Part shown: positions 1 through 64,000 of the stretch, one piece after another
How positions within the stretch are numbered: position 1 is the stretch's first letter
How the letters are laid out: each line of letters opens with the position of its first letter
Source of the DNA: Minisyncoccales bacterium
GTDB lineage: Bacteria > Patescibacteriota > Minisyncoccia > Minisyncoccales > JAGMDC01
Assembly: GCA_049642725.1 (NCBI GenBank)
Contig: JBARPC010000004.1
Coordinates: 27,052-91,051 of the forward strand
DNA length: 64,000 nt
Direction of reading: 5' to 3'
The notes under the pieces: generated by a model
What the model saw: the letters and a program-made list of their open reading frames with translations, nothing else
The model's database searches: none
Told to the model about the DNA's origin: nothing
Translations under genes and position numbers: made by a program

Positions 1-1015
1 AATCCTTTTTTTTATTGCGTTTAAGAAAATAGGGCTTGAAAATATAGTTTCTGCTCTTTCCAATATTTCAACAATACAGTTTTTTCTTGTCTTTGGGATT
101 ATTATTTTTAGTTTTTTAGTTGGAACTCTACGGCTAAAAACAATATTAAAAACACAGTTATCTGAAAAGATTTCCTTTTTAGATGTTTTAATAGCCAGAA
201 CAATAGGTTTTTCTATAAATTACCTTACGCCAATTGTTTTTGCCGGAGGACAACCCTTAAAGGCATATGTGCTAAAAACAAGAACAAAGGCATCTCTGCA
301 CAAGATAGTTGTTTCCATTATTATATCAGAAGCTATTTTTTTAAGCATATTGTTTTTCTTTGTAATTTTAGGAGCCTTCTTCTTGTTTTTTTCTTTTAAT
401 CTTCCCTGTTTTTTAGAAAATCTAATTTTAGGAATAACATTTTTTTGTTTTATTATATTCTGCCTTTTTTATTACAGAATAATTAAAAAATCCCCGGATA
501 AAAGAGGTTTTTTTACTTTTTTTATTGAGATTCTGCATCTGGATAAAATTGATTTAATTAATAATGCAAAAACGCAAATTGCTGACGTTGAAAAAGAGAT
601 TTTCTATTTTTTTAAACATCAGAAATCCAAATTAGCATTGGTTTCCTTGTTTACAATTATAGAGATTATTCTTTTATTTTTAACTTACTGGCTGATAATA
701 TCATTTTTGGGTGATAAACTAAGTATTGGAGAAATAATTTCAATAAATGCTTTAATAAATTTAGTTTATTTTATTCCTATCCCTGCTGCATTGGGAAGCT
801 TTGAGTGGAGCCAGGCATTAATTTTTAATGTTTTCGGAATGAACTTCAATACAGGAATTGCCTTTAGCTTAATAGTGAGAGTTCTTAATTTAATCTTGGC
901 AGGATTGGGAATTTTTTTACTAATTCACTTTGAAATAAAAACTTTAACTAAAAGGGCGGGAACAACTCTTCAAAAACTATTGAGATTCAACGTCAATAGT
1001 GATAAAATACTATAA
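1..1015 (+). CDS. Polytopic membrane protein, flippase-like / LPG-synthase TM domain (UPF0104)-like; 5' end lies upstream of the window
   Basis: Frame is open from position 2 with no stop before the first Met at 269. Multiple hydrophobic TM segments. Family assignment is from composition and motifs only. Confidence 0.5.
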   Translation, partial: ILFFIAFKKIGLENIVSALSNISTIQFFLVFGIIIFSFLVGTLRLKTILKTQLSEKISFLDVLIARTIGFSINYLTPIVFAGGQPLKAYVLKTRTKASLHKIVVSIIISEAIFLSILFFFVILGAFFLFFSFNLPCFLENLILGITFFCFIIFCLFYYRIIKKSPDKRGFFTFFIEILHLDKIDLINNAKTQIADVEKEIFYFFKHQKSKLALVSLFTIIEIILLFLTYWLIISFLGDKLSIGEIISINALINLVYFIPIPAALGSFEWSQALIFNVFGMNFNTGIAFSLIVRVLNLILAGLGIFLLIHFEIKTLTKRAGTTLQKLLRFNVNSDKIL

Positions 1016-1017
1016 TT

Positions 1018-2232
1018 ATGAGTTTAATGAAATTAAAACTTAAAAAAACAATAATTCTTTTTATTCTATTTCTGTTGCTTGCTGCTTTTGTTAGTTTTGA
1101 AGTTGGCTTTCTTTTTGGTGAAATAGAAGGAAAGAAAAAAGTTTCTCCTTCTGATGAATTGAATTTTTCTCTATTTTGGGAGGTTTATAATACTTTGAAA
1201 GAAAAATATGTGAATCCGGAAGATTTTGACCATGAAGAAATAATTTACGGAGCCATTTCAGGCATGGTGGAAAGCTTAGGAGATCCTTATACGGTTTTTT
1301 TTAATCCTGAAGAAGCAAAGATATTTGAAGAAGATGTTAAAGGAATATTTGAAGGTGTGGGTATGGAAATCGGAATAAGAAAAGAAGGATTAACCGTTAT
1401 TGCGCCTTTAGAAGGAACTCCTGCCCAGAAAGCCGGATTAAGACCGGGCGATAAGATTATAAAAATAGATGATATTTCTACTGTTGATATAGCCATAGAT
1501 GAGGCAGTAAAACTTATTAGGGGGCAAAAAGGAACAGAGGTTTCTCTTACTATTTATAGGGAGGATTGGGGAGAAACAAAAGAAATCAAAATCGTAAGAG
1601 GTATTATAGAGATACCGTCTTTGTCTTGGGAATTAATATCTTCCAGCAAGGAAAGGCAAGATGATATTGCTTATATTAAACTTTATCAGTTTTCTGAAAA
1701 AGCTAGTTATGATTTTAAAACAGCTTCCAGAGAAATTTTAGATTCATCTGCTGAAAGAATTATTTTGGACTTAAGAAATAATCCAGGCGGTTATTTAACC
1801 GTAGCCCAGGATATTACTGGATGGTTTTTAGAAAAAGGACAAATTGTAACTATTGAAGATTTTGGCGAAGAAAAAGAGCAAAAACTATATAAAGCAAAGG
1901 GCCCGGAGAAATTTTTATCATATCCAATAGTAGTTTTAATTAATGAGGGTTCAGCTTCTGGTTCTGAAATTTTGGCTGGCGCTTTGAGAGATAATAGGGG
2001 AATAAAGTTAATTGGAGAAAAGTCATTTGGAAAAGGAACTGTTCAAGAATTAGAATACTTGAGTGAAGGGAGTTTAAAGATTACTATAGCTAATTGGCTT
2101 ACTCCTAAAGGCGAGGTTTTAACTGATAGAGGGTTAGAGCCAGATATAAAAGTAGAAATGACATTAGAGGATTATGAACAAGGGAAAGACCCGCAATTAG
2201 AAAAAGCAGTTGAAATTTTAAAAGAAATGTAG
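1018..2232 (+). CDS. ctpA: Carboxyl-terminal processing protease (peptidase S41, PDZ domain)
   Basis: PDZ-like segment GLRPGDKIIKIDD, S41 tail-specific protease motifs LDLRNNPGGYL and GSASGSEILAGAL, N-terminal signal/TM segment. Confidence 0.85.
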   Translation: MSLMKLKLKKTIILFILFLLLAAFVSFEVGFLFGEIEGKKKVSPSDELNFSLFWEVYNTLKEKYVNPEDFDHEEIIYGAISGMVESLGDPYTVFFNPEEAKIFEEDVKGIFEGVGMEIGIRKEGLTVIAPLEGTPAQKAGLRPGDKIIKIDDISTVDIAIDEAVKLIRGQKGTEVSLTIYREDWGETKEIKIVRGIIEIPSLSWELISSSKERQDDIAYIKLYQFSEKASYDFKTASREILDSSAERIILDLRNNPGGYLTVAQDITGWFLEKGQIVTIEDFGEEKEQKLYKAKGPEKFLSYPIVVLINEGSASGSEILAGALRDNRGIKLIGEKSFGKGTVQELEYLSEGSLKITIANWLTPKGEVLTDRGLEPDIKVEMTLEDYEQGKDPQLEKAVEILKEM

Positions 2233-2280
2233 TACAATAATAAAAAATACCAGGAAACAGGATTTTTTGAATTCTCACGG

Positions 2281-2357
2281 ATTGCTCGGATTCCAAATTT
2301 TCCTCGCGCTTTACCCTAAAGGGCTCCGACGCGTCTCGGAAAATTCAGAATCCTCGC
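2281..2357. repeat. GC-rich structured intergenic element carrying two copies of a 22-nt repeat (cgGATTCCAAATTTTCCtcgcg / cgGAAAATTCAGAATCCtcgcc), with the central 16-mer inverted between the copies
   Basis: Read directly from the sequence. Sharp GC shift relative to the AT-rich flanks. Lies between ctp and rplI. Confidence 0.4.
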
Positions 2358-2399
2358 CATCCTAATTTAAAAAATCTATTTTTTTCGCTATTACTGATT

Positions 2400-2846
2400 A
2401 TGAAAATCATTCTTCTTCAAGATATAGATAAACTTGGGAAAAAGCATGATATTAAGGAGGTGGCAGATGGCTATGCCAGGAATTTTCTTATGCCTAAAGG
2501 ATTGGTTAAATTAGCAACAGAAAAAAATCTTAAGTGGTTAGCAGCCCAGAAAGAAACATTAGAAAAAAAATCAGAAGAAGACCTTAAAAATATTCAGGAT
2601 ATAGCTACAAAAATAGACGGATTAGAAATAACCATCCCGGTTAAAACTGGAAAAGAGAAACAGCTATTTGAATCAATAACTGTTCAAAAAATTTCTGATA
2701 AATTAAAAGAATTGGGTTTTGAAATTAAGAAAGCTCAAGTTGATTTAAAGGAACCGATTAAAGAAATTGGTGAGTATCCAGTTAAAATAAAACTTGAACA
2801 TAATTTAGAAGCAGAAGTTAGAATAATAGTTGTTGAAGAGAAGTAA
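2400..2846 (+). CDS. rplI: 50S ribosomal protein L9
   Basis: N-terminus MKIILLQDIDKLGKKHDIKEVADGYARNFLMPKGL matches the conserved L9 N-terminal domain; 148 aa. Confidence 0.9.
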   Translation: MKIILLQDIDKLGKKHDIKEVADGYARNFLMPKGLVKLATEKNLKWLAAQKETLEKKSEEDLKNIQDIATKIDGLEITIPVKTGKEKQLFESITVQKISDKLKELGFEIKKAQVDLKEPIKEIGEYPVKIKLEHNLEAEVRIIVVEEK

Positions 2847-2847
2847 T

Positions 2848-4467
2848 ATGCCAAAATTTATTTTTGTTGCTGGTGGTGTAATGTCTGGCATTGGCAAAGG
2901 AGTGGCTACCGCCTCAATAGGGAAAATATTACAGAGCAAAGGATTTAAAATAACAGCAGTCAAAATTGACCCTTATATTAATGTCGATGCCGGGACTATG
3001 AATCCCATTGAGCATGGAGAAGTTTTTGTTACCGATGATGGAGTAGAATGTGACCAAGATCTTGGAAATTATGAAAGATTTTTAGATGAAAGTTTATCAA
3101 CTATTAATTACATTACTACCGGCAGGGTATATCAGACAGTAATAAACAAAGAAAGAAATTTAGAATACAGAGGAAGATGCGTAGAGGTTGTTCCCGATAT
3201 TCCTAATGAGGCAATTGCCAGAATATTAAAATCAGCTAAGAAAAATAGAGCTGATTTTGTTTTAATTGAGATAGGCGGAACAGTAGGTGAATATCAGAAT
3301 ATGTTGTTTTTGGAAGCGGCCAGAATGATGAAGATTAAACATCCAGGAGATGTTCTTTTTATTTTGGTGAGTTATTTACCAGTTCCTAAAATGATTGGTG
3401 AAATGAAGACAAAACCAACTCAAAATGCGGTGAGAATGTTAAACGAAGCAGGAATTCAACCAGATATTATTTTAGGCCGTTCTTCCTTTCCTTTAGACAG
3501 ACCAAGAAAAAGGAAAATTTCTATTTTCTGCAATGTAGATATTAAAGATATTATTTCTGCTCCTGATATTAAATCCATTTATGAAGTTCCAATTAATTTT
3601 GAAAAAGAAAACTTAGGTAACCGAATTTTGAAAAAATTTGATTTGAATTCAAGAAAAAGTAATTTAGAAAAATGGGAGAAGTTAGTGAAGATAATAAAAA
3701 AGAAAAAAAAGCCTGTTAGAATTGGCATCGTAGGAAAATACTTTGAAACAGGAAAATTTACTTTAATGGATTCATATATTTCAGTAATTGAAGCAGTTAA
3801 ACACGCTGCCTGGTTTTATAAAAAGAAGCCAGAGATTTATTGGTTATCAGCAGGGAAATTTGAGAAGAATTCTAAATCGTTAAAAGAATTAAAAGATTAT
3901 GATGCTATAATTGTCCCTGGTGGTTTTGGCAATAGGGGAATAGAAGGAAAAATAAAAGCTATCCAATTTTGCCGAAAAGAGAAAATTCCTTTTTTGGGAC
4001 TTTGTCTGGGTATGCAGTTGGCTGTGATTGAATTTGCCAGAAATGTCTGCGGTTTAAAGAAAGCTAACTCCACTGAATTTTCTCCTAATTGCCGAATACC
4101 AGTAATTGATGTTATGCCGGAGCAAAAAGTTCTTTTAAGAGAAAAAAAATATGGTGGGACAATGCGATTAGGCGCTTATAAATGCGAGCTAAAAACAGGC
4201 ACTAAGAGTTGGAAGAGTTATGGTTGCATAAAGAATATATCTGAACGCCATAGGCACCGCTACGAGTTAAATAATGAGTTTAAGGGCGTTTTAGAAAGCA
4301 AGGGCATAATAATGGCTGGTATAAATCCAGAAAAGAATTTAGTGGAAATTATAGAATTAAAAAAACACCCTTTCTTTATCGGAGTGCAGTTTCATCCGGA
4401 ATTTAAATCAAGATTTTTAAATCCTCATCCATTATTCAAAAAATTTATCAAGGCGTCTCTACATTAA
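2848..4467 (+). CDS. pyrG: CTP synthase
   Basis: [19 protein letters not shown]-terminal synthetase motif. C-terminal glutamine amidotransferase domain with GLCLGMQ and HPEF. Start set at the Met just after the rplI stop. Confidence 0.95.
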
Positions 4468-4726
4468 CTATTTTGACTATTCGCTGGCTTTTATCAAACT
4501 TTATTTTTCTTTTAGTAATAAATTTAATAATGCCTTGTTTAACAGCATAAAGAGTGTCATCATTGCCTCGTTTAACATTTGTTCCAGGAACAAACTTTGT
4601 TCCGCGCTGGCGAATAATAATACTACCTGGCTTTGCTTTTTGACCACTATAAAGTTTAACCCCTAAGTATTTGGGACTAGAATCTCTTCCTAACTTTGTT
4701 GCTCCTGTTGCTTTTGTTTTAGCCAT
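4448..4726 (-). CDS. rpmA: 50S ribosomal protein L27
   Basis: [51 protein letters not shown] matches the L27 consensus. Confidence 0.9.
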
Positions 4727-4733
4727 ATATTAT

Positions 4734-4913
4734 ATGTTAGCAAAAATAAAAAAATTTGTCAAACAAAATAAAGAAGATATAATACTCCTAATTGGTGTTA
4801 TTTTAATTTCCTTATTTTCTTTTGCTATGGGATATATTGTTGCTAATGAACAAGAAAAAGAACCAATTCAGTTTGAACAAACAAAAACTGATTTACCATA
4901 TAATAACTTATGA
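4734..4913 (+). CDS. Small hydrophobic protein (hypothetical)
   Basis: The ORF at 4671 overlaps the rpmA 5' end, so the internal Met at 4734 is the likelier start. One TM segment. Weak evidence. Confidence 0.3.
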   Translation: MLAKIKKFVKQNKEDIILLIGVILISLFSFAMGYIVANEQEKEPIQFEQTKTDLPYNNL

Positions 4914-5920
4914 AAATCGCTATTGTTGGAGCAGGTATTTCTGGATTATATTTGGGCTGGAAACTTTCTCAAAAAGGCCATAAAGTAAATATTTTTGAAA
5001 AAAGAAACAGAATCGGAAAAGAAGTTTGTTCGGGACTTTTTAGCCAGAGAATACTTGATTTTATTCCAGAAAGCAATAAATTAATCCGAAATGAAATAAA
5101 ACAAGTATTAGTCCATTTTCCAAGAAAAACCGTAAGATTGGTTTTTAAGCAAAGTTTTTTTGTAATGGATCATTACAAGATAGACAATATGGTTGCTAAA
5201 TTAGCTAAGGAAGCAGGCGCAGAGATTTTTTTAAATCATAGAATAGATGCTTTTCCTCAAGGATTTGACCCCCACACCAAACGAGGACAAAGTATCGAAG
5301 GCAGTAAAATTAACAAAGTTAGTCCTCGTTATAGTGTGGGGGTTGATAAAATAATTGGATGTGATGGACCTAATTCTTTTATTAGAAAAAAACTTAATCT
5401 TTCAGACCCGCAATTTTTTCTGTCTATCCAGGGATTTCTAAAACAAAAAGATAATTCTAATTGTGTAGAAACATGGGCAACTGATTCAGGTTTTATTTGG
5501 AAAATTCCCAGAGGAGAAACAATAGAATATGGAGTAATGGAGGATTTTAAAAAAGCAAACAAATATTTTGATAAGTTTTTGAGAAAAAATAAAATTTATC
5601 TAATAAGAAAAAAAGCAGGAATAATTCCGCAGACATTTAAGCCAATTATTCCTAAAAATTCTAAAACTACACTTTGCGGAGATGCTACCGGACTTACTAA
5701 GCCCTGGTCTGGCGGGGGAGTGGTATGGTCTTTAATATCAGCTGATATTCTCTTGAAAAATTTCCCAGATTTTATAAAATATAAAAAGGACGTTAATAGA
5801 TTTTTTCTTCCAAAAATCATTCTTTCAAAAACAATTAAAAAAATAGTTTATTTCTCTGGAAGAAAATTTCCTTGCTTTCTGCCGAAAGAAGTTAATATAG
5901 AAGGAGATTTTTTGTTTTAA
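4910..5920 (+). CDS. FAD-dependent oxidoreductase (geranylgeranyl reductase-like family)
   Basis: N-terminal Rossmann dinucleotide-binding motif MKIAIVGAGISGLYLGWKL...EKR. CGDATG motif near the C-terminus. Confidence 0.6.
   Translation: MKIAIVGAGISGLYLGWKLSQKGHKVNIFEKRNRIGKEVCSGLFSQRILDFIPESNKLIRNEIKQVLVHFPRKTVRLVFKQSFFVMDHYKIDNMVAKLAKEAGAEIFLNHRIDAFPQGFDPHTKRGQSIEGSKINKVSPRYSVGVDKIIGCDGPNSFIRKKLNLSDPQFFLSIQGFLKQKDNSNCVETWATDSGFIWKIPRGETIEYGVMEDFKKANKYFDKFLRKNKIYLIRKKAGIIPQTFKPIIPKNSKTTLCGDATGLTKPWSGGGVVWSLISADILLKNFPDFIKYKKDVNRFFLPKIILSKTIKKIVYFSGRKFPCFLPKEVNIEGDFLF
5269..5342. repeat. GC-rich inverted repeat (CCCCCACACCAAACGAGGAC ... GTCCTCGTTATAGTGTGGGGG) kept in-frame inside the oxidoreductase CDS
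   Basis: Arms of about 20 nt with a 33-nt loop, read directly. Encodes the DPHTKRGQSIEGSKINKVSPRYSVGV segment. Composition is atypical for the gene. Confidence 0.5.
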
Positions 5921-5932
5921 TTATTTAATTAA

Positions 5933-6607
5933 ATGAAGAACAAAACGCCTTATCATTTAGGAATTATTTTAGACGGCAACAGAAGATGGGCAAAAGAGAA
6001 GAATTTGCCTGTTTTTGAGGGTCATAAAAAGGGCAGAGAAGTAGTAAAAAAAATTATAAAGGCCTGTAAAAACAAAGGAATAAAAATTCTAACTTTGTTT
6101 GTTTTTTCCACTGAGAACTGGAAAAGGCCCAAAAAAGAAATCAATTATTTAATGGAACTGATTAAAGGCGTTATTCTTCTTAAAGAACTTGACAAACAAG
6201 GAATTAGGGTTGTAATAATCGGTCAGAAAGATAGATTATCTCAAGATGTCCAAAAGGTGATAAAAGATATTGAAAATAGGACTAAAAATAATAAGGCAAT
6301 GATTTTGAATATTGCTTTAAGCTATGGCGGCAGAGTTGAAATCGTTGAGGCAATAAAAAATATAATTAAAAAGAAAATTCCAGTTAAAAAAATAACCGAA
6401 GATGTTATTTCTAAAAATCTTTGGGCATCTGAGCTTGATTTGATTATCAGGACTGGCAAAGAAAAAAGAATTTCAAATTTTTTAATTTGGCAGGCAGCCT
6501 ATTCCGAGCTTTATTTTTGCGAGAAATTCTGGCCTGATTTTACTGAAAATGACTTAGACAAGGCACTTGACGAATATTGTCTTCACAAACGCCGCTTCGG
6601 AAAGTAA
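5933..6607 (+). CDS. uppS: Undecaprenyl diphosphate synthase (cis-prenyltransferase)
   Basis: GIILDGNRRWAKEKNLP, LTLFVFSTENWKRP and RTGKEKRISNFLIWQAAYSELYF UppS signature motifs. Confidence 0.9.
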   Translation: MKNKTPYHLGIILDGNRRWAKEKNLPVFEGHKKGREVVKKIIKACKNKGIKILTLFVFSTENWKRPKKEINYLMELIKGVILLKELDKQGIRVVIIGQKDRLSQDVQKVIKDIENRTKNNKAMILNIALSYGGRVEIVEAIKNIIKKKIPVKKITEDVISKNLWASELDLIIRTGKEKRISNFLIWQAAYSELYFCEKFWPDFTENDLDKALDEYCLHKRRFGK

Positions 6608-6614
6608 AGGGGAT

Positions 6615-7553
6615 TTAAATACCATGATATTTTTGGTGTATTTCTCTTAGGTGAGGCTTGGTGACATGGGTATATACTTGAGTGGTAACTATATTTCTGT
6701 GGCCTAAAAATTCTTGAATAACCCTTAAATCAACGCCTTTCATAAGTAAATCTGTTGCAAAACTATGTCTAAGAGTGTGGCAAGAAGTGGTTATAGGAAG
6801 TCCGGCTATAACAGCATATTTTTTAACTGTACGTTCCATACTTCTTACATTTAAACGAGTTCCAGGTTTTTTTCCTCTATAGTTTATAAACAAAGCTTTT
6901 TCTTTATCGCTACGACTATATAGATATTTTTTTAGCCAATTTATAGTCCTTTCTGATAAATAAACAGTTCTAGGATGGCCCCCTTTGCCCATAATACTAA
7001 TTTCTAATTCTTTAGTATCAGGTTTTATTTTAATTTGGTCTCGATTAAGATTTACTAATTCTGCTACCCTTAAACCAGTTGAAAAAAAAGTTTCTAAGAT
7101 GGTCTTATCTCTTAGACCTCTTATATTGGAGTTTTTTGGCGCGTCTAAAAGCCTTTTAACTTGCTCTAAGGTTAGGAAATTTACAGTTCTTTCTTCTTTT
7201 TCTTTAGGTAGTTTTATCTTTTCTGGCGGAAGAGATAAGATATCTTTTTCAGTAAAATAATTCAAAAGTGATCTTAAGGCAATTAAATAATAATTTTGGG
7301 TTGAACGTTTTAAGGGTTTTTTATCCTTCTGAAGATATTGCCTAGAAAGAAATAGTCTGTATTTCCAAATATGGTCTGTTGTTAGTTCGTAGGGTTTTAT
7401 ATTTTCTATCTTATTTATCTTTAGAAAATCAAAAAACTTTTTTAAAAATCTTGAATAATTTTCTTGACTTTTATTAGCTAAACCTTTTTCAAGCTCTAAC
7501 CAGTCCAAATAATCAGAGAGGAGGTCTTTAATTGGTTTGTTTATTTTATCCAT
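6615..7553 (-). CDS. Tyrosine recombinase XerC/XerD family
   Basis: C-terminal catalytic region HTLRHSFATDLLMKGVDLRVIQEFLGHRNIVTTQVYTHV carries the R..H..R..Y pattern. N-terminal SAM-like domain present. Confidence 0.8.
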   Translation of the reverse strand: MDKINKPIKDLLSDYLDWLELEKGLANKSQENYSRFLKKFFDFLKINKIENIKPYELTTDHIWKYRLFLSRQYLQKDKKPLKRSTQNYYLIALRSLLNYFTEKDILSLPPEKIKLPKEKEERTVNFLTLEQVKRLLDAPKNSNIRGLRDKTILETFFSTGLRVAELVNLNRDQIKIKPDTKELEISIMGKGGHPRTVYLSERTINWLKKYLYSRSDKEKALFINYRGKKPGTRLNVRSMERTVKKYAVIAGLPITTSCHTLRHSFATDLLMKGVDLRVIQEFLGHRNIVTTQVYTHVTKPHLREIHQKYHGI

Positions 7554-7671
7554 ATATAATAGCTATTAAGATACATTATACGACACGATATATATCAATA
7601 ATATAACAGCCAAATGACTGTGTCAAGCCCTCCCCCTGTGGATATTTATAGCTTAATTTACTTATTTCTTA

Positions 7672-8190
7672 TTAGCTACTTAAAAAAAGATCTTTAAGTT
7701 TTTGCCACAAGCCCTTATTAGCTTCAGGAATTTCTTGTTTTAATTCTTGTTTTTCTTTTTCAAATTCTTGTTCAATAACAGGTTTTTTTTCAATGATTTT
7801 TTCATTTATGAAACTCTTGATCCAATTCAGTATATTTTGGATCCAGGGCTTGATAGTGTCATACCAGATGTCTGAAAGCCAATTTATTGCTTCATTCCAC
7901 CAGGATTTGATTGTTGGCAAAATATTCTTAAACCAAGGCAAAACTGAAGATTTCCACCAATTAGATGCTTTTTGCCCCATTTTTTGCCAAAAAGGCAGAA
8001 CCTTATTTTGCCAGATGTTTTTCATAGCATTGGGCAGGGGTTTAATCAAACTAATTATAAAATCCTTTGCTTCTGTAAAAGTACTCGGAGCTTCAACTGT
8101 TGTTTGAGCAAAACAAAAATTAGGCAAAATTAAACCGACTATTGACAGAATTATTAAAATTTTGTATAATGATTTATATCTAAAAAGCAT
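7672..8190 (-). CDS. Secreted Trp-rich protein (hypothetical)
   Basis: N-terminal signal peptide MLFRYKSLYKILIILSIVGLILPNFCFA. Many W residues in a repeating PW/WW context. Confidence 0.5.
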   Translation of the reverse strand: MLFRYKSLYKILIILSIVGLILPNFCFAQTTVEAPSTFTEAKDFIISLIKPLPNAMKNIWQNKVLPFWQKMGQKASNWWKSSVLPWFKNILPTIKSWWNEAINWLSDIWYDTIKPWIQNILNWIKSFINEKIIEKKPVIEQEFEKEKQELKQEIPEANKGLWQKLKDLFLSS

Positions 8191-8218
8191 AAATGTTTTT
8201 TAGGAGGTGTGGAAAAAA

Positions 8219-8503
8219 ATGGAAACACAGGAGAGGTATGGTATGAGCGAAATAGAAGTAATGCAGATAAGAGACCTTTTCCGACATATGAGAATATCAA
8301 GGAACCCAGCATGCGGAGAGATTGTATCAAAGATGGAAACATTTGTCTTACAGAGAGATGTCGGAATTCCTCAGGGAATGAGCGATGAGGGAATTATGGA
8401 AATGTTAATACATATCTCGGATTGCCCCGACTGCTCTGTGGAGCGAGATAGAACTTACAAACTGCTGCCGTCGAATGTTTCGGTTTTAAAACCGAAATTT
8501 TAA
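8219..8503 (+). CDS. Small Cys-containing protein with an H-x3-C-x2-C motif (zf-HC2 anti-sigma-like?), GC-shifted
   Basis: Extended -10 TGTATAAT (8163-8170), strong SD AGGAGGTG (8202-8209) 9 nt before the ATG at 8219, terminator hairpin downstream. HISDCPDC motif. About 42% GC against about 30% in the neighbours. Confidence 0.5.
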   Translation: METQERYGMSEIEVMQIRDLFRHMRISRNPACGEIVSKMETFVLQRDVGIPQGMSDEGIMEMLIHISDCPDCSVERDRTYKLLPSNVSVLKPKF

Positions 8504-8520
8504 AAAACAGATAAGGTTTA

Positions 8521-8552
8521 GAGGACACCTTTTTTAAGTCCTCTCTTTTTTT
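8521..8552 (+). terminator. Rho-independent terminator hairpin (GAGGAC-loop-GTCCTC followed by a T-run)
   Basis: Seen in sequence directly downstream of the 8219-8503 gene. Confidence 0.6.
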
Positions 8553-8567
8553 TATTCTTAAACTTTA

Positions 8568-8600
8568 GGAGAACAGTTCTCCTTAGGAGAACTGTTCTCT
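8568..8600. repeat. REP-like double palindrome (GGAGAACAGTTCTCC-tta-GGAGAACTGTTCTC) overlapping the gltX stop
   Basis: Two tandem 14-15 nt perfect palindromes with core GAGAACWGTTCTC. The second copy encodes the last gltX residues (REQFS) and the stop. Confidence 0.7.
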
Positions 8601-10124
8601 GGCTCCCCTTACTCTCTTTAATGTCTTCTCTTTCCCTAAAATTTCTGCGACTTCAAATGGCGGCGCAGACGCCTTTTTCCCTGTCAATGCAACCCTCAAT
8701 GGCCATAAGAGTTCTCCCCTATCCCCTGTTCTTTCAGCTTCAATCATTAGAATCTTTTCTAAGTTTTCTTTATTAAAATCTTTCTCTTCTATTTTTGACA
8801 ATATTTCTTCTAATTTGTCAAGGATTTCAAGAACCTGCTTATAATTCATATCTTTCCACTTCAACAAATTTTTATCATATTCTAATTTGTCTTTGAAAAA
8901 GAAATCAGTCAATTCAGCAATTTCTGATAAATATCTTAACCGCTCCTGATATGCCTTAACAACTTTTTTTAAATAATCGCAGCTAATAACTTCGTCTGTT
9001 TCTTTGATTTTAAACTCTGGTTTTTTTTCTTTGAATAATTCAAATTTTTGAGAACTGTTCTCCTTGGGAGAACAGTTCTCTATAGTTGCTGTCACTTGTT
9101 CTATTAAATTAGCTTTTATTAAATATGGAATACACAATTCCGTTATTTTTTTATCTGATTTCTGGCGGATATAAAAGCCGTTTAAATAATCAAGCCGTTT
9201 GACGTTGAAAACAGCACCTCCTTTTTGAATATTGTCTAAGGAAAATTCTTTAATTAAAGAGACAATATTATATATTTCTCTTTCTGTGCCTGGATTCCAG
9301 CCCAAAAAAGCCATAAAATTAATTAAGGTTTCTAGTAAGACACCTTTTTCTCTGTATTCGGAAATAGCGGTTGCTCCATGCCTTTTGCTTAATTTGCTCC
9401 TGTCCGGGCCTAAAATTAAAGGCAAATGAGCGTATTTTGGCTGGGAAAAGCCTAAGGCCTGCTGAATAAGAATTTGTTTTGGGGTATTGGAAATATGATC
9501 TTCTCCTCTAATGACATGGGAAATTTTCATTTCAAAATCATCTACAGCAGCAGCAAAATTATAAAAAGGTTTTTTAAGACCTTTACTAATAATGAAATCA
9601 CCTATTAAGCTTGAGTCAAATTCAATTTTTTCCCTGACTAAATCCTCAAAAACTATTTTTTTTACTGATTCTGGAATTTTAAACCTGATAACAAAAGGTT
9701 TTTTTTCTTTTAAATTCTTTTCAACTTCTTTTTTAGAAAGCTTTCTGCACTTGCCTGAATAAAGAAGCGCTTGACCCACAGAAATTTGATATTGTTTTTG
9801 AGCTTCTAACTCTTCCTCTGTGCAAAAACAATAATATACTTTATTTTCATCTAAGAGTTTTCTAATATATTTTTCATAAATATCTAATCTTTCACTTTGT
9901 TTATAAAATTCATCGCATTTTAATCCAAGCCATTCCAAGCTTTCCATAATGTTTTTTTCATATTCAGGCCTTGATCTTTCTGAATCAGTATCTTCAATTC
10001 TTAAAATAAACTGGCCCTGATTTTGTTTGGCAAAAATATAGTTAAAAAGAGCTGCTCTGGCAGTACCAATATGTAAAAAGCCCGTAGGAGATGGAGCAAT
10101 TCTTGTTCTAACTTTTTCAATCAT
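8583..10124 (-). CDS. gltX: Glutamyl-tRNA synthetase
   Basis: RIAPSPTGFLHIGTARAALFNY (HIGH region) and KLSKR (KMSKS-like). 513 aa, including in-frame palindromic inserts. Confidence 0.9.
   Translation of the reverse strand: MIEKVRTRIAPSPTGFLHIGTARAALFNYIFAKQNQGQFILRIEDTDSERSRPEYEKNIMESLEWLGLKCDEFYKQSERLDIYEKYIRKLLDENKVYYCFCTEEELEAQKQYQISVGQALLYSGKCRKLSKKEVEKNLKEKKPFVIRFKIPESVKKIVFEDLVREKIEFDSSLIGDFIISKGLKKPFYNFAAAVDDFEMKISHVIRGEDHISNTPKQILIQQALGFSQPKYAHLPLILGPDRSKLSKRHGATAISEYREKGVLLETLINFMAFLGWNPGTEREIYNIVSLIKEFSLDNIQKGGAVFNVKRLDYLNGFYIRQKSDKKITELCIPYLIKANLIEQVTATIENCSPKENSSQKFELFKEKKPEFKIKETDEVISCDYLKKVVKAYQERLRYLSEIAELTDFFFKDKLEYDKNLLKWKDMNYKQVLEILDKLEEILSKIEEKDFNKENLEKILMIEAERTGDRGELLWPLRVALTGKKASAPPFEVAEILGKEKTLKRVRGAREQFS
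9050..9081. repeat. REP-like double palindrome (GAGAACTGTTCTCC-ttg-GGAGAACAGTTCTCT) inserted in-frame inside gltX
   Basis: Same composite element as at 8568-8600. It encodes ENCSPKENSSQ within GluRS. Confidence 0.7.
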
Positions 10125-10146
10125 TATATTTTAAAAATTAAAAATT

Positions 10147-11277
10147 TTATTGCTTAAGATATTCAACAATATATTCAGCAATTATATGGGCTGCTTTTGG
10201 CCTTGAGAATTTTTTTGCTTTTTCTGACATTTCTTTCATTATCTGCCTTTGGGCAAATAAGTGTTTTAGTTTTTCTAAAAAGAAATGAGAGGTAAAATTG
10301 GATTCTTCAATAACTATAGAAGCGCCTGTTTCAGCAAAACAGTAAGCGTTTTTTAATTGATGGTTTTGAGCTGATTCTGGCAAAGGAATTAAAATAGATG
10401 GTTTGCCTAAAGCAGCAATTTCAAAAATAGAACCAGAACCTGCCCGAGAAATAATAAAATCAGAAGCGACATAAGCATTTTTCAAAGTTTTTTCATCTAA
10501 TATTGAAAAGATATGGTAATAGCCCTCTAATTCCTTAGGAATAGCTACTTTAGCTTCAGATTGAACTCCTTTGAGATTTTTCAAGCCAACCTGATGAATT
10601 ATTTCAAACTCTCTTAAAAAATCTGGCAAAATTTCTAAAATTTTGTCATTAATTCTTTGAGCTCCTTGAGAACCGCCTAAAACTAAAATGACTGGCTTTA
10701 CCCCGCTTAATTTTAATAGCATTTGCGCTTCTTTTTTATCTCCTTGCAGGATTTCAGTTCTGATAGGATTTCCAATAGAAATTAGTTTTTCTTGCGGAAG
10801 AAATTTAGTTTTTTGAATAGGAAAAGAAACGAAAATTTCTAATGAAAATTTAGTTAAAATCCTATTAGCCAACCCAGCTACAGTATCAGATTCATGCAAG
10901 AAAATAGGTATTCGCAAAAGCCAACTGGAAAAAACTGCTGGGATTGAACCATATCCTCCCTTGCTGAAAATAAGCTCAGGAGCAAGAGCGAAGACATACC
11001 AGAACGACTGGCAGATTCCAATAGGTGTTTTAAATAAAATATCTATTATATTCTGAAAAAAACTTTTTATGCCTATGTATCTTCTGACTTTTCCAGCCAT
11101 TATGGTTTTAATTTTAATTTCTTCTTTAGAAAGTAAAGCAGAGCCAAAATTATCTTTTGGTCCAATATAATGGAAAGTCAATTCCTGATTCTTACAGATT
11201 TTTTTAATTTCTCTGGTGACAGCGATAATTGGATAGATATGGCCTCCAGTGCCGCCGCCTGTGAATAAAATCTTCAT
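10147..11277 (-). CDS. murG: UDP-GlcNAc:undecaprenyl-PP-MurNAc-pentapeptide GlcNAc transferase
   Basis: MKILFTGGGTGGHIYP N-terminal motif and GT28 C-terminal domain. Start chosen at the Met that abuts the ftsW stop. Confidence 0.9.
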   Translation of the reverse strand: MKILFTGGGTGGHIYPIIAVTREIKKICKNQELTFHYIGPKDNFGSALLSKEEIKIKTIMAGKVRRYIGIKSFFQNIIDILFKTPIGICQSFWYVFALAPELIFSKGGYGSIPAVFSSWLLRIPIFLHESDTVAGLANRILTKFSLEIFVSFPIQKTKFLPQEKLISIGNPIRTEILQGDKKEAQMLLKLSGVKPVILVLGGSQGAQRINDKILEILPDFLREFEIIHQVGLKNLKGVQSEAKVAIPKELEGYYHIFSILDEKTLKNAYVASDFIISRAGSGSIFEIAALGKPSILIPLPESAQNHQLKNAYCFAETGASIVIEESNFTSHFFLEKLKHLFAQRQIMKEMSEKAKKFSRPKAAHIIAEYIVEYLKQ

Positions 11278-11281
11278 ATTT

Positions 11282-12415
11282 TTAAATGTTTTTTGATATA
11301 TTAAACAGTAGTCCGACTCCAATCATTTCTGCTAATAGATGCGACCCGCCATAGCTTATAAAAGGCAAAGGAATACCAGTTAAAGGAAAAATACCAATCA
11401 TAGAACTAATGTGAATTAAGGACTGAATAGAAATCCAAGAGCAAATTCCTAAGACTAGAAGCCTGGCAAACTCATCAGAGGTCTTTTTATAAACTTTGTA
11501 TCCCTCCCAAAAGAGAAACAGAAAAAGCAGAATTAGAAACAGGGCTCCAATAAAACCGGTTTCTTCAGCATATATAGAAAAAATTGAATCAGACATTGAT
11601 TGCGGTAAAAATCCGAATTGTTGAAACGACATTCCTAATCCTAAACCAAATATTCCCCCGGAACCAATAGCTATTAACGACTGTTTTATTTGATAGCTTA
11701 TGCCCATAGGATCTATCTCTGGTTTAAAAAGAGCTAAAATTCTGTTAAACCTATAAGGGGCAGTTTTAATTAAAATCATTAAAGCTGATACTCCTGCTAA
11801 AAATATAAAGATACTATGCCAGAAAGGCGTTCCAACAGAAAAATACATTAAAACAGCTGTTATAATAATAATACCTAAAGTGCTAACATCTGGCTGTTTA
11901 ATTAAGAATAAACTGATTAAACCAATAATAATTAAAAAAGGGGTTAATGTTTTGTATATTGTTTCAGTAATCTGTTTTTTGTTCAATTTTTTTGTCCATT
12001 TTATTCTTTCTTTGCTGTTTTTAATTTCAATACTGAAATTACTTAACCAAGCAGATAAGTAAATAATGAAACTAATCTTTAAAAATTCTGATGGCTGAAA
12101 AGAAATAAATCCTAAATCTATCCAGCGAGAGGCTCCCCCTATATTAGAGCCGATTCCGGGCAGGAAAACTAATCCTAAAAATACCAAATTTCCTAAAAGC
12201 AAAGCTAATGACCACTTTTTTATTAAAGCAAGAGGAATTTTATAAGCTAAAAGGCCTAAAATAATTCCAGGTATTAATCCATATTTGATTTGATGAATTA
12301 AATAATAAGTGCTATAGCCAAACTTTTCTTGAGAAATAGGAGCTGAAATACCAGCTAAGACTATAATGCCTAAACCTATTAAAGTAATTATTATTCCCAA
12401 GAGGACATATCTCAT
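11282..12415 (-). CDS. ftsW: SEDS-family peptidoglycan glycosyltransferase (FtsW/RodA)
   Basis: About ten TM segments, SEDS-family conserved segments, position between murG and murD. Confidence 0.85.
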   Translation of the reverse strand: MRYVLLGIIITLIGLGIIVLAGISAPISQEKFGYSTYYLIHQIKYGLIPGIILGLLAYKIPLALIKKWSLALLLGNLVFLGLVFLPGIGSNIGGASRWIDLGFISFQPSEFLKISFIIYLSAWLSNFSIEIKNSKERIKWTKKLNKKQITETIYKTLTPFLIIIGLISLFLIKQPDVSTLGIIIITAVLMYFSVGTPFWHSIFIFLAGVSALMILIKTAPYRFNRILALFKPEIDPMGISYQIKQSLIAIGSGGIFGLGLGMSFQQFGFLPQSMSDSIFSIYAEETGFIGALFLILLFLFLFWEGYKVYKKTSDEFARLLVLGICSWISIQSLIHISSMIGIFPLTGIPLPFISYGGSHLLAEMIGVGLLFNISKNI

Positions 12416-12438
12416 TAATAATATTATAGCACAAATTT

Positions 12439-13779
12439 TTATAATTTTTTAATGTACTTTTTAAATAAATTTCCTCTTTCTTTATAATCTTTAAAAATAC
12501 CAAAACTTGGTGAAGCCGGCGACAATAAACAGATTTTCCCTTTTTCTGTATGTTTATAGGCAAATTTTACCGCTTCTTTCATATTATTCACAAAGAAAGC
12601 TTTAAATCGTTTTTTAGAAGTAATAGAAATCCAAATTTTTTTACCGGTTTCTGGAAATAAAATTAATGTTTTAACTTTACTTCTTGATATTACTTTACCC
12701 AATTCTTTAAAATCCAGTCCCCTGTCATAACCGCCTAAAATTAAGGTTTGAACATTCTTGCCCAAGGAATTCATTGCCTCTATGGCAGTTTGAGGAATAG
12801 TAGAAAGAGAATCATTGTAAAATTTAATTCCTTTATAAATACCTATAAACTCTAATCGATGCGGTAGAAGTTTAAAATTTTTAATCGCTTTGGTGATTTC
12901 TTTTAAAGAAAGCTTAAATATTTTTCCTACCTCTTTGGCTGCAGATACATTTAAGAGGTTAAATTTTCCTTTAATCGGAATTTTTTTTGCCTTTGATTTT
13001 TTAACAATTTCTTTAACGAGTTTATCTTGAGAATTAAAAATTAAGTAGTCATTTTTGGTTTGCCAGTCAGTAATATTTGCTTTGGCCGAAATATATTCTT
13101 TAAAACTTTTATAATAATCAAGGTGTTCTGGATAAATATTTAAGAAAACGGCAATATTAGGGCTTTTTTTGAGATTATATAACTGATGAGATGATAATTC
13201 ATAGACAAAGATATCATCTTTCTTAGATTTAGGCAGAAAAGATAAAACTGGTTGGCCGATATTTCCGATTAAATGAGCTTTTAATTTAGCATCTTTTAGT
13301 ATTTTATAAATTAAAGAAGCAGTGGTGCTTTTTCCTTTTGTGCCAGTAATCCCAATAGTTGTTCCAAGGCAGTTTTTAAAAAATATCTTTGTCTGTGAAG
13401 TTATCTTTCCTTGTTTTAAAGCCATTTCAACCTCTGGTAAGTGGATTGGGACACCTGGTGATTTAACAATAATATCATAGTTTTTTAATGATTTAACATA
13501 ATTTTCTCCTAGATGTAATCTAATTTTCTTATCTTTTTTTATTAAGTTTGAAAATTGAAAAGCAACCCTACGAGGAGTCCCCCGCCTTTTCGCGGAAAGG
13601 GCGGGGTCCAGGAAAATTGAAAATTCTTTTCTGTCGGCCAGTCCCAAAACTTTATTCGGAAATAATCTTCTCAAAAATTTGAAGTTATCTATTCCCTCTC
13701 TACCTAATCCTAAAATTAAGATTTTTTTGGATTTTAATTCCTCTAATTTCATTTTTTTATCATAACTTAAAATCCTCAA
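12439..13779 (-). CDS. murD: UDP-N-acetylmuramoylalanine--D-glutamate ligase
   Basis: [13 protein letters not shown]-terminal motif. Mur ligase P-loop [11 protein letters not shown]. Conserved mur-cluster context. Confidence 0.9.
13568..13613. repeat. GC-rich hairpin insert (GTCCCCCGCC-ttttcgcggaaag-GGCGGGGTCC) in-frame inside murD
   Basis: Sharp local GC spike. Encodes [13 protein letters not shown]. Stem-loop read from the sequence. Confidence 0.45.
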
Positions 13780-13823
13780 AAAGTCAAAAAAAGAGGAACT
13801 ATTACGGTTCCTATTTTGTTATC

Positions 13824-14024
13824 TTATTCTTTGTGTTTTATCCACTCTTTGCCTTTTTCTGTAAACACTGGGAAGCTGATAGAAATTAATGCCGTTACAT
13901 TTTTAGGCACTATCAGATTTTCTCCGTATGCCCAACTTATCACTACAAGGATATTCTCAATTCCATGTTTTTCTGCTAGCAAATTCAGCTTATTCAATAT
14001 CTCTCTTCTTTCTTCTTCTCCCAT
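13824..14024 (-). CDS. Small hypothetical protein (66 aa)
   Basis: Co-oriented with the flanking mur-cluster genes. Charged, protein-like composition. The antisense ORF 13816-14046 is less plausible. Confidence 0.4.
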   Translation of the reverse strand: MGEEERREILNKLNLLAEKHGIENILVVISWAYGENLIVPKNVTALISISFPVFTEKGKEWIKHKE

Positions 14025-14038
14025 TTATATCACCTCTT

Positions 14039-15511
14039 CTATTTAAGATATAACTTTCTTAAAGCTTTGTCAAAATTTTTAGGCAGATTATTCTGCTTAT
14101 TCCAGGAATTTAATATTCTTTTTGATTCTATTTCAATATTTAAATACCTTGGTAATATTCTCTTCTCAAAATAATTTAAGAGAACTGGAAGTTTGAATTT
14201 TTGTGCATATGCATTTTTTTTCAAATTTTTGTTTTCTTTAAATTTTAGATAGCTTAGATAAAAAGCGATTAAACTTTCTTTTTTTGTGCCTACGCATTCA
14301 AACGGTTTTGTTTTACTCTTTCCTATCAACTCCTTCATTATCGGCAGTAATTCTTTTTTTTCAAAAAGATTCTGGCTAAAGATTTTCATTAATTTTTTTT
14401 CTTCAATAAATGGATATAAAATTGTGAAAACAAACAAGCATTTTGAGCATTTCCCGCACCATTTGCCAGTTGATTTTTTGGTTCCAGAAGCAGTTTTATA
14501 GGCCTCATTACAGCTAAGGAAAACCGGGAAATATTTTGGTAATTTAGAGAATAATCTTGCTATTTGGATTTCATACAAAGGCCTTAGAAAACTAAAATAG
14601 TTTATATCTTTAACTAAATATTTTTTGACATAATTTCTATATTTGTTTTCAAATTCAGAACTTTTAGACCATTGATGATTGATTGTTTTGCCAAGATATT
14701 TTATATTGCCTTCATCAGCGCTTTTTTCGCAGGACATTGCTATATTGTTATGGCCGAATAAAACTCCGCAAAAAACAGCTAAATTAGAAATTACTGCTGT
14801 AATTGGCGTATGGCCGTTTAAAAATCCTTTTTGGTTTAATTTTAATAAAGCAGGATCTATCTTTCTTTGGGCAATGATTGGATTTTTAATTTTAGCAATC
14901 TTTAAAATTTTGAAATGCTCTTTTGTAGGATTAACAATAAAACAATTTTTTTCAAATTTTTTGAGCAATTCTAAGGTAACAATTGAATCTTTTCCCTCGC
15001 CCATTGGTATCAAAACATTATCTTTAAGTAAACTCACGATCGTGAACTTACTGTTATTTTTATTTATTTTATTTAGACAACATATTTTTAGAAAATCAGG
15101 TCTTGTAAAGTCAATTTTGTTTTCAAAGAAAAATTGTCCCATTCCGTTAAAGATAAAATCTTTCCACCATTTTATTTGCTGTTTATCTAAATAGCCGGCT
15201 TTTATTTCAATTATTGGGGAGCAAGCCGCTTTCCAATAACTTGGTATTTCCATTAAACCAATGTGAAAAACAAGGCTATTTAATGCACTCCCACCTACTT
15301 TATCCAAGTTTTTTTTATTAACATTTTTTATAATTATTTCCGGTTTAAAACAAATACTACGAGAACTGTTCTCGTAGTGAGAGATTTTAAAATCAAAAGA
15401 AATTTTCAAATCATTTCCAGATATTCCATAAGAATATCCCTGATAAATAAATTTCGGATATTTTTTTCTTAAAACCTCAACATTTTTCATATTATTTTTA
15501 TTATTACTCAA
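14039..15511 (-). CDS. Hypothetical protein with a PP-loop-like GEGKDS motif and a C-terminal CxxC pair; possible ATP-pyrophosphatase/amidotransferase-like enzyme
   Basis: MGEGKDSIVTLELL resembles the SGGxDS PP-loop. CGKCSKC motif. Embedded in the mur cluster. Carries an in-frame REP insert (YENSSRS). Confidence 0.4.
   Translation of the reverse strand: MSNNKNNMKNVEVLRKKYPKFIYQGYSYGISGNDLKISFDFKISHYENSSRSICFKPEIIIKNVNKKNLDKVGGSALNSLVFHIGLMEIPSYWKAACSPIIEIKAGYLDKQQIKWWKDFIFNGMGQFFFENKIDFTRPDFLKICCLNKINKNNSKFTIVSLLKDNVLIPMGEGKDSIVTLELLKKFEKNCFIVNPTKEHFKILKIAKIKNPIIAQRKIDPALLKLNQKGFLNGHTPITAVISNLAVFCGVLFGHNNIAMSCEKSADEGNIKYLGKTINHQWSKSSEFENKYRNYVKKYLVKDINYFSFLRPLYEIQIARLFSKLPKYFPVFLSCNEAYKTASGTKKSTGKWCGKCSKCLFVFTILYPFIEEKKLMKIFSQNLFEKKELLPIMKELIGKSKTKPFECVGTKKESLIAFYLSYLKFKENKNLKKNAYAQKFKLPVLLNYFEKRILPRYLNIEIESKRILNSWNKQNNLPKNFDKALRKLYLK
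15356..15378. repeat. REP palindrome ACTACGAGAACTGTTCTCGTAGT inserted in-frame in the 14039-15511 CDS
   Basis: Perfect 11-bp arms around a central T. Same element as the copies flanking the RAYT gene. Confidence 0.7.
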
Positions 15512-15580
15512 AACCCTTAAAAAAGCAAAAAAATAAGACCTTTTGAAAGTAGGTCTTTTTTTGTCGGTTTGTTTCTGCTT

Positions 15581-16195
15581 TTAGTAAAATGGATCCCAGG
15601 TATTATATACGATTTTTTGAGATGCTACTCTTCCGAAACATACAATAATAATTTCAATTAGAATTAGCAGTCCAAAAACCGTTAACCAATTACCCTTCAC
15701 AAATACTACTGAATCAGTGTTATAGCTTTTTACCTTAAATGCTCTTTCAAGCCAAAAGGAATCTGGTCTTTCTATGTATAGATATGTATCAGTGTAGCTC
15801 ATTATCCCAGCTCTGTTTTCAATGAAAGCATAATAGGTTTTTTCTAAAAGAGTTCCCTCTAAACCCATGGAGTTGAGGTCAGCAGTGTATCTAGTTACTT
15901 CAAAATCAACATATACTGTCTCATTCGGTTCAACTAATTCAATAAATTGGTTAGCGTCTTTACATTTCATCTCCGGCGCGCCTAATCCTCCTGCGCCGCC
16001 TAAACAAATATTTTTCACAAATTTGTTCTCCACATCTTTGATTTCAACGCCTCTCTCAATTTCTGTTTTAATCGGCAGTGTGGCTTCTCTTTCCTCATAT
16101 ACATAAGCTATTGTCACTGGTATTGCTAATATCACAAGAGCAATAACTGCAATCATTACTACCTTAAACTTTGTTTCTTTTTCCATTTTTTTCAC
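15581..16195 (-). CDS. Membrane-anchored hypothetical protein
   Basis: N-terminal and C-terminal TM helices with a predicted extracytoplasmic domain between them. Confidence 0.5.
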   Translation of the reverse strand: MKKMEKETKFKVVMIAVIALVILAIPVTIAYVYEEREATLPIKTEIERGVEIKDVENKFVKNICLGGAGGLGAPEMKCKDANQFIELVEPNETVYVDFEVTRYTADLNSMGLEGTLLEKTYYAFIENRAGIMSYTDTYLYIERPDSFWLERAFKVKSYNTDSVVFVKGNWLTVFGLLILIEIIIVCFGRVASQKIVYNTWDPFY

Positions 16196-16278
16196 CCCCC
16201 TATTCTTTTTTTAATTTGATGAAAATTTTATTTTCATCCTATTCTCTTTCTAATATTTAATTCAATATTTGTCAAGAT

Positions 16279-17340
16279 TTAACCGAGTAAACGGATGGCT
16301 GTGCCGATGATGGCAAGAACAACTCCGATAATCCAGAAACGCATTGTTACTTGATAAGATGGCCATCCCTTTGCTTCAAAGTGATGATGTATCGGCGTGC
16401 AGAGCCAAATTTTCTTTTTCCGAAACTTTTTGGATAAAAGCTGTAATATAACAGAACTTACTTCAATTACTAATACACCTCCAATTATAGGCAAAACGAT
16501 TAGAGAGTTAGTTAAGAAAGCAACAACAGCTAAAGTAGTGGTTAAGCCCAATATTCCTGTTTCTCCCATATAGAATTTAGCCGGTGGAATATTAAACCAT
16601 AAAAATGCAAACAAGGTTCCTGTAATAGCAATACAAAAAGCAGCTAAATCCACTTTGCCTTGGGAAAAAGCAATAATAGCAAAAGCGCCGAAAATAGAAG
16701 CAAAAACTCCGCCAGCCAAGCCGTCAATACCGTCAACCACCCCGCTGCTCCAGCAGGCCAGCATAGTTACAATAAATAAAAGAATATACCAGATTCCTAA
16801 AGAAAAATCGCCCACTAAGGGAATATGCATAGAATCCCAGCCAAGCTTGTAATAGAACCACCAAGCGCCGATTATGCCAATTATAATTACCATTAGCATC
16901 CGTCTTTTAAATGCCATACCGCCGGCAATATATCTTCCTTTTCCGAAAACCTGTAAAATATCATCGGATAGTCCAACCAAGGAAGCAATTACTAATGTAA
17001 ATAAAGGAAGCCATGTTTCTCCACGGGACAAAAAATTCAAAGACTTTAACCACCAAATATCTGATGTTTTACTTATTAAATAAAATAGAAAAATAACTAC
17101 GAGAACAGAGCCCCAAATTATTAAACCTCCTGCCCTAGGCACACTCACTTCCCTGTCCTTATGCAGGCGGTAAAATACTTCAGCTTTATCTCCAGTAATA
17201 GTTTTAGTCCTTGCTTCTTTTTTCCAGAATTTGATTTTGTATAAAAACTTAATCAGGAAAGGCGCTAAAGCAATAGCGATAATTGCCGTAAAAGACGAAA
17301 TAAGAAAAATTTTAATTATACTAAAAATAAATAAAGTCAT
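16279..17340 (-). CDS. mraY: Phospho-N-acetylmuramoyl-pentapeptide transferase
   Basis: GT4 polytopic membrane protein with DGIDGLAGG and HHHFE motifs. Mur-cluster context. Confidence 0.85.
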   Translation of the reverse strand: MTLFIFSIIKIFLISSFTAIIAIALAPFLIKFLYKIKFWKKEARTKTITGDKAEVFYRLHKDREVSVPRAGGLIIWGSVLVVIFLFYLISKTSDIWWLKSLNFLSRGETWLPLFTLVIASLVGLSDDILQVFGKGRYIAGGMAFKRRMLMVIIIGIIGAWWFYYKLGWDSMHIPLVGDFSLGIWYILLFIVTMLACWSSGVVDGIDGLAGGVFASIFGAFAIIAFSQGKVDLAAFCIAITGTLFAFLWFNIPPAKFYMGETGILGLTTTLAVVAFLTNSLIVLPIIGGVLVIEVSSVILQLLSKKFRKKKIWLCTPIHHHFEAKGWPSYQVTMRFWIIGVVLAIIGTAIRLLG

Positions 17341-18310
17341 AGTTTTTTTCCACCCAGTTTATTAATTTTTTCATTTCTTCAAATTTGTCTTCTGAACCCA
17401 AAATAACGTTTATCATACAACCATTTCCTTTTTTTATAACTAAAAGAAGACATCCTTTTGCTTCAGGGGTCCAGCCAGTTTTGCTTCCAATAATTTTTAT
17501 CTGCCATTCAGGATCTAATAAAAGTTCATTTGTGTTTACAGGAATAAAGTGATGTAAAGAACCATCAGCGTTAAAAATCTCATATGAGGACTTGGAGCTT
17601 ATTTCAAAAATTTCAGGATAGTTGTTAAGGATATATTTGGCAAGTTTTACCAAATCTTGGCTTGTAGAATAATGTTCTGTCTCATTTATTCCTGTAGAAT
17701 TAATGAAATTTGTGTTCTCAAGCCCTAATTTTTCAGCCTCAAGGTTCATTAATTCTATAAATCCTTTTTCGCCAATATATTCATCTTGTCCAACAACTTT
17801 TCCTTCAGCTAAAGCATAAGCAGCGTCATTACTTGACTCAATAAGAATAATATGTAAAAGATTCTTTACAGAAAGAACCTCTCCCGGCTTTAAATCGCCT
17901 TTTTCTTCTTCCTGTTTAATGGCCTCTTTAGTGATTATTAATTCCTGTTCAGGTTCATAATTTTTTAATGCTATTAAAGCAGTAATTATTTTAGTCAAAC
18001 TGGCAATAGGCAGCTTTTCAGAAGCGTTTTTTTGGAAGAGAACTTTTTGCCTTTTTTGAGAGCCAATCCAAACTGAAGCTGCTGATTCAGCGCTTATTTC
18101 TAAATTTTCTGATTCTGGCAAAGAATGATTTATTTTCTTAGGTAAAAATTTGTCGGGCTGATATACTTGAGCAGTAAAAATTTCAGGATTATTTTTAGTA
18201 AATTCAAAGAAAAAAGCATTTTCTAAATTGCTTTCTAAAATATTTATTCCCCACCAAAAAGGCAAACTTAACAAAATTGATACTAAAAAAATTTTTAAAC
18301 CTAATTGCAT
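17321..18310 (-). CDS. D-alanyl-D-alanine carboxypeptidase (peptidase S11, PBP5/6-like)
   Basis: Signal peptide, SxxK motif (ASLTKI), SxN (SSN) and KTG motifs. Confidence 0.8.
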   Translation of the reverse strand: MQLGLKIFLVSILLSLPFWWGINILESNLENAFFFEFTKNNPEIFTAQVYQPDKFLPKKINHSLPESENLEISAESAASVWIGSQKRQKVLFQKNASEKLPIASLTKIITALIALKNYEPEQELIITKEAIKQEEEKGDLKPGEVLSVKNLLHIILIESSNDAAYALAEGKVVGQDEYIGEKGFIELMNLEAEKLGLENTNFINSTGINETEHYSTSQDLVKLAKYILNNYPEIFEISSKSSYEIFNADGSLHHFIPVNTNELLLDPEWQIKIIGSKTGWTPEAKGCLLLVIKKGNGCMINVILGSEDKFEEMKKLINWVEKNYDFIYF

Positions 18311-18334
18311 AATTAATTTTCAATGCCGAGTATT

Positions 18335-19774
18335 TCACTTAGATTTACTCTCTACGACTTTAATATGTAATTCTTTTAATTGTTCGTTAGTAACATCACT
18401 GGGTATCTCCATCATTAAGTCGCGGTTGTCCCCTGTTTTTGGAAAAGCTATTACTTCTCTAATATTCGGTTCGTTTAAGACCACTGCTAAAAATCTATCA
18501 ATTCCCGGAGCAATTCCTGCATGAGGCGGCACTCCATAACTAAATGCCTCAAAATAGTTTTTGAACTTCTTTTTAATATCTGTTTTTTTGTGGCCTAAAA
18601 CTTCAAAAACAGCAGTAAGAACATCTAAATTTGTATTTCTAATACTTCCTCCGCCAATTTCATAACCGTTTAAAACAAAATCATATTGAAAAGCTAAAAT
18701 TTTCTCTGGATTTCTCTTCATTTTTTTAATATCTTCTGTTTGCGGTTTAGTAAAAGGATGGTGCTGGGCTCCCCACTTGCCTGCCGAAGTAGCTTGCCCT
18801 GAGCCTGCCGAAGGGTGCCATTCAAACATAGGAAAATCAGTAATAAATGCGAATGCTAATTCATTTGGGTCTTTTTTATTTCTACGGAGATCCGGTTTAT
18901 CGCTTTTATGTTTTTCCATTGCTTTTTTATACGTTATTCTGGGAAAAGGGATTTTTGTAATTCTTTTTTCCGGAAATATCTTTTTTACTAATGCTATGTA
19001 TAGCTTTTCTATTAAATTCAAAATTTCTTCCTGCTCATCTATAAATGACATTTCAATATCTAATTGCGTATGCTCTGCCTGCCTGTCGCCGCGCGGGTCT
19101 TCGTCTCTTAAACATCTGGCAATTTGAAAATATTTTTCAATGCCTGCTACCATTAAAAGTTGTTTATATTGCTGTGGGCTTTGAGGCAAGGCATAAAATT
19201 TTCCCGGCTGGTTTCGCGAAGGCACTAAAAAGTCCCTGGCTCCTTCCGGTGTTGATTTTGTTAGAATCGGTGTTTCAATCTCTGTAAAACCTTGTTCAAT
19301 TAAATACTCTCTCATAAAATGAATAACTTTCTGGCGGGTTTTTAAATTATTCTGCAACCGTTCTCTTCTTAAATCCAAATAACGATATTTTAACCGCTTT
19401 TCTTCGTTTATTTCAAAACCAGAGTTTTCAATAGAAAAAGGCAGGGTTTTTGCCTTTGATAATATCTTTAAATTCTTTACTTTGATTTCTATGTTTCCAG
19501 TAGCAATTTTAGGGTTGAGCATCCCTTTTGGTCTTTTATTTACAAGACCCTCTACTTCAATTACCCATTCCGGCCTCATTGCCTGGGCTACAATATTTTT
19601 TTCAAATTCTGGTCCGAAAACCATTTGAATCAAACCAGAACTATCTCTTAAATCAATAAAAATAATCTTGCCATGGTCCCTCCGCGAGTTAATCCAACCA
19701 GCGAGTTTGACTTCTTGATTATGATATTTAATTGTTTCAGCAGACAATATCCGTTTCATTTTTTTATTATACAT
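18335..19774 (-). CDS. aspS: Aspartyl-tRNA synthetase, short form lacking the GAD insertion domain
   Basis: Class IIb motifs FEIETPILTKSTPEGARDFLVPS and QSPQQYKQLLMVAGIEKYFQIARCLRDED. C-terminal GLDR motif. Only 479 aa. Confidence 0.9.
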   Translation of the reverse strand: MYNKKMKRILSAETIKYHNQEVKLAGWINSRRDHGKIIFIDLRDSSGLIQMVFGPEFEKNIVAQAMRPEWVIEVEGLVNKRPKGMLNPKIATGNIEIKVKNLKILSKAKTLPFSIENSGFEINEEKRLKYRYLDLRRERLQNNLKTRQKVIHFMREYLIEQGFTEIETPILTKSTPEGARDFLVPSRNQPGKFYALPQSPQQYKQLLMVAGIEKYFQIARCLRDEDPRGDRQAEHTQLDIEMSFIDEQEEILNLIEKLYIALVKKIFPEKRITKIPFPRITYKKAMEKHKSDKPDLRRNKKDPNELAFAFITDFPMFEWHPSAGSGQATSAGKWGAQHHPFTKPQTEDIKKMKRNPEKILAFQYDFVLNGYEIGGGSIRNTNLDVLTAVFEVLGHKKTDIKKKFKNYFEAFSYGVPPHAGIAPGIDRFLAVVLNEPNIREVIAFPKTGDNRDLMMEIPSDVTNEQLKELHIKVVESKSK

Positions 19775-21516
19775 TAAATTTTAAATTGTAGCGAGTAGAA
19801 TTTAAAATATCTACCTTTCTTTTTAATTAATTCTTTATGTATTCCTTCTTCTACTATTTTTCCTTTTTCTAAGACCAATATTTTGTCAGCGTTTCGGACA
19901 GTGCTTAAACGATGAGCAATGATAAAAGTCGTTCGATTTTTTATCAACTTTTCCAATGCGCTCTGAACCAATCTTTCTGATTCCATATCTAAAGAAGAAG
20001 TAGCTTCATCTAAAATTAGGATTTTAGGATCACGGATTAAAGCCCTGGCAATTGCCAAACGCTGTTTCTGGCCAGTAGAAAGCTTAATACCGCGTTCCCC
20101 TACTAATTGTTCATATTTCTTGGGAAATGCTTCTATAAAATTATGAGCGTTGGCAGCTTTTGCCGCCTCTATAATTTCTTGGTCAGTTGCGTTTGGCTTT
20201 CCATAAAGAATGTTATTTTTAACAGTATTATTAAATAAAATTATCTCTTGTGGCACATAAGCAATAATTTTTCTTAAAAACGAAAGGTTTAATTTCTTAA
20301 TATCTACGCCATCAATTAAAATTTTTCCTTGTGTCGGCATAAAATAAAGAGAAATCAAATCTACTAAAGTAGTTTTTCCTTCTCCGCTTCCGCCCACAAT
20401 TGCGATTTTTTTGCCGGCATCGGCTTTAAGACAAATATCTGTTAAAATCGGTTGTTTCTTTTTATATCCAAAACTAACATTTTTGAATTCAACTTCGCCT
20501 TTTGCTTGTTCTAAGATTTCTCCCTCTGAGTTGTAATTTTCCGGCTTGATTGATAGTAATTCTTTTACTCTTTTGATTGTAGTTATTCCTACTCGGAACT
20601 CTTCCCACTGCCAAGCTAAATTATGCAAAGGTCTGCGTAAAATATTTAAGTAACCCAAAAACATTATTAATTTTCCAACTGTAATCATATTTTCCATTAA
20701 AAGTAAAAGGGATAATCCAAATATGCCAATAAAACCAAGAGAAAAGAAAATATTTTGCCAAAGAGATAAAGAATTCCATAACCTAAAATAATCCTTAAAA
20801 ACTGGCCCTAATTTTTGATGATAATCTTTTTGAGTTCTTTGTCTTTGAAAACTTTCCACAGCGCAAGATTTAATTGTTTGAATATTTAAAAACGCATCAT
20901 AAAGATTTCCTGAAACATCCTCAGCAGTTTTGTTTATTTTTTTCTGTACTTCAATAATAGGTCTGGTTTTATAAAGGGTAATTGTAATGAAACCAAAAAA
21001 TAGAAAAGATATCCCTAAACCTAATCGCCACTCTACAAAAAATAAAATCGCAATTCCAACAAAAACAGTAAGAAATTGCGGGAGTGACCAAAAAACAATT
21101 GAATTAATAATCATTCTGATACGAGAAGAGCTTCTTTCAATCTTTGAAAATATACTCCCAATACTTTTTTCTTTATGAAATTTTAATGGAAGCTCTATAA
21201 TATGCCCAGCGCTTTCACAAACTAAATCATTAGACGCATCAATACTTAAAAAACTTCCTCCCTGGTTTACGGTTCTGGTGAAAAAAGCAGCAATGATACT
21301 CATTAACACCCAAATTCCTAAAAGGACAAAAACAAAATCTAAACTAAATACCTCTACAGAAACAGCATCTACTAATCTGCCGTAGATATAAGGAACGAAA
21401 GCTGTGATCGTTGAACTTATAACAGCTAAAACAGCGAGTTTTCTAACCTCTTTTTTGTACTTCCTTAAATATTCCCAGATAATTTTGAATTCTTGAATAA
21501 TTTCCATATTTAACAA
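19774..21516 (-). CDS. ABC transporter, fused permease/ATPase exporter (MsbA-like)
   Basis: Six N-terminal TM helices. Walker A GGSGEGKTT, signature LSTGQKQR, Walker B ILILDEATS. Confidence 0.85.
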   Translation of the reverse strand: MLNMEIIQEFKIIWEYLRKYKKEVRKLAVLAVISSTITAFVPYIYGRLVDAVSVEVFSLDFVFVLLGIWVLMSIIAAFFTRTVNQGGSFLSIDASNDLVCESAGHIIELPLKFHKEKSIGSIFSKIERSSSRIRMIINSIVFWSLPQFLTVFVGIAILFFVEWRLGLGISFLFFGFITITLYKTRPIIEVQKKINKTAEDVSGNLYDAFLNIQTIKSCAVESFQRQRTQKDYHQKLGPVFKDYFRLWNSLSLWQNIFFSLGFIGIFGLSLLLLMENMITVGKLIMFLGYLNILRRPLHNLAWQWEEFRVGITTIKRVKELLSIKPENYNSEGEILEQAKGEVEFKNVSFGYKKKQPILTDICLKADAGKKIAIVGGSGEGKTTLVDLISLYFMPTQGKILIDGVDIKKLNLSFLRKIIAYVPQEIILFNNTVKNNILYGKPNATDQEIIEAAKAANAHNFIEAFPKKYEQLVGERGIKLSTGQKQRLAIARALIRDPKILILDEATSSLDMESERLVQSALEKLIKNRTTFIIAHRLSTVRNADKILVLEKGKIVEEGIHKELIKKKGRYFKFYSLQFKI

Positions 21517-21598
21517 AGTTTGACTTTTTGGGCAATGTATGTTATGTTTTAATTAGCAGATAAAATGTAAATAAGGATAAAAATAAGAGGGATGAAAA

Positions 21599-22135
21599 AT
21601 GAAAGTTTTAATAACTGGAATTGGGATTACCGGGAAAAGCACTTTGCGAAGACTATTAAGCGACATCCTTTCTAAAACCGGAGTAGATGTAAAAGATTTT
21701 GAAACTGATTACGAAAAAATTCCGAAAATTTCGAATAACTTTTTTGAAAATACGATTTATCTCATAGAGGATGTTCATGGGACTTTGTCAAAAGAAGCAG
21801 TGTTGCCCTTAAATTCGTATGACCTGATTCTATATGTCCAGCCATTAGTGATTTCCCATATTCTCTTTTGGGTAAATAGAATGATTTCTTGGTTTAAGAC
21901 AGGACAGTATTCGTGGGATAAAAATTATGGTTGGTATGGCACTAACAGATCATATGACTTTCATAATATTGTTCCGATATTTAGAGCGTTTCTGCATGAT
22001 TTCAAAAATCGGAGAAAATGGATTTCCAGTGACTTGAAGAAAATTGCTCCATTCCCTTATATGGTAGTCCGTTCCCGGTGGACCTATAATGGAATCGAAT
22101 TCAGTATTCGAAAAAATATTAACCACCTTGAATGA
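21599..22135 (+). CDS. P-loop NTPase-like hypothetical protein
   Basis: N-terminal GIGITGKST Walker A-like motif. Confidence 0.4.
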   Translation: MKVLITGIGITGKSTLRRLLSDILSKTGVDVKDFETDYEKIPKISNNFFENTIYLIEDVHGTLSKEAVLPLNSYDLILYVQPLVISHILFWVNRMISWFKTGQYSWDKNYGWYGTNRSYDFHNIVPIFRAFLHDFKNRRKWISSDLKKIAPFPYMVVRSRWTYNGIEFSIRKNINHLE

Positions 22136-22147
22136 TTTTAAATGATT

Positions 22148-23146
22148 TCAGGTGGTTCTTTTTATTATATTTTCAATTTTCATTTTATTTTTATCAAGCA
22201 TTCCAATAAGTCCATCTTCGAAAACTGAATACCAGGCGAATTTTTCATCCTCTTTATCTTTTGTAACTTCTATATACCGCCAGTAAAAAGATAATCCCCT
22301 TTCCAAAACAGCAAATTTTACAGCATCAAATAAATATCTTTTTTCTAAAGCAGTAATTTTACGTTTACTATTGTATCCCTTTAATAAGGCCTTGAAATTA
22401 CTATTACTCCATTTTTTCCAATTATCTATAAAACACCATCCTCTTATTGCCTGTCCTAAATCCAGAATTAGCTTTCCGTAATAACAGCGGTCAAAGTCAA
22501 TAACGCAGGATATCTTATCATTTTTCCAGAGGATATGCCGTTGGCCCAAGTCCTCATGAATCATTCCTTTGGGTAAATTATTTGGAAAATGTAATTTTGA
22601 GAACTCTTGTTCCGCTCTTTTTATAAATTGTGATTTATTCTTAATATCACTTTTTAAAACTATTTTTTTCAACTCTTCAAAATTTTTCTTCGTTTTTTCT
22701 AAATCCCAGATGTGCATTCTTTTATTTTTTGTCTTATATCCTTCTATCAATTTATGAAACCTACCAATTAAACTGCCAAAAATTTCTACTTGGTTTAATG
22801 TTGGTGTTAAATAAGCTATGCCTTTATTGTAATGCCGTAAATAACCAAATTTGTTATTCCACGCGATAATACAGGAATTATCTTTTTTACAAACAGGCGC
22901 TGGAGCCGGGAATTTATTTTTCAAAAGATAATCAATGAGTTCAAGCTCGGCTGCAATTTCTTGTTTTGAGCGCCAACGTTCTCTTTCTGGGCAAATTCTT
23001 AAAATGAATTTTTCCTTAGTTGTTAATATCAAAAAGGTTATATTACCACTTGTTGCTAATGGTTTAATTGTAATAATAGAACCTAAATTATAATCTGATA
23101 ATATTTTTCTAACAACTTTTTTAGAAAAAACAGGTTTCTTTAACAT
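22148..23146 (-). CDS. Phosphotransferase-family kinase (APH/choline-kinase-like fold)
   Basis: Brenner/catalytic motif IHEDLGQRHIL followed by VIDFD (DFG-like). Confidence 0.6.
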   Translation of the reverse strand: MLKKPVFSKKVVRKILSDYNLGSIITIKPLATSGNITFLILTTKEKFILRICPERERWRSKQEIAAELELIDYLLKNKFPAPAPVCKKDNSCIIAWNNKFGYLRHYNKGIAYLTPTLNQVEIFGSLIGRFHKLIEGYKTKNKRMHIWDLEKTKKNFEELKKIVLKSDIKNKSQFIKRAEQEFSKLHFPNNLPKGMIHEDLGQRHILWKNDKISCVIDFDRCYYGKLILDLGQAIRGWCFIDNWKKWSNSNFKALLKGYNSKRKITALEKRYLFDAVKFAVLERGLSFYWRYIEVTKDKEDEKFAWYSVFEDGLIGMLDKNKMKIENIIKRTT

Positions 23147-23240
23147 TATTTACTATATCAAAATAGATGTCAAAAATAAAGCCCCGCTTCCAAATAGGAC
23201 AAACGAGGGCTTTAAAGATTCTTAATCAAAACATTCAATC

Positions 23241-23375
23241 TAAACTCCAGGAGTTGGAGGTGCTTGCGATGTTGGTCCTTGAGGCAGGTTTCCGCCTTTC
23301 TTTTTTTTCATCAAAATGAATCCGGCTACTGCTACTACCACAAGAATTAAAATTATCCAAGTAAGAGTTTCCATA
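23241..23375 (-). CDS. Small single-TM protein (44 aa, hypothetical)
   Basis: Hand-translated METLTWIILILVVVAVAGFILMKKKKGGNLPQGPTSQAPPTPGV. No clear SD. Low confidence. Confidence 0.25.
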
Positions 23376-23479
23376 TTAATTAAGATAATTATTTAATAAA
23401 CTCTACGACCTTTTTAAGGGCTTTCTTGTCTGCCCAAATCGATTATTTTATTATCCCATTATAACACCATATCATCTTG

Positions 23480-24844
23480 TCAAACAATAGCTATCTGTGG
23501 ATAACTTAATTTATAGATATCCCCTGCTCCCATTATAATGAGAATTTCTTTGTCTCTTAAATTCTTTTTTAAATAAGCCGCTGTTTGCTTAATAGATGAA
23601 ATATATTTGACATTTCTTGTCATAGCAAAATTTGTCAAGTTGTTTTTTATTTCTTCAACTAATTTTTCTGAACTAACTTTGCTTTTAATTTTTTTCTCTT
23701 CCCTACCAGCCACATCATAGATGTCTGTAATAATTAACCTATCAATCCAATTTTTATCTATTGCTTGCTTAAAAACTTTAACAAAATCATTAAATAAATA
23801 ATATGTTCTTTGATATTGATGGGGCTGAAAAACACACCAAATTTTCTGTTTGGAAAACTTTTCCCTGCATGCTTTTAAGGTTACTTTTACTTCTGTTGGA
23901 TGATGAGCATAGTCCGAAATAATAAATAATAAATGATTATTGATAGTTGTTTTTTTTATTTCAAAACGGCGCCATGAACCTTTATATTCTGACAATACCT
24001 TATAACTAACCTTATCTGGAATTTTTAAAGTTCTAGCTATACTCAAAGCGGCTAAAGCATTATAAATATTGTGTTCCCCAGGCACCTTTAAAATTTTTTT
24101 TAGTTTCTCGGTATCCTTTTGTTTTATAGAAAAACTTCTTTTTTGTACTTGAATATGTAGTTTTGAAATATTCTTATCTTCTCTATTCGTAATTAGTATC
24201 CCATTTTTTGGTAAATGCGAAACAAACTTTTCAAAAGCTTTTAAGATATTCTTTAAGTTTTTATAATAATCCAAATGTTCTTTTTCAATATTGGTAATAA
24301 TAGCAATTTTAGGCCAATAATTCAAAAATGATTCTTCATATTCGCAGGCCTCAATAATTAAATATTTACTCTTGCCCATGCGAAAATTTGAATTCTTAAA
24401 TTCTTTAACTTTTGTTCCAACAATTACTGTTGGGTCCAATCCAGCTTTAATTAAAATCAAAGCAGTCATTGCTGTGGTTGTGCTTTTTCCGTGAGTGCCG
24501 GTTATGGCAATAGTAAAGTATTTTTTTGTTAATTCTCCCAAAGCTTCTGGATAAGATAAACATTTAATGCCCAATTTTTTCGCCTCTTTTAATTCTGGAT
24601 TATCTTCCTGAACTGCCGGGCTATAAATTACTTTTAAAAATTTATCTTTTTCTCTACCTATAATTTTTGTCAAATTTTTAGCATTATGGGCTCCAATAAA
24701 AATTTTTGGTCCCTGCTTTTTTAATTTTTCAGTGATTTCTGAAGAAACCAAATCAGAACCAGAAACTTGCTCGCCTATTTCTAAATAATATTGAGCTAAA
24801 GCAGAAATGCCTATTCCGCCGATACCGATGAAATGAATTTTCAT
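23480..24844 (-). CDS. murC: UDP-N-acetylmuramate--L-alanine ligase
   Basis: MKIHFIGIGGIGISALAQY N-terminal motif. Mur ligase P-loop GTHGKSTTT. Confidence 0.9.
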   Translation of the reverse strand: MKIHFIGIGGIGISALAQYYLEIGEQVSGSDLVSSEITEKLKKQGPKIFIGAHNAKNLTKIIGREKDKFLKVIYSPAVQEDNPELKEAKKLGIKCLSYPEALGELTKKYFTIAITGTHGKSTTTAMTALILIKAGLDPTVIVGTKVKEFKNSNFRMGKSKYLIIEACEYEESFLNYWPKIAIITNIEKEHLDYYKNLKNILKAFEKFVSHLPKNGILITNREDKNISKLHIQVQKRSFSIKQKDTEKLKKILKVPGEHNIYNALAALSIARTLKIPDKVSYKVLSEYKGSWRRFEIKKTTINNHLLFIISDYAHHPTEVKVTLKACREKFSKQKIWCVFQPHQYQRTYYLFNDFVKVFKQAIDKNWIDRLIITDIYDVAGREEKKIKSKVSSEKLVEEIKNNLTNFAMTRNVKYISSIKQTAAYLKKNLRDKEILIIMGAGDIYKLSYPQIAIV

Positions 24845-25437
24845 AATTTTACGCTTTCTAAAATCGCATACTCCGCTCCCCCACGTTTTAATCTGCTTTC
24901 CATTATTTCAATTGAATTTACTGGAAAGTCTAAAGAAATTTCTTCGTCTATTTCTGGTGTTTCTTCTGGTTCTATTCTTCTCCATTCCCAAACTCTAATT
25001 CTGCCCAAGGTAATATGAGGTGAAAAAACCCTATTTTCTGAAGTAAAATTAATCCCTGAATCAATTAAGGACTTTTCTAAGTCGTTTTTCAAATCAGTTA
25101 ATTCTTTTATTCTTTCTCCTGCTACCCAAACCATTCTTGGAGGTATTTTTTTAGGGGGGCCATAGCAAATTCTATTCAAATTTATAGAAAAGGACTGATG
25201 TCGTACAGCAATTTCTTTAACAGTTTTATTAATTTCTAAAATCTCTTGATTATTCAGATTACCAAGAAAAATTAAGGTAATATGAAGATTGTCTGATTTT
25301 ACCCATTTAATAGGTAAATTCGGCCATTTATCCTGATAACTTAAAAGTTCTCTTTTTATATTTTCAGGCAGATTTATAGCAATAAAAATCCTTTTCATCA
25401 TTAGTTTTAATGTATCAGAATCTTGACTTTGTTTCAA
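24841..25437 (-). CDS. thpR: RNA 2',3'-cyclic phosphodiesterase / 2'-5' RNA ligase (2H phosphoesterase)
   Basis: Two H-x-T-x motifs (HITLIFLG and HITLGRI). Confidence 0.85.
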   Translation of the reverse strand: MKQSQDSDTLKLMMKRIFIAINLPENIKRELLSYQDKWPNLPIKWVKSDNLHITLIFLGNLNNQEILEINKTVKEIAVRHQSFSINLNRICYGPPKKIPPRMVWVAGERIKELTDLKNDLEKSLIDSGINFTSENRVFSPHITLGRIRVWEWRRIEPEETPEIDEEISLDFPVNSIEIMESRLKRGGAEYAILESVKL

Positions 25438-25451
25438 GGTTTTAGTATGAT
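25423..25451 (+). promoter_or_regulatory. Sigma70-like promoter candidate (TTGACT-N17-TATGAT) upstream of the TFB-like gene
   Basis: Hexamers and spacing read directly from the sequence. Overlaps the divergent thpR start codon. Confidence 0.4.
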
Positions 25452-25497
25452 GAGAAAAGAGTTTTGTTATTTAAAAATAGAAAAATTGGTGATAAAA

Positions 25498-26556
25498 ATG
25501 AGCGTAGAAGCTAAAGAAAGATTGAGAGATAATAACGCATCTATTGTCCAGAATAATTATTATAATATAGGCGATGATACAGACATAGAAGGTCCAAATA
25601 GAATAAGAAAATGCCCTGAGTGCAGTTCTAAATGTTTGGTAAAGGATTACAAAAAAGCAGAGATTTTTTGCGCTGATTGCGGTATGGTAATAGCAGAAAA
25701 TATCATAGACCTCGGTCCCGAATGGCGCGCTTTTGACCCTGAACAGACATTAAAAAAGACAAGAGTTGGAGCTCCGATGACTTATAGAATACACGATAAA
25801 GGATTGGGTACTGTTATAAACTGGGGTTCGCCGAGTAAAGAGCAATACAAGTTAAAGAAATTGCATAAGCTGACATATATTACTAAAACAACCGAAAAGA
25901 GCTTTATTTTCGCTCTTTCAGAGATAGACCGTATGGCATGCGCGCTTAAACTACATGTGAATATCATAGAAAGAGCATCTATGTTATACCGAAAGGCGAT
26001 GAAGAAACATTTGATACGCGGAAGAAGCATAGAAGCTTTGACTACCGCTCTCTTATACATTGTCTGCAGACAATACGGAGTGCCGCGAACACTGGACGAA
26101 ATTACAGAATTTTCAAGAGTTAGAAAGAAAGAAATAAGACGAGCGTATTTCTTTCTCTTGCGGGAGCTTGATTTAAAGGTTTCGCCTGCTTCTCCTGTTG
26201 ACTTCGTGCCTCGTTTCTGCTCCTTGCTTAATTTAGGTGGTGATATAAGAGCAAAAGCAATAGAGATAATAAAGAAGGCGGCGGAAACGGAATTGACCAA
26301 TGGGCGAGGGCCGATAGGGATAGCAGCAGCGGCTATTTACATTGCTGCGATTTTAAGCGGTGAGCATCAAAGCCAAAGCGAAATAGCAAAAGTATGCGGC
26401 ACAACACCAGCAACGATAAGAACCAGATATAAAGAAATGACAGTATTGTTAGAAGAGGATACGCTTCCCTTTCTCTGTTCCGATGGACGCGTGTGCAGAG
26501 TACTAAAGGAGAATTCCGAACAAAAAAATATTCTGGACAAAAAACAAAAAATATAG
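25498..26556 (+). CDS. tfb: Transcription initiation factor IIB (TFB/TFIIB) homolog: N-terminal zinc ribbon plus two cyclin-fold repeats
   Basis: CPECSSKCLV...CADCG zinc ribbon. ENIIDLGPEWRAFD B-reader/linker. FALSEIDRMACALKL...IRGRSIEALTTALLYIVCR (cyclin 1) and GRGPIGIAAAAIYIAAIL...IRTRYKEM (cyclin 2) align closely with archaeal TFB. GC and codon usage are visibly shifted from the neighbours. Confidence 0.85.
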   Translation: MSVEAKERLRDNNASIVQNNYYNIGDDTDIEGPNRIRKCPECSSKCLVKDYKKAEIFCADCGMVIAENIIDLGPEWRAFDPEQTLKKTRVGAPMTYRIHDKGLGTVINWGSPSKEQYKLKKLHKLTYITKTTEKSFIFALSEIDRMACALKLHVNIIERASMLYRKAMKKHLIRGRSIEALTTALLYIVCRQYGVPRTLDEITEFSRVRKKEIRRAYFFLLRELDLKVSPASPVDFVPRFCSLLNLGGDIRAKAIEIIKKAAETELTNGRGPIGIAAAAIYIAAILSGEHQSQSEIAKVCGTTPATIRTRYKEMTVLLEEDTLPFLCSDGRVCRVLKENSEQKNILDKKQKI

Positions 26557-26607
26557 GGAATTTGATTTTCCCTGTTTTTTTTACAAAATAATGATAAGAT
26601 AAAAGTA

Positions 26608-27507
26608 GTGAAAGAAGCAATATTATACAAAAAACTTAAAAATAAAGAGGCAGAGCAATTCAACAGGGTGAAATGCCAAAATTGCGCTCATTATTGTGTT
26701 ATTAAGCCAGGCCAGCGAGGAATTTGCGGAGTAAGAGAAAATATCGGCGGTAAATTATATGCTCTCAATTATAACAAAGCAATTGCTCTAAATATTGACC
26801 CGATTGAAAAGAAACCATTATATCGCTTCCTGCCCGGCACACAGTCATTATCTGTAGCTACCGTCGGATGTAATTTTAGATGCGCAAATTGCCAAAATTA
26901 TGATATTTCTCAAATTCCACAGCTCATTGGAAAAATTGAAGGAGAAAACTTGCCTCCAAAAGAAATTGTCAAAATTGCTAAAAAAAATAATCTGCCTTCT
27001 ATCTCTTATACATACACCGAACCAGCTATTTTTTCAGAATATGCTTTAGATACAATGAAATTAGCCAAAAAGCAAGGAATAAAAAATGTCTGGGTCAGTA
27101 ATGGTTTTTGGTCAAAAGAATTATTTGATTTGATTTCACCTTATTTAGACGCAGCTAATATTGATTTAAAAAGTTTTTCTGATGAGTTTTACAGAAAATA
27201 CTGCGGCGGCCGACTTGAGCCTGTTTTAGACACTTTAAAAAGATTAAAAAAGAAAAAAATCTGGATTGAAGTTACAACTTTGATTATTCCTACTTTAAAT
27301 GATAATGAAAAAAATCTAAAAAATATTGCTGATTTTATTAAAAAAGAATTAGGAGCTGGAATACCTTGGCATATCAGCCGATTTTCAGGAGCAATTTCTT
27401 GGAAACTTCAACACTTGCCAGATACTCCGATTGAAACTCTTAAAAAGGCAGAACAAATCGGCAAAAAATCTGGTTTAAAATATATTTATCTCGGTAATAT
27501 TCTATGA
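26608..27507 (+). CDS. Radical SAM enzyme, AmmeMemoRadiSam-system type (AmrS-like)
   Basis: CNFRCANCQNY CX3CX2C radical SAM motif and an N-terminal extra Cys cluster CQNCAHYC. Gene context with AMMECR1 and the LigB/Memo-like gene. Confidence 0.8.
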   Translation: MKEAILYKKLKNKEAEQFNRVKCQNCAHYCVIKPGQRGICGVRENIGGKLYALNYNKAIALNIDPIEKKPLYRFLPGTQSLSVATVGCNFRCANCQNYDISQIPQLIGKIEGENLPPKEIVKIAKKNNLPSISYTYTEPAIFSEYALDTMKLAKKQGIKNVWVSNGFWSKELFDLISPYLDAANIDLKSFSDEFYRKYCGGRLEPVLDTLKRLKKKKIWIEVTTLIIPTLNDNEKNLKNIADFIKKELGAGIPWHISRFSGAISWKLQHLPDTPIETLKKAEQIGKKSGLKYIYLGNIL

Positions 27508-28115
27508 TTTCTTTTGCTTGTTTTTCTCCTCATCCTCCGCTGCTTTTGCCTGAAGTTGGTTCTCCAGAGGATAGAGAAAAAGTTAAAAAAACAATTGAAA
27601 ATTTGAAGTTTTTAGGAAAGAAACTAAAGGCAACTAATCCTGATACTATTATTATTTCCTCTCCTCACCCGGACTGGGGTTTTGATGTTCCTCTTTATTT
27701 TTTAAATCCTAAACAACGTATTCCAAGCAGACAATTATTTATTCCTGACAAAACCCCTGATTTTTATTATGAAAGAGGAAAACAATTTTATAATAAATTA
27801 GAAAAAGATAAAAAGTATGCTTTAATCGCTTCTGGTGATATGTCTCATTGCCTTAAAGAAAATGGTCCTTATGCTTTTCATCCTGACGGGCCGAAATTTG
27901 ACAAAGCCCTGATTGAATACCTAAAGAAAAAAGATATTAAAAGCTTTTTTAAATTAGACGAATATTTTCCAAATGCCGGTGAGTGCGGTTTGCGTTCATT
28001 CTCTTTTATTTTAGGAATTTTAGACGCCTCAAGCATAGATTGGCAGCCAGAAATCCTGTCTTACGAATCCCCTTTCGGCGTCGGCTACCTTGTTGTAAAT
28101 TTCAAATTACGATAA
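27504..28115 (+). CDS. LigB/Memo-superfamily (class III extradiol dioxygenase-like) protein
   Basis: Starts at the amrS stop (4-nt overlap). Size and His/Asp-containing motifs are consistent with the LigB/Memo fold. Assignment is partly by context. Confidence 0.55.
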   Translation: MISFACFSPHPPLLLPEVGSPEDREKVKKTIENLKFLGKKLKATNPDTIIISSPHPDWGFDVPLYFLNPKQRIPSRQLFIPDKTPDFYYERGKQFYNKLEKDKKYALIASGDMSHCLKENGPYAFHPDGPKFDKALIEYLKKKDIKSFFKLDEYFPNAGECGLRSFSFILGILDASSIDWQPEILSYESPFGVGYLVVNFKLR

Positions 28116-28121
28116 TTTCGC

Positions 28122-28150
28122 TTGACATTGGCCATAAAATTTGCTATTTT
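28122..28150 (+). promoter_or_regulatory. Promoter-like TTGACA-N17-TATTTT preceding a candidate ncRNA
   Basis: Read in the intergenic region after 28115. Confidence 0.3.
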
Positions 28151-28156
28151 GATAGT

Positions 28157-28370
28157 ACTCCGACAGTTTAGTAGTGAAAAATATAATGTAGATGCCATAC
28201 ACTACTCAAATAACAGAAAACCAATTTATGATTTCAGTTCGGAGCATACCCGGATAGCGAAACATCTATACCAGAATAAAGGAGAATAAAGGTTCAAATA
28301 ACCTTTACCTTAAATGAGAAGCAAGAGCCAGGAGGTCTTGCACAAAGACAAGGGGCCTTACCCCTTTTCT
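28157..28370 (+). ncRNA. Candidate small RNA (about 210 nt) bounded by a promoter-like site and a hairpin/T-run terminator (AGGGGccttaCCCCTTTTCT)
   Basis: No ORF with SD. Terminator hairpin at 28351-28370. Identity unknown. Confidence 0.3.
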
Positions 28371-28403
28371 CCGGGTATACAGTAAATTTAAAATTGAATA
28401 AAA

Positions 28404-28476
28404 GAGTGCGTAGCTTAGTGGCAAAGCCGCCGAGTGAAATCGGAGGAGACCGCCGGTTCGAATCCGGCCGTACCCA
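28404..28476 (+). tRNA. tRNA-like element: canonical D-arm and T-arm (GGTTCGAATCC) but an A2-C71 mismatch and a non-canonical anticodon arm (4-bp stem with 6-nt loop GTGAAA); possible pseudo-tRNA or atypical tRNA
   Basis: Folded by hand: acceptor GAGTGCG/CGTACCC, U8, D-arm GCTT-AGTGGCA-AAGC, T-arm GCCGG-TTCGAAT-CCGGC. Confidence 0.45.
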
Positions 28477-28587
28477 TTTAGAGGAAAATCATTAAATCTC
28501 CCTCTTTTTTATTTGCTCAAATCATTGTAGAAGAATTTTTGAATAAAAAAAGCAGACATGATAATTTTGTCTGCTATATTCTATATA

Positions 28588-29412
28588 CTATTCGTACCCA
28601 TTTAAGACGTCTTTCTTTATAAGATTTCGGGATTCCTGGTTAGTTAACAACTCCATCGTTTCTAAGCGGGCTAGAACATAACCTATCCAACGGCCTGCTT
28701 TCCCCGAAGTATTATTCATCTTTTTGATTTCTTCTGACATCCATAGTAGATGAGAGGGTAAATCAGTGATTCCTTGCCTTGGTTTTGCTTTTGGAAAGTT
28801 CTTTTTTATGATGTTTGTAATTGCTTCTATAGTGTTAGGATAGTATTTTATTTCGTTCTTTTCTGCTGCTAATTTTGCTTGTAAAAATCGGTTGGACTGA
28901 TAAAAACTCTCTACTGTTCCAGAATCCCACCATCCTTTAATCTCTGGCTCTCTTATAAGGTTAGACCTGTGAAAAGGAACTTTTCCCGGAGACAGGATGA
29001 CACTCAAAGGATGCATTCCTTTTTCTTGTCTGATACGAATTAACTTTTTGCCCTGAAAACATAGTCCCATTCTAATCAGCACTCGGCGAATAGCAATATC
29101 CTGGATGTGTGTTCGCGGTGTTTCTTGTTTTAAGTAATCAAATCCTGACTCAATATTTGATGGTTCGTCATCATAGACATTTACTGCCTCGGTAGTAAGC
29201 TGTTCCAGAATGTCTGGATTGTCTTGCAAAAATTTATAGTAGGCATCCTCATATAAAGTACAAACGCCGAGAAAACCAACGAATGTCTCACCGACTTCCC
29301 ATACTAAACGCCAATTTTCTTTACCGTATTCTTCATTCCATTCTTTGTGTCTTCTCTCACGATACTTTCCTATATACCCAGGTCGTCCAATCTTCACCCA
29401 TTTTTCTTTCAT
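28588..29412 (-). CDS. Hypothetical protein (274 aa), GC-shifted and foreign-looking
   Basis: Long ORF with higher GC and different third-position usage than its neighbours. Adjacent to the tRNA-like element. No family recognised. Confidence 0.5.
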   Translation of the reverse strand: MKEKWVKIGRPGYIGKYRERRHKEWNEEYGKENWRLVWEVGETFVGFLGVCTLYEDAYYKFLQDNPDILEQLTTEAVNVYDDEPSNIESGFDYLKQETPRTHIQDIAIRRVLIRMGLCFQGKKLIRIRQEKGMHPLSVILSPGKVPFHRSNLIREPEIKGWWDSGTVESFYQSNRFLQAKLAAEKNEIKYYPNTIEAITNIIKKNFPKAKPRQGITDLPSHLLWMSEEIKKMNNTSGKAGRWIGYVLARLETMELLTNQESRNLIKKDVLNGYE

Positions 29413-29573
29413 TTTTTCCTATCACCTATTTGTTTTACATTCTCTTATTAAATTTGGAAGGTTACTAATAATATAACTTATCACAGGACAGAACTCTTTG
29501 TCAAATTTTTAGACATCAAAATGGGGTTTTTGACCCTCTTTTTTATTTGACTGAATCGTTGTAAAATAAGTTT

Positions 29574-30140
29574 ATGGACATATATATTTCAATAGCAAAA
29601 AAAGCAGTTGAAATTTATATCAATCAAGGAGAAATTATAAAACCGCCAAAGGATCTGCCTAAAGAATTTTTAAATGAAAAAGCTGGTGTTTTTGTTAATA
29701 TTGAAAACCAGGGCAAATTACGGGGATGTATCGGCACTTATTTACCAACAAAAGAAAATATTGCCCGGGAAATTATTCATAACGCTATTGCTGCGGCTAC
29801 TGAAGATTATCGCTTCTCCCCTATTCAGGAAGAAGAACTTCCCGAGCTTTCTTATACTGTATATGTTTTAGATAAACCAGAACAAATAAAGAGCATAGAT
29901 GAATTAGATCCGAAAAAATACGGCATCCTTGTAAAATCCCAGTCCTTCTCTCCTGGCTCTGATGTTATTTTTGAACCTGCGCCAAGAGCTAATTCTAAAT
30001 CAGGATTGCTTCTGCCTGATTTAGAAGGAATAAATACCGTTGAAAAGCAAATCTCTGTTGCCTGCCAAAAAGGAGGCATAAATCCAGATCTTGAAAAAAT
30101 AATTATTTATAGATTTACAGTAGAAAAATTTGAGCAATAG
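29574..30140 (+). CDS. AMMECR1-domain protein (AmrA-like)
   Basis: AGVFVNIENQGKLRGCIGTY and IHNAIAAATEDYRFSP AMMECR1 signature. Confidence 0.8.
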   Translation: MDIYISIAKKAVEIYINQGEIIKPPKDLPKEFLNEKAGVFVNIENQGKLRGCIGTYLPTKENIAREIIHNAIAAATEDYRFSPIQEEELPELSYTVYVLDKPEQIKSIDELDPKKYGILVKSQSFSPGSDVIFEPAPRANSKSGLLLPDLEGINTVEKQISVACQKGGINPDLEKIIIYRFTVEKFEQ

Positions 30141-30145
30141 CGAAA

Positions 30146-30182
30146 ACCCCCTCCTTTTGCGCAAGCGCGAAAAGAAGGGGGT
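30146..30182 (+). terminator. GC-rich hairpin (CCCCCTCCTTTTGCGC ... GCGCGAAAAGAAGGGGG) downstream of the AMMECR1 gene
   Basis: Near-perfect inverted repeat read in the sequence. No strong T-run, so terminator function is uncertain. Confidence 0.4.
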
Positions 30183-30226
30183 GCACGACTTTGTTGCTCT
30201 TCGCTTCGCTCAGAGACAAAATCGGC

Positions 30227-30895
30227 ATGGCTAATGAGAAAATCGCTAAAATATTATATGAGATAGAAGAATTGTTGAAAATAAAAGGGGTATCTTTTAA
30301 ACCGCAGGCTTACCATAAAGCTGCTTTGGCTTTGGAAAATTTAGAGGAAGATATCTTTGATATTTATAAGAAAAGAGGCGTCAAGGGTTTGAAGGAAATT
30401 TCCGGGATAGGCAAAAGTATTGCCGATAAAATTGAAGAATATCTGAAAAAAGGCAGGATTAAATATTATGAGAAATTAAAAGAAGAAACCGCTGTCCGTC
30501 AGATTATTACCCATTACTTTCAAACCAAAGGACTTAGCTTGCGCGAGCTCAAACAAAATGCTAAGAAAAGAAAGATTATTTATTCCCGGTTTACCAGGCC
30601 GGCAAAACAGCTTTTGGACTTAGCCGGTTCAATGGAAAAAGCAAAAAAAGCTATTACAACGGTTGCTGAATGGGCAAAATCCAGAAATCTGGATTATGCT
30701 ATTGAAACAGTGTTTAAAAAATGGCTGGAATTAGACCGGTTAAAGCCAAAAGAGATTGTTAAAAAGCCATTTTATAGAGGCGACCCAATGGTCTGGTCAA
30801 AATCAAAAAGAAAATGGTATGTTATTGACAAAGACGGCCAATGGCTGGAATTTGCCGACAAGGAATTAAAAATTGAGTGGAAAATCGTAAAATAA
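30227..30895 (+). CDS. PolX (DNA polymerase beta-like) N-terminal HhH/8-kDa-domain protein lacking a polymerase core
   Basis: IAKILYEIEELLKIKGVSFKPQAYHKAALALENL...ISGIGKSIADKIEEYLKKGRI matches the PolX N-terminal lyase/HhH domain. No palm or thumb domain. Start chosen at MANEK. Confidence 0.6.
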   Translation: MANEKIAKILYEIEELLKIKGVSFKPQAYHKAALALENLEEDIFDIYKKRGVKGLKEISGIGKSIADKIEEYLKKGRIKYYEKLKEETAVRQIITHYFQTKGLSLRELKQNAKKRKIIYSRFTRPAKQLLDLAGSMEKAKKAITTVAEWAKSRNLDYAIETVFKKWLELDRLKPKEIVKKPFYRGDPMVWSKSKRKWYVIDKDGQWLEFADKELKIEWKIVK

Positions 30896-30902
30896 TCTAT
30901 CT

Positions 30903-31463
30903 ATGCTTTCTTTTAATGAATTAGAAAAAGGAATAACAATTATTATAGACAAGCAGCCGTATGAAATTTTAGAGGCCTCCCGCCTATTCAAAGGAAGAGG
31001 TCATTCTGTTTTACAGGTAAAAATAAAAAATCTTATCACTGGAGCTACTATTCCTAAAACATTTCATCCCTCAGATAGTTTTGAAGAAGCAGAGATTAAA
31101 AAATTTAAAGCAAAATTTTTGTATTTTCATCGTAGCCAATTTTTCTTTTGTGAGGAAAAAAATCCCTCCAAGAGATTTAGCTTGGAAGAAAAACAGATTG
31201 CCCAGCAATCTAAATTTCTTAAAGCAAACCAAATTGTACAAGGCATTATTTTTGATAATAAAGTTATTAATATTTTTCTTCCCATAAAAATAAATTTAAA
31301 AGTTATTGAGGCGCCACCCGGAGTCCAGGGCAACCGTTCCCAACCAGGAACAAAAACAGTTGTTCTGGAAACAAAAGCAAAAATAGCCTGTCCTTTATTT
31401 ATAAAACAAGGAGATACAATTGAAATCAATACAGAAACAAGCGAATACGTCCGCAGAATTTAA
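30903..31463 (+). CDS. efp: Elongation factor P
   Basis: N-terminal KOW-like domain ...KGRGHSVLQVKIKNLITGA... matches the EF-P pattern (KPGKG loop equivalent). 186 aa. Confidence 0.9.
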   Translation: MLSFNELEKGITIIIDKQPYEILEASRLFKGRGHSVLQVKIKNLITGATIPKTFHPSDSFEEAEIKKFKAKFLYFHRSQFFFCEEKNPSKRFSLEEKQIAQQSKFLKANQIVQGIIFDNKVINIFLPIKINLKVIEAPPGVQGNRSQPGTKTVVLETKAKIACPLFIKQGDTIEINTETSEYVRRI

Positions 31464-31628
31464 TTGACTTTTTTATTATAATAGCTTATAATTTAAATTA
31501 AATGTAAGTTATCTCAATAGATTTTCTCTTTCCTTATACGAATTTTTTAGGAAGAAAAATTAAAATGAGAAAAGGTCGTCTTGCATAAATAAATTCATAT
31601 AAGGAAATTAAAAAAAATAAGAAAATAT

Positions 31629-31961
31629 ATGAACAAAAAATTGTATATTGGCGGTTTATCCTACGATACTACTGAAGATGGATTAAAAGATGCTTTTTCT
31701 AAAGCCGGCACTGTTGAATCAGCGACTATTATCATTGATAAGGTCTCTGGCCGTTCAAAAGGATTTGGCTTTGTGGAAATGGCTTCTGAAGAAGAAGCTC
31801 AAAAAGCAATGGAAATGTGGAATGAGAAAGAACTTGATGGTCGCACTCTCACTGTGAATGAAGCTCGCCCTTTGGAGGCTCGTCCTCAAGGGAGAGATTT
31901 CAATCGCGGCGGCGGAGGTGGCCGGGATTCTAGGAGGAATGACCGTAATAACCGTTGGTAA
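31629..31961 (+). CDS. RRM-domain RNA-binding protein with a Gly/Arg-rich tail
   Basis: RNP2 LYIGGL and RNP1 KGFGFVEM motifs. C-terminal RGGGGGRD. Confidence 0.8.
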   Translation: MNKKLYIGGLSYDTTEDGLKDAFSKAGTVESATIIIDKVSGRSKGFGFVEMASEEEAQKAMEMWNEKELDGRTLTVNEARPLEARPQGRDFNRGGGGGRDSRRNDRNNRW

Positions 31962-31987
31962 AAAATAACTGTTATTCTAAACTAAAA

Positions 31988-32028
31988 AAAAACAGCTGCT
32001 TGATTCCAAGCAGCTGTTTTTTTTAGTT
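31988..32028. terminator. Bidirectional rho-independent terminator (ACAGCTGCTTG-attcc-AAGCAGCTGT) flanked by A- and T-runs
   Basis: Perfect 11-bp stem. Lies between the convergent RRM gene and xseB. Confidence 0.75.
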
Positions 32029-32247
32029 GTCTTCTTTAATATCTACTTCTTTTTTTATTTCTTCAAATTCGTTTTCAATCTCTTTAAGCCGCTCTTTGCT
32101 TGCCTTAATAAGGGCTACCGCCTCTTTTACTTTTTTCAACCCTTCTTCAACGTCAATCTCCTTCTGGTCATTAAACCAATCAGTAATTTCAGACAAACGT
32201 TTTAGATGATTATTTAAATTTTTGGTATCTGATTTTTTTTCTGGCAT
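32023..32247 (-). CDS. xseB: Exodeoxyribonuclease VII small subunit
   Basis: Small coiled-coil protein LKRLSEITDWFNDQKEIDVEEGLKKVKEA, directly downstream of xseA. Confidence 0.8.
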   Translation of the reverse strand: MPEKKSDTKNLNNHLKRLSEITDWFNDQKEIDVEEGLKKVKEAVALIKASKERLKEIENEFEEIKKEVDIKEDN

Positions 32248-33386
32248 ATTTTTTTATTCACTTTAACAGAGTGAATATTTTTAACTTCTGAAATAATTTT
32301 CCCGTCTGCAACCCTTAAATCTATGTTTTCTCCTATTTTAGTGTCATCAATTCGTCTAATTATCTTTCCATAGTGGCTAGCGATGCTGTAACCAAGACGA
32401 AGCTGTCGCTCCGGATTATTAAGCTCAACGAGCTTAACAGAATGCTCAAGTTGCTGGCTGATTACTGACAATAACGACTTAAATCCAAATACAGATTTTT
32501 CCCACGAGTTCTTTAGGTTAATTTTAACATTTTCCAACACATTTCCATAACCGCCGACAATAGCCATCTCATATCTTTCCAGAAACAGAATAGCCTGTTT
32601 CCACGATTCATTAAGAAGCCCTGCGACAGCAGTAGGGGTAGAAACCGAAACATCGGCCGCTAAAGCGACAAGCGGTTCATTTTTATGGTGTCCTATTCCT
32701 GCGATTACTGGAACCGGAAAGTTAGCCGCCTCTCTAACTAACAATTCATTATTAAATGCCATCATTGATTCTAATGATCCTCCGCCGCGAATTATGACAA
32801 GAACATCAATATCCTGTTTTTTGAATGTTTTTATTGACAACAAAAGATCCGCTACTGCCGCTTGACCCTCAACGCGAGAATCAATCATTTTAACTTTAAA
32901 ACCAAATTTCCCTAAATTATTTAAAAAATCTGCAAGAACCGCACCTTGCTTTGAGGTAATTATCCCGACCTTCTGTGGATATTTTGGAATTGGTTGTTTT
33001 TTATCTTCAGCAAAAACACCTTGTTCGGTTAGTTTTTTCTTTAATCTCTCATACTCTTTTCTTAATTCACCCTCTCCGGCATATTCAATTGTTTCTGCTA
33101 TAAAAGAAAATCCATACAATGGATGCATGCTCGGACTTCCGAAAGCAATAATTTTATCCCCCATCTTTAATTCAATGCCATAAATACTATATTTAGATTT
33201 CCAAATTATACATTTTATCATACTTCCGTCTTTTTCGTCTTTTAAAGAAAAATAGACATGGCCAGTAGGTCCAAAACTAATCTCGCTTACTTCTCCTATA
33301 ATTTTTGCTCTATATTTTTTTAATTCTGTATTGAGAATATTAATATATTCAGAAACAGAAAAAATTTTATCTTTGTTATTCTCCAT
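32214..33386 (-). CDS. xseA: Exodeoxyribonuclease VII large subunit
   Basis: N-terminal OB-fold. Catalytic region with IRGGGS and GIGHH motifs. Confidence 0.85.
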   Translation of the reverse strand: MENNKDKIFSVSEYINILNTELKKYRAKIIGEVSEISFGPTGHVYFSLKDEKDGSMIKCIIWKSKYSIYGIELKMGDKIIAFGSPSMHPLYGFSFIAETIEYAGEGELRKEYERLKKKLTEQGVFAEDKKQPIPKYPQKVGIITSKQGAVLADFLNNLGKFGFKVKMIDSRVEGQAAVADLLLSIKTFKKQDIDVLVIIRGGGSLESMMAFNNELLVREAANFPVPVIAGIGHHKNEPLVALAADVSVSTPTAVAGLLNESWKQAILFLERYEMAIVGGYGNVLENVKINLKNSWEKSVFGFKSLLSVISQQLEHSVKLVELNNPERQLRLGYSIASHYGKIIRRIDDTKIGENIDLRVADGKIISEVKNIHSVKVNKKICQKKNQIPKI

Positions 33387-33430
33387 ACCTTTTTAAAAAT
33401 AACATATTTTTTTCAAATTTGTCAAACTAA

Positions 33431-36343
33431 TTATCTCTGCGCGAAGTCGCAGATGTCTTTGAAGTCGCAGAATGTGCATTGCCAGCCAGGCGTTGGGTTG
33501 AAATCGCTCTTTTTTATTTCCTCAATTTCTTGGATTATTTTTTCTTTTATCCTGTTTTTTTCTTTTTCAGAACCCAGGAAAGACGCTTTTTTGTTGTCGT
33601 TTAGATAATGATAAACCAGTTCACTTGGATTTATTTTGAAAATTTCTTCAGCCGCTATTTGATAAATCAACAATTGCTCTTTATTATCCAAAGCTAATTT
33701 TTCTTTTGAATTTCCTGTTTTGTAATCAATAATCACTGCTCCCCCTTGTTTTTCATCAATCCTGTCTATTCTGCCTCGCAAAGTATTGTCCCTTATTTTC
33801 AAATTAAACGGTATTTCCAAAGCCAAAACATTGTTGATTTTTAAAATCTTTGGCGGATTTTTTGAAAATTCGCTGTAAAAATCTTTAACTATTTTTTTGC
33901 CGAGCTTGTAATATTCCTCTTTCTGTTTTTTATTTTCATACCATTCGTCAATCCAGTTTTTCTCATATATCTCAATAATAGAATCTAATCCCAAAACATT
34001 TTCTTTTTCCTTAAATCCTAATAAACTGCTTTGCTTGCTTTTATTGTTTTCATTTACCTGCTTTAAAAAGGCATATAAAGTGTTGTGCATTGTTTTTCCA
34101 AATGAAAACATTGATTTGCCCCTTATCGGAATTTTTAAGATAAAAGCGAACTTATACTGCAGAGGGCATTTACTAAAAGCCGCCAATTGCGAAAAAGAAA
34201 AATGTTCTGGCAGATAACCAGAATTTATTTTTTCTCTGTCTGCAGAAGGCACAGATTTTTTTTCTAATAATCCATTAACGAATTTTTCCTCTTTTTCTTC
34301 TTTCTGATAGCCCATTTCTGTTAAAAAACGCGACAATTTCTTTTTTCTCGTCCCGCCGTAATCTTCGGCTGAAGTAAAATAAAGCCCTTTTTTAGCCCTG
34401 GTCATTGCCACATAACAGATACGCCTTTCTTCCTGCAGATGGATATCGCCAGATGGTTTTAAATCTTTAATTAAATCTTCGGGAAGTTCAATCAAATCTT
34501 TCCTTTCAATAGTCGGAAACCTTTTATCTACCATATTGACTAAAAAGACATATTTGAATTCTAAGCCCTTAGCTCCGTGGATAGTCATTACTTTTATCAT
34601 GTCAGGGCCCTGTTCCGGATCAAATTCAAGCCTTCCATCTTCACCTGATTCTATTTCCAGATTTATTTCCAGCATAAAATTATTTAAAGTCGGCTCTATT
34701 ATTGTTTCTTCAAAATTTTTTACTTTTTTATAAAATTGATTAAGCAAATCAATCTGTTCTTTGTTTTCTTTATTTACTAAATATTTCAGATAACCTGAAT
34801 CTTCAAGAAAAGCCACCAGTATTTCTGAAACCGTTTTTTCCTGCGCAAGGACACTGTGTTTTTTAATTAAACTCAAAACAAAAGCGATTTTTTCCTGTGT
34901 CTTTTGGGAAATCCCTGGAATCAAAGGAAGTTCTTCCATTGCTTCATAAAGCGATTTTGTTTTTTTATGGCTGTATTGCGTAAGCTTTATTATGTCTTGC
35001 GGCGGAATTTCCAAAAACGGCATATTTAAAATCCTGTAAACCGCTGTGCTTTCGTGGTAATTATCCAAAAGCTTGAAATACGAAACAATGTCCAAAACTA
35101 CGGGCTTGGAATAAAGGCCCTTTGAGGCTAAAAATTGATAAGGCAAGCCAGCGCGCTCCAGCGCCTTGGTAAAAAGATTTGCCGCATCATTTGCTCTTAC
35201 CAAAACCGCAAAATCGTTATAAGAAGCATCCTTGTCCTTTTTAAGAATCTCTAAAATTTTCTTTACTGTTTTTCCGACTTCTTCGTCTAAGCTCTTGGCA
35301 AAAATGTGTTCAATCGTCCCGTTTGCTTTTTCCTGGGCAAGCAGTTTTTTATTAATTTTATTTACGTATTCAAGCCGGTCTGGATCGTTGGCTTTTATAA
35401 ATCTGTAAGCCAAATCCAAAATATTTTGAGTAGATCTATAATTTTTAACCAAAGAAATTTCTTTAGCTTTGGAAAAGTCCTTTTTAAATTGTATGATATT
35501 TGAAAAAGAAGCTCCCCTCCACTTATAAATTGATTGATCATCGTCAGCGCAGACCGTCAGATTATTCTTTGGCTCTGCTAAAATTTTTATAAGTTCATAT
35601 TGCGCCCAGTTTGTATCCTGAAACTCATCAACTAAAATGTATTTGAATTTTTCCCTATATTTTTTTAAAATAACCGGCCTTTTTTGAAAAAGCTTTAAAC
35701 AATAATTAATCAAATCGCCAAAATCCAATGAGCTGTTTTTCAAAAGCAAACGTTGATAAACATGATATGCGTTTGCGACTTCTTTTATTCTCTCTGATTC
35801 ATTGTCTTCAGGCAAATCAGTAAGATTAGTTTTCAGCTCCTCGGCGTATTTTAAATAATCTTCTGGATAAATTGCCTGGTCTTTGCAATGAGAAAAATGA
35901 GACATCAGGGCCCGGATAAATTTTGTCGGGTTACCCAAAGGCTTGTAATAATCAAGCTCAAACCTGTCTAAATTCCGATAAACCAAAAGCCAGCCGGCTG
36001 TATTGTCTAAAATTTTGAAATCAGCAGGCAAGCCGATATCCAAGGCATTGTCCCTTAAAATTCTTTCGCAGAAAGAATGAAAAGTGGAAATCCATAAATC
36101 AACATAACCGTAAGGCAAAAGCTTATCAACCCTTTCTTCCATTTCTTCGGCTGCTTTCTCAGTAAAAGTAACAGCCAGAATTTCCTCTACCTTAGCTTCC
36201 CCTTTTTCTATCAAATAAACAATTCTCCGGGTAATAACCGTTGTTTTTCCTGTTCCAGCGCCAGCAACAATCAAAAGCGGACCATTGCCATGAATCACAG
36301 CTTTTCTCTGCTCCTCATTTAGTTTTTTTAAATCCAATGCCAT
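33431..36343 (-). CDS. UvrD/PcrA-family SF1 helicase fused to a C-terminal PD-(D/E)xK Cas4/RecB-like nuclease with a 4-Cys cluster
   Basis: AGAGTGKTT Walker A and UvrD motifs. C-terminal IIDYKTG and CTFCDFKDICDF (Fe-S/Cas4-like). Confidence 0.8.
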   Translation of the reverse strand: MALDLKKLNEEQRKAVIHGNGPLLIVAGAGTGKTTVITRRIVYLIEKGEAKVEEILAVTFTEKAAEEMEERVDKLLPYGYVDLWISTFHSFCERILRDNALDIGLPADFKILDNTAGWLLVYRNLDRFELDYYKPLGNPTKFIRALMSHFSHCKDQAIYPEDYLKYAEELKTNLTDLPEDNESERIKEVANAYHVYQRLLLKNSSLDFGDLINYCLKLFQKRPVILKKYREKFKYILVDEFQDTNWAQYELIKILAEPKNNLTVCADDDQSIYKWRGASFSNIIQFKKDFSKAKEISLVKNYRSTQNILDLAYRFIKANDPDRLEYVNKINKKLLAQEKANGTIEHIFAKSLDEEVGKTVKKILEILKKDKDASYNDFAVLVRANDAANLFTKALERAGLPYQFLASKGLYSKPVVLDIVSYFKLLDNYHESTAVYRILNMPFLEIPPQDIIKLTQYSHKKTKSLYEAMEELPLIPGISQKTQEKIAFVLSLIKKHSVLAQEKTVSEILVAFLEDSGYLKYLVNKENKEQIDLLNQFYKKVKNFEETIIEPTLNNFMLEINLEIESGEDGRLEFDPEQGPDMIKVMTIHGAKGLEFKYVFLVNMVDKRFPTIERKDLIELPEDLIKDLKPSGDIHLQEERRICYVAMTRAKKGLYFTSAEDYGGTRKKKLSRFLTEMGYQKEEKEEKFVNGLLEKKSVPSADREKINSGYLPEHFSFSQLAAFSKCPLQYKFAFILKIPIRGKSMFSFGKTMHNTLYAFLKQVNENNKSKQSSLLGFKEKENVLGLDSIIEIYEKNWIDEWYENKKQKEEYYKLGKKIVKDFYSEFSKNPPKILKINNVLALEIPFNLKIRDNTLRGRIDRIDEKQGGAVIIDYKTGNSKEKLALDNKEQLLIYQIAAEEIFKINPSELVYHYLNDNKKASFLGSEKEKNRIKEKIIQEIEEIKKSDFNPTPGWQCTFCDFKDICDFAQR

Positions 36344-36357
36344 TGTTTTATTTCCAA

Positions 36358-37485
36358 TTATTTTAGATATTTCTTCCCCTTTAGTTTATCTGGAAGTAAA
36401 TCTTCTTTAGTATACTGCTCATATCCTTTTCCATAATTTAATTTTTTCATAAATTTTGTCGGAGCATTCCGCAACGATAAAGGGATTGGCAGATTTCCAT
36501 GTTTCTTGACATCTTCCATTGCAGATATATAAGCGCTATAAGCGCTTCTGTCTTTCTTGCTTTTAGACAAATACATTGCGCCATGAGCTAAATTAATACC
36601 GCACTCTGGCAGTCCGATTATCTCTACTGCCCTGAATACATCATTTGCCACCACTAAAGCTGTTGGCTGAGCTATCCCAATATCTTCAGAAGCAAAAATA
36701 ACCATTCTTCTTGCTATAAATTTAGGATCCTCTCCAGAATCAATCATCCTAGCCAGATAATACAAGGCAGCATCTGGCTGGGAAGCTCTCATGCTTTTAA
36801 TAAAGGCCGAAATAGTATTGTAATGTTCTTCTCCTTTCTTATCATACCTTAAAAACTTTGACTGAAGAGTATTTTTCAAACTTTCTATGGTAATTTCATT
36901 ATAAAGCTGGGACGCGCTTTCTAACATTGTAATGGCCTGTCTTGCATCTCCGTTTGCCATAGCAACCAGCCAGTCCTTTGCTTTTTTATCTATTTTAAAT
37001 CCAGTTCGTTTAATAATGGCTATCATTTCTTTTTCTGAAAGCTCATTTAAAACAAAAACCCTGCAACGTGAAAGCAAGGGCGGAATCATTTCAAAACTTG
37101 GGTTTTCTGTAGTGGCTCCAATAAGGGTTATCTCTCCTCTTTCTATAAGCGGAAGCAGGAAGTCCTGCTGGGACTTATTGAAACGGTGAGTTTCATCTAA
37201 AAATAAAATCTTGGATTCCTTTCCGGAATCTTCAGCCACTATCTTTCTAATATCTGCTTTTCCAGCAGAAACAGCAGACAGCTCGTAAAAACGCGCTTTT
37301 AAACTATTGGCATATATTTTTGCCAAAGTGGTCTTCCCTGTTCCCGGAGGGCCCCAAAGAATAAAAGAAAACAGATGCTTTTGTTTTATAGCAATATTCA
37401 AGGGTTTTCCTTCCCCTGCTAAATGTTCCTGCCCGACAAATTCCTCTAATGTTTTTGGCCGTATTTTTGAAGCTAAAGGTTCCAT
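36358..37485 (-). CDS. rarA: Replication-associated recombination protein A (AAA+ ATPase)
   Basis: WGPPGTGKTTLA Walker A, LFLDETHRF Walker B, MgsA C-terminal domain. Confidence 0.85.
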   Translation of the reverse strand: MEPLASKIRPKTLEEFVGQEHLAGEGKPLNIAIKQKHLFSFILWGPPGTGKTTLAKIYANSLKARFYELSAVSAGKADIRKIVAEDSGKESKILFLDETHRFNKSQQDFLLPLIERGEITLIGATTENPSFEMIPPLLSRCRVFVLNELSEKEMIAIIKRTGFKIDKKAKDWLVAMANGDARQAITMLESASQLYNEITIESLKNTLQSKFLRYDKKGEEHYNTISAFIKSMRASQPDAALYYLARMIDSGEDPKFIARRMVIFASEDIGIAQPTALVVANDVFRAVEIIGLPECGINLAHGAMYLSKSKKDRSAYSAYISAMEDVKKHGNLPIPLSLRNAPTKFMKKLNYGKGYEQYTKEDLLPDKLKGKKYLK

Positions 37486-37743
37486 TTATTTTTTCTTTAA
37501 ACTCACAAAATTAGATTGAAGAAAATGCTCAATGCCTAAAACTGTTTCTTTTTTTAATTTTGCAGGACTTTCAGCTACCCAAACAGCAAAATTATAAAGA
37601 ATTTTATCTTTATATTTTATAAAAAGAGTTATCACTGGGGTAATATCAGAATTTGAATAATCAATCCTTCCATCTAGGAGTTTTGGCAATTCTTTGGCAA
37701 ATTCTCTGATTGTGTTTAATATACTCTTTTCTTTGGTATCCAT
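37486..37743 (-). CDS. Hypothetical protein (85 aa)
   Basis: Fills the co-directional gap between rarA and the flavoprotein gene. Protein-like composition. Confidence 0.4.
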   Translation of the reverse strand: MDTKEKSILNTIREFAKELPKLLDGRIDYSNSDITPVITLFIKYKDKILYNFAVWVAESPAKLKKETVLGIEHFLQSNFVSLKKK

Positions 37744-37751
37744 AAAATAAG

Positions 37752-38333
37752 TTAAGAAATAAGTTTCTTGCCTAATTGTATTAGTTTATCTTTTTCAACT
37801 TCAGGTTCGCTATTAATAGCATATACACTGCCAATTATTTTCAAACCCAATTGGTTGCAAAAATTTTCCATACTCGTTATGCATTTTTGGACAGTTTCTT
37901 GCATTTTTACTTTAATAATTGGATTTTTTATTGCTTCTTCTGGATTAAAATTATCTAACCATTTAACTTCTTCTTTTTTGAAATTACCTATTGCCACTAA
38001 AGCAGATTTTTTACCCTTCAAAGTTCTTGAAAAATATAATGGCAAGCATCTATCCATAAAAATTTTCATATAGCTAGACACATTATCAAAATATGTTGGG
38101 CTTCCTAAAACAATAATATCAGCTTTTGATAATTTATCATATAATTCTTGCATATCGTCATTTACTATACATTTATGGGATTTATAACAACTGCCGCAAG
38201 CATTACAAGGTTTAATGTTTTTATCTTTTAGAATAACTAATTCATAATTATATCCTGTTGCATTAAGAACAGTTTTTAACATATAATTTGTATTTTTATT
38301 TCTTGGGCTTCCAGATATGCCAATAATTCTCAT
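37752..38333 (-). CDS. NAD(P)H-dependent FMN reductase / iron-sulfur flavoprotein-like (flavodoxin fold with a Cys cluster)
   Basis: MRIIGISGSPRNKNTN flavodoxin-like N-terminus. CNACGSC...C cysteine cluster. Confidence 0.7.
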   Translation of the reverse strand: MRIIGISGSPRNKNTNYMLKTVLNATGYNYELVILKDKNIKPCNACGSCYKSHKCIVNDDMQELYDKLSKADIIVLGSPTYFDNVSSYMKIFMDRCLPLYFSRTLKGKKSALVAIGNFKKEEVKWLDNFNPEEAIKNPIIKVKMQETVQKCITSMENFCNQLGLKIIGSVYAINSEPEVEKDKLIQLGKKLIS

Positions 38334-38440
38334 AATTTTATTTTACCGTATCTGTCTGAAGCTCGCAATAGCGAAGGAAAACAAAAAACCGCCTGTGCCA
38401 GCTGACATATTGGCGATTTTTAAAAATATTTTAGTATTCT

Positions 38441-38685
38441 AATTTTACTCCAATTTTTTCAGCAATTTGCTGGAACCATTTTTCGTGACGGTCAACTTTG
38501 CGCGACAACATTACCATTTCTTGAAATATGTGTCTGCTTTCTTGGCATATGCGTCAACAGAAGTTTGAAGATTATTAAAATCATCTTTAGTTGTAAGATT
38601 TTTTACAGCTTCTTTTAAATCATCTTTAGTGGCAAACACATCTATCAATTTTTTAACATCTTCATCAGTAAACATATTATAAAGT
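38441..38685 (-). pseudogene. Small coiled-coil protein gene split by a -1 frameshift (MFTDEDVKKLIDVF...KKW* then MVMLSRKVDRHEKWFQQIAEKIGVKLEY)
   Basis: Hand translation shows two overlapping frames joined at AAATGGTAATG. Either a pseudogene or a sequencing error. Confidence 0.3.
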
Positions 38686-38811
38686 CAATTTATTTTTCTA
38701 ATAACATTTTATCTCTCTCATATATCTTAATTATACTTGATCTAAAAGCAGTGTCAAATAACCTATTGGATACATATTGGACATCGCATGTCCAACTCTT
38801 CAAAAAATCTC

Positions 38812-39357
38812 TTAATCAAAAATTCTACTTTGGCGATAAAATTTTATTTTCAATTTAGCCAAATCAGAATTTTCTGAAATTTCAAAAATTTTGGCAAACT
38901 CTTTTTCCGTATCAGGAAGAATACTCCTGTTAAGATTCTCTTCTTCCGACAGCCAATAATTGGCTTTATAGGAAGCAACAAATTTTCTCTCTTCTCCATC
39001 AATAAAATAAACGGTTGAAAGATTAATTGAATCTTTTCTTTTATTTAAAACTTTCACTTTTACTTTCACAAACTTTCCCTCTGTTTTCAAATCCTTTATT
39101 CTTTTTAATTCCTCTTCATTAACAGGCGGAGACACTATTTCTGCCGCTTTTAAGATATTTCCTATTTCCTTAACTTCTAAAATCTCGCAACTAACGTTTC
39201 TTGACTCAACTGATTTTTCAGGCAGACAATTAATTTGAATAGTGTGCAGCTTTTCCATTGAAACAAAAAAGCAAAAAATTCCTCCAAAAACCAAAAACAC
39301 TCCTATTATTCCACCCAAAATCCCGATTAGAATAATTCTTTTTTCTTGATTTTCCAT
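38812..39357 (-). CDS. Membrane-anchored hypothetical protein with an extracytoplasmic domain
   Basis: N-terminal TM IILIGILGGIIGVFLVFGGIFCFFV followed by a soluble domain. Confidence 0.5.
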   Translation of the reverse strand: MENQEKRIILIGILGGIIGVFLVFGGIFCFFVSMEKLHTIQINCLPEKSVESRNVSCEILEVKEIGNILKAAEIVSPPVNEEELKRIKDLKTEGKFVKVKVKVLNKRKDSINLSTVYFIDGEERKFVASYKANYWLSEEENLNRSILPDTEKEFAKIFEISENSDLAKLKIKFYRQSRIFD

Positions 39358-39450
39358 AAATTTATTTTAATTTATCACTTTTTTGGCCGCAAAAATGGCA
39401 AAAAAGTCAGAAACGTCCCTACTTTCTCTTTCTTCTTCTTTCAACCGTGG

Positions 39451-39609
39451 CTACTTCCCACAATTTTTTCCTTTTGTTTTGGCCTTACATTCGTCACAAA
39501 ACTCGCCTGTAGTAGGCTTGCTATATTTCTCCTCGTATCCTGAAGTTGGCCAGTTGTTGCAGTTGCGGCACCAATGCCAGGTGTCGCTTCCTTTTCTTTT
39601 TCTGTACAT
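39451..39609 (-). CDS. Unannotated 52-aa zinc-ribbon-like protein (MYRKRKGSDTWHWCRNCNNWPTSGYEEKYSKPTTGEFCDECKAKTKGKNCGK)
   Basis: Hand-translated. Strong SD GGAGGT 9 nt upstream of the ATG. CxxC...CxxC...C pattern. Below the 60-aa cutoff of the ORF track. Confidence 0.5.
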   Translation of the reverse strand: MYRKRKGSDTWHWCRNCNNWPTSGYEEKYSKPTTGEFCDECKAKTKGKNCGK

Positions 39610-39774
39610 AAAATTTTTACCTCCACCTGTTTAATTATTATAGTGAGTCACCGGTGGCATAACTCTTTTATTCTCGACCTTTTAACCCCAATTATATGCG
39701 TCGGAGTGTAAAATACCCCTAAACGCTTTATTATTTTATACTACCTCTTTTTTCGGGTTTTTTCAATATTCTAA

Positions 39775-39798
39775 GGTGTGCTTAACCCGGTTAAGCAC
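39775..39798. terminator. Perfect 24-nt palindrome GTGTGCTTAACCCGGTTAAGCACAC just 3' of the ABC-F gene
   Basis: Read directly. Flanked by T-rich sequence on the plus strand. Confidence 0.5.
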
Positions 39799-39801
39799 AC
39801 T

Positions 39802-41403
39802 CTATTTATTTGAATAGAGATAATCTTTATAATTCCCTAAATATGCTTTTAATTTCTTATTTTTAATTTCCCAAATATTATTACATACTTTATTGAGAAT
39901 ATAACGGTCATGGGAAACTAAAAGAATCGTGCCATTGTATTCTTTAAGCATATTAGTCACAACTTCTTTGCTTGGAAGGTCTAAATGATTTGTTGGCTCG
40001 TCTAATACAAGAAAATTTGATTTTTGCAGTATTAACTCAGCCAAAGCAACTCTTGCCCGCTCTCCGCCGCTTAATTGATGAATTTTTTTAGCGGTCTGGT
40101 TTTGGGTAAACAAAAGGCAGCCTAAAACATTTCTGATTTTTTCTTCATCGAATATTGTTTTAAACGCTACTTCTTCTAATATACTTTTTTCCGGATCCAA
40201 TTCTTCATGCGCTTGCGCGTAATAACCTATTTTTATTCCTTGCGTTATTTTTACTTTTCCAGCGATGTTCTGGCGTTCGTCAATAATAGTTTTTAACAAA
40301 CTTGATTTCCCTGTTCCGTTATTGCCTATAATGCCAATCTTATTTCCCCAATTTACTTCTATTTTGTCTTGTATTTCAAATAAAGGCGACTGCCCGTTGC
40401 CAATGATTAAATTATTAATTTCTAAGACCCTTGTGCAAGTTTTTTCTGTAATATCAAAATTGATTTTGATATCGCTGCTTGTTTTCGGTTTTTCTACTTG
40501 CTCTACTTTTGCTAATTGCTTAATCCTGCCTTGAACCTGTCCGGCTATTGCCGCCTTATATCTGAAACGGTCAATAAATTCCTGCTGCTTCTTGAAATAC
40601 TTTTGCTGATTTTTATAATTCTTTTTCTGCATTTCAACACGTTTCTCTTTTTCTTTTATATATTCGGAATAAGAACAATAATATTTTTGCAATCCCTGCC
40701 TGGTTAATTCAAATGTCTTATCGCACATTTTATCCAAAAATAATCTATCGTGAGATACGCATATTATTGTTTTATTCCAATTTAATAAAAATTGTTCCAG
40801 CCATTCTATTGTTTTTAAGTCAAGATGATTAGTCGGTTCGTCTAAAATCAACAAATTAGGTTTAGACGCTAAAATTTTAGCCAACGCTATCTTTGTCCTT
40901 TCTCCGCCGCTTAATGTCTTAATTTTCCTTTGCAGATATTGTTCTGAAAAACCAAAATTTTCTAAAAGATTTTTTATCAATCCTTCGTAGCGGTGGCTGT
41001 TCAGTTTTAGTGTTTCCGCGTCTACTGAATGCATTTCCTCTAAAAGCGTGTTTTGAAGAGATTTCCAATGAGTTTCTTGCGGCAAATATCCTATTTTGAG
41101 ATTTTTGTTTTTGCTGATATTTCCTTCGTCTGCTTCCTCTGTTCCTATAATTATTTTTAAAAGAGTGCTTTTGCCTGTTCCATTTGCGCCCACAATAGTG
41201 ATTCTGTCATTACAATTTATTGTTAAATCAATAGCAGAAAACAGGTCCTCTTCTCTATAGGATTTTGAAATACCACGTAGAATCAATAAAGGATTTTTAA
41301 CTTTCTTTGATTGGTTCTCGTAAAAAAATTTTGGAATTTTTATATTATTTTTGTCCATAAAAAAAACAGGGATTAAATAATTCAACACAACAGCCAAATA
41401 CAT
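39802..41403 (-). CDS. ABC-F family ATPase (tandem ABC domains, no TM; EttA/Uup-like translation factor)
   Basis: Two Walker A sites (GANGTGKST, GNNGTGKSS), two signatures LSGGERTK and LSGGERARV, an inter-domain linker. The true start may be the internal MDKNN Met. Confidence 0.85.
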   Translation of the reverse strand: MYLAVVLNYLIPVFFMDKNNIKIPKFFYENQSKKVKNPLLILRGISKSYREEDLFSAIDLTINCNDRITIVGANGTGKSTLLKIIIGTEEADEGNISKNKNLKIGYLPQETHWKSLQNTLLEEMHSVDAETLKLNSHRYEGLIKNLLENFGFSEQYLQRKIKTLSGGERTKIALAKILASKPNLLILDEPTNHLDLKTIEWLEQFLLNWNKTIICVSHDRLFLDKMCDKTFELTRQGLQKYYCSYSEYIKEKEKRVEMQKKNYKNQQKYFKKQQEFIDRFRYKAAIAGQVQGRIKQLAKVEQVEKPKTSSDIKINFDITEKTCTRVLEINNLIIGNGQSPLFEIQDKIEVNWGNKIGIIGNNGTGKSSLLKTIIDERQNIAGKVKITQGIKIGYYAQAHEELDPEKSILEEVAFKTIFDEEKIRNVLGCLLFTQNQTAKKIHQLSGGERARVALAELILQKSNFLVLDEPTNHLDLPSKEVVTNMLKEYNGTILLVSHDRYILNKVCNNIWEIKNKKLKAYLGNYKDYLYSNK

Positions 41404-41742
41404 TAGTCGTTTTCGGCTATTTGCAATTAATTACTTCCCTGTTAACACGCTCTCATATATTCTATTGTTTGAACAAAAACTCTCATCATAGTTTATATTA
41501 TACAAATTAAAAATTATGTCAACGTTATTCTATGCTGGCAACCCCGGTCTGATACCAAGATTTTAAGAATAATTTTGGCCATTTTAAAGGATGTCTCATT
41601 ACGCCATTCGGTCTGGGCTATTTAGACTATTTTAACACAAAATGAGAGATATAAAAAAAAGCGACTTTCCGGTAACTTTTTTCAATAATCAAGTTAAGGA
41701 TTAAGTCGCATGCAGATTTTCTCTATTTACGTATTCGCTCTT

Positions 41743-42219
41743 TTATTCTATTGAAACGACAGGTGAAGTTATCCATCCATATAAGTCGTCCGGATCAGTG
41801 CTATCAAGAGATTTAAAGTATAGCTCTCTACCTACACGCAAACATATTATTCTGCATGTGGTAAATTCAAACGTCTTTGAAGCACAGGATACTTTTCGCT
41901 CTCCTCTTTTGTTCGGTTCACTAAATTCGTAGATAGAATCATTTTTAGTAATTACCTTGATAGGCGCATTTGAAAACTCTTCTGGCACCCCAGGCGGTTT
42001 AACACCTAAAGGTTTTTGTGTCTCTCCTTTTTCAAAACACTTATTCCTTTCTTGCCAGCAAAAAGCGCAAAAAGATCCTGTCTCTCCTTTTGGCACTAAA
42101 GGTCCATTGTGTACGAATACACATCCCAACTCTCCACAATCACTACATACTTTACCCGCAAAACCTCCTCGTACTGTATCTACCATTTCTATCACCTCTT
42201 TTTTTTGGTGGTCTACCAT
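41743..42219 (-). CDS. Cys-rich hypothetical protein (158 aa), GC-shifted
   Basis: CSDCGELGC...CAFCWQERNKC pattern. Higher GC than the flanks. Confidence 0.4.
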   Translation of the reverse strand: MVDHQKKEVIEMVDTVRGGFAGKVCSDCGELGCVFVHNGPLVPKGETGSFCAFCWQERNKCFEKGETQKPLGVKPPGVPEEFSNAPIKVITKNDSIYEFSEPNKRGERKVSCASKTFEFTTCRIICLRVGRELYFKSLDSTDPDDLYGWITSPVVSIE

Positions 42220-42491
42220 TATTTTTTTAGGTAGCCCAACCTATCTGCCAATCCTGAGTTTATCGAAGGACTGACAAACACATTGGGATACCTAAATTTT
42301 CTAAAAGAACTTGTAATATAATATCCTACAATGCTATTTAAATAAGTCAAGACCAAACAAAAAACCGTCGTTTTAGCGATTTTTTATTTTGTCTTGTTTT
42401 GGCACATAACAATAATTACAATTAAAATCACAACCAGAAAGTTGGATTGTAAATACTTTACTACATTTTGAAATTCTAATTTTTTAACTAT

Positions 42492-42737
42492 TTATATCGG
42501 AACAGACCATATATTTTCAACTAAACCTAAAAACTTTGGTGACCAAACTTCTTTCATGGATGCTGAAAACCATTCTTTATTATCCATATAATCCTTATAT
42601 CTAAAATATGTATCAAGCACTTTTTTATCTTTTCGTTCTTGCCCACTACCTTCTATTTTAGCAATTAAATATTTCCCATTTTTCATCATTCGTGGTCTAA
42701 TAATATCAGCTCTTTTTGATGGATTAAAAAAAATCAT
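42492..42737 (-). CDS. Hypothetical protein (81 aa)
   Basis: ORF only. Confidence 0.3.
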   Translation of the reverse strand: MIFFNPSKRADIIRPRMMKNGKYLIAKIEGSGQERKDKKVLDTYFRYKDYMDNKEWFSASMKEVWSPKFLGLVENIWSVPI

Positions 42738-42913
42738 ATATTCTATTAAAAAATCTCCTCCTTACAAGAAATTCCTTCGTTTTTTGTTATTTTTTCTCTT
42801 TTTACCACTATTTTACTATACAAATTTGAGAAAAAGGTACCTGACCCCTTTTTCTCTGACCCCTTTTTCTCCCTTTAAAAAATAGAGTTGGCTTCTATTT
42901 TCCCAGACAGGGT

Positions 42914-43750
42914 TTACTTCTGGCATTTTGGACAAAAATGGGCGGTCCGGCCGCCAATTTTCAGAGCCACAATTTTTGCCTGACAGCGAAAACAGGGCTG
43001 GCCTTCTCGTCTATAAACTTTAAGCAAAGGCAGATAATTACCCGGTCTGCCTTTTGCGTCAACATACAAATCAGCTGAAGTGCCTCGCTTATGAATAGCG
43101 GCTGATAAAATCAATTTAATTCCTTGATAAATTTTTTCAATTTCTGCGGACTTCAGTGTCTTGACTTGACGACTGGGCTGAACTCGGGCATAAAATAAAA
43201 CTTCATCGCTATAAATATTGCCAATACCAGCCACAAAGGTCTGGTCCATTAAAAGCGGTTTAATTTTAGTTCTTGGCTTTTGGCTCAATAATTTTTTAAA
43301 CAAAGCCAAACTAAATTCTTTTGACAACGGCTCAGGACCATAATTCTCTTTTTGTTCTAATGATTTTGGTAACTCCTCAATCGGCGCTAATTTAACATAG
43401 CCGAACTGACGCATATCATTATGGAGCATTTGACTGTTATCAAAAAAAGTATAAACAAGATGAGTATGTTTCCCTATTTTCTGTCCCCTGTTTTTTACTG
43501 CCTGATAAATGATTTGGCCAGACATTTTCAAATGAATCACTAAAACATAGCCGCTAGACAATTCAATTAGCAGTAACTTAGCCCGACGTTTAATATTTTT
43601 TACTGTGGCGCCAAGTACTGCTTTTTTGAATTTAAATAAAGAACACTTAACTAAACGCGGCAATCTAACCTCAATATTTTTTATTTTCTTTCCCTTGATT
43701 TCTTTATTTAATTGTCTCCTAATTGTCTCAACTTCCGGCAACTCCGGCAT
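42914..43750 (-). CDS. mutM: Formamidopyrimidine-DNA glycosylase
   Basis: N-terminal MPELPEVETIRRQL (catalytic Pro2/Glu3). C-terminal zinc finger CFRCQ...HFCPKCQ. Confidence 0.9.
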   Translation of the reverse strand: MPELPEVETIRRQLNKEIKGKKIKNIEVRLPRLVKCSLFKFKKAVLGATVKNIKRRAKLLLIELSSGYVLVIHLKMSGQIIYQAVKNRGQKIGKHTHLVYTFFDNSQMLHNDMRQFGYVKLAPIEELPKSLEQKENYGPEPLSKEFSLALFKKLLSQKPRTKIKPLLMDQTFVAGIGNIYSDEVLFYARVQPSRQVKTLKSAEIEKIYQGIKLILSAAIHKRGTSADLYVDAKGRPGNYLPLLKVYRREGQPCFRCQAKIVALKIGGRTAHFCPKCQK

Positions 43751-43829
43751 AATAGTTATTTTAATTTATCATTTTTTTTGATTACCACTTTTCCTTTTTT
43801 TTCATAGATTACTCAGCTAAGAATCAATC

Positions 43830-44225
43830 TTATAGAATTATTTTTACTATTATTTTTCTTGTTCTTGGACCGTCAAATTCGACTAAAAAAATCTGCTGCC
43901 AAGTTCCCCGAATCACTTCCTTATTTTTAAGTGGCAAAATTTTTCCTTGACCAATCAAGCCGGAAAGGATATGAGAATCAGCGTTATCATCAATTCTATT
44001 ATGTAAAAAGTCAAAGCCGGAAACTAATTTCTTTAAGACGCTTATCCAATCTTTTTTCAACCCTTCTTCGTTCTCGGTCAAAATAATGCCGGCTGTGGAA
44101 TGAGGGACAAAAACAAAAACCAATCCCTCCTTGGCCCCGCCTTCTTTAACTATTTCTTCCACTTTTTCCGTAATATCAACTAACTGATACCTATTCTCTG
44201 TTGAAATACTAAATTCCTTAAACAT
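43830..44225 (-). CDS. YjbQ/UPF0047 family protein (secondary thiamine-phosphate synthase-like)
   Basis: VPHSTAGI, DDNADSH and GTWQQIFLVEFDGPRTRK are characteristic YjbQ motifs. Confidence 0.8.
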   Translation of the reverse strand: MFKEFSISTENRYQLVDITEKVEEIVKEGGAKEGLVFVFVPHSTAGIILTENEEGLKKDWISVLKKLVSGFDFLHNRIDDNADSHILSGLIGQGKILPLKNKEVIRGTWQQIFLVEFDGPRTRKIIVKIIL

Positions 44226-44343
44226 AACTTTAATTTAACTCATTTTTGGGTTTTTATCAATGTTTTAAAGTTATAAAAACGAAAGACGGTCGTCAGTAAA
44301 GTATGTAAAATAAAAATTCCGAAATACTCTCGGAATTTTTTTG

Positions 44344-44414
44344 CTGCCGGGTTTGGATTCGAACCAAAATAGTCACCTCCAAGGGGTGATGTCCTACCAT
44401 TAGACGACCCGGCA
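44344..44414 (-). tRNA. tRNA, probably Gln (anticodon UUG), U1-A72 and G73
   Basis: Hand-folded: acceptor UGCCGGG/CCCGGCA, U8, D-arm GTCT-AATGGTA-GGAC, anticodon stem TCACC/GGTGA with loop CCTTGGA, T-arm TTTGG-TTCGAAT-CCAAA. C33 is unusual. Confidence 0.65.
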
Positions 44415-44425
44415 ATTTTTTATTT

Positions 44426-45538
44426 TTATTTTTCTACAATTATTTCTACGATTGCTAATTCCAGAGGCAGTTGCGGTATTGATGCGTATTTAATTCTGTT
44501 CTCGGCTTGGAGAAAAAGATTTATTATTTTTTGAAGTTCTTGTGTTGTAAATTTTTCTGTTTGCTTTTCAAGGTTCTGGGTTTCTTCTTTGGTTAAACCG
44601 GTAATTAGCGGATTATTCTCGCTTACTCCTCCACTTATTTTTAAAAGCAATGCCTGCCTTAAATAATTTACCAATGCTCTGTTGAATTCCTGGACATCCT
44701 GGCCCTTATTAATGAGCTCATTTAAAAAATCAATTGCTTGCGCCGGTTCTTTTTGAATAATCAAATCAGTAAATTTACTTACCTGGTTAATTTCTACCAA
44801 ACCTAATATATCTTTAATGTCTTCTGCTTTTATCTCATTTTTCCTATCTATGCTAAAGGCAGAAACCCTGTCTAATAAACTTTCAGCATCCCTTACTGCT
44901 CCGCCGGCATTCAAAGCGATTAATTCTAAAGCTGGCTTTTCAATCTTAATCCCCTCTTTTTCACAAATAAATTCTAACCTTTTAATAATTTCTTCTAATG
45001 TGAGTTTGCAAAAATCAAATCTCTGGCAGCGGGAAATAATAGTAGGAATCATTTTATGTATTTCAGTAGTGGCTAAAATAAATATGGCGTATGACGGCGG
45101 TTCTTCTAATGTTTTTAATAAAGCATTTGATGCTTCTTTGGTCAATTGATGTGACTCATCAATAATAAACACTTTGTATTTTGATTTTGTCGGACCAAAT
45201 CTGATGCCATCTCTTAAATCCCTCATTTCATCAATCCCTCTGTGTGAAGCAGCGTCAATCTCAATTAAATCTATTGCTTTGCCCTGCTTGATTTCTAAAC
45301 AAGAATAGCATTTATTGCAAGGCTCAAAACTGTTTTGCTTTCTGTCTTCACAATTTACCGCTTTTGCCAAAATCCGTGCAATGGAGGTTTTTCCGCTGCC
45401 GCGCGGCCCGGAAAACAAATAAGCATGGGAAATCATGCCTGAAACAAGAGCGTTAGTCAGGGTCCTAACAATATACTCCTGACCAACAACTTCTTTAAAT
45501 GTCTGGGGTCTGTATTTGCGATATAGTGCTAAAGACAT
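44426..45538 (-). CDS. dnaX: DNA polymerase III subunit gamma/tau (short form)
   Basis: GPRGSGKTSIARILAK Walker A, zinc module C..C..C..C, DESHQL Walker B, SRC motif. Confidence 0.85.
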   Translation of the reverse strand: MSLALYRKYRPQTFKEVVGQEYIVRTLTNALVSGMISHAYLFSGPRGSGKTSIARILAKAVNCEDRKQNSFEPCNKCYSCLEIKQGKAIDLIEIDAASHRGIDEMRDLRDGIRFGPTKSKYKVFIIDESHQLTKEASNALLKTLEEPPSYAIFILATTEIHKMIPTIISRCQRFDFCKLTLEEIIKRLEFICEKEGIKIEKPALELIALNAGGAVRDAESLLDRVSAFSIDRKNEIKAEDIKDILGLVEINQVSKFTDLIIQKEPAQAIDFLNELINKGQDVQEFNRALVNYLRQALLLKISGGVSENNPLITGLTKEETQNLEKQTEKFTTQELQKIINLFLQAENRIKYASIPQLPLELAIVEIIVEK

Positions 45539-45559
45539 GTAAATAATAATGAGCTTCGC

Positions 45560-46156
45560 TTATTTTTTAAAAACGATGAATTTATAGCCGAGGAAGTTCC
45601 AGGTTAAGCCGGCAAAGGAAGCGGTAATTGCTCCCATATTAGCCCATTGAGCCAGATTCAAATTAAATTGAGGCCCGACTAAATTTACTATTATAGAAGC
45701 AGTGCCAATATTTATTCCAAAACCGATAGCGCTAATAACAAAGAACTGTAAAAATTCTTTTTTCGGCTTAACGGTTTTTTTCTTTTCAAATGTCCAATAT
45801 TTATTCCAAAAATAACTGTTTATTGTTGCCGCGACAAAGGAAATTCCTTTAAATAAAGAATAGTATGAACCCAGAACAATTCCTGAAAATAACATTAAAA
45901 GATTCAGAATTCCCAAGTCAATAACTGTGTTTAATACTCCTACCAAGATAAATTTAGCCAATTGCCAGAATACTTTTATTTTCCGGCTTAAAATATGAGC
46001 TATATAAAGACAAGTCAAACAAAAAACAGGCAGAAAAACAGGCAGAATCCAATATAACAACCTTACTTCCAAACCGAGATTCTTTAAAATCCCGAAGCTT
46101 AATAAAGCAATTAGCTCTCCAATAACAAGAGCTACAATAATATCTGTCTTTTTCAT
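45560..46156 (-). CDS. GtrA-family membrane protein
   Basis: FAKFILVGVLNTVIDLGILNLLM and YFWNKYWTF GtrA-like motifs. Four or more TM segments. Confidence 0.65.
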   Translation of the reverse strand: MKKTDIIVALVIGELIALLSFGILKNLGLEVRLLYWILPVFLPVFCLTCLYIAHILSRKIKVFWQLAKFILVGVLNTVIDLGILNLLMLFSGIVLGSYYSLFKGISFVAATINSYFWNKYWTFEKKKTVKPKKEFLQFFVISAIGFGINIGTASIIVNLVGPQFNLNLAQWANMGAITASFAGLTWNFLGYKFIVFKK

Positions 46157-46366
46157 GTTCTTTTATATTATCAAACTTGTTCTGTCTTGACAAGGTTTTA
46201 TAATCTGATAAACTGAAAATAGAATATGGTTTATCAAACTAAAAAAACTTGTTGCTGTTGCTGCTGTTTAATCTCTTTAAGGAAGAGACCGGTTTAGTTT
46301 CAAATAATAATAAATATAAATAAGTTAAATTGGTCTCTTTCTAAAAAGAGATTTTTTATTAAAAAT

Positions 46367-46438
46367 GGCCTGGTAGCCAAGTAGAAAGGCAACTGTCTGC
46401 AAAACAGTTACACGTGGGTGCAATTCCCGCCCAGGCCT
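46367..46438 (+). tRNA. tRNA-Cys (GCA)
   Basis: Hand-folded: acceptor GGCCTGG/CCAGGCC, U8A9, anticodon stem ACTGT/ACAGT with loop CTGCAAA (GCA), T-arm GTGGG-TGCAATT-CCCGC, discriminator U. Immediately upstream of cysK-cysS. Confidence 0.8.
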
Positions 46439-46454
46439 CAAGTAGTAAAAAAAT

Positions 46455-47342
46455 ATGTTTTCCAATATTTTGAAGTTAATCGGTAATACTCCTTTAGTAG
46501 AGATAAAGAAATTAAATCCTAATAAAAAAGTAAGGATTTTTGCTAAACTTGAGTTTTTTAATCCAGGAGGTTCAATTAAAGACAGAATAGCCCTTTTTAT
46601 GATTGAAGGGGCAGAAAAAAGAGGAGAATTAAACAAAAATAAGATTATTTTGGAAGGAACAAGCGGAAATACAGGAATTGGCTTGGCTTTAGTTTGTGCA
46701 GTAAAAAAATATAAACTGCTTTTAACGATGCCGGAATCAACAAGTTTAGAAAGAAGAAAAATCTTAAAAGCTTTCGGCGCTGAAATTTTACTTACCCCGG
46801 CTAAAGATGGTACTGATGGAGCCATTGAAAAAGCTTATGAAATAGCGAGAAAAAATAAAAAATATTGGTTAGCTGACCAATTTAATAATCCTGATAACTG
46901 GAAAGCTCATTATTATGGTACGGCTGAAGAAATATGGCGGGATACTCACGGCAAAATCACTCACTTCATTGCAGGCATGGGAACAAGCGGCACCTTGATG
47001 GGGATATCAAAACGATTAAAAAAATACAATTCCAAAATTCAAATTATAGGGATAGAACCATTTTTAGGCCACAAAATTCAAGGATTAAAAAATATGAAAG
47101 AGTCCTACAAACCCGGCATCTTTAATAAAAATTATTTAAATGAGAAAATAAACATTAGAGATAAAGATGCTTTTGAGATGGCTAGATTATTAGTTAAAAA
47201 AGAAGGAATTTTTGTCGGTATGTCTTCGGGGGCGGCAATGTCCGGCGCCTTAAAAAAAATAAAAGGAATTAAACAGGGCTTAATGGTGGTTTTACTGCCA
47301 GATAGCGGAGAACGTTATTTAAGCACTAAACTTTATGCTTAG
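46455..47342 (+). CDS. cysK: Cysteine synthase (O-acetylserine sulfhydrylase), PLP-dependent
   Basis: PLP-lysine motif SIKDR, GTSGNTG loop, GMGTSGT. Confidence 0.85.
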   Translation: MFSNILKLIGNTPLVEIKKLNPNKKVRIFAKLEFFNPGGSIKDRIALFMIEGAEKRGELNKNKIILEGTSGNTGIGLALVCAVKKYKLLLTMPESTSLERRKILKAFGAEILLTPAKDGTDGAIEKAYEIARKNKKYWLADQFNNPDNWKAHYYGTAEEIWRDTHGKITHFIAGMGTSGTLMGISKRLKKYNSKIQIIGIEPFLGHKIQGLKNMKESYKPGIFNKNYLNEKINIRDKDAFEMARLLVKKEGIFVGMSSGAAMSGALKKIKGIKQGLMVVLLPDSGERYLSTKLYA

Positions 47343-48753
47343 ATTTTATAATACCTTAACTCGAAAAAAAGAGGTTTTCAAACCTTTTAAAAAGGGAATA
47401 GTCGGAATTTATTCTTGTGGGCCTACAGTTTATGATTTTGCTCATATTGGAAATTTTCGCTCTTATATTTTCGCTGATATTTTAAAACGATATTTGGAAT
47501 ACAAAGGATATGAAGTAAAACACATAATGAATATCACCGATATTGATGATAAGACCATCAAACGGTCAAAAGTAGAAAAAAAGAATTTAAAAGAACTCAC
47601 CAGAAAATATATCCAGGAGTTTTTCAAAGATTTAAAAATACTGAATATCAGAAAATCTAATGTCTATCCCAGAGCAACGGAACATATAAAAGAAATGATA
47701 AGCGCGGTTGAGGTTTTAGAAAAAAAAGGATATGCCTATGAAAAACTACATAGTGTTTACTTTAATATCTCAAAATTCAAAGATTATGGCAAGCTTTCTA
47801 GAATTGATCTTAAAAAAATAAAACCTGGAGCTAGAGTTGATTTGGAAGAATATGAAAAAGAGCATCCGGCTGATTTTACTTTATTCAAAAGAAGCACTTT
47901 AGATGAACTTAAAAGAGGAATTTTTTATCAAACAAAATGGGGAAAAGTAAGGCCTGGTTGGCATCTTGAATGTTCGGTCATGAGTATGAAATATTTAGGA
48001 GAAACTTTTGATATTCATACCGGGGGGATTGATTTAATTTTCCCCCATCACGAAAATGAAATTGCTCAAAGCCAAGCTTTGACTGGAAAGAAATTTGTTA
48101 ATTTCTGGCTTCATAATGAACACCTTTTTATTAACGGAAAAAAGATGAGTAAATCCTTGGGCAATTATTACACCTTGAGAGATTTAATTAAAAAGGGTTT
48201 TTCTTGGCAAACCATCCGTTACTTTTTAATAAGCACTTATTACAAACAAAGAGCAAATCTCACTTTTAAAAAGCTTGAGGTAGCAGAGAAAAGTTTGAAA
48301 AGAATAAACGACTTTATAGAAAAACTTTATCGGTTTTCAGTTAACAAGGGACAGTCCTCCGCTAAATCTGAAAAGCAATTATTGAGAATTTTAAAAGAAA
48401 CTAATAGAGATTTTGAAATGGCAATGGATGATGATTTGAACACTCCAAAGGCCTTGGCTGCCTTTTTTGATTTCATTAAAAGAACAAATAAGGTTACTAA
48501 AATGGATGCTAAAACAGCCAAGCAGTTTTTAAACCTGGTAGCTCAATTTGATTCTGTTTTGGGCTTAAAGATTTTAGAAAGAAAAAGAAAAAAAGTTAAA
48601 ATTCCCAAAGAGGTTTTATTATTGATAAAACAAAGAGAGAAATTACGTCAGAGAAAACAATGGAAATTAGCTGATGAAATAAGAAAAAATATCAAAGAAA
48701 CGGGTTTTTGGATTGAAGATACCGAGGAGGGACCAAAAATAAGAAGAATTTGA
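47335..48753 (+). CDS. cysS: Cysteinyl-tRNA synthetase
   Basis: CGPTVYDFAHIGN (HIGH-like), zinc-binding Cys and His residues, KMSKSLGN. Confidence 0.9.
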   Translation: MLRFYNTLTRKKEVFKPFKKGIVGIYSCGPTVYDFAHIGNFRSYIFADILKRYLEYKGYEVKHIMNITDIDDKTIKRSKVEKKNLKELTRKYIQEFFKDLKILNIRKSNVYPRATEHIKEMISAVEVLEKKGYAYEKLHSVYFNISKFKDYGKLSRIDLKKIKPGARVDLEEYEKEHPADFTLFKRSTLDELKRGIFYQTKWGKVRPGWHLECSVMSMKYLGETFDIHTGGIDLIFPHHENEIAQSQALTGKKFVNFWLHNEHLFINGKKMSKSLGNYYTLRDLIKKGFSWQTIRYFLISTYYKQRANLTFKKLEVAEKSLKRINDFIEKLYRFSVNKGQSSAKSEKQLLRILKETNRDFEMAMDDDLNTPKALAAFFDFIKRTNKVTKMDAKTAKQFLNLVAQFDSVLGLKILERKRKKVKIPKEVLLLIKQREKLRQRKQWKLADEIRKNIKETGFWIEDTEEGPKIRRI

Positions 48754-48777
48754 GGGCAAAAAAATAAGAGAGTATAA

Positions 48778-48948
48778 TTATACTCTCCTTATGCCTGCTA
48801 TTCCTGAAATTTTTTCCGCTTCTGTTTTTTCTATTTTAGGATAGATCTTTTTATTTCCGCGATATATTCTGGAAATAAACTCCTTTGCCTGTAATAAAGC
48901 AATTATCTCTGATATTTTTATCAACTTTCCTTTCTCTTCTTCTTTCAT
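48778..48948 (-). CDS. Unannotated 56-aa protein with a strong SD (AGGAGGTGA-6 nt-ATG)
   Basis: Hand-translated MKEEEKGKLIKISEIIALLQAKEFISRIYRGNKKIYPKIEKTEAEKISGIAGIRRV. Directly downstream of the 48967-49545 gene on the same strand. Confidence 0.45.
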   Translation of the reverse strand: MKEEEKGKLIKISEIIALLQAKEFISRIYRGNKKIYPKIEKTEAEKISGIAGIRRV

Positions 48949-48966
48949 TTCTCACCTCCTTTGATT

Positions 48967-49545
48967 TTATTTAATCTCCTCTAGGGACAGCTCTTCAAAC
49001 TTCCCTTCCCAGTTAGTTGGTATAAACCGGACCATCTTGCCTGACTTTTTGATTTTCAGATATAATTCAAGAAATTTCTTGATGTATTCCCAGAATCTCT
49101 CAAATTCATCGTACCACTCTCCAGTCTCTATTCTTACAAAGGAGATAGTTTCCATTATCTCTTCAGGTTTTATGTCTTTTTTCTCCCCTGTTTTTGTCTT
49201 TAATACAAAACTGTTGGCTTTAAAGAAAATCGCTTCCCATCCTCCGTTCCAAAGCTTCATCGGAAATCCCTCGGGCCCTTCCAATTCATCACTGGGAATC
49301 TTAAAGCCAAAACCTTGTAGGCAATCCTTATCTTTTCCGTTTTTTGGATGAGTATCAGGAAGGTTTCTTTCTCCTGTTACTATATTTTGTGTGTTCGGAA
49401 GTATCCCTCCATCTACTTTTTTTATTACCTTTACTGTTTTCTCTATAATTGCTATTCTTCTCTGTTTTTCTGTTTCGCTTAATTCCGGTTTTCCTATATC
49501 TTCTAACGTCTTTTCTATACCTTCTAAAAACTCTATTTCTTCCAT
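48967..49545 (-). CDS. Hypothetical protein (192 aa)
   Basis: ORF with protein-like composition. Forms a two-gene unit with the 56-aa gene. Confidence 0.5.
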   Translation of the reverse strand: MEEIEFLEGIEKTLEDIGKPELSETEKQRRIAIIEKTVKVIKKVDGGILPNTQNIVTGERNLPDTHPKNGKDKDCLQGFGFKIPSDELEGPEGFPMKLWNGGWEAIFFKANSFVLKTKTGEKKDIKPEEIMETISFVRIETGEWYDEFERFWEYIKKFLELYLKIKKSGKMVRFIPTNWEGKFEELSLEEIK

Positions 49546-49630
49546 ATCTTTTTTCCTCCTTTAATTTTTCAGGAACTGTTTTTAATATAGCACATTAACA
49601 TAACTCTGTCAAGATTTACAAAATTTCTGG

Positions 49631-51040
49631 ATGAGTTATATTAGAAATATGAATGGAGGTATTTCTAAAAATGAATTACCGGAAAAACTTCCGCCTCAAA
49701 ACATAGAAGCAGAAAAATCCCTGCTTGGTTCTTTAATGATTGATAAAAACGCTATTGTTAAAGTAATTGATTTTTTACAGTCAAAAGATTTTTATCAAGG
49801 CATACACCAGCAAATTTACCAAGCAATGACAGAACTCTTTGAAAGAAAAGAGCCTGTTGATTTGCTTTCTGTTTCTAATCGGCTTAAAGAAAAAGAGCAA
49901 TTAGAAGCAATCGGAGGAAATAGTTATCTAACTCAATTAATAAACTCTGTCCCTAACGCGCTCCATGTTATAAATTATGCTAAAATTGCCCAAAGAAAAA
50001 GGATTCTAAGGGATTTAATAAGCGCTTCTTATGAAATTGGCTTAATGGGCTATAATGAAACAGATGATGTAGATGTTTTATTAGACAATGCAGAAAAAAG
50101 AATTTTCAGTATTGCCCAAAAATCACTTTCTCAAAAGTTTATTCCAATAAAAGACACCCTGGAAGAAGCATTTGAACGGCTTGATGCTTTGTCAAAACAG
50201 AAAGCAGGCATAAGAGGAGTGCCAACCGGTTTTATTGATTTAGACAATAAGTTGTCCGGCCTTCAAAAATCTGACCTTATTATTTTAGCTTCCCGGCCAT
50301 CTTTGGGAAAAAGCAGTTTAGCCCTTGATATTGCCCGCAATGCTGCGGTTCATCATAAAATTACAGTGGGAATATTTAGTTTAGAAATGTCAAAAGACCA
50401 GGTAGTAGATAGAATTATTGCCAGTACAGCTAATGTTGATTTATGGCGTTTTAGAACAGGCCGTTTGTCAAGCGAAGGAGAAAATAATGATTTTTCCAAA
50501 ATTCAGCAGTCATTAGGCATACTGTCTGAAGCACCAATCTATATTGATGATGCTGCCACATCTAATATTCTTCAAATGAGAGCAATGGCGCGGCGTCTAC
50601 AAGCAGATAAAGGATTGGGCTTGATTATTGTTGACTATCTCCAGCTTATGGATCCAAGAACCATGAACAGCACTATGGTTCAGCAAATGACTGAAATTTC
50701 GCGTTCCTTAAAAGGACTTGCTCGAGAGATTAATATTCCAGTCTTAGCTCTTTCGCAACTATCAAGAGCAGTGGAACAGCGCTCTCCGCAGATTCCGCGC
50801 TTATCAGATTTACGCGAAACCGGAGCTCTTGAACAGGATGCTGATATAGTTTTGTTTATTCATCGGGAAGATAAATACAGGCCTGATACAGCCCGCAAAA
50901 ATATTGCAGATATTATTATAGCTAAACACCGCAATGGTCCACCGGGAAAAGTGGAATTATACTTTAACGAACAAAAAGCCAGTTTTAGAAGCTTAGAAAA
51001 AGCAGAAAAAGAAGAATTCGGCGAATCAGAATATGAATAA
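49631..51040 (+). CDS. dnaB: Replicative DNA helicase
   Basis: N-terminal PPQNIEAEKSLLGSLM (DnaB N-domain). RecA-like core with Walker A ASRPSLGKSS, IVDYLQLM and H4 motifs. Confidence 0.9.
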   Translation: MSYIRNMNGGISKNELPEKLPPQNIEAEKSLLGSLMIDKNAIVKVIDFLQSKDFYQGIHQQIYQAMTELFERKEPVDLLSVSNRLKEKEQLEAIGGNSYLTQLINSVPNALHVINYAKIAQRKRILRDLISASYEIGLMGYNETDDVDVLLDNAEKRIFSIAQKSLSQKFIPIKDTLEEAFERLDALSKQKAGIRGVPTGFIDLDNKLSGLQKSDLIILASRPSLGKSSLALDIARNAAVHHKITVGIFSLEMSKDQVVDRIIASTANVDLWRFRTGRLSSEGENNDFSKIQQSLGILSEAPIYIDDAATSNILQMRAMARRLQADKGLGLIIVDYLQLMDPRTMNSTMVQQMTEISRSLKGLAREINIPVLALSQLSRAVEQRSPQIPRLSDLRETGALEQDADIVLFIHREDKYRPDTARKNIADIIIAKHRNGPPGKVELYFNEQKASFRSLEKAEKEEFGESEYE

Positions 51041-51665
51041 TTATCCCCCATCTATTCAAAAACTTATTGACATATTTTCTCATTTTCCTACTGTTGGCCC
51101 GCGAACCGCGGCTCGTTTTGTTTTTTATTTAATGCGGCTTTCTGAAACAGAAATAAAAGAGCTTTTGGATTCTGTTTCTGAACTGAAAAATAAAATAAAA
51201 ACTTGTTCTTTCTGTTTCAATCCCTTTGAAGCAACTAATACTAAAGAAAATCTTTGTGTAATTTGTGAAAACAAAAACAGGAATAGGAACCTGCTTTGCG
51301 TTGTTGAGAAAGAAACTGATTTAATTATTCTTGAAAAAACTAAAAAATACAATGGTCTTTACTTTATCTTAGGCGGAACTGTCTCTAAACTCAAAGAAGA
51401 CGCTCTTAAAAAATTAAGAGGTGAAGAATTGATAGAAAGAATAAAAAATCCAGAAAAATTTGAAATTTCTGGAGCTGATTTTCAAGAAATCATTATTGCC
51501 ACCAATCCTACTACTGAAGGCGAAGCCACTGCTTTATATTTAGAACGGCTATTAAGTCCGTTAGGTAAAAAAACAACCCGGTTAGGCAAAGGATTGCCTG
51601 TTGGCGCAGAATTAGAATACGCTGACCAAGAAACACTTTCCTCTGCTCTTGAAAGCAGAAAATAA
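51033..51665 (+). CDS. recR: Recombination protein RecR
   Basis: HhH N-terminus HFPTVGPRTAARF, C4 zinc finger CSFCFN...CVIC, Toprim domain. Confidence 0.9.
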   Translation: MNNYPPSIQKLIDIFSHFPTVGPRTAARFVFYLMRLSETEIKELLDSVSELKNKIKTCSFCFNPFEATNTKENLCVICENKNRNRNLLCVVEKETDLIILEKTKKYNGLYFILGGTVSKLKEDALKKLRGEELIERIKNPEKFEISGADFQEIIIATNPTTEGEATALYLERLLSPLGKKTTRLGKGLPVGAELEYADQETLSSALESRK

Positions 51666-51788
51666 AATATTTTTTTCACAAATATTAAAAACACCATTTA
51701 AGGTGTTTTTTAGATTCTTTTCCTTTTTCTAATTGACAAAAATTTTGTCCGCTAGAAAAAAGAAAAAATAGGGAGAGGTTGAAATTAT

Positions 51789-52241
51789 TCAATCACTCTT
51801 GGGTCTAACATAGAAATTAGTATATTCCAAAAATGAATTAGGTGCGTCGGTTGTCTCATTAGTAGAGATTTCTATCTTTATAGTTTGTATAACGTCTATA
51901 AATTCCGAACTTACTATGATCTCTGGTACTTCTAACGCTGTTTCTGCCGGGTTTACCGAAAAAATCTTTCTGGTAACTATATTATTATCTGTATGTTTGA
52001 ATATACTCATTTCTTCCTCTTCTTCTCCCCACTTTATTTTTACAGGGCAAGACGACCATCGCATTTGTTCGTAGATTTCACTGACATTACTTCCATCGAT
52101 TAACTTCAATTCTGCTTCTGCAAATATGCCTACTGTATCTTCTTTTGCTATTTCAAGCCCTTTCTGTACTCCTGTCGCGAATACACCCCTAATTACTGCT
52201 CCTAATACTACTACACATAGTAGTTTGTTATGTATTTTCAT
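51789..52241 (-). CDS. Secreted hypothetical protein (150 aa)
   Basis: Signal peptide MKIHNKLLCVVVLGAVIRGVFA. Confidence 0.5.
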   Translation of the reverse strand: MKIHNKLLCVVVLGAVIRGVFATGVQKGLEIAKEDTVGIFAEAELKLIDGSNVSEIYEQMRWSSCPVKIKWGEEEEEMSIFKHTDNNIVTRKIFSVNPAETALEVPEIIVSSEFIDVIQTIKIEISTNETTDAPNSFLEYTNFYVRPKSD

Positions 52242-52410
52242 TTTTTTTTCTTTTTCACCTCCATAGGCAAGAAACCATCAAGAAACTATTTTGACTTCTT
52301 ATCTACGAAGGTGAATTTTCTCTCCCTATTTTTGATAATTATTTCAAAGAACTATTTTATGCTTAAAGCATAGCATACATTGAATTATTTGTCAAGCTCT
52401 AAAATAAAAT

Positions 52411-52449
52411 TAGTAATAATCTTGCGACCGCAATATTATTACTAATGGA
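52411..52449. repeat. 18-bp-arm inverted repeat (ATTAGTAATAATCTTGCG-acc-CGCAATATTATTACTAAT) downstream of rplU
   Basis: One mismatch in the arms, read directly. AT-rich stem with a GC clamp at the loop. Confidence 0.4.
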
Positions 52450-52476
52450 AATTTTGATACTTTAAATTATCCTGTT

Positions 52477-52788
52477 TTAATTTTCGATTTTTAGGATTTC
52501 AACCTCTGTAAATAGCTGGCGATGGCCGGTTTTTTTTCTATATCTTTTTTTTGCTTTATATTTAAAAATAATTACTTTTTTGCCTTTTCCCTGCTTTAAA
52601 ATCTTTCCAATAACTTTAGCTCCCTTAACAAACGGAGTTCCAATTTCTAATTTCTTATTTTTTTCCAATAACAAAACCTCTTTAAAGGTTATTTCTTTTT
52701 CCTCTTTTGCGTCAAGTTTCTCTATTTTTAATTTTGTTCCTGGCTCGACAAGATACTGCTTGCCGCCAGTTTTAATCACTGCAAACAT
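52477..52788 (-). CDS. rplU: 50S ribosomal protein L21
   Basis: MFAVIKTGGKQYLVEPGTKLKIEKL matches the L21 N-terminus. Confidence 0.9.
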   Translation of the reverse strand: MFAVIKTGGKQYLVEPGTKLKIEKLDAKEEKEITFKEVLLLEKNKKLEIGTPFVKGAKVIGKILKQGKGKKVIIFKYKAKKRYRKKTGHRQLFTEVEILKIEN

Positions 52789-52789
52789 A

Positions 52790-53836
52790 TTATTCTGGTT
52801 TTTCTAATTGCAACGGCTGAACCTTTTTTTCTTTATTAGTTATTTTTGCAACATCTTTATCAATCTTGCCAAACTCCTTATACGCCTGATTGTAAGTATT
52901 TACTGTTGTGCTAATATTATTCCCCAACCTCTGCAGAAAACTGTCGTAATTTAGCAAATGCTTTTGCAAACTCTCAACCTGCTTTCTAATTTGTTTTGCT
53001 GATTCTTCTATTTGCAGGGCGCGCAAACCCTGAAGCACGGTTTGTAAATAAGCATAAAAAGAAGTCGGAGAAACAATAATAACATGTTTTTCTTTAAAGG
53101 CATATTCAATTAAGTCGTAAGTAGTTATCTTTATAGCACCAATTTGATTAATTAGCAAGTCATAATAAATGCCTTCAGAAGGAATAAACATAAAAGCAAA
53201 GTCCATTGTCCCCTCATCAGGCCTGATGTATTTGGCTGTTTCCTCAATTCTCGTTTTCAAATCCTGTTTAAATATTTTTTCTAATTTCTCTCTTCTCTCC
53301 GGCTCTTTTTCTTCTAAAATTTTATTATAGTTTTCTAAAGAAAATTTTGAATCAATTGGGACTATTTTATCTTTAATAAAAATTACTGCGTCAACAATGT
53401 CTCCGTCTTTGAATTGATACTGAAGCTTATACTGGTTTGGTTGAAAAACATTTTTTAATAATGTCTCTAAAAAATACTCGCCCAAAATTCCTCTTTGTTT
53501 TGGATTTGCTAAAACATCAGTTAATTTACCAAGCTGAGATTTTACATCTAAAACATTTTTGTGATCACTATGGATTTTCTCCAACTGGCTCGTGACATCT
53601 CTAACAATCTTACTGCTTTCATTAAGTTGCTTTTGTAAAGATTCTATATTTTTTTCACTTGTTTTCTCTATCTTTTCTCTGATTTCTTTTAATTCCTGTT
53701 GAAACAAATTAAAAATCGGTTCATCTTCTTTATTCTTTTTTAACGAGCTAAGCTCCTTTCTAACCAAAAAAACCAAGAGTACCACTCCCCCGCTAACAAT
53801 CAGAAATATTATTAAAATAAAAACAAAATCAGCCAT
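52790..53836 (-). CDS. rmuC: DNA recombination protein RmuC
   Basis: N-terminal TM, long coiled coil, C-terminal RmuC nuclease-like domain with FMFIPSEGIYYD. Confidence 0.8.
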   Translation of the reverse strand: MADFVFILIIFLIVSGGVVLLVFLVRKELSSLKKNKEDEPIFNLFQQELKEIREKIEKTSEKNIESLQKQLNESSKIVRDVTSQLEKIHSDHKNVLDVKSQLGKLTDVLANPKQRGILGEYFLETLLKNVFQPNQYKLQYQFKDGDIVDAVIFIKDKIVPIDSKFSLENYNKILEEKEPERREKLEKIFKQDLKTRIEETAKYIRPDEGTMDFAFMFIPSEGIYYDLLINQIGAIKITTYDLIEYAFKEKHVIIVSPTSFYAYLQTVLQGLRALQIEESAKQIRKQVESLQKHLLNYDSFLQRLGNNISTTVNTYNQAYKEFGKIDKDVAKITNKEKKVQPLQLEKPE

Positions 53837-53880
53837 TGTGAGAACAATTTTGAATTAAAAAATTTAACAGAAATCCGTTC

Positions 53881-54093
53881 TTATTTTTTCCAGTATTTTT
53901 TGATTCTTTCTATCGCTCTTTTTTCTTCTAAATCTAAGAGGAATATCTTTTTTAAGGTTTCAAATAACTTTAATCTTTCTTCTTCATCTAATTGAGGCAC
54001 TCTCTCAAGCAGGGCTGATTTTCTTTCTGGGTCAATCTTGAGTTTCTTAATAAGGCTTCTTAATGCTGGATTGGTAATAAATGGATTAGACAT
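53881..54093 (-). CDS. Hypothetical protein (70 aa)
   Basis: ORF co-oriented with its flanks. Confidence 0.4.
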   Translation of the reverse strand: MSNPFITNPALRSLIKKLKIDPERKSALLERVPQLDEEERLKLFETLKKIFLLDLEEKRAIERIKKYWKK

Positions 54094-54100
54094 ATTTTTT

Positions 54101-56002
54101 CTATTTATTTTCTTCTTCTTTCTTAGAAGCGAAAATAAACTTCACTAATTCTATAAAATAATCCAAAAGTCCTTTTTCTGATTTTCTGGTTTCACCCCAA
54201 AGTACACCTGCCTTTTCTTGATTTTCAATGAAGTTTCGTATTTCCTCTTCAGATGTTTCTATACCTTGGTTTTTGCGAAAATAGTTTTCAATAATCCCTG
54301 GGTCTTCTTCTATATCACCGCTTATTTTATCAAGTCCTCCTTTTCCTTCCATAATTTCAGACATAAATCTATGAGTGTCTTCCATCATTCCCTTTACTTC
54401 ATATTCTTTTTTTAGTTTTTCTAATTCCTCAGCAGTTTTTTTCTGTTTTTTGGCTCCTTCTTTCAAATCTTCATCAATCAATTTTCCTTTAACCCTATCA
54501 AATAAACCCTGTATTCCTTTTTCTGCTTTCTCCGGTGAGCCAGCTATCGCTTTGATTTCCTCATTGATTATTTTCTTTACTTCCTCATCACGAATTCTCT
54601 TTTTCTCATCCCATTCTCTCCCTAATTCATCTTCTGATTTATCATTAACTTCTTTGTTATAATCTTCCATTCTTTCTTTAAGAAATTCCGAGAATTCTTT
54701 ATACTTCACTGTATCTTTTTTTCCATCGGTCTTTCTAAGTTCAACTAATGTATCTAAACGTTTTAATCTGATTTCTTCAACATCATATCCCGCATTCATT
54801 AAAGCTAATATCTTTTCATCATCCACGGTCATCATTTTCTTTGGATATGCTTCTTTTAATTTCTTTTTAATCTCATCCATCTTTTCTCCAAATTTCTTGT
54901 CAAATTTTTCTTTATAAAAATCGCTCATATCTTCCCATCTTTTAAAAGTCATTTCCTCGCCTAATAGTAATTTAGATTTTTTACAAAATTCCTCGCCTTG
55001 TTTTCTTTCGTCTAAGAGTTTCTCAATATAAGAATCTTTATTTTCTAAAAGTCCTGCCTTATTTTCAGCAAAATCTTCTAAATTCATTCCTTCTAATCCC
55101 TTGATTTTCGCAGTTAATTCTTTTATATCTTCAAATAAATTTCCTAATTCTTTCAATTTTTCATTTATTTCTATTTCTGGTCTTCCACTTTCTTCCATTC
55201 TCGTTAATTCTCCTTTCATTTTCTCAATTCTTTTATCTAATGTATTTAAAACCAAAATCTGCCCCTCAATTGAACAATCCTTTCTTTTATCAAAATCCGC
55301 GCTTATAACATATATGTTTTCTATATCTATCTTGTCTTCTTTATACTTCTTTTTTGTCCATAACTCTTCAAAGGCGCCATTTCTCATTGCGATTTCAGCT
55401 TTCTTGTCTCTTAAAAGTTCAAGATCCGAAGATATTCCTTCTTTTTTCTCAAGTTGTCTTCTATGTTCGTCAAACCATTTTACGGCAAATTCAATTCTTC
55501 TTTCGTCTTTCTCTTTTAGGAGCACATCTTTAATATTCTTTTCTCTGTCCGGATCCAATTTAAATTTTTCAGTAAATTCATTAAGCAACCGAGTTTCGTC
55601 CTCTCGCGCTGTTCCCTCATAAAAACGAGGAATTCTTTCAGGTTTTCTTTCTCTTTTTTCTTCTTTTTCTCCTACCTCTTTTTTTTCATCTTTTACTTTT
55701 CTTTCTTCCGTTTCTTTTCTTCTCTCTTCCAGTATTTTTTCAATCTCTTCCTTTGACATATCAGAAGTTATTAAGGTCTCATCCTCTTTATTGGCTATTT
55801 TTTCTCCTTTTTCTTTTTCTCCCATATTTTTGTTATTATTATTTTCATCTTTTCGTTCCGACCTTTTTAGTTCTTCTTTTGTTTTATCTGTAAAATTATC
55901 ATCTTCCTTTTCTTCAACCGAAACATCCCAGCCCGTCTTTTTGCCCGCCTCTTTTATATCTTTAAGTATTTCTTTTCCTAATTTTCTTTCTCCTTTACTC
56001 AT
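54101..56002 (-). CDS. Large E/K-rich coiled-coil hypothetical protein (633 aa, no TM)
   Basis: Extreme Glu/Lys content and heptad-like repeats. Immediately downstream of the T4CP-like ATPase gene. Confidence 0.5.
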   Translation of the reverse strand: MSKGERKLGKEILKDIKEAGKKTGWDVSVEEKEDDNFTDKTKEELKRSERKDENNNNKNMGEKEKGEKIANKEDETLITSDMSKEEIEKILEERRKETEERKVKDEKKEVGEKEEKRERKPERIPRFYEGTAREDETRLLNEFTEKFKLDPDREKNIKDVLLKEKDERRIEFAVKWFDEHRRQLEKKEGISSDLELLRDKKAEIAMRNGAFEELWTKKKYKEDKIDIENIYVISADFDKRKDCSIEGQILVLNTLDKRIEKMKGELTRMEESGRPEIEINEKLKELGNLFEDIKELTAKIKGLEGMNLEDFAENKAGLLENKDSYIEKLLDERKQGEEFCKKSKLLLGEEMTFKRWEDMSDFYKEKFDKKFGEKMDEIKKKLKEAYPKKMMTVDDEKILALMNAGYDVEEIRLKRLDTLVELRKTDGKKDTVKYKEFSEFLKERMEDYNKEVNDKSEDELGREWDEKKRIRDEEVKKIINEEIKAIAGSPEKAEKGIQGLFDRVKGKLIDEDLKEGAKKQKKTAEELEKLKKEYEVKGMMEDTHRFMSEIMEGKGGLDKISGDIEEDPGIIENYFRKNQGIETSEEEIRNFIENQEKAGVLWGETRKSEKGLLDYFIELVKFIFASKKEEENK

Positions 56003-56030
56003 ATTTTTCTATTTTTTATTTTAATTTACT

Positions 56031-58463
56031 TTAATAAAGTTTTGACCTTTCCATAATTTCTCTTTCCACCAGAGCCCTGGGTCTGCCATATTTCAGTTTG
56101 GAGATTTTTTTGACTGGTTCTATAATTTTTGGATTGCCCTCAATCGGTTTAATTGTTTTCACCTTGAATGGACTGGAAAGCTTGTTGTCTATCATCATCT
56201 TAACAATAAATTGGAAATTATCAAGATTAACCAAATCATAACGGGAGAATTCCGGCTCAAACTGCTTTTCTAAAAATTCAGCGTCAGTGGCGCCAATTCT
56301 GAAAGCAGAAATTGTCCCCACGTTTCCGATCACAGCGTCTCTAATCTGTTCTGTTAATTGAGGGATAAACTGGTGAGCTAAAATTAAATCCAAACGGTAT
56401 TTTCTTGCCTCTGATAAAATAGTAGCAATAGTATCAGTAGTAAAATTCTGAAATTCATCAATATACAAATAAAAATCTTTTCTCTGTTCTTCTGGCAATC
56501 TTCCTCTTTTCATCGCTGCTAATTGCATTTTAGACACTAAAATCAAACCTAATAAAGAACTGTTCATTTCACCTGTTTGTCCTTTTGACAAATTGGCTAA
56601 AAATATTTTTCCTTCATCCATAATCTTTGCCAGATCAAACCCTGAATGCGACTGGCCAATAATATTTCTCATCATCTCATTTTCAACAAACCTGCCAACT
56701 TTTGAAACAACATAGCCAAGCATGTCTGAACGGGTTTCACCGGTTGTCTGCGCCCATTCTTTCAACCAAAACTGCCTTACTAAAGGATCTCTTACTTTTT
56801 CTAACCGTTCTTTCATAAAATCATCGTCTGTAAAAATTCTTGGGATTTCCACTAATGTCCCAGGATCATCCTTATCCGCCATTAAAGCAAGCATGGCGTT
56901 CCTCATATAATGCTCAAACATAGGGCCAATAATTTCTGGAGGGAAAAGTTTGGAAAAGATGGCAATCATTTCAGAAGCGGCAAAATCTTTTTGTTCAGGC
57001 GTATCCCATTCCAGCATATTTAATCCGCAAGGCCTTTCTAGGTCAAACGGTTCAAACAAAACTACATCTTCAGCCCTTTCTTTTGGAATATTGGCCAAGA
57101 TATCTTCAATTAAATCACCGTGAGGGTCAATAACCCCGACTCCTCGTCCTTGTTCAATATCCTGACGGATCATTTCTCTCAATAAAGATGATTTACCAGT
57201 TCCGGTTTGACCTATAATATAACAATGGCGGCGTCTGTCGTTTTCCGTTGCAAAATAAACTTCTTTTTCTTCACTGCGAAAAACTGCCTTGCCTATTAAA
57301 TTAAGTCCAGTAGAAGGCAATTCAGTTGGCGGAGCCACTTCTTTTGTTTTTACCCATTTAATCTGGGGACTTTCAATATGAGACAAAGGAAAATGATAAA
57401 TACTGGTTAGTTCTTCTAAATTTAAAATACTTCTCTGGTTTTTATTAAAAACACGAAAGCTGAAATTGTAAATAAATTGCTTTAGCTTATTTTTTTTAAC
57501 TTTTATTGAATTCAATTCATTAAAATTATTATAAAACTGGGAAAAACCGCTTTCTAAATGACTTAAAATTTCTTCTGCCCTTGACTGCTCTTGGGCAACT
57601 CCTAATAAGCGAATATTCACATCAAAAACCGGTTTTTGGATTTTGGTTTTAATTGCTTCAAAACTGGGCTCTTCAAACGGCTTTTCTTTTTCCTTTTCCA
57701 AGAAACTTTTTTTCTCATCTTCTTTTTTAGAAGACATTGCTTCAAGAAATGAGTCAAAAAACTTCATTATTCCGCTTTTTTCTGTTTCAGCAATAGCTGT
57801 TAAGGCGGTTTTTCCTTCTCTAATTTTAGAAAGAACTTTTTCTCCCTTGTATTTCAAATCTTTTGAACAAGGCCTAAGAATTATTTGGACTGCTGCTCCT
57901 TCATCAGGATTAATCTTGCTTAAAGTATTGGTAATACTTGCCAAAGGATCTTTTTCCAGGTTTTTATAAGTGTTAATGGGAAAATAAATCGCTTTTTTTA
58001 ATTTTAAATAAGAACCAGCTATTTTTCCGCTTGGTTCAAAGACAGTGTAATCTTCGGGGACTTTTTCTACTTGAGCGCCCGGATATACCCCCTGAATATT
58101 TTTCTCTAATCCGGTTTCCAAGTTGGTTGGCACCGCAACATAAAATGAAATATCACTGCCGCCCACTTGCGAAGCAATTTCTAAAGCAATTCTTGGTGAA
58201 CCCTGAAAAAATCTTTTAATAAAATTCGGCTTCTCTAAATACAAAAAATTAGAGTATATTTGCTCCATTATTCCAATCACTGATTTTATATCCTGTTTCT
58301 CTTTTTCTTCTTTCTTTTCATACTTCGGCAACCTCACCAAAAACAAAGCCATATCCAATGACTTTGTTAATTGCTTGATTTTTCTTTTCTTGGCGGCCAA
58401 AAACCAACCTATTCCAAAAAGAATTAAAATAATTATACCTAAAATTATCAATAAAAAATCCAT
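56031..58463 (-). CDS. Membrane-anchored AAA-like ATPase of the VirD4/TraG/TrwB (type IV coupling protein, DUF87-like) class
   Basis: N-terminal TM. Walker A GQTGTGKSS, Walker B LYIDEFQNF. TraG/TraD-like C-terminal region. Family call from motifs only. Confidence 0.55.
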   Translation of the reverse strand: MDFLLIILGIIILILFGIGWFLAAKKRKIKQLTKSLDMALFLVRLPKYEKKEEKEKQDIKSVIGIMEQIYSNFLYLEKPNFIKRFFQGSPRIALEIASQVGGSDISFYVAVPTNLETGLEKNIQGVYPGAQVEKVPEDYTVFEPSGKIAGSYLKLKKAIYFPINTYKNLEKDPLASITNTLSKINPDEGAAVQIILRPCSKDLKYKGEKVLSKIREGKTALTAIAETEKSGIMKFFDSFLEAMSSKKEDEKKSFLEKEKEKPFEEPSFEAIKTKIQKPVFDVNIRLLGVAQEQSRAEEILSHLESGFSQFYNNFNELNSIKVKKNKLKQFIYNFSFRVFNKNQRSILNLEELTSIYHFPLSHIESPQIKWVKTKEVAPPTELPSTGLNLIGKAVFRSEEKEVYFATENDRRRHCYIIGQTGTGKSSLLREMIRQDIEQGRGVGVIDPHGDLIEDILANIPKERAEDVVLFEPFDLERPCGLNMLEWDTPEQKDFAASEMIAIFSKLFPPEIIGPMFEHYMRNAMLALMADKDDPGTLVEIPRIFTDDDFMKERLEKVRDPLVRQFWLKEWAQTTGETRSDMLGYVVSKVGRFVENEMMRNIIGQSHSGFDLAKIMDEGKIFLANLSKGQTGEMNSSLLGLILVSKMQLAAMKRGRLPEEQRKDFYLYIDEFQNFTTDTIATILSEARKYRLDLILAHQFIPQLTEQIRDAVIGNVGTISAFRIGATDAEFLEKQFEPEFSRYDLVNLDNFQFIVKMMIDNKLSSPFKVKTIKPIEGNPKIIEPVKKISKLKYGRPRALVEREIMERSKLY

Positions 58464-58466
58464 AAC

Positions 58467-58856
58467 TTATTTCTCTAAAAATTTCTTAAATAATCCCTTT
58501 TTTGCTAAAGTATCATGGAATAAATCCAGCAAATATGGGTCATCCATTTTTCTGGCTACTTCTACAGCGTAAGCCAAACCCTGGGATTGAGCCAAATCCA
58601 AAAGATGCTGGATTTTTCCCTTAACAGTTCCCTTTTTTATATCTTCGGCTTGCTTCCGGGCTTGGACTTTTGCTTGGGGAGATAATTTGACCTTTTCAAT
58701 CTCTTTTTCTATTTCCTTCTTTACTTCTTTTTCTTCCTCGGTTAATTCTTTCTTTTCTAAAATCTCTTCCCTCTTTTTTATGGTTTCTTTAGGAAAAATC
58801 TCTTCCCTATATTCCTTTCCCGGCTCTTTTTCAATTTTTTTATCAAATTCTTCCAT
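58467..58856 (-). CDS. Charged hypothetical protein (129 aa)
   Basis: ORF co-oriented and tightly spaced (3 nt) upstream of the ATPase gene. Confidence 0.4.
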   Translation of the reverse strand: MEEFDKKIEKEPGKEYREEIFPKETIKKREEILEKKELTEEEKEVKKEIEKEIEKVKLSPQAKVQARKQAEDIKKGTVKGKIQHLLDLAQSQGLAYAVEVARKMDDPYLLDLFHDTLAKKGLFKKFLEK

Positions 58857-58963
58857 ATCTTGATTCTATCATAATTTAACTAAAAATAAAGACCTATTTT
58901 CAATTTTTGGCTCACCCCGTAAAGCTTCGCCACGGGGCACGAATTTTTCCCGCATATTATACT

Positions 58964-58986
58964 ACTACGAGAACAGTTCTCGTAGT
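58964..58986. repeat. REP palindrome ACTACGAGAACAGTTCTCGTAGT (GTAG-type), 3' flank of the RAYT gene
   Basis: Perfect 11-bp arms. Preceded by a CCCCGT...ACGGGG hairpin plus T-run at 58906-58950. Confidence 0.75.
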
Positions 58987-58988
58987 GT

Positions 58989-59699
58989 TTAGTTTATTAA
59001 TATTTCTTTGAAATTAGAATCAGCCATTTGTTTTTTAAGCGAAATCCATTCTTTAACAAAATGACGGCTGTTATCTATACTGCCCATTAAGTTAGATAAT
59101 AACTCTCTGTTTGTTAATAAAGGATAATTCTTCTTGCCCAAATAATCAGGATAGCTTGACCATTTATAGTTTTCTAAAAATTTAATAACATCTTCTATAT
59201 TTTTGGTTTTTATCCCCTCTTCTTTCCATTTAGGAGCTATAATAGCTACAGGATTGGTATGAATGTAAACAAATAATGTTTTTAATTGCTCATCGTTTTT
59301 TACAATAACTGCCCTGAATCTCCCGTCAAAAACATGGCCCTTTCTTTCGTATTTCTTATTATAATACATTCCATATCCAGCTCCAATCTTTCTCATAAAC
59401 TTACTAATCCCTTGGCCTCTAACTTGTTTAATTAATAGATGAACATGATTTGGCATTAAACAAAAAGTCAAAATTTCCACCAACATTTTTCTTTCCTTCT
59501 TTATTCTACCACTACGAGAACTGTTCTCGTAGTGTTGACGATAAGACCAAATAGTGGGATTTTTGTCGTTAAATTCAAATAAATTATGAAGAGAACGAAA
59601 ATAATCCCTTTCGTCTCTAAAAAGCTTCATTCCTTCCACTGCCCTAATTACAATATGGTATATTTCTCCGTTTACTAATGGTGGTCTTTTAATTGGCAT
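58989..59699 (-). mobile_element. REP-associated tyrosine transposase (RAYT; IS200/IS605-family Y1 HuH transposase TnpA)
   Basis: HuH motif CLMPNHVHLLIKQ and catalytic Tyr motif YIHTNPV. Flanked on both sides by the 23-nt REP palindrome. Confidence 0.8.
59511..59533. repeat. REP palindrome ACTACGAGAACTGTTCTCGTAGT lying in-frame inside the RAYT CDS (encodes YENSSRS)
   Basis: Identical to the flanking REPs. Located in the N-terminal third of the transposase gene. Confidence 0.75.
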
Positions 59700-59727
59700 A
59701 TTATATTATATTTTATCTTACTTACGC

Positions 59728-59750
59728 ACTACGAGAACTGTTCTCGTAGT
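59728..59750. repeat. REP palindrome ACTACGAGAACTGTTCTCGTAGT, 5' flank of the RAYT gene
   Basis: Lies between the RAYT start (59699) and the stop of the adjacent CaCA gene (59753). Confidence 0.75.
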
Positions 59751-59752
59751 GT

Positions 59753-60706
59753 TTATTTGACGAGGATTTCGGTTATTACAAAAGCGATGTAAACGCCTAA
59801 AAGGAATAATCCTTCTTTTTTTGTGATTTTTCTATCAGTGCGGACAAAAATAAGAAAGAATAAAGCAGCCATTACCAAGAAAAACCGGGCAACAGCATAA
59901 GGAGAAAAACTGGCAATTTCAATCGGACAAATAATAGCCACAATGCCTAAAACCAATGTAGAAGCAACAATAACAACGCCCATTAAATCGCCTAAAAGCA
60001 TCCAATTCTGGCCTTGCCTGGCTGAAAGAATGGTAAAGTATGCTTCTGGAAAAGCGTTGCCAATAGCAACAACAAACATTCCGATAAAAACCAAAGAAAA
60101 ATGAAAGGTCTCTCCAAAATAAAAAGCAGCTTCTACCATTCCTTTAGAAGCTGCGAGTAAAATAATTATTCCAAAAGCTACTTTCCCCAAACCCTTAAAA
60201 AAATCTTTAAAATCCTTTACACTAACTTTATTCCCATTATATGTCTTACTAAACCTTTCTTTTTTTGAAAAGAGCCAAAAAACATAAAACACAAAGGCAG
60301 AAATTAAAACTGCTCCGTCGCCTCTTGATAAGATACCGTCAAAAATTAGAAAAAGAGGCAGAATAGCAATAAAAAAGGTAAAAACTGCTGATGACTGGAC
60401 CATCTTGCTTCTAGCTGGTATTCCCTTGCTTACAAAAACAGACAGAGCAATAATAACCGTTAAATCAATAAGGTTTCCGCCAATAGTATCTCCGAAAGAA
60501 AGCTGAGGAACTCCTTTAAGAGCAGACAGAATGCCAAAGAAAAAATTAGGAGCAGAACCAGCAACAGCAACGATAAAAAAAGCAATAACAAATTCCCTTA
60601 ATTTCAAAAAACAAGCCATTTTTACTAATCCGTCAACCAGCCATTTTCCAGACCAGAAAAGCAAAAAACAAGAAATAAGAAAAAGTAAGATATAAAAATA
60701 AAACAT
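59753..60706 (-). CDS. Ca2+:cation antiporter (CaCA family, YrbG-like)
   Basis: Two alpha-repeat motifs (GDTIGGNLIDL and GNAFPEAYF). About ten TM segments. Confidence 0.8.
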   Translation of the reverse strand: MFYFYILLFLISCFLLFWSGKWLVDGLVKMACFLKLREFVIAFFIVAVAGSAPNFFFGILSALKGVPQLSFGDTIGGNLIDLTVIIALSVFVSKGIPARSKMVQSSAVFTFFIAILPLFLIFDGILSRGDGAVLISAFVFYVFWLFSKKERFSKTYNGNKVSVKDFKDFFKGLGKVAFGIIILLAASKGMVEAAFYFGETFHFSLVFIGMFVVAIGNAFPEAYFTILSARQGQNWMLLGDLMGVVIVASTLVLGIVAIICPIEIASFSPYAVARFFLVMAALFFLIFVRTDRKITKKEGLFLLGVYIAFVITEILVK

Positions 60707-60709
60707 AGA

Positions 60710-61669
60710 TTATTGAATTAATAATTCACAAAAGACAAAAGTAATATAAATGCCTAATAAAAATATAGCTTCTTTTTTTGTAATTTTACTACCACTCCGA
60801 ACACAGAAGAAAAAGAACAAAGCTGAAAAAATTAAGAAAAACCGGGCAATAGCAAAAGAAGAAAAATTAATCATTTCAATCGGACAAATCAAAGCAACAA
60901 TTCCTAAGACCAAAGTAGCCGGCACTATTACTGAACCCATTAAATTGCCTAAAATCATTCCTGTCTCACCCTTTTTAGCAGAAATAATAGCAAAATACAT
61001 TTCAGGCAAGGCATTTCCCAGACCTACGATTAAAATACCGATTAAAGGTAAAGACAAATTCCAGTTCTGAGCGAAAAAAGAAGCTGACCTCACTATTCCT
61101 TCTGCTGCTGCCAAAAGTAAAATCAGGGATAAGGATACTGCAACTAAACTCTTTATAAAAAGTTTAAATCCTATAATTGTATCTTTTTCTTTTTCATTAT
61201 AAACTCTTTTAAATCTTTCTTTTTTTGAAAAGAGCCAAAAAACATAAAATACAAAGGCAGAAATTAATAAAATCCCGTCTCCTCTGCCTAATGTCCCGTC
61301 TAAAATTAAAACTATTGGCAAAACCGCTATAGCAATTGTAAAAATTGAAGAAGTTTGAATAAGCTCGCCTTTTGCTGGAATAAATGCTTTTGAAATTAAG
61401 ACCGCCAAAGCCACTGCTAAAGTTAAATCAATAACATTGCCCCCTACTACATCTCCAAAAGAAAGCTCGGGAATTTTGTAAAGAGCTGAATTAATTCCAA
61501 CAAAAAGATTTGGCACAGAGCCGGCAAAAGCCATCACAAAAAAGGCAACCACAAATTCCTTCCATTTTAAAAACCTTGCCATTCTAATTAATCCTTCAAC
61601 CAGTATCTTTCCTGACCAAAGAAGAATTATGCAGGAAAATATAAAAATAAAAGTATAAAAACCAATCAT
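60710..61669 (-). CDS. Ca2+:cation antiporter (CaCA family), tandem paralog
   Basis: GDVVGGNVIDL and GNALPEMYF alpha-repeats. Clear paralog of the adjacent gene. Confidence 0.8.
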   Translation of the reverse strand: MIGFYTFIFIFSCIILLWSGKILVEGLIRMARFLKWKEFVVAFFVMAFAGSVPNLFVGINSALYKIPELSFGDVVGGNVIDLTLAVALAVLISKAFIPAKGELIQTSSIFTIAIAVLPIVLILDGTLGRGDGILLISAFVFYVFWLFSKKERFKRVYNEKEKDTIIGFKLFIKSLVAVSLSLILLLAAAEGIVRSASFFAQNWNLSLPLIGILIVGLGNALPEMYFAIISAKKGETGMILGNLMGSVIVPATLVLGIVALICPIEMINFSSFAIARFFLIFSALFFFFCVRSGSKITKKEAIFLLGIYITFVFCELLIQ

Positions 61670-64000
61670 GCTCTTTGTTTTTTAGTTATAAAATACCATT
61701 TTGTCGCCTCAATTAATGCTATATTAAAAACCACAACCCATAAAATTAATTTCCAGTCATACCAGCTTAATGGCACAGTTTGCAAAAGCGTTTGCAAAGC
61801 CGGAACATACAAAGCAGCTACTAAAGCTGTTAATCCGGCAATCCAGCTCAAAATTAAAAATTTATTGGAAAAAAGATTTATATTCCAAATATTTCTTCTC
61901 AAGCTCTTGCATGGAAAAATATAGAAAAGGGAATTCATAGCTAAAGCGGCAAAAATGATTGACTGAATATGCATATGGCTATAACCAGAATACCTTAAAA
62001 GCCAAAAAAACAGCGCTAAAAGCAGGATATCTGTAATGATTCCAATAATAAAAATCAAAACCTTCATTTCCTTTGTTAAAAGAGGACTGCCTTTTTCTTG
62101 CGGTTTTCGCTTCATTAAGTCCTTTTCTTTTGGCTCAAAACTCAAAGTTATGCTTGGCAAACTATCTACAATTAAGTTCACCCATAAGATTTGAACAGCG
62201 ATAACAGGCAATGGCAGGCCTAAAACAATACTTACGCCGACTAAAATGGTCTCTGTAAAAGAATTGGAAAGCAAATAAGTAATTACTTTTCTAATATTAT
62301 CAATTATTGCTCTTCCTTCTTCTACTGTAGCTACAATAATATTAAAATTATCTGTTAATAAAATTAGATCTGAAACTTCTTTTGCTACATCAGTGCCTGA
62401 ACCCAAAGCTATGCCAATATCAGCTTTTTTAAGAGCTGGCGCATCATTAATCCCATCACCAGTCATTGCCACTACTTCTCCTTTTCTCTGCCAGGCCTGA
62501 ATTATTCTCAATTTATGCTTTGGCTCAACCCGGGCATAAACCTGTATATCTTTAATTCTTTTTTCAAATTCTTCATCTGAAAGCTCATCTAATTCTTTGC
62601 CTTCTATAATATTTTTTTCTTTTATTCTAAATCCTATTTCCTTAGCTACTGCTTTGGCAGTTAACTTATGGTCTCCGGTAACAATCATTGGCCTCATGCC
62701 CGCTTTTTTACAAATCCTTATTGCCTCTTTCGCCTCTTTTCTGACAGGGTCTTTAAGAGCAATAAACCCTAAAAAAGTTAAATTATTAACCTCTTCTTCT
62801 ATATTTTTTACCCTGTTAAATTGCTTTGCACACCAACTCGTCGGGGATTTAACAGGGTGAATTTTTCTCTGTGCTGTTGCCACGACTCTTAGTCCTTTTT
62901 TAGTCAATTCTTCCAATTGTTTATTTAATTTCTGTTTGAATTTATCATTTAATATTCTATTTCTGCTCTTGACTAACAAATGAGAAGAAAGAGAAATAAT
63001 TTTTTCAGGCGCGCCTGAAACATACAAAATATTTCCCTTTTTATTTTCCTGACGCAAGCTGGCAATAAATTTATTTTCAGGATTAAAAGGAATTTCGTCA
63101 ATTTCCAAACATTCTTTTTCTAGCTTTGGTTTTTCAAAACCAAGCTTGGCGCCGGCTGAAATAAATGCTTTGTCAGTAGGCTCGCCATGAATCTGCCAAA
63201 CAGGATAAAGAGCTTCAGGATTCTCTATAAATGCTTCACTGCACAAAACAGCGGCTTTTAAAGCCAGCTTCTCTGTCTTTTTATCAGAACTAATAATTCC
63301 CGCCACTTCCATCCTCCCTTCAGTCAGAGTTAATGTTTTGTCAGTGGCAATAACAGAAGTGCTCCCTAATGTTTCTGCCGCTATTAGTTTTCTTACCAGG
63401 CCTTTTCTTTTCAGAATTCTCGTCATTCCAAGAGCTAAAATTACAGTTACAGCAATCGGAAGTCCTTCTGGAATAGCGGCTACGGCAACAGCTATGGCTA
63501 CTTCAAACATTTCTAAAGCGCATTGGTCCTTAAGCAGGCCTGCTAAGAAAATATAGACAGCGAAAATAGTAACAATGAGTCCGATTTTCTTGCTCAAAAC
63601 AGCTATTCTTTTCTGGAGAGGTGTTTTTTCTTCTTTAGTTTCTTTGATTAAATCAGCTACTCTGCCTATTTCTGTATCTTTGCCAGTCTCAGTAATTACT
63701 GCTTTGCCTTTCCCATATTCTATAACGCAACCCATATATACCATATTATCCCTATCAGCTATTGAAGTTTTTTGAGGCAAAATATCTGTTGTTTTTTTAG
63801 CTGACAGCCACTCGCCAGTTAAAGGCGATTCATTTATTTTGAGTCCGTAATTCTCAATTAAACGGCCGTCAGCCGGCACCTTATCTCCGGAAGACAAAAC
63901 AATAATATCTCCCGGCACAAGATCTTCAGCATCAATTTTTTTCTCTCTGCCATCTCTAATGACTTTGGCTTCTATTTTAATTATTTTCTTTAATTCTCTT
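61666..64000 (-). CDS. P-type ATPase, type IIA-like (Ca2+-transporting); N-terminus lies beyond the window
   Basis: TGDGINDAPALKKADIGIA hinge, P-domain motifs. Phosphorylation-site variant DKTLTLT instead of DKTGTLT. The ORF is open to the window edge. Confidence 0.85.
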   Translation of the reverse strand, partial: RELKKIIKIEAKVIRDGREKKIDAEDLVPGDIIVLSSGDKVPADGRLIENYGLKINESPLTGEWLSAKKTTDILPQKTSIADRDNMVYMGCVIEYGKGKAVITETGKDTEIGRVADLIKETKEEKTPLQKRIAVLSKKIGLIVTIFAVYIFLAGLLKDQCALEMFEVAIAVAVAAIPEGLPIAVTVILALGMTRILKRKGLVRKLIAAETLGSTSVIATDKTLTLTEGRMEVAGIISSDKKTEKLALKAAVLCSEAFIENPEALYPVWQIHGEPTDKAFISAGAKLGFEKPKLEKECLEIDEIPFNPENKFIASLRQENKKGNILYVSGAPEKIISLSSHLLVKSRNRILNDKFKQKLNKQLEELTKKGLRVVATAQRKIHPVKSPTSWCAKQFNRVKNIEEEVNNLTFLGFIALKDPVRKEAKEAIRICKKAGMRPMIVTGDHKLTAKAVAKEIGFRIKEKNIIEGKELDELSDEEFEKRIKDIQVYARVEPKHKLRIIQAWQRKGEVVAMTGDGINDAPALKKADIGIALGSGTDVAKEVSDLILLTDNFNIIVATVEEGRAIIDNIRKVITYLLSNSFTETILVGVSIVLGLPLPVIAVQILWVNLIVDSLPSITLSFEPKEKDLMKRKPQEKGSPLLTKEMKVLIFIIGIITDILLLALFFWLLRYSGYSHMHIQSIIFAALAMNSLFYIFPCKSLRRNIWNINLFSNKFLILSWIAGLTALVAALYVPALQTLLQTVPLSWYDWKLILWVVVFNIALIEATKWYFITKKQRA

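Follow-up and report, generated by a model that had tools for sequence, protein, structure and literature searches.

An in-frame palindrome inside a RAYT-like gene of Patescibacteria as a probable third member of the gene's own hairpin set

Genes for tnpAREP (RAYT) proteins are reportedly found flanked by cognate REP hairpins (Nunvar 2010; Ton-Hoang 2012; Bertels & Rainey 2011), an arrangement known as the REPtron. The IS200/IS605 insertion sequences are multi-copy and near-identical, and their hairpins are imperfect and subterminal (LE/RE), being present at the ends only; the 5' hairpin of IS200 limits translation, and hairpins near the gene start restrain transposase expression. We know of no internal cognate hairpin in the coding sequence of an IS200/IS605 element. 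Short palindromes that lie in frame in housekeeping genes, where they encode small peptides in permissive loops, are said to include the Rickettsia palindromic elements (RPEs; Ogata et al. 2000), which are ~100-150 bp long and have no associated transposase gene. General questions for REP/RAYT systems are by what means enzyme and repeat stay matched, in what way REPs are spread, and what restrains RAYT expression.

The tnpAREP proteins have been classified, with class 2 defined by a 'Y---NP' tyrosine motif (Quentin et al. 2018, PMC6006769). In-frame REPs inside genes are documented there for subclass 2.4 tnpAREP (Quentin, Siguier, Chandler, Fichant 2018, PMC6006769, Fig. S10), and that paper's account of subclass 2.4 mentions, for these REPs, neither a position kept throughout the family nor changes of frame, nor any covariation with flanking copies. 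For subclass 2.1, as identified by its signature in Table 1 of the same paper (PMC6006769), no REPs were found. Intragenic REPs have also been described by Di Nocera et al. (2013, PMC3733652).

The locus described here centres on a Y1/HUH transposase-like (RAYT-like) gene of 236 codons from an ultra-small patescibacterium, at positions 58989-59699 (minus strand) of the window, by which we mean the whole 64-kb stretch of DNA analysed. It resembles REPtrons in that the product is a Y1/HUH protein with the class-2 'Y---NP' motif (YIHTNP here), the same palindrome stands on both sides of the gene, and hairpin families are paralog-specific; low copy number, divergent paralogs, syntenic inheritance and the occurrence of some dispersed copies are further likenesses. 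It differs from REPtrons in several ways: a third copy is present at a fixed place inside the ORF, the hairpins form perfect palindromes around a centre of 1-3 nt and generally lack a 5' GT[AG]G foot, the dispersed copies seen are few, and the protein scores under the NCBIfam REP_Tyr_transpos cut-off. The canonical REP form, a 5' GT[AG]G at the foot of an imperfect hairpin, is not what is found: the window palindrome has CTAC...GTAG within the stem, with GTAG on the 3' side, and most homologous loci are without any GTAG, for example GGAAGTCGGACTTCC and CGGGGTCTGACCCCG.

By its motif signature (NHVH / F(Q/D) / YIHTNP plus a WSSY tail, at a length of 236 aa) the protein resembles subclass 2.1 as tabulated, a likeness that concerns the signature only. 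With subclass 2.4, as illustrated in the published supplement, it shares the presence of its own REP in the tnpAREP ORF, with the frame kept and in a peripheral variable region. However, the REPs shown there for subclass 2.4 lie between HuH and Y, whereas the internal palindrome here (codons 56-64) lies upstream of the HUH motif (residues 85-87); the subclass 2.4 signature is NH[IFV]H / WQ / YIxNNP in proteins of ~194 aa from Cyanobacteria and Bacteroidetes, and its REPs are GTAG-footed or 'double foot'.

As with RPEs and intragenic REPs, lineage-specific copies stand in frame in gltX, a PF26298/PF26299 gene, pth and yceG; unlike the RPEs, the element here has its own putative mobilising gene, and a copy is conserved across that gene family. 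The protein has the same fold and catalytic motifs as IS200/IS605 TnpA, for which such hairpins are the expected DNA substrates, but the gene behaves like a domesticated single-locus gene, unlike IS200/IS605. Literature searches found nothing specific on RAYT or REP in Patescibacteria. In-frame REPs in tnpAREP genes are already known; what marks the present case is the family-wide three-hairpin architecture, the frame-independent conservation of structure and the concerted evolution within each locus.

The RAYT-like gene and its palindromes

Positions 59510-59534 form a perfect 25-nt palindrome (12+1+12) when the sequence is read directly, CACTACGAGAACTGTTCTCGTAGTG, hereafter called H2. The core of H2 is the 23-mer at 59511-59533 that was singled out in a first-pass annotation of this DNA. 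That annotation described an exact REP copy inside the RAYT ORF, read as YENSSRS, with the ORF still open, and both statements were borne out by the sequence and by translation on the coding strand: the ORF is uninterrupted over its 236 codons (58989-59699, minus strand), the first base of H2 is the first base of codon 56, and the coding strand at H2 reads CAC TAC GAG AAC AGT TCT CGT AGT G, giving H56 Y E N S S R S (G64). When folded as single-stranded DNA, H2 forms a hairpin (z = -3.4), and none of the shuffled sequences folds equally well.

A pattern search allowing up to 3 mismatches located four copies of the 25-nt palindrome in the 64-kb window, starting at 15355, 58963, 59510 and 59727, where 0 copies are expected from 100 dinucleotide-preserving shuffles of the window. 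The upstream copy, H1 (59727-59751), matches H2 in all 25 of its 25 bases and is placed 27 nt 5' of the ATG and directly 3' of the stop codon of an upstream Na/Ca-exchanger-like gene. The downstream copy, H3 (58963-58987), is placed 1 nt past the stop codon of the RAYT-like gene and differs from H2 by a flipped centre base and one changed end base. The 23-mer recurs identically on the plus strand at 59728-59750 and 15356-15378, while 58964-58986 matches as its reverse complement because the centre base alone is flipped. The dispersed fourth copy (15355-15379) is again in frame as HYENSSRS, in an ORF of the PF26298/PF26299 family (14039-15490, minus strand).

The protein is matched by Pfam Y1_Tnp (PF01797) with 44.6 bits against a cut-off of 23, over residues 69-148, the match beginning only at residue 69; NCBIfam REP_Tyr_transpos (NF047646) gives 46.2 bits, below its cut-off of 80. 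The HUH motif (H85-V86-H87) is encoded at 59439-59447 and the catalytic-type tyrosine (Y145 in YIHTNP) at 59265-59267, both on the minus strand, and 40 aligned homologs show no variation at H85, H87, Y145, H147, N149 and P150. The AlphaFold2 model of the 236-aa protein is of moderate quality (mean pLDDT 65.6) and predicts strand beta1 at residues 13-20, helix alpha-A at 30-43, a loop at 44-73, the strand before HUH at 74-82, the HUH strand at 85-92 and the helix bearing Y145 at 136-148. The best PDB matches obtained with Foldseek are the TnpA proteins of ISDra2, IS608 and IS200 (probability 0.97-1.0, TM ~0.5 normalised by target). At the level of sequence, a profile search against the PDB had no match at E <= 0.01 and weak ones to ISDra2 TnpA only (E ~0.05).

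The loop that hosts H2 (59481-59570, minus strand; codons 44-73) joins alpha-A to the strand before HUH, is variable in both length and sequence among the 40 homologs, and has pLDDT values below 50 at residues 58-66. A codon comparison with the syntenic ortholog (L081, see below) gave dN 0.073 and dS 0.61 outside the loop (ratio 0.12), compared with dN 0.50 and dS 0.81 for loop codons 45-73. These values indicate that the RAYT-like gene is under purifying selection, and that the loop is nearly free at the protein level, with the perfect palindrome still kept. As to whether the H2 segment maps to a surface-type loop or to the core, the alignment and the model place it in a poorly ordered loop and not in the core. 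The earlier proposal that the RAYT tolerates its own REP as a peptide insert agrees with this position in a poorly conserved, low-pLDDT loop between alpha-A and the pre-HUH strand.

An Rfam scan of 58700-59900 at E <= 1 returned only a chance miRNA match and no known RNA family, and no sigma-70 site that was convincing turned up in a promoter scan of the region 5' of the RAYT-like gene. The sequence TATAAT is present directly 5' of the ATG.

The loop hairpin in homologous loci

The 236-aa protein has 2252 relatives at E <= 1e-5, and those with source names are assigned to Patescibacteria, Parcubacteria or Minisyncoccales, or simply to 'bacterium'. At least 536 relative loci are present in GTDB genomes; DNA was compared at 80 of them, plus the locus of the closest relative, and 78 loci from other Patescibacteria genomes (38-77% identity) were analysable. 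With the loop taken to run from the FEFN motif to the pre-HUH strand, a hairpin with a score of at least 8 was found in the loop at 57 of the 78 loci (73%), and one with a score of at least 10 at 42. At the higher threshold, the controls yielded 3 of 225 equal-size windows elsewhere in the same ORFs (1.3%) and none of 780 dinucleotide shuffles. The loop hairpins have stems of 8-19 bp and centres of 1-3 nt.

Many of the loci with a weak H2 hold a degraded loop copy that differs by 1-4 mismatches from their own flanking hairpin (L009, L014, L058, L066, L071, L023, L024, L025 and L075 are examples), and a short, empty loop was seen at none of the 78 loci. Occupancy of the H2 site is ~85% when such remnants are included, and any other site in the ORF is occupied in at most 3% of loci. 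H2 has decayed in ~20-25% of loci with H1 and H3 still there, and it is thus dispensable in some lineages. Extra copies at other positions within the ORF are present in the homologs L048, L050, L053, L064 and L078.

An alignment of 40 relatives (56-78% identity) has no gap opposite H2. The same alignment position carries YRQHYENSSRS, YENGSRD in several relatives, and TRTVLV in others; TRTVLV results when the DNA core of H2 is translated with a shift of one base (ACG AGA ACA GTT CTC GTA), which pointed to conserved DNA rather than a conserved peptide. The first-pass annotation had suggested looking for insert-free RAYT alleles in related genomes, and none was met with, either as a gap in this alignment or as an empty site among the 78 loci. 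It had also held that conserved residues at this position, in place of an insertion, would count against its reading. The position is indeed conserved, as a DNA palindrome; the amino acids are not.

By the codon position of the H2 centre, 27 loci have 0, 18 have 1 and 12 have 2, and the encoded peptides are unrelated (YENSSRS, TRTVLV, NREQFSD, EVGLP, SGSDP and others). Where the centre is 1 nt long (43 loci), Watson-Crick pairs make up 98-100% at stem positions 1-8, and each position shows 2-4 types of pair; a control in which the partner is slid by one base gives 12-40%. A weak family-wide consensus is present in the inner stem (G-A at positions 6-5 from the centre, 36-39 of the 43 loci). The GAGAAC-N-GTTCTC core contains a stop codon in none of the three frames, which allows in-frame residence. 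Since pairing is kept while frame and peptide vary, maintenance acts on the nucleic-acid structure (DNA or RNA), with the protein only tolerating H2.

The sequence of the palindrome differs among loci (CGAGAAC.GTTCTCG, GGAAGTC.GACTTCC, CGGGGTC.GACCCCG and GGTCCTT.AAGGACC, for instance). The H2 core recurs 5' of its own ATG in 89% of the loci with H2, at a median distance of 40 nt (a matching H1), and 3' of its own stop in 71%, at a median of 9 nt (a matching H3); both flanks match it at 39 of 57 loci, versus 1.1% in cross-locus controls. Between H2 and the H1 or H3 of the same locus, a median of 12 consecutive bases per arm are identical, so that the whole palindrome of ~25-31 nt is homogenised per locus; for pairs taken from different loci but alike in the inner 6 nt, the median is 6. 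Three paralogs in one genome (L004, L006 and L019 in JACPGX01) have a separate hairpin triplet each. On the evidence of these sequence comparisons, H1, H2 and H3 evolve in concert.

The closest relative of the protein (P0002, locus L081, 77% identity) is syntenic, having two upstream Na_Ca_ex genes in common with the window. H1 of this ortholog is ACTGTCCGAGAACcGTTCTCGGACAGT and its H2 is AACTTTGCCGAGAACaGTTCTCGGCAAAGTT, which is translated in another frame as KTLPRTVLGKV; relative to H2 of the window there is a frame shift together with compensatory changes in the outer stem, which is again self-complementary. H3 of the ortholog has diverged. An assembly artefact was ruled out, as the same layout is present in independent NCBI, ENA and JGI assemblies. 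Judged across these loci, H2 is a nucleic-acid element that is both conserved and matched to its own locus, and the loop that hosts it is a permissive part of a functional gene.

Palindromes in other coding DNA

The copy at 15355 lies in a conserved PF26298/PF26299 gene, where the alignment shows it as an 8-aa insert that is absent from most homologs. A minority of the homologs hold intact or decayed versions of the insert at this site, and other REP-like peptides, such as NTTRTVLVI, are found elsewhere in the same protein family. Such presence and absence reads as the pattern of sporadic insertion, in contrast to what is seen for the RAYT-like gene. A related palindrome family, GGAGAAC.GTTCTCC, has four copies in the window, which make up a pair of tandem doublets in gltX: one doublet lies in the linker that joins the catalytic domain to the anticodon-binding domain, and the other straddles the stop.

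A 21-mer was found in 41 metagenome contigs, ~9 of them with RAYT-like loci and ~30 with the copy away from RAYT genes. Four of the ~9 RAYT-like loci have the three-hairpin spacing (~200-217 and 534 nt); in the remaining contigs the copies stand alone or as doublets, and several lie within pth and yceG/mltG without breaking the frame. The earlier view that this REP family is compatible with in-frame residence in coding DNA is thereby upheld, for the PF26298/PF26299 gene, gltX, pth and yceG/mltG. Given these REPs in unrelated genes and the extra copies in RAYT homologs, insertion into coding DNA is common in the clade. Patescibacteria, their tiny genomes notwithstanding, hold RPE-like palindromes in frame in housekeeping genes, which is relevant to annotation and alignment.

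Explanations for the internal hairpin

We consider it likely that H2 is a long-standing, maintained third member of the gene's own hairpin set, within a conserved three-hairpin, REPtron-like locus. In this layout H1 stands ~25-50 nt 5' of the start and H3 a few nt past the stop, and H2 is found inside the ORF after ~55-65 codons, where a disordered loop precedes the HUH strand; a large family of Y1/HUH genes in Patescibacteria shows this three-hairpin layout repeatedly. The main rival of this reading, which we regard as unlikely, is that H2 is a neutral passenger: in a clade prone to REP insertion, the loop between alpha-A and the following strand would be the most permissive site near the REP source, and the copy in it would be repeatedly replaced or homogenised by REP turnover, with no function for gene or element. 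The in-frame REPs in gltX, pth, yceG and the PF26298/PF26299 gene would be accounted for in this way, as would the sporadic extra copies elsewhere in RAYT homologs and the decay of H2 in about a quarter of the loci while the flanking hairpins persist. Identity over the whole palindrome within a locus likewise fits overwriting rather than selection, and the in-gene REPs of subclass 2.4 are read as tolerated insertions where they are treated in Quentin et al. (2018, PMC6006769). However, a passenger would have to be reconciled with ~85% occupancy of a single site, remnants included, at 38-100% identity, with no empty site and at most 3% at any other, and with perfect stems of 8-19 bp that are kept over deep divergence. 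The PF26298/PF26299 gene, which serves as a control, shows a presence/absence pattern that the RAYT-like gene does not.

The other explanations have much lower probabilities. H2 might be an element that is independent of the enzyme, such as an mRNA hairpin that slows translation or sets stability, or a palindromic double-stranded operator for another dimeric factor; this is very unlikely. Conservation of structure rather than peptide is compatible with it, H1 and H3 are terminator-like on the plus strand, antisense to the RAYT gene, and REPs elsewhere act as mRNA stabilisers and terminators (PMC3733652). A generic role of this kind, however, needs no identity of H2 with its own H1 and H3, yet the sequences are matched in 71-89% of loci; in addition, the G-A consensus of the inner stem (36-39 of 43) tracks the protein family, suggesting a family-specific reader, and Rfam gave no match. 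Still more improbable is a recent self-targeting insertion with the gene inactivated or about to be, as put forward in the first-pass annotation. The identity of H2 and H1 at 25 of 25 positions does by itself look recent, but the annotation's suggestion of an inactive gene is not supported: 57 of the 78 loci have a strong palindrome in this loop, with remnants at most of the others, the feature extends to homologs of as little as 38% identity and to the syntenic ortholog, the alignment of homologs is gap-free at H2, and the ORF is intact, with HUH and Tyr invariant and dN/dS ~0.12 outside the loop. We give the lowest probability of all, close to nil, to conservation at the protein level, by which a needed peptide motif is merely encoded by palindromic DNA. 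YENSSRS-like peptides do occur in some homologs and one Arg column is seemingly near-invariant; conservation of the YENSSRS peptide was nevertheless rejected because of the frame usage, all three frames being used for unrelated peptides, and the compensatory base-pair changes, the match of H2 to non-coding hairpins flanking the same locus, the high dN of the loop and its low pLDDT also argue against it.

For the maintained third hairpin, we hypothesize the following. If IS200/IS605 TnpA (IS608) and the TnpAREP of E. coli are taken as analogues (for background see PMC6006769 and PMC3733652), H2 is probably a cognate site of the encoded enzyme, and H1, H2 and H3 would be putative recognition and cleavage substrates of this single-strand DNA HUH enzyme. 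Repeated overwriting may keep H2 matched to its flanks, and its agent could be the enzyme, or else short-range template switching or gene conversion with a copy less than 600 bp away; alternatively, the match may be kept by selection against a mismatched H2. More speculatively, a cognate site in the transcript or gene body could exert negative feedback on the enzyme's own expression, the conceivable routes being binding of the enzyme to the extruded hairpin, an mRNA hairpin, and long-range pairing between H1 and H2.

A stronger form of the maintained-hairpin explanation, which is possible although we think it doubtful, is that H2 is a functional third cis-site, the gene being obliged to carry the hairpin of its own enzyme in its coding sequence. 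The enzyme would then bind or nick the extruded H2 hairpin, or the H2 mRNA would act alone or pair with the identical H1, enclosing the start region. If this were true, negative feedback would be built in, the specificities of enzyme and hairpin would be locked together, and the family as a whole would show dual coding, with structure and protein on the same bases and the frame free.

The family offers ~80 natural replicates in which a cognate hairpin stands at a fixed point in the gene and covaries with the flanks, the frame being free. It could serve as a test system for the action of an enzyme on sites in its own gene, for the homogenisation of short palindromes over a few hundred bases, and for the amount of foreign sequence that the loop of an HUH enzyme can carry.

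Besides the decay of H2 at some loci and the in-frame copies elsewhere, two further observations were counted against the maintained-hairpin explanation. One is the apparently low copy number of the REP, with one extra exact copy in 64 kb; the other is the orientation of the loop bases, which gives no signal for a specific enzymatic geometry. Among the three copies, the same loop and its reverse complement occur with about equal frequency, and an assignment of hairpin orientation from them was abandoned, as the geometry is not consistent and looks like flip-flop of the centre. In the window itself, an A/T-rich flank suggests a like orientation for H1 and H3.

Palindrome centres and extra copies at RAYT-like loci

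The palindrome copies upstream of (H1), inside (H2) and downstream of (H3) the RAYT-like gene were compared within each of the 57 loci that have a strong H2. In 121 of the 130 within-locus copy pairs, the 1-3-nt centre of one palindrome copy is the same as that of the other or is its exact reverse complement, the two states being about equally frequent, and other substitutions in the centre are almost never seen between copies of one locus. This pattern suggests flip-flop inversion of the centre, or copying of the palindrome in either orientation.

Some RAYT-like homologues contain further in-frame copies of their own palindrome elsewhere in the ORF (L048, residue 255; L050, residue 218; L053, residue 156; L064, residue 202; L078, residue 166), placed in the C-terminal tail or past the Tyr helix. 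In L053, the extra copy lies outside the usual loop (the variable loop before the HUH strand that hosts H2), and the loop itself has no hairpin matching the flanking palindrome of this locus.

Composite flanking hairpins occur upstream of the gene in L010 and on both flanks in L018 and L060, either as nested palindromes or as two inverted copies that form a REPIN-like super-hairpin of 45-57 nt. None of these three loci has a strong internal copy that matches its composite hairpins, and the loop hairpin of L010 is unrelated to its own H1.

Palindromes in other protein-coding genes

A fourth copy of the RAYT-locus palindrome is located at 15355-15379, within a minus-strand ORF (14039-15490) encoding a conserved Patescibacteria protein of the PF26298/PF26299 family, and is read in frame as HYENSSRS, the same peptide as in the RAYT-like gene. 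These 8 residues are absent from most PF26298/PF26299 homologues; some carry a decayed version of the insert (HYEDRPRS) or two copies. REP-like peptides are also present at other sites of the family, such as NTTRTVLVI in the homologue P0203.

A second palindrome family in the window, GGAGAAC[A/T]GTTCTC[C/T], is related to the first and occurs as two tandem doublets in the gene for Glu-tRNA synthetase (ORF 8583-10124, minus strand). One doublet (8568-8600) spans the stop codon, so that the protein ends in REQFS encoded by it. The other (9049-9081) is in frame and encodes approximately ENCSPKENSSQ in the linker that joins the catalytic domain (residues 4-312) to the anticodon-binding domain (380-508).

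Among metagenome contigs carrying a 21-mer of the window palindrome, the identical 21-mer is found in frame, read as TTRTVLVV, in two genes: that of YceG/MltG (yceG/mltG; L091, L092, L096, L110, L111 and L122) and that of peptidyl-tRNA hydrolase (pth; L085 and L101), where it lies immediately N-terminal to a conserved strand, IHDD. The copies in these two genes look like RPE-style decoration of housekeeping proteins. In L105, the 21-mer lies closely 5' of an ftsW/rodA-like start.

Terminator-like hairpins

On the plus strand, H1 (59726-59752) and H3 (58963-58987) give intrinsic-terminator-like scores with a T-rich tail, antisense to every neighbouring gene; unlike both, H2 (59510-59534) has no such tail. 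Between H3 and the next gene, a GC-rich minus-strand hairpin (GTGCCCCGT ... ACGGGGTGAGC, 58905-58945), which bears no relation to the REP family, may be a terminator.
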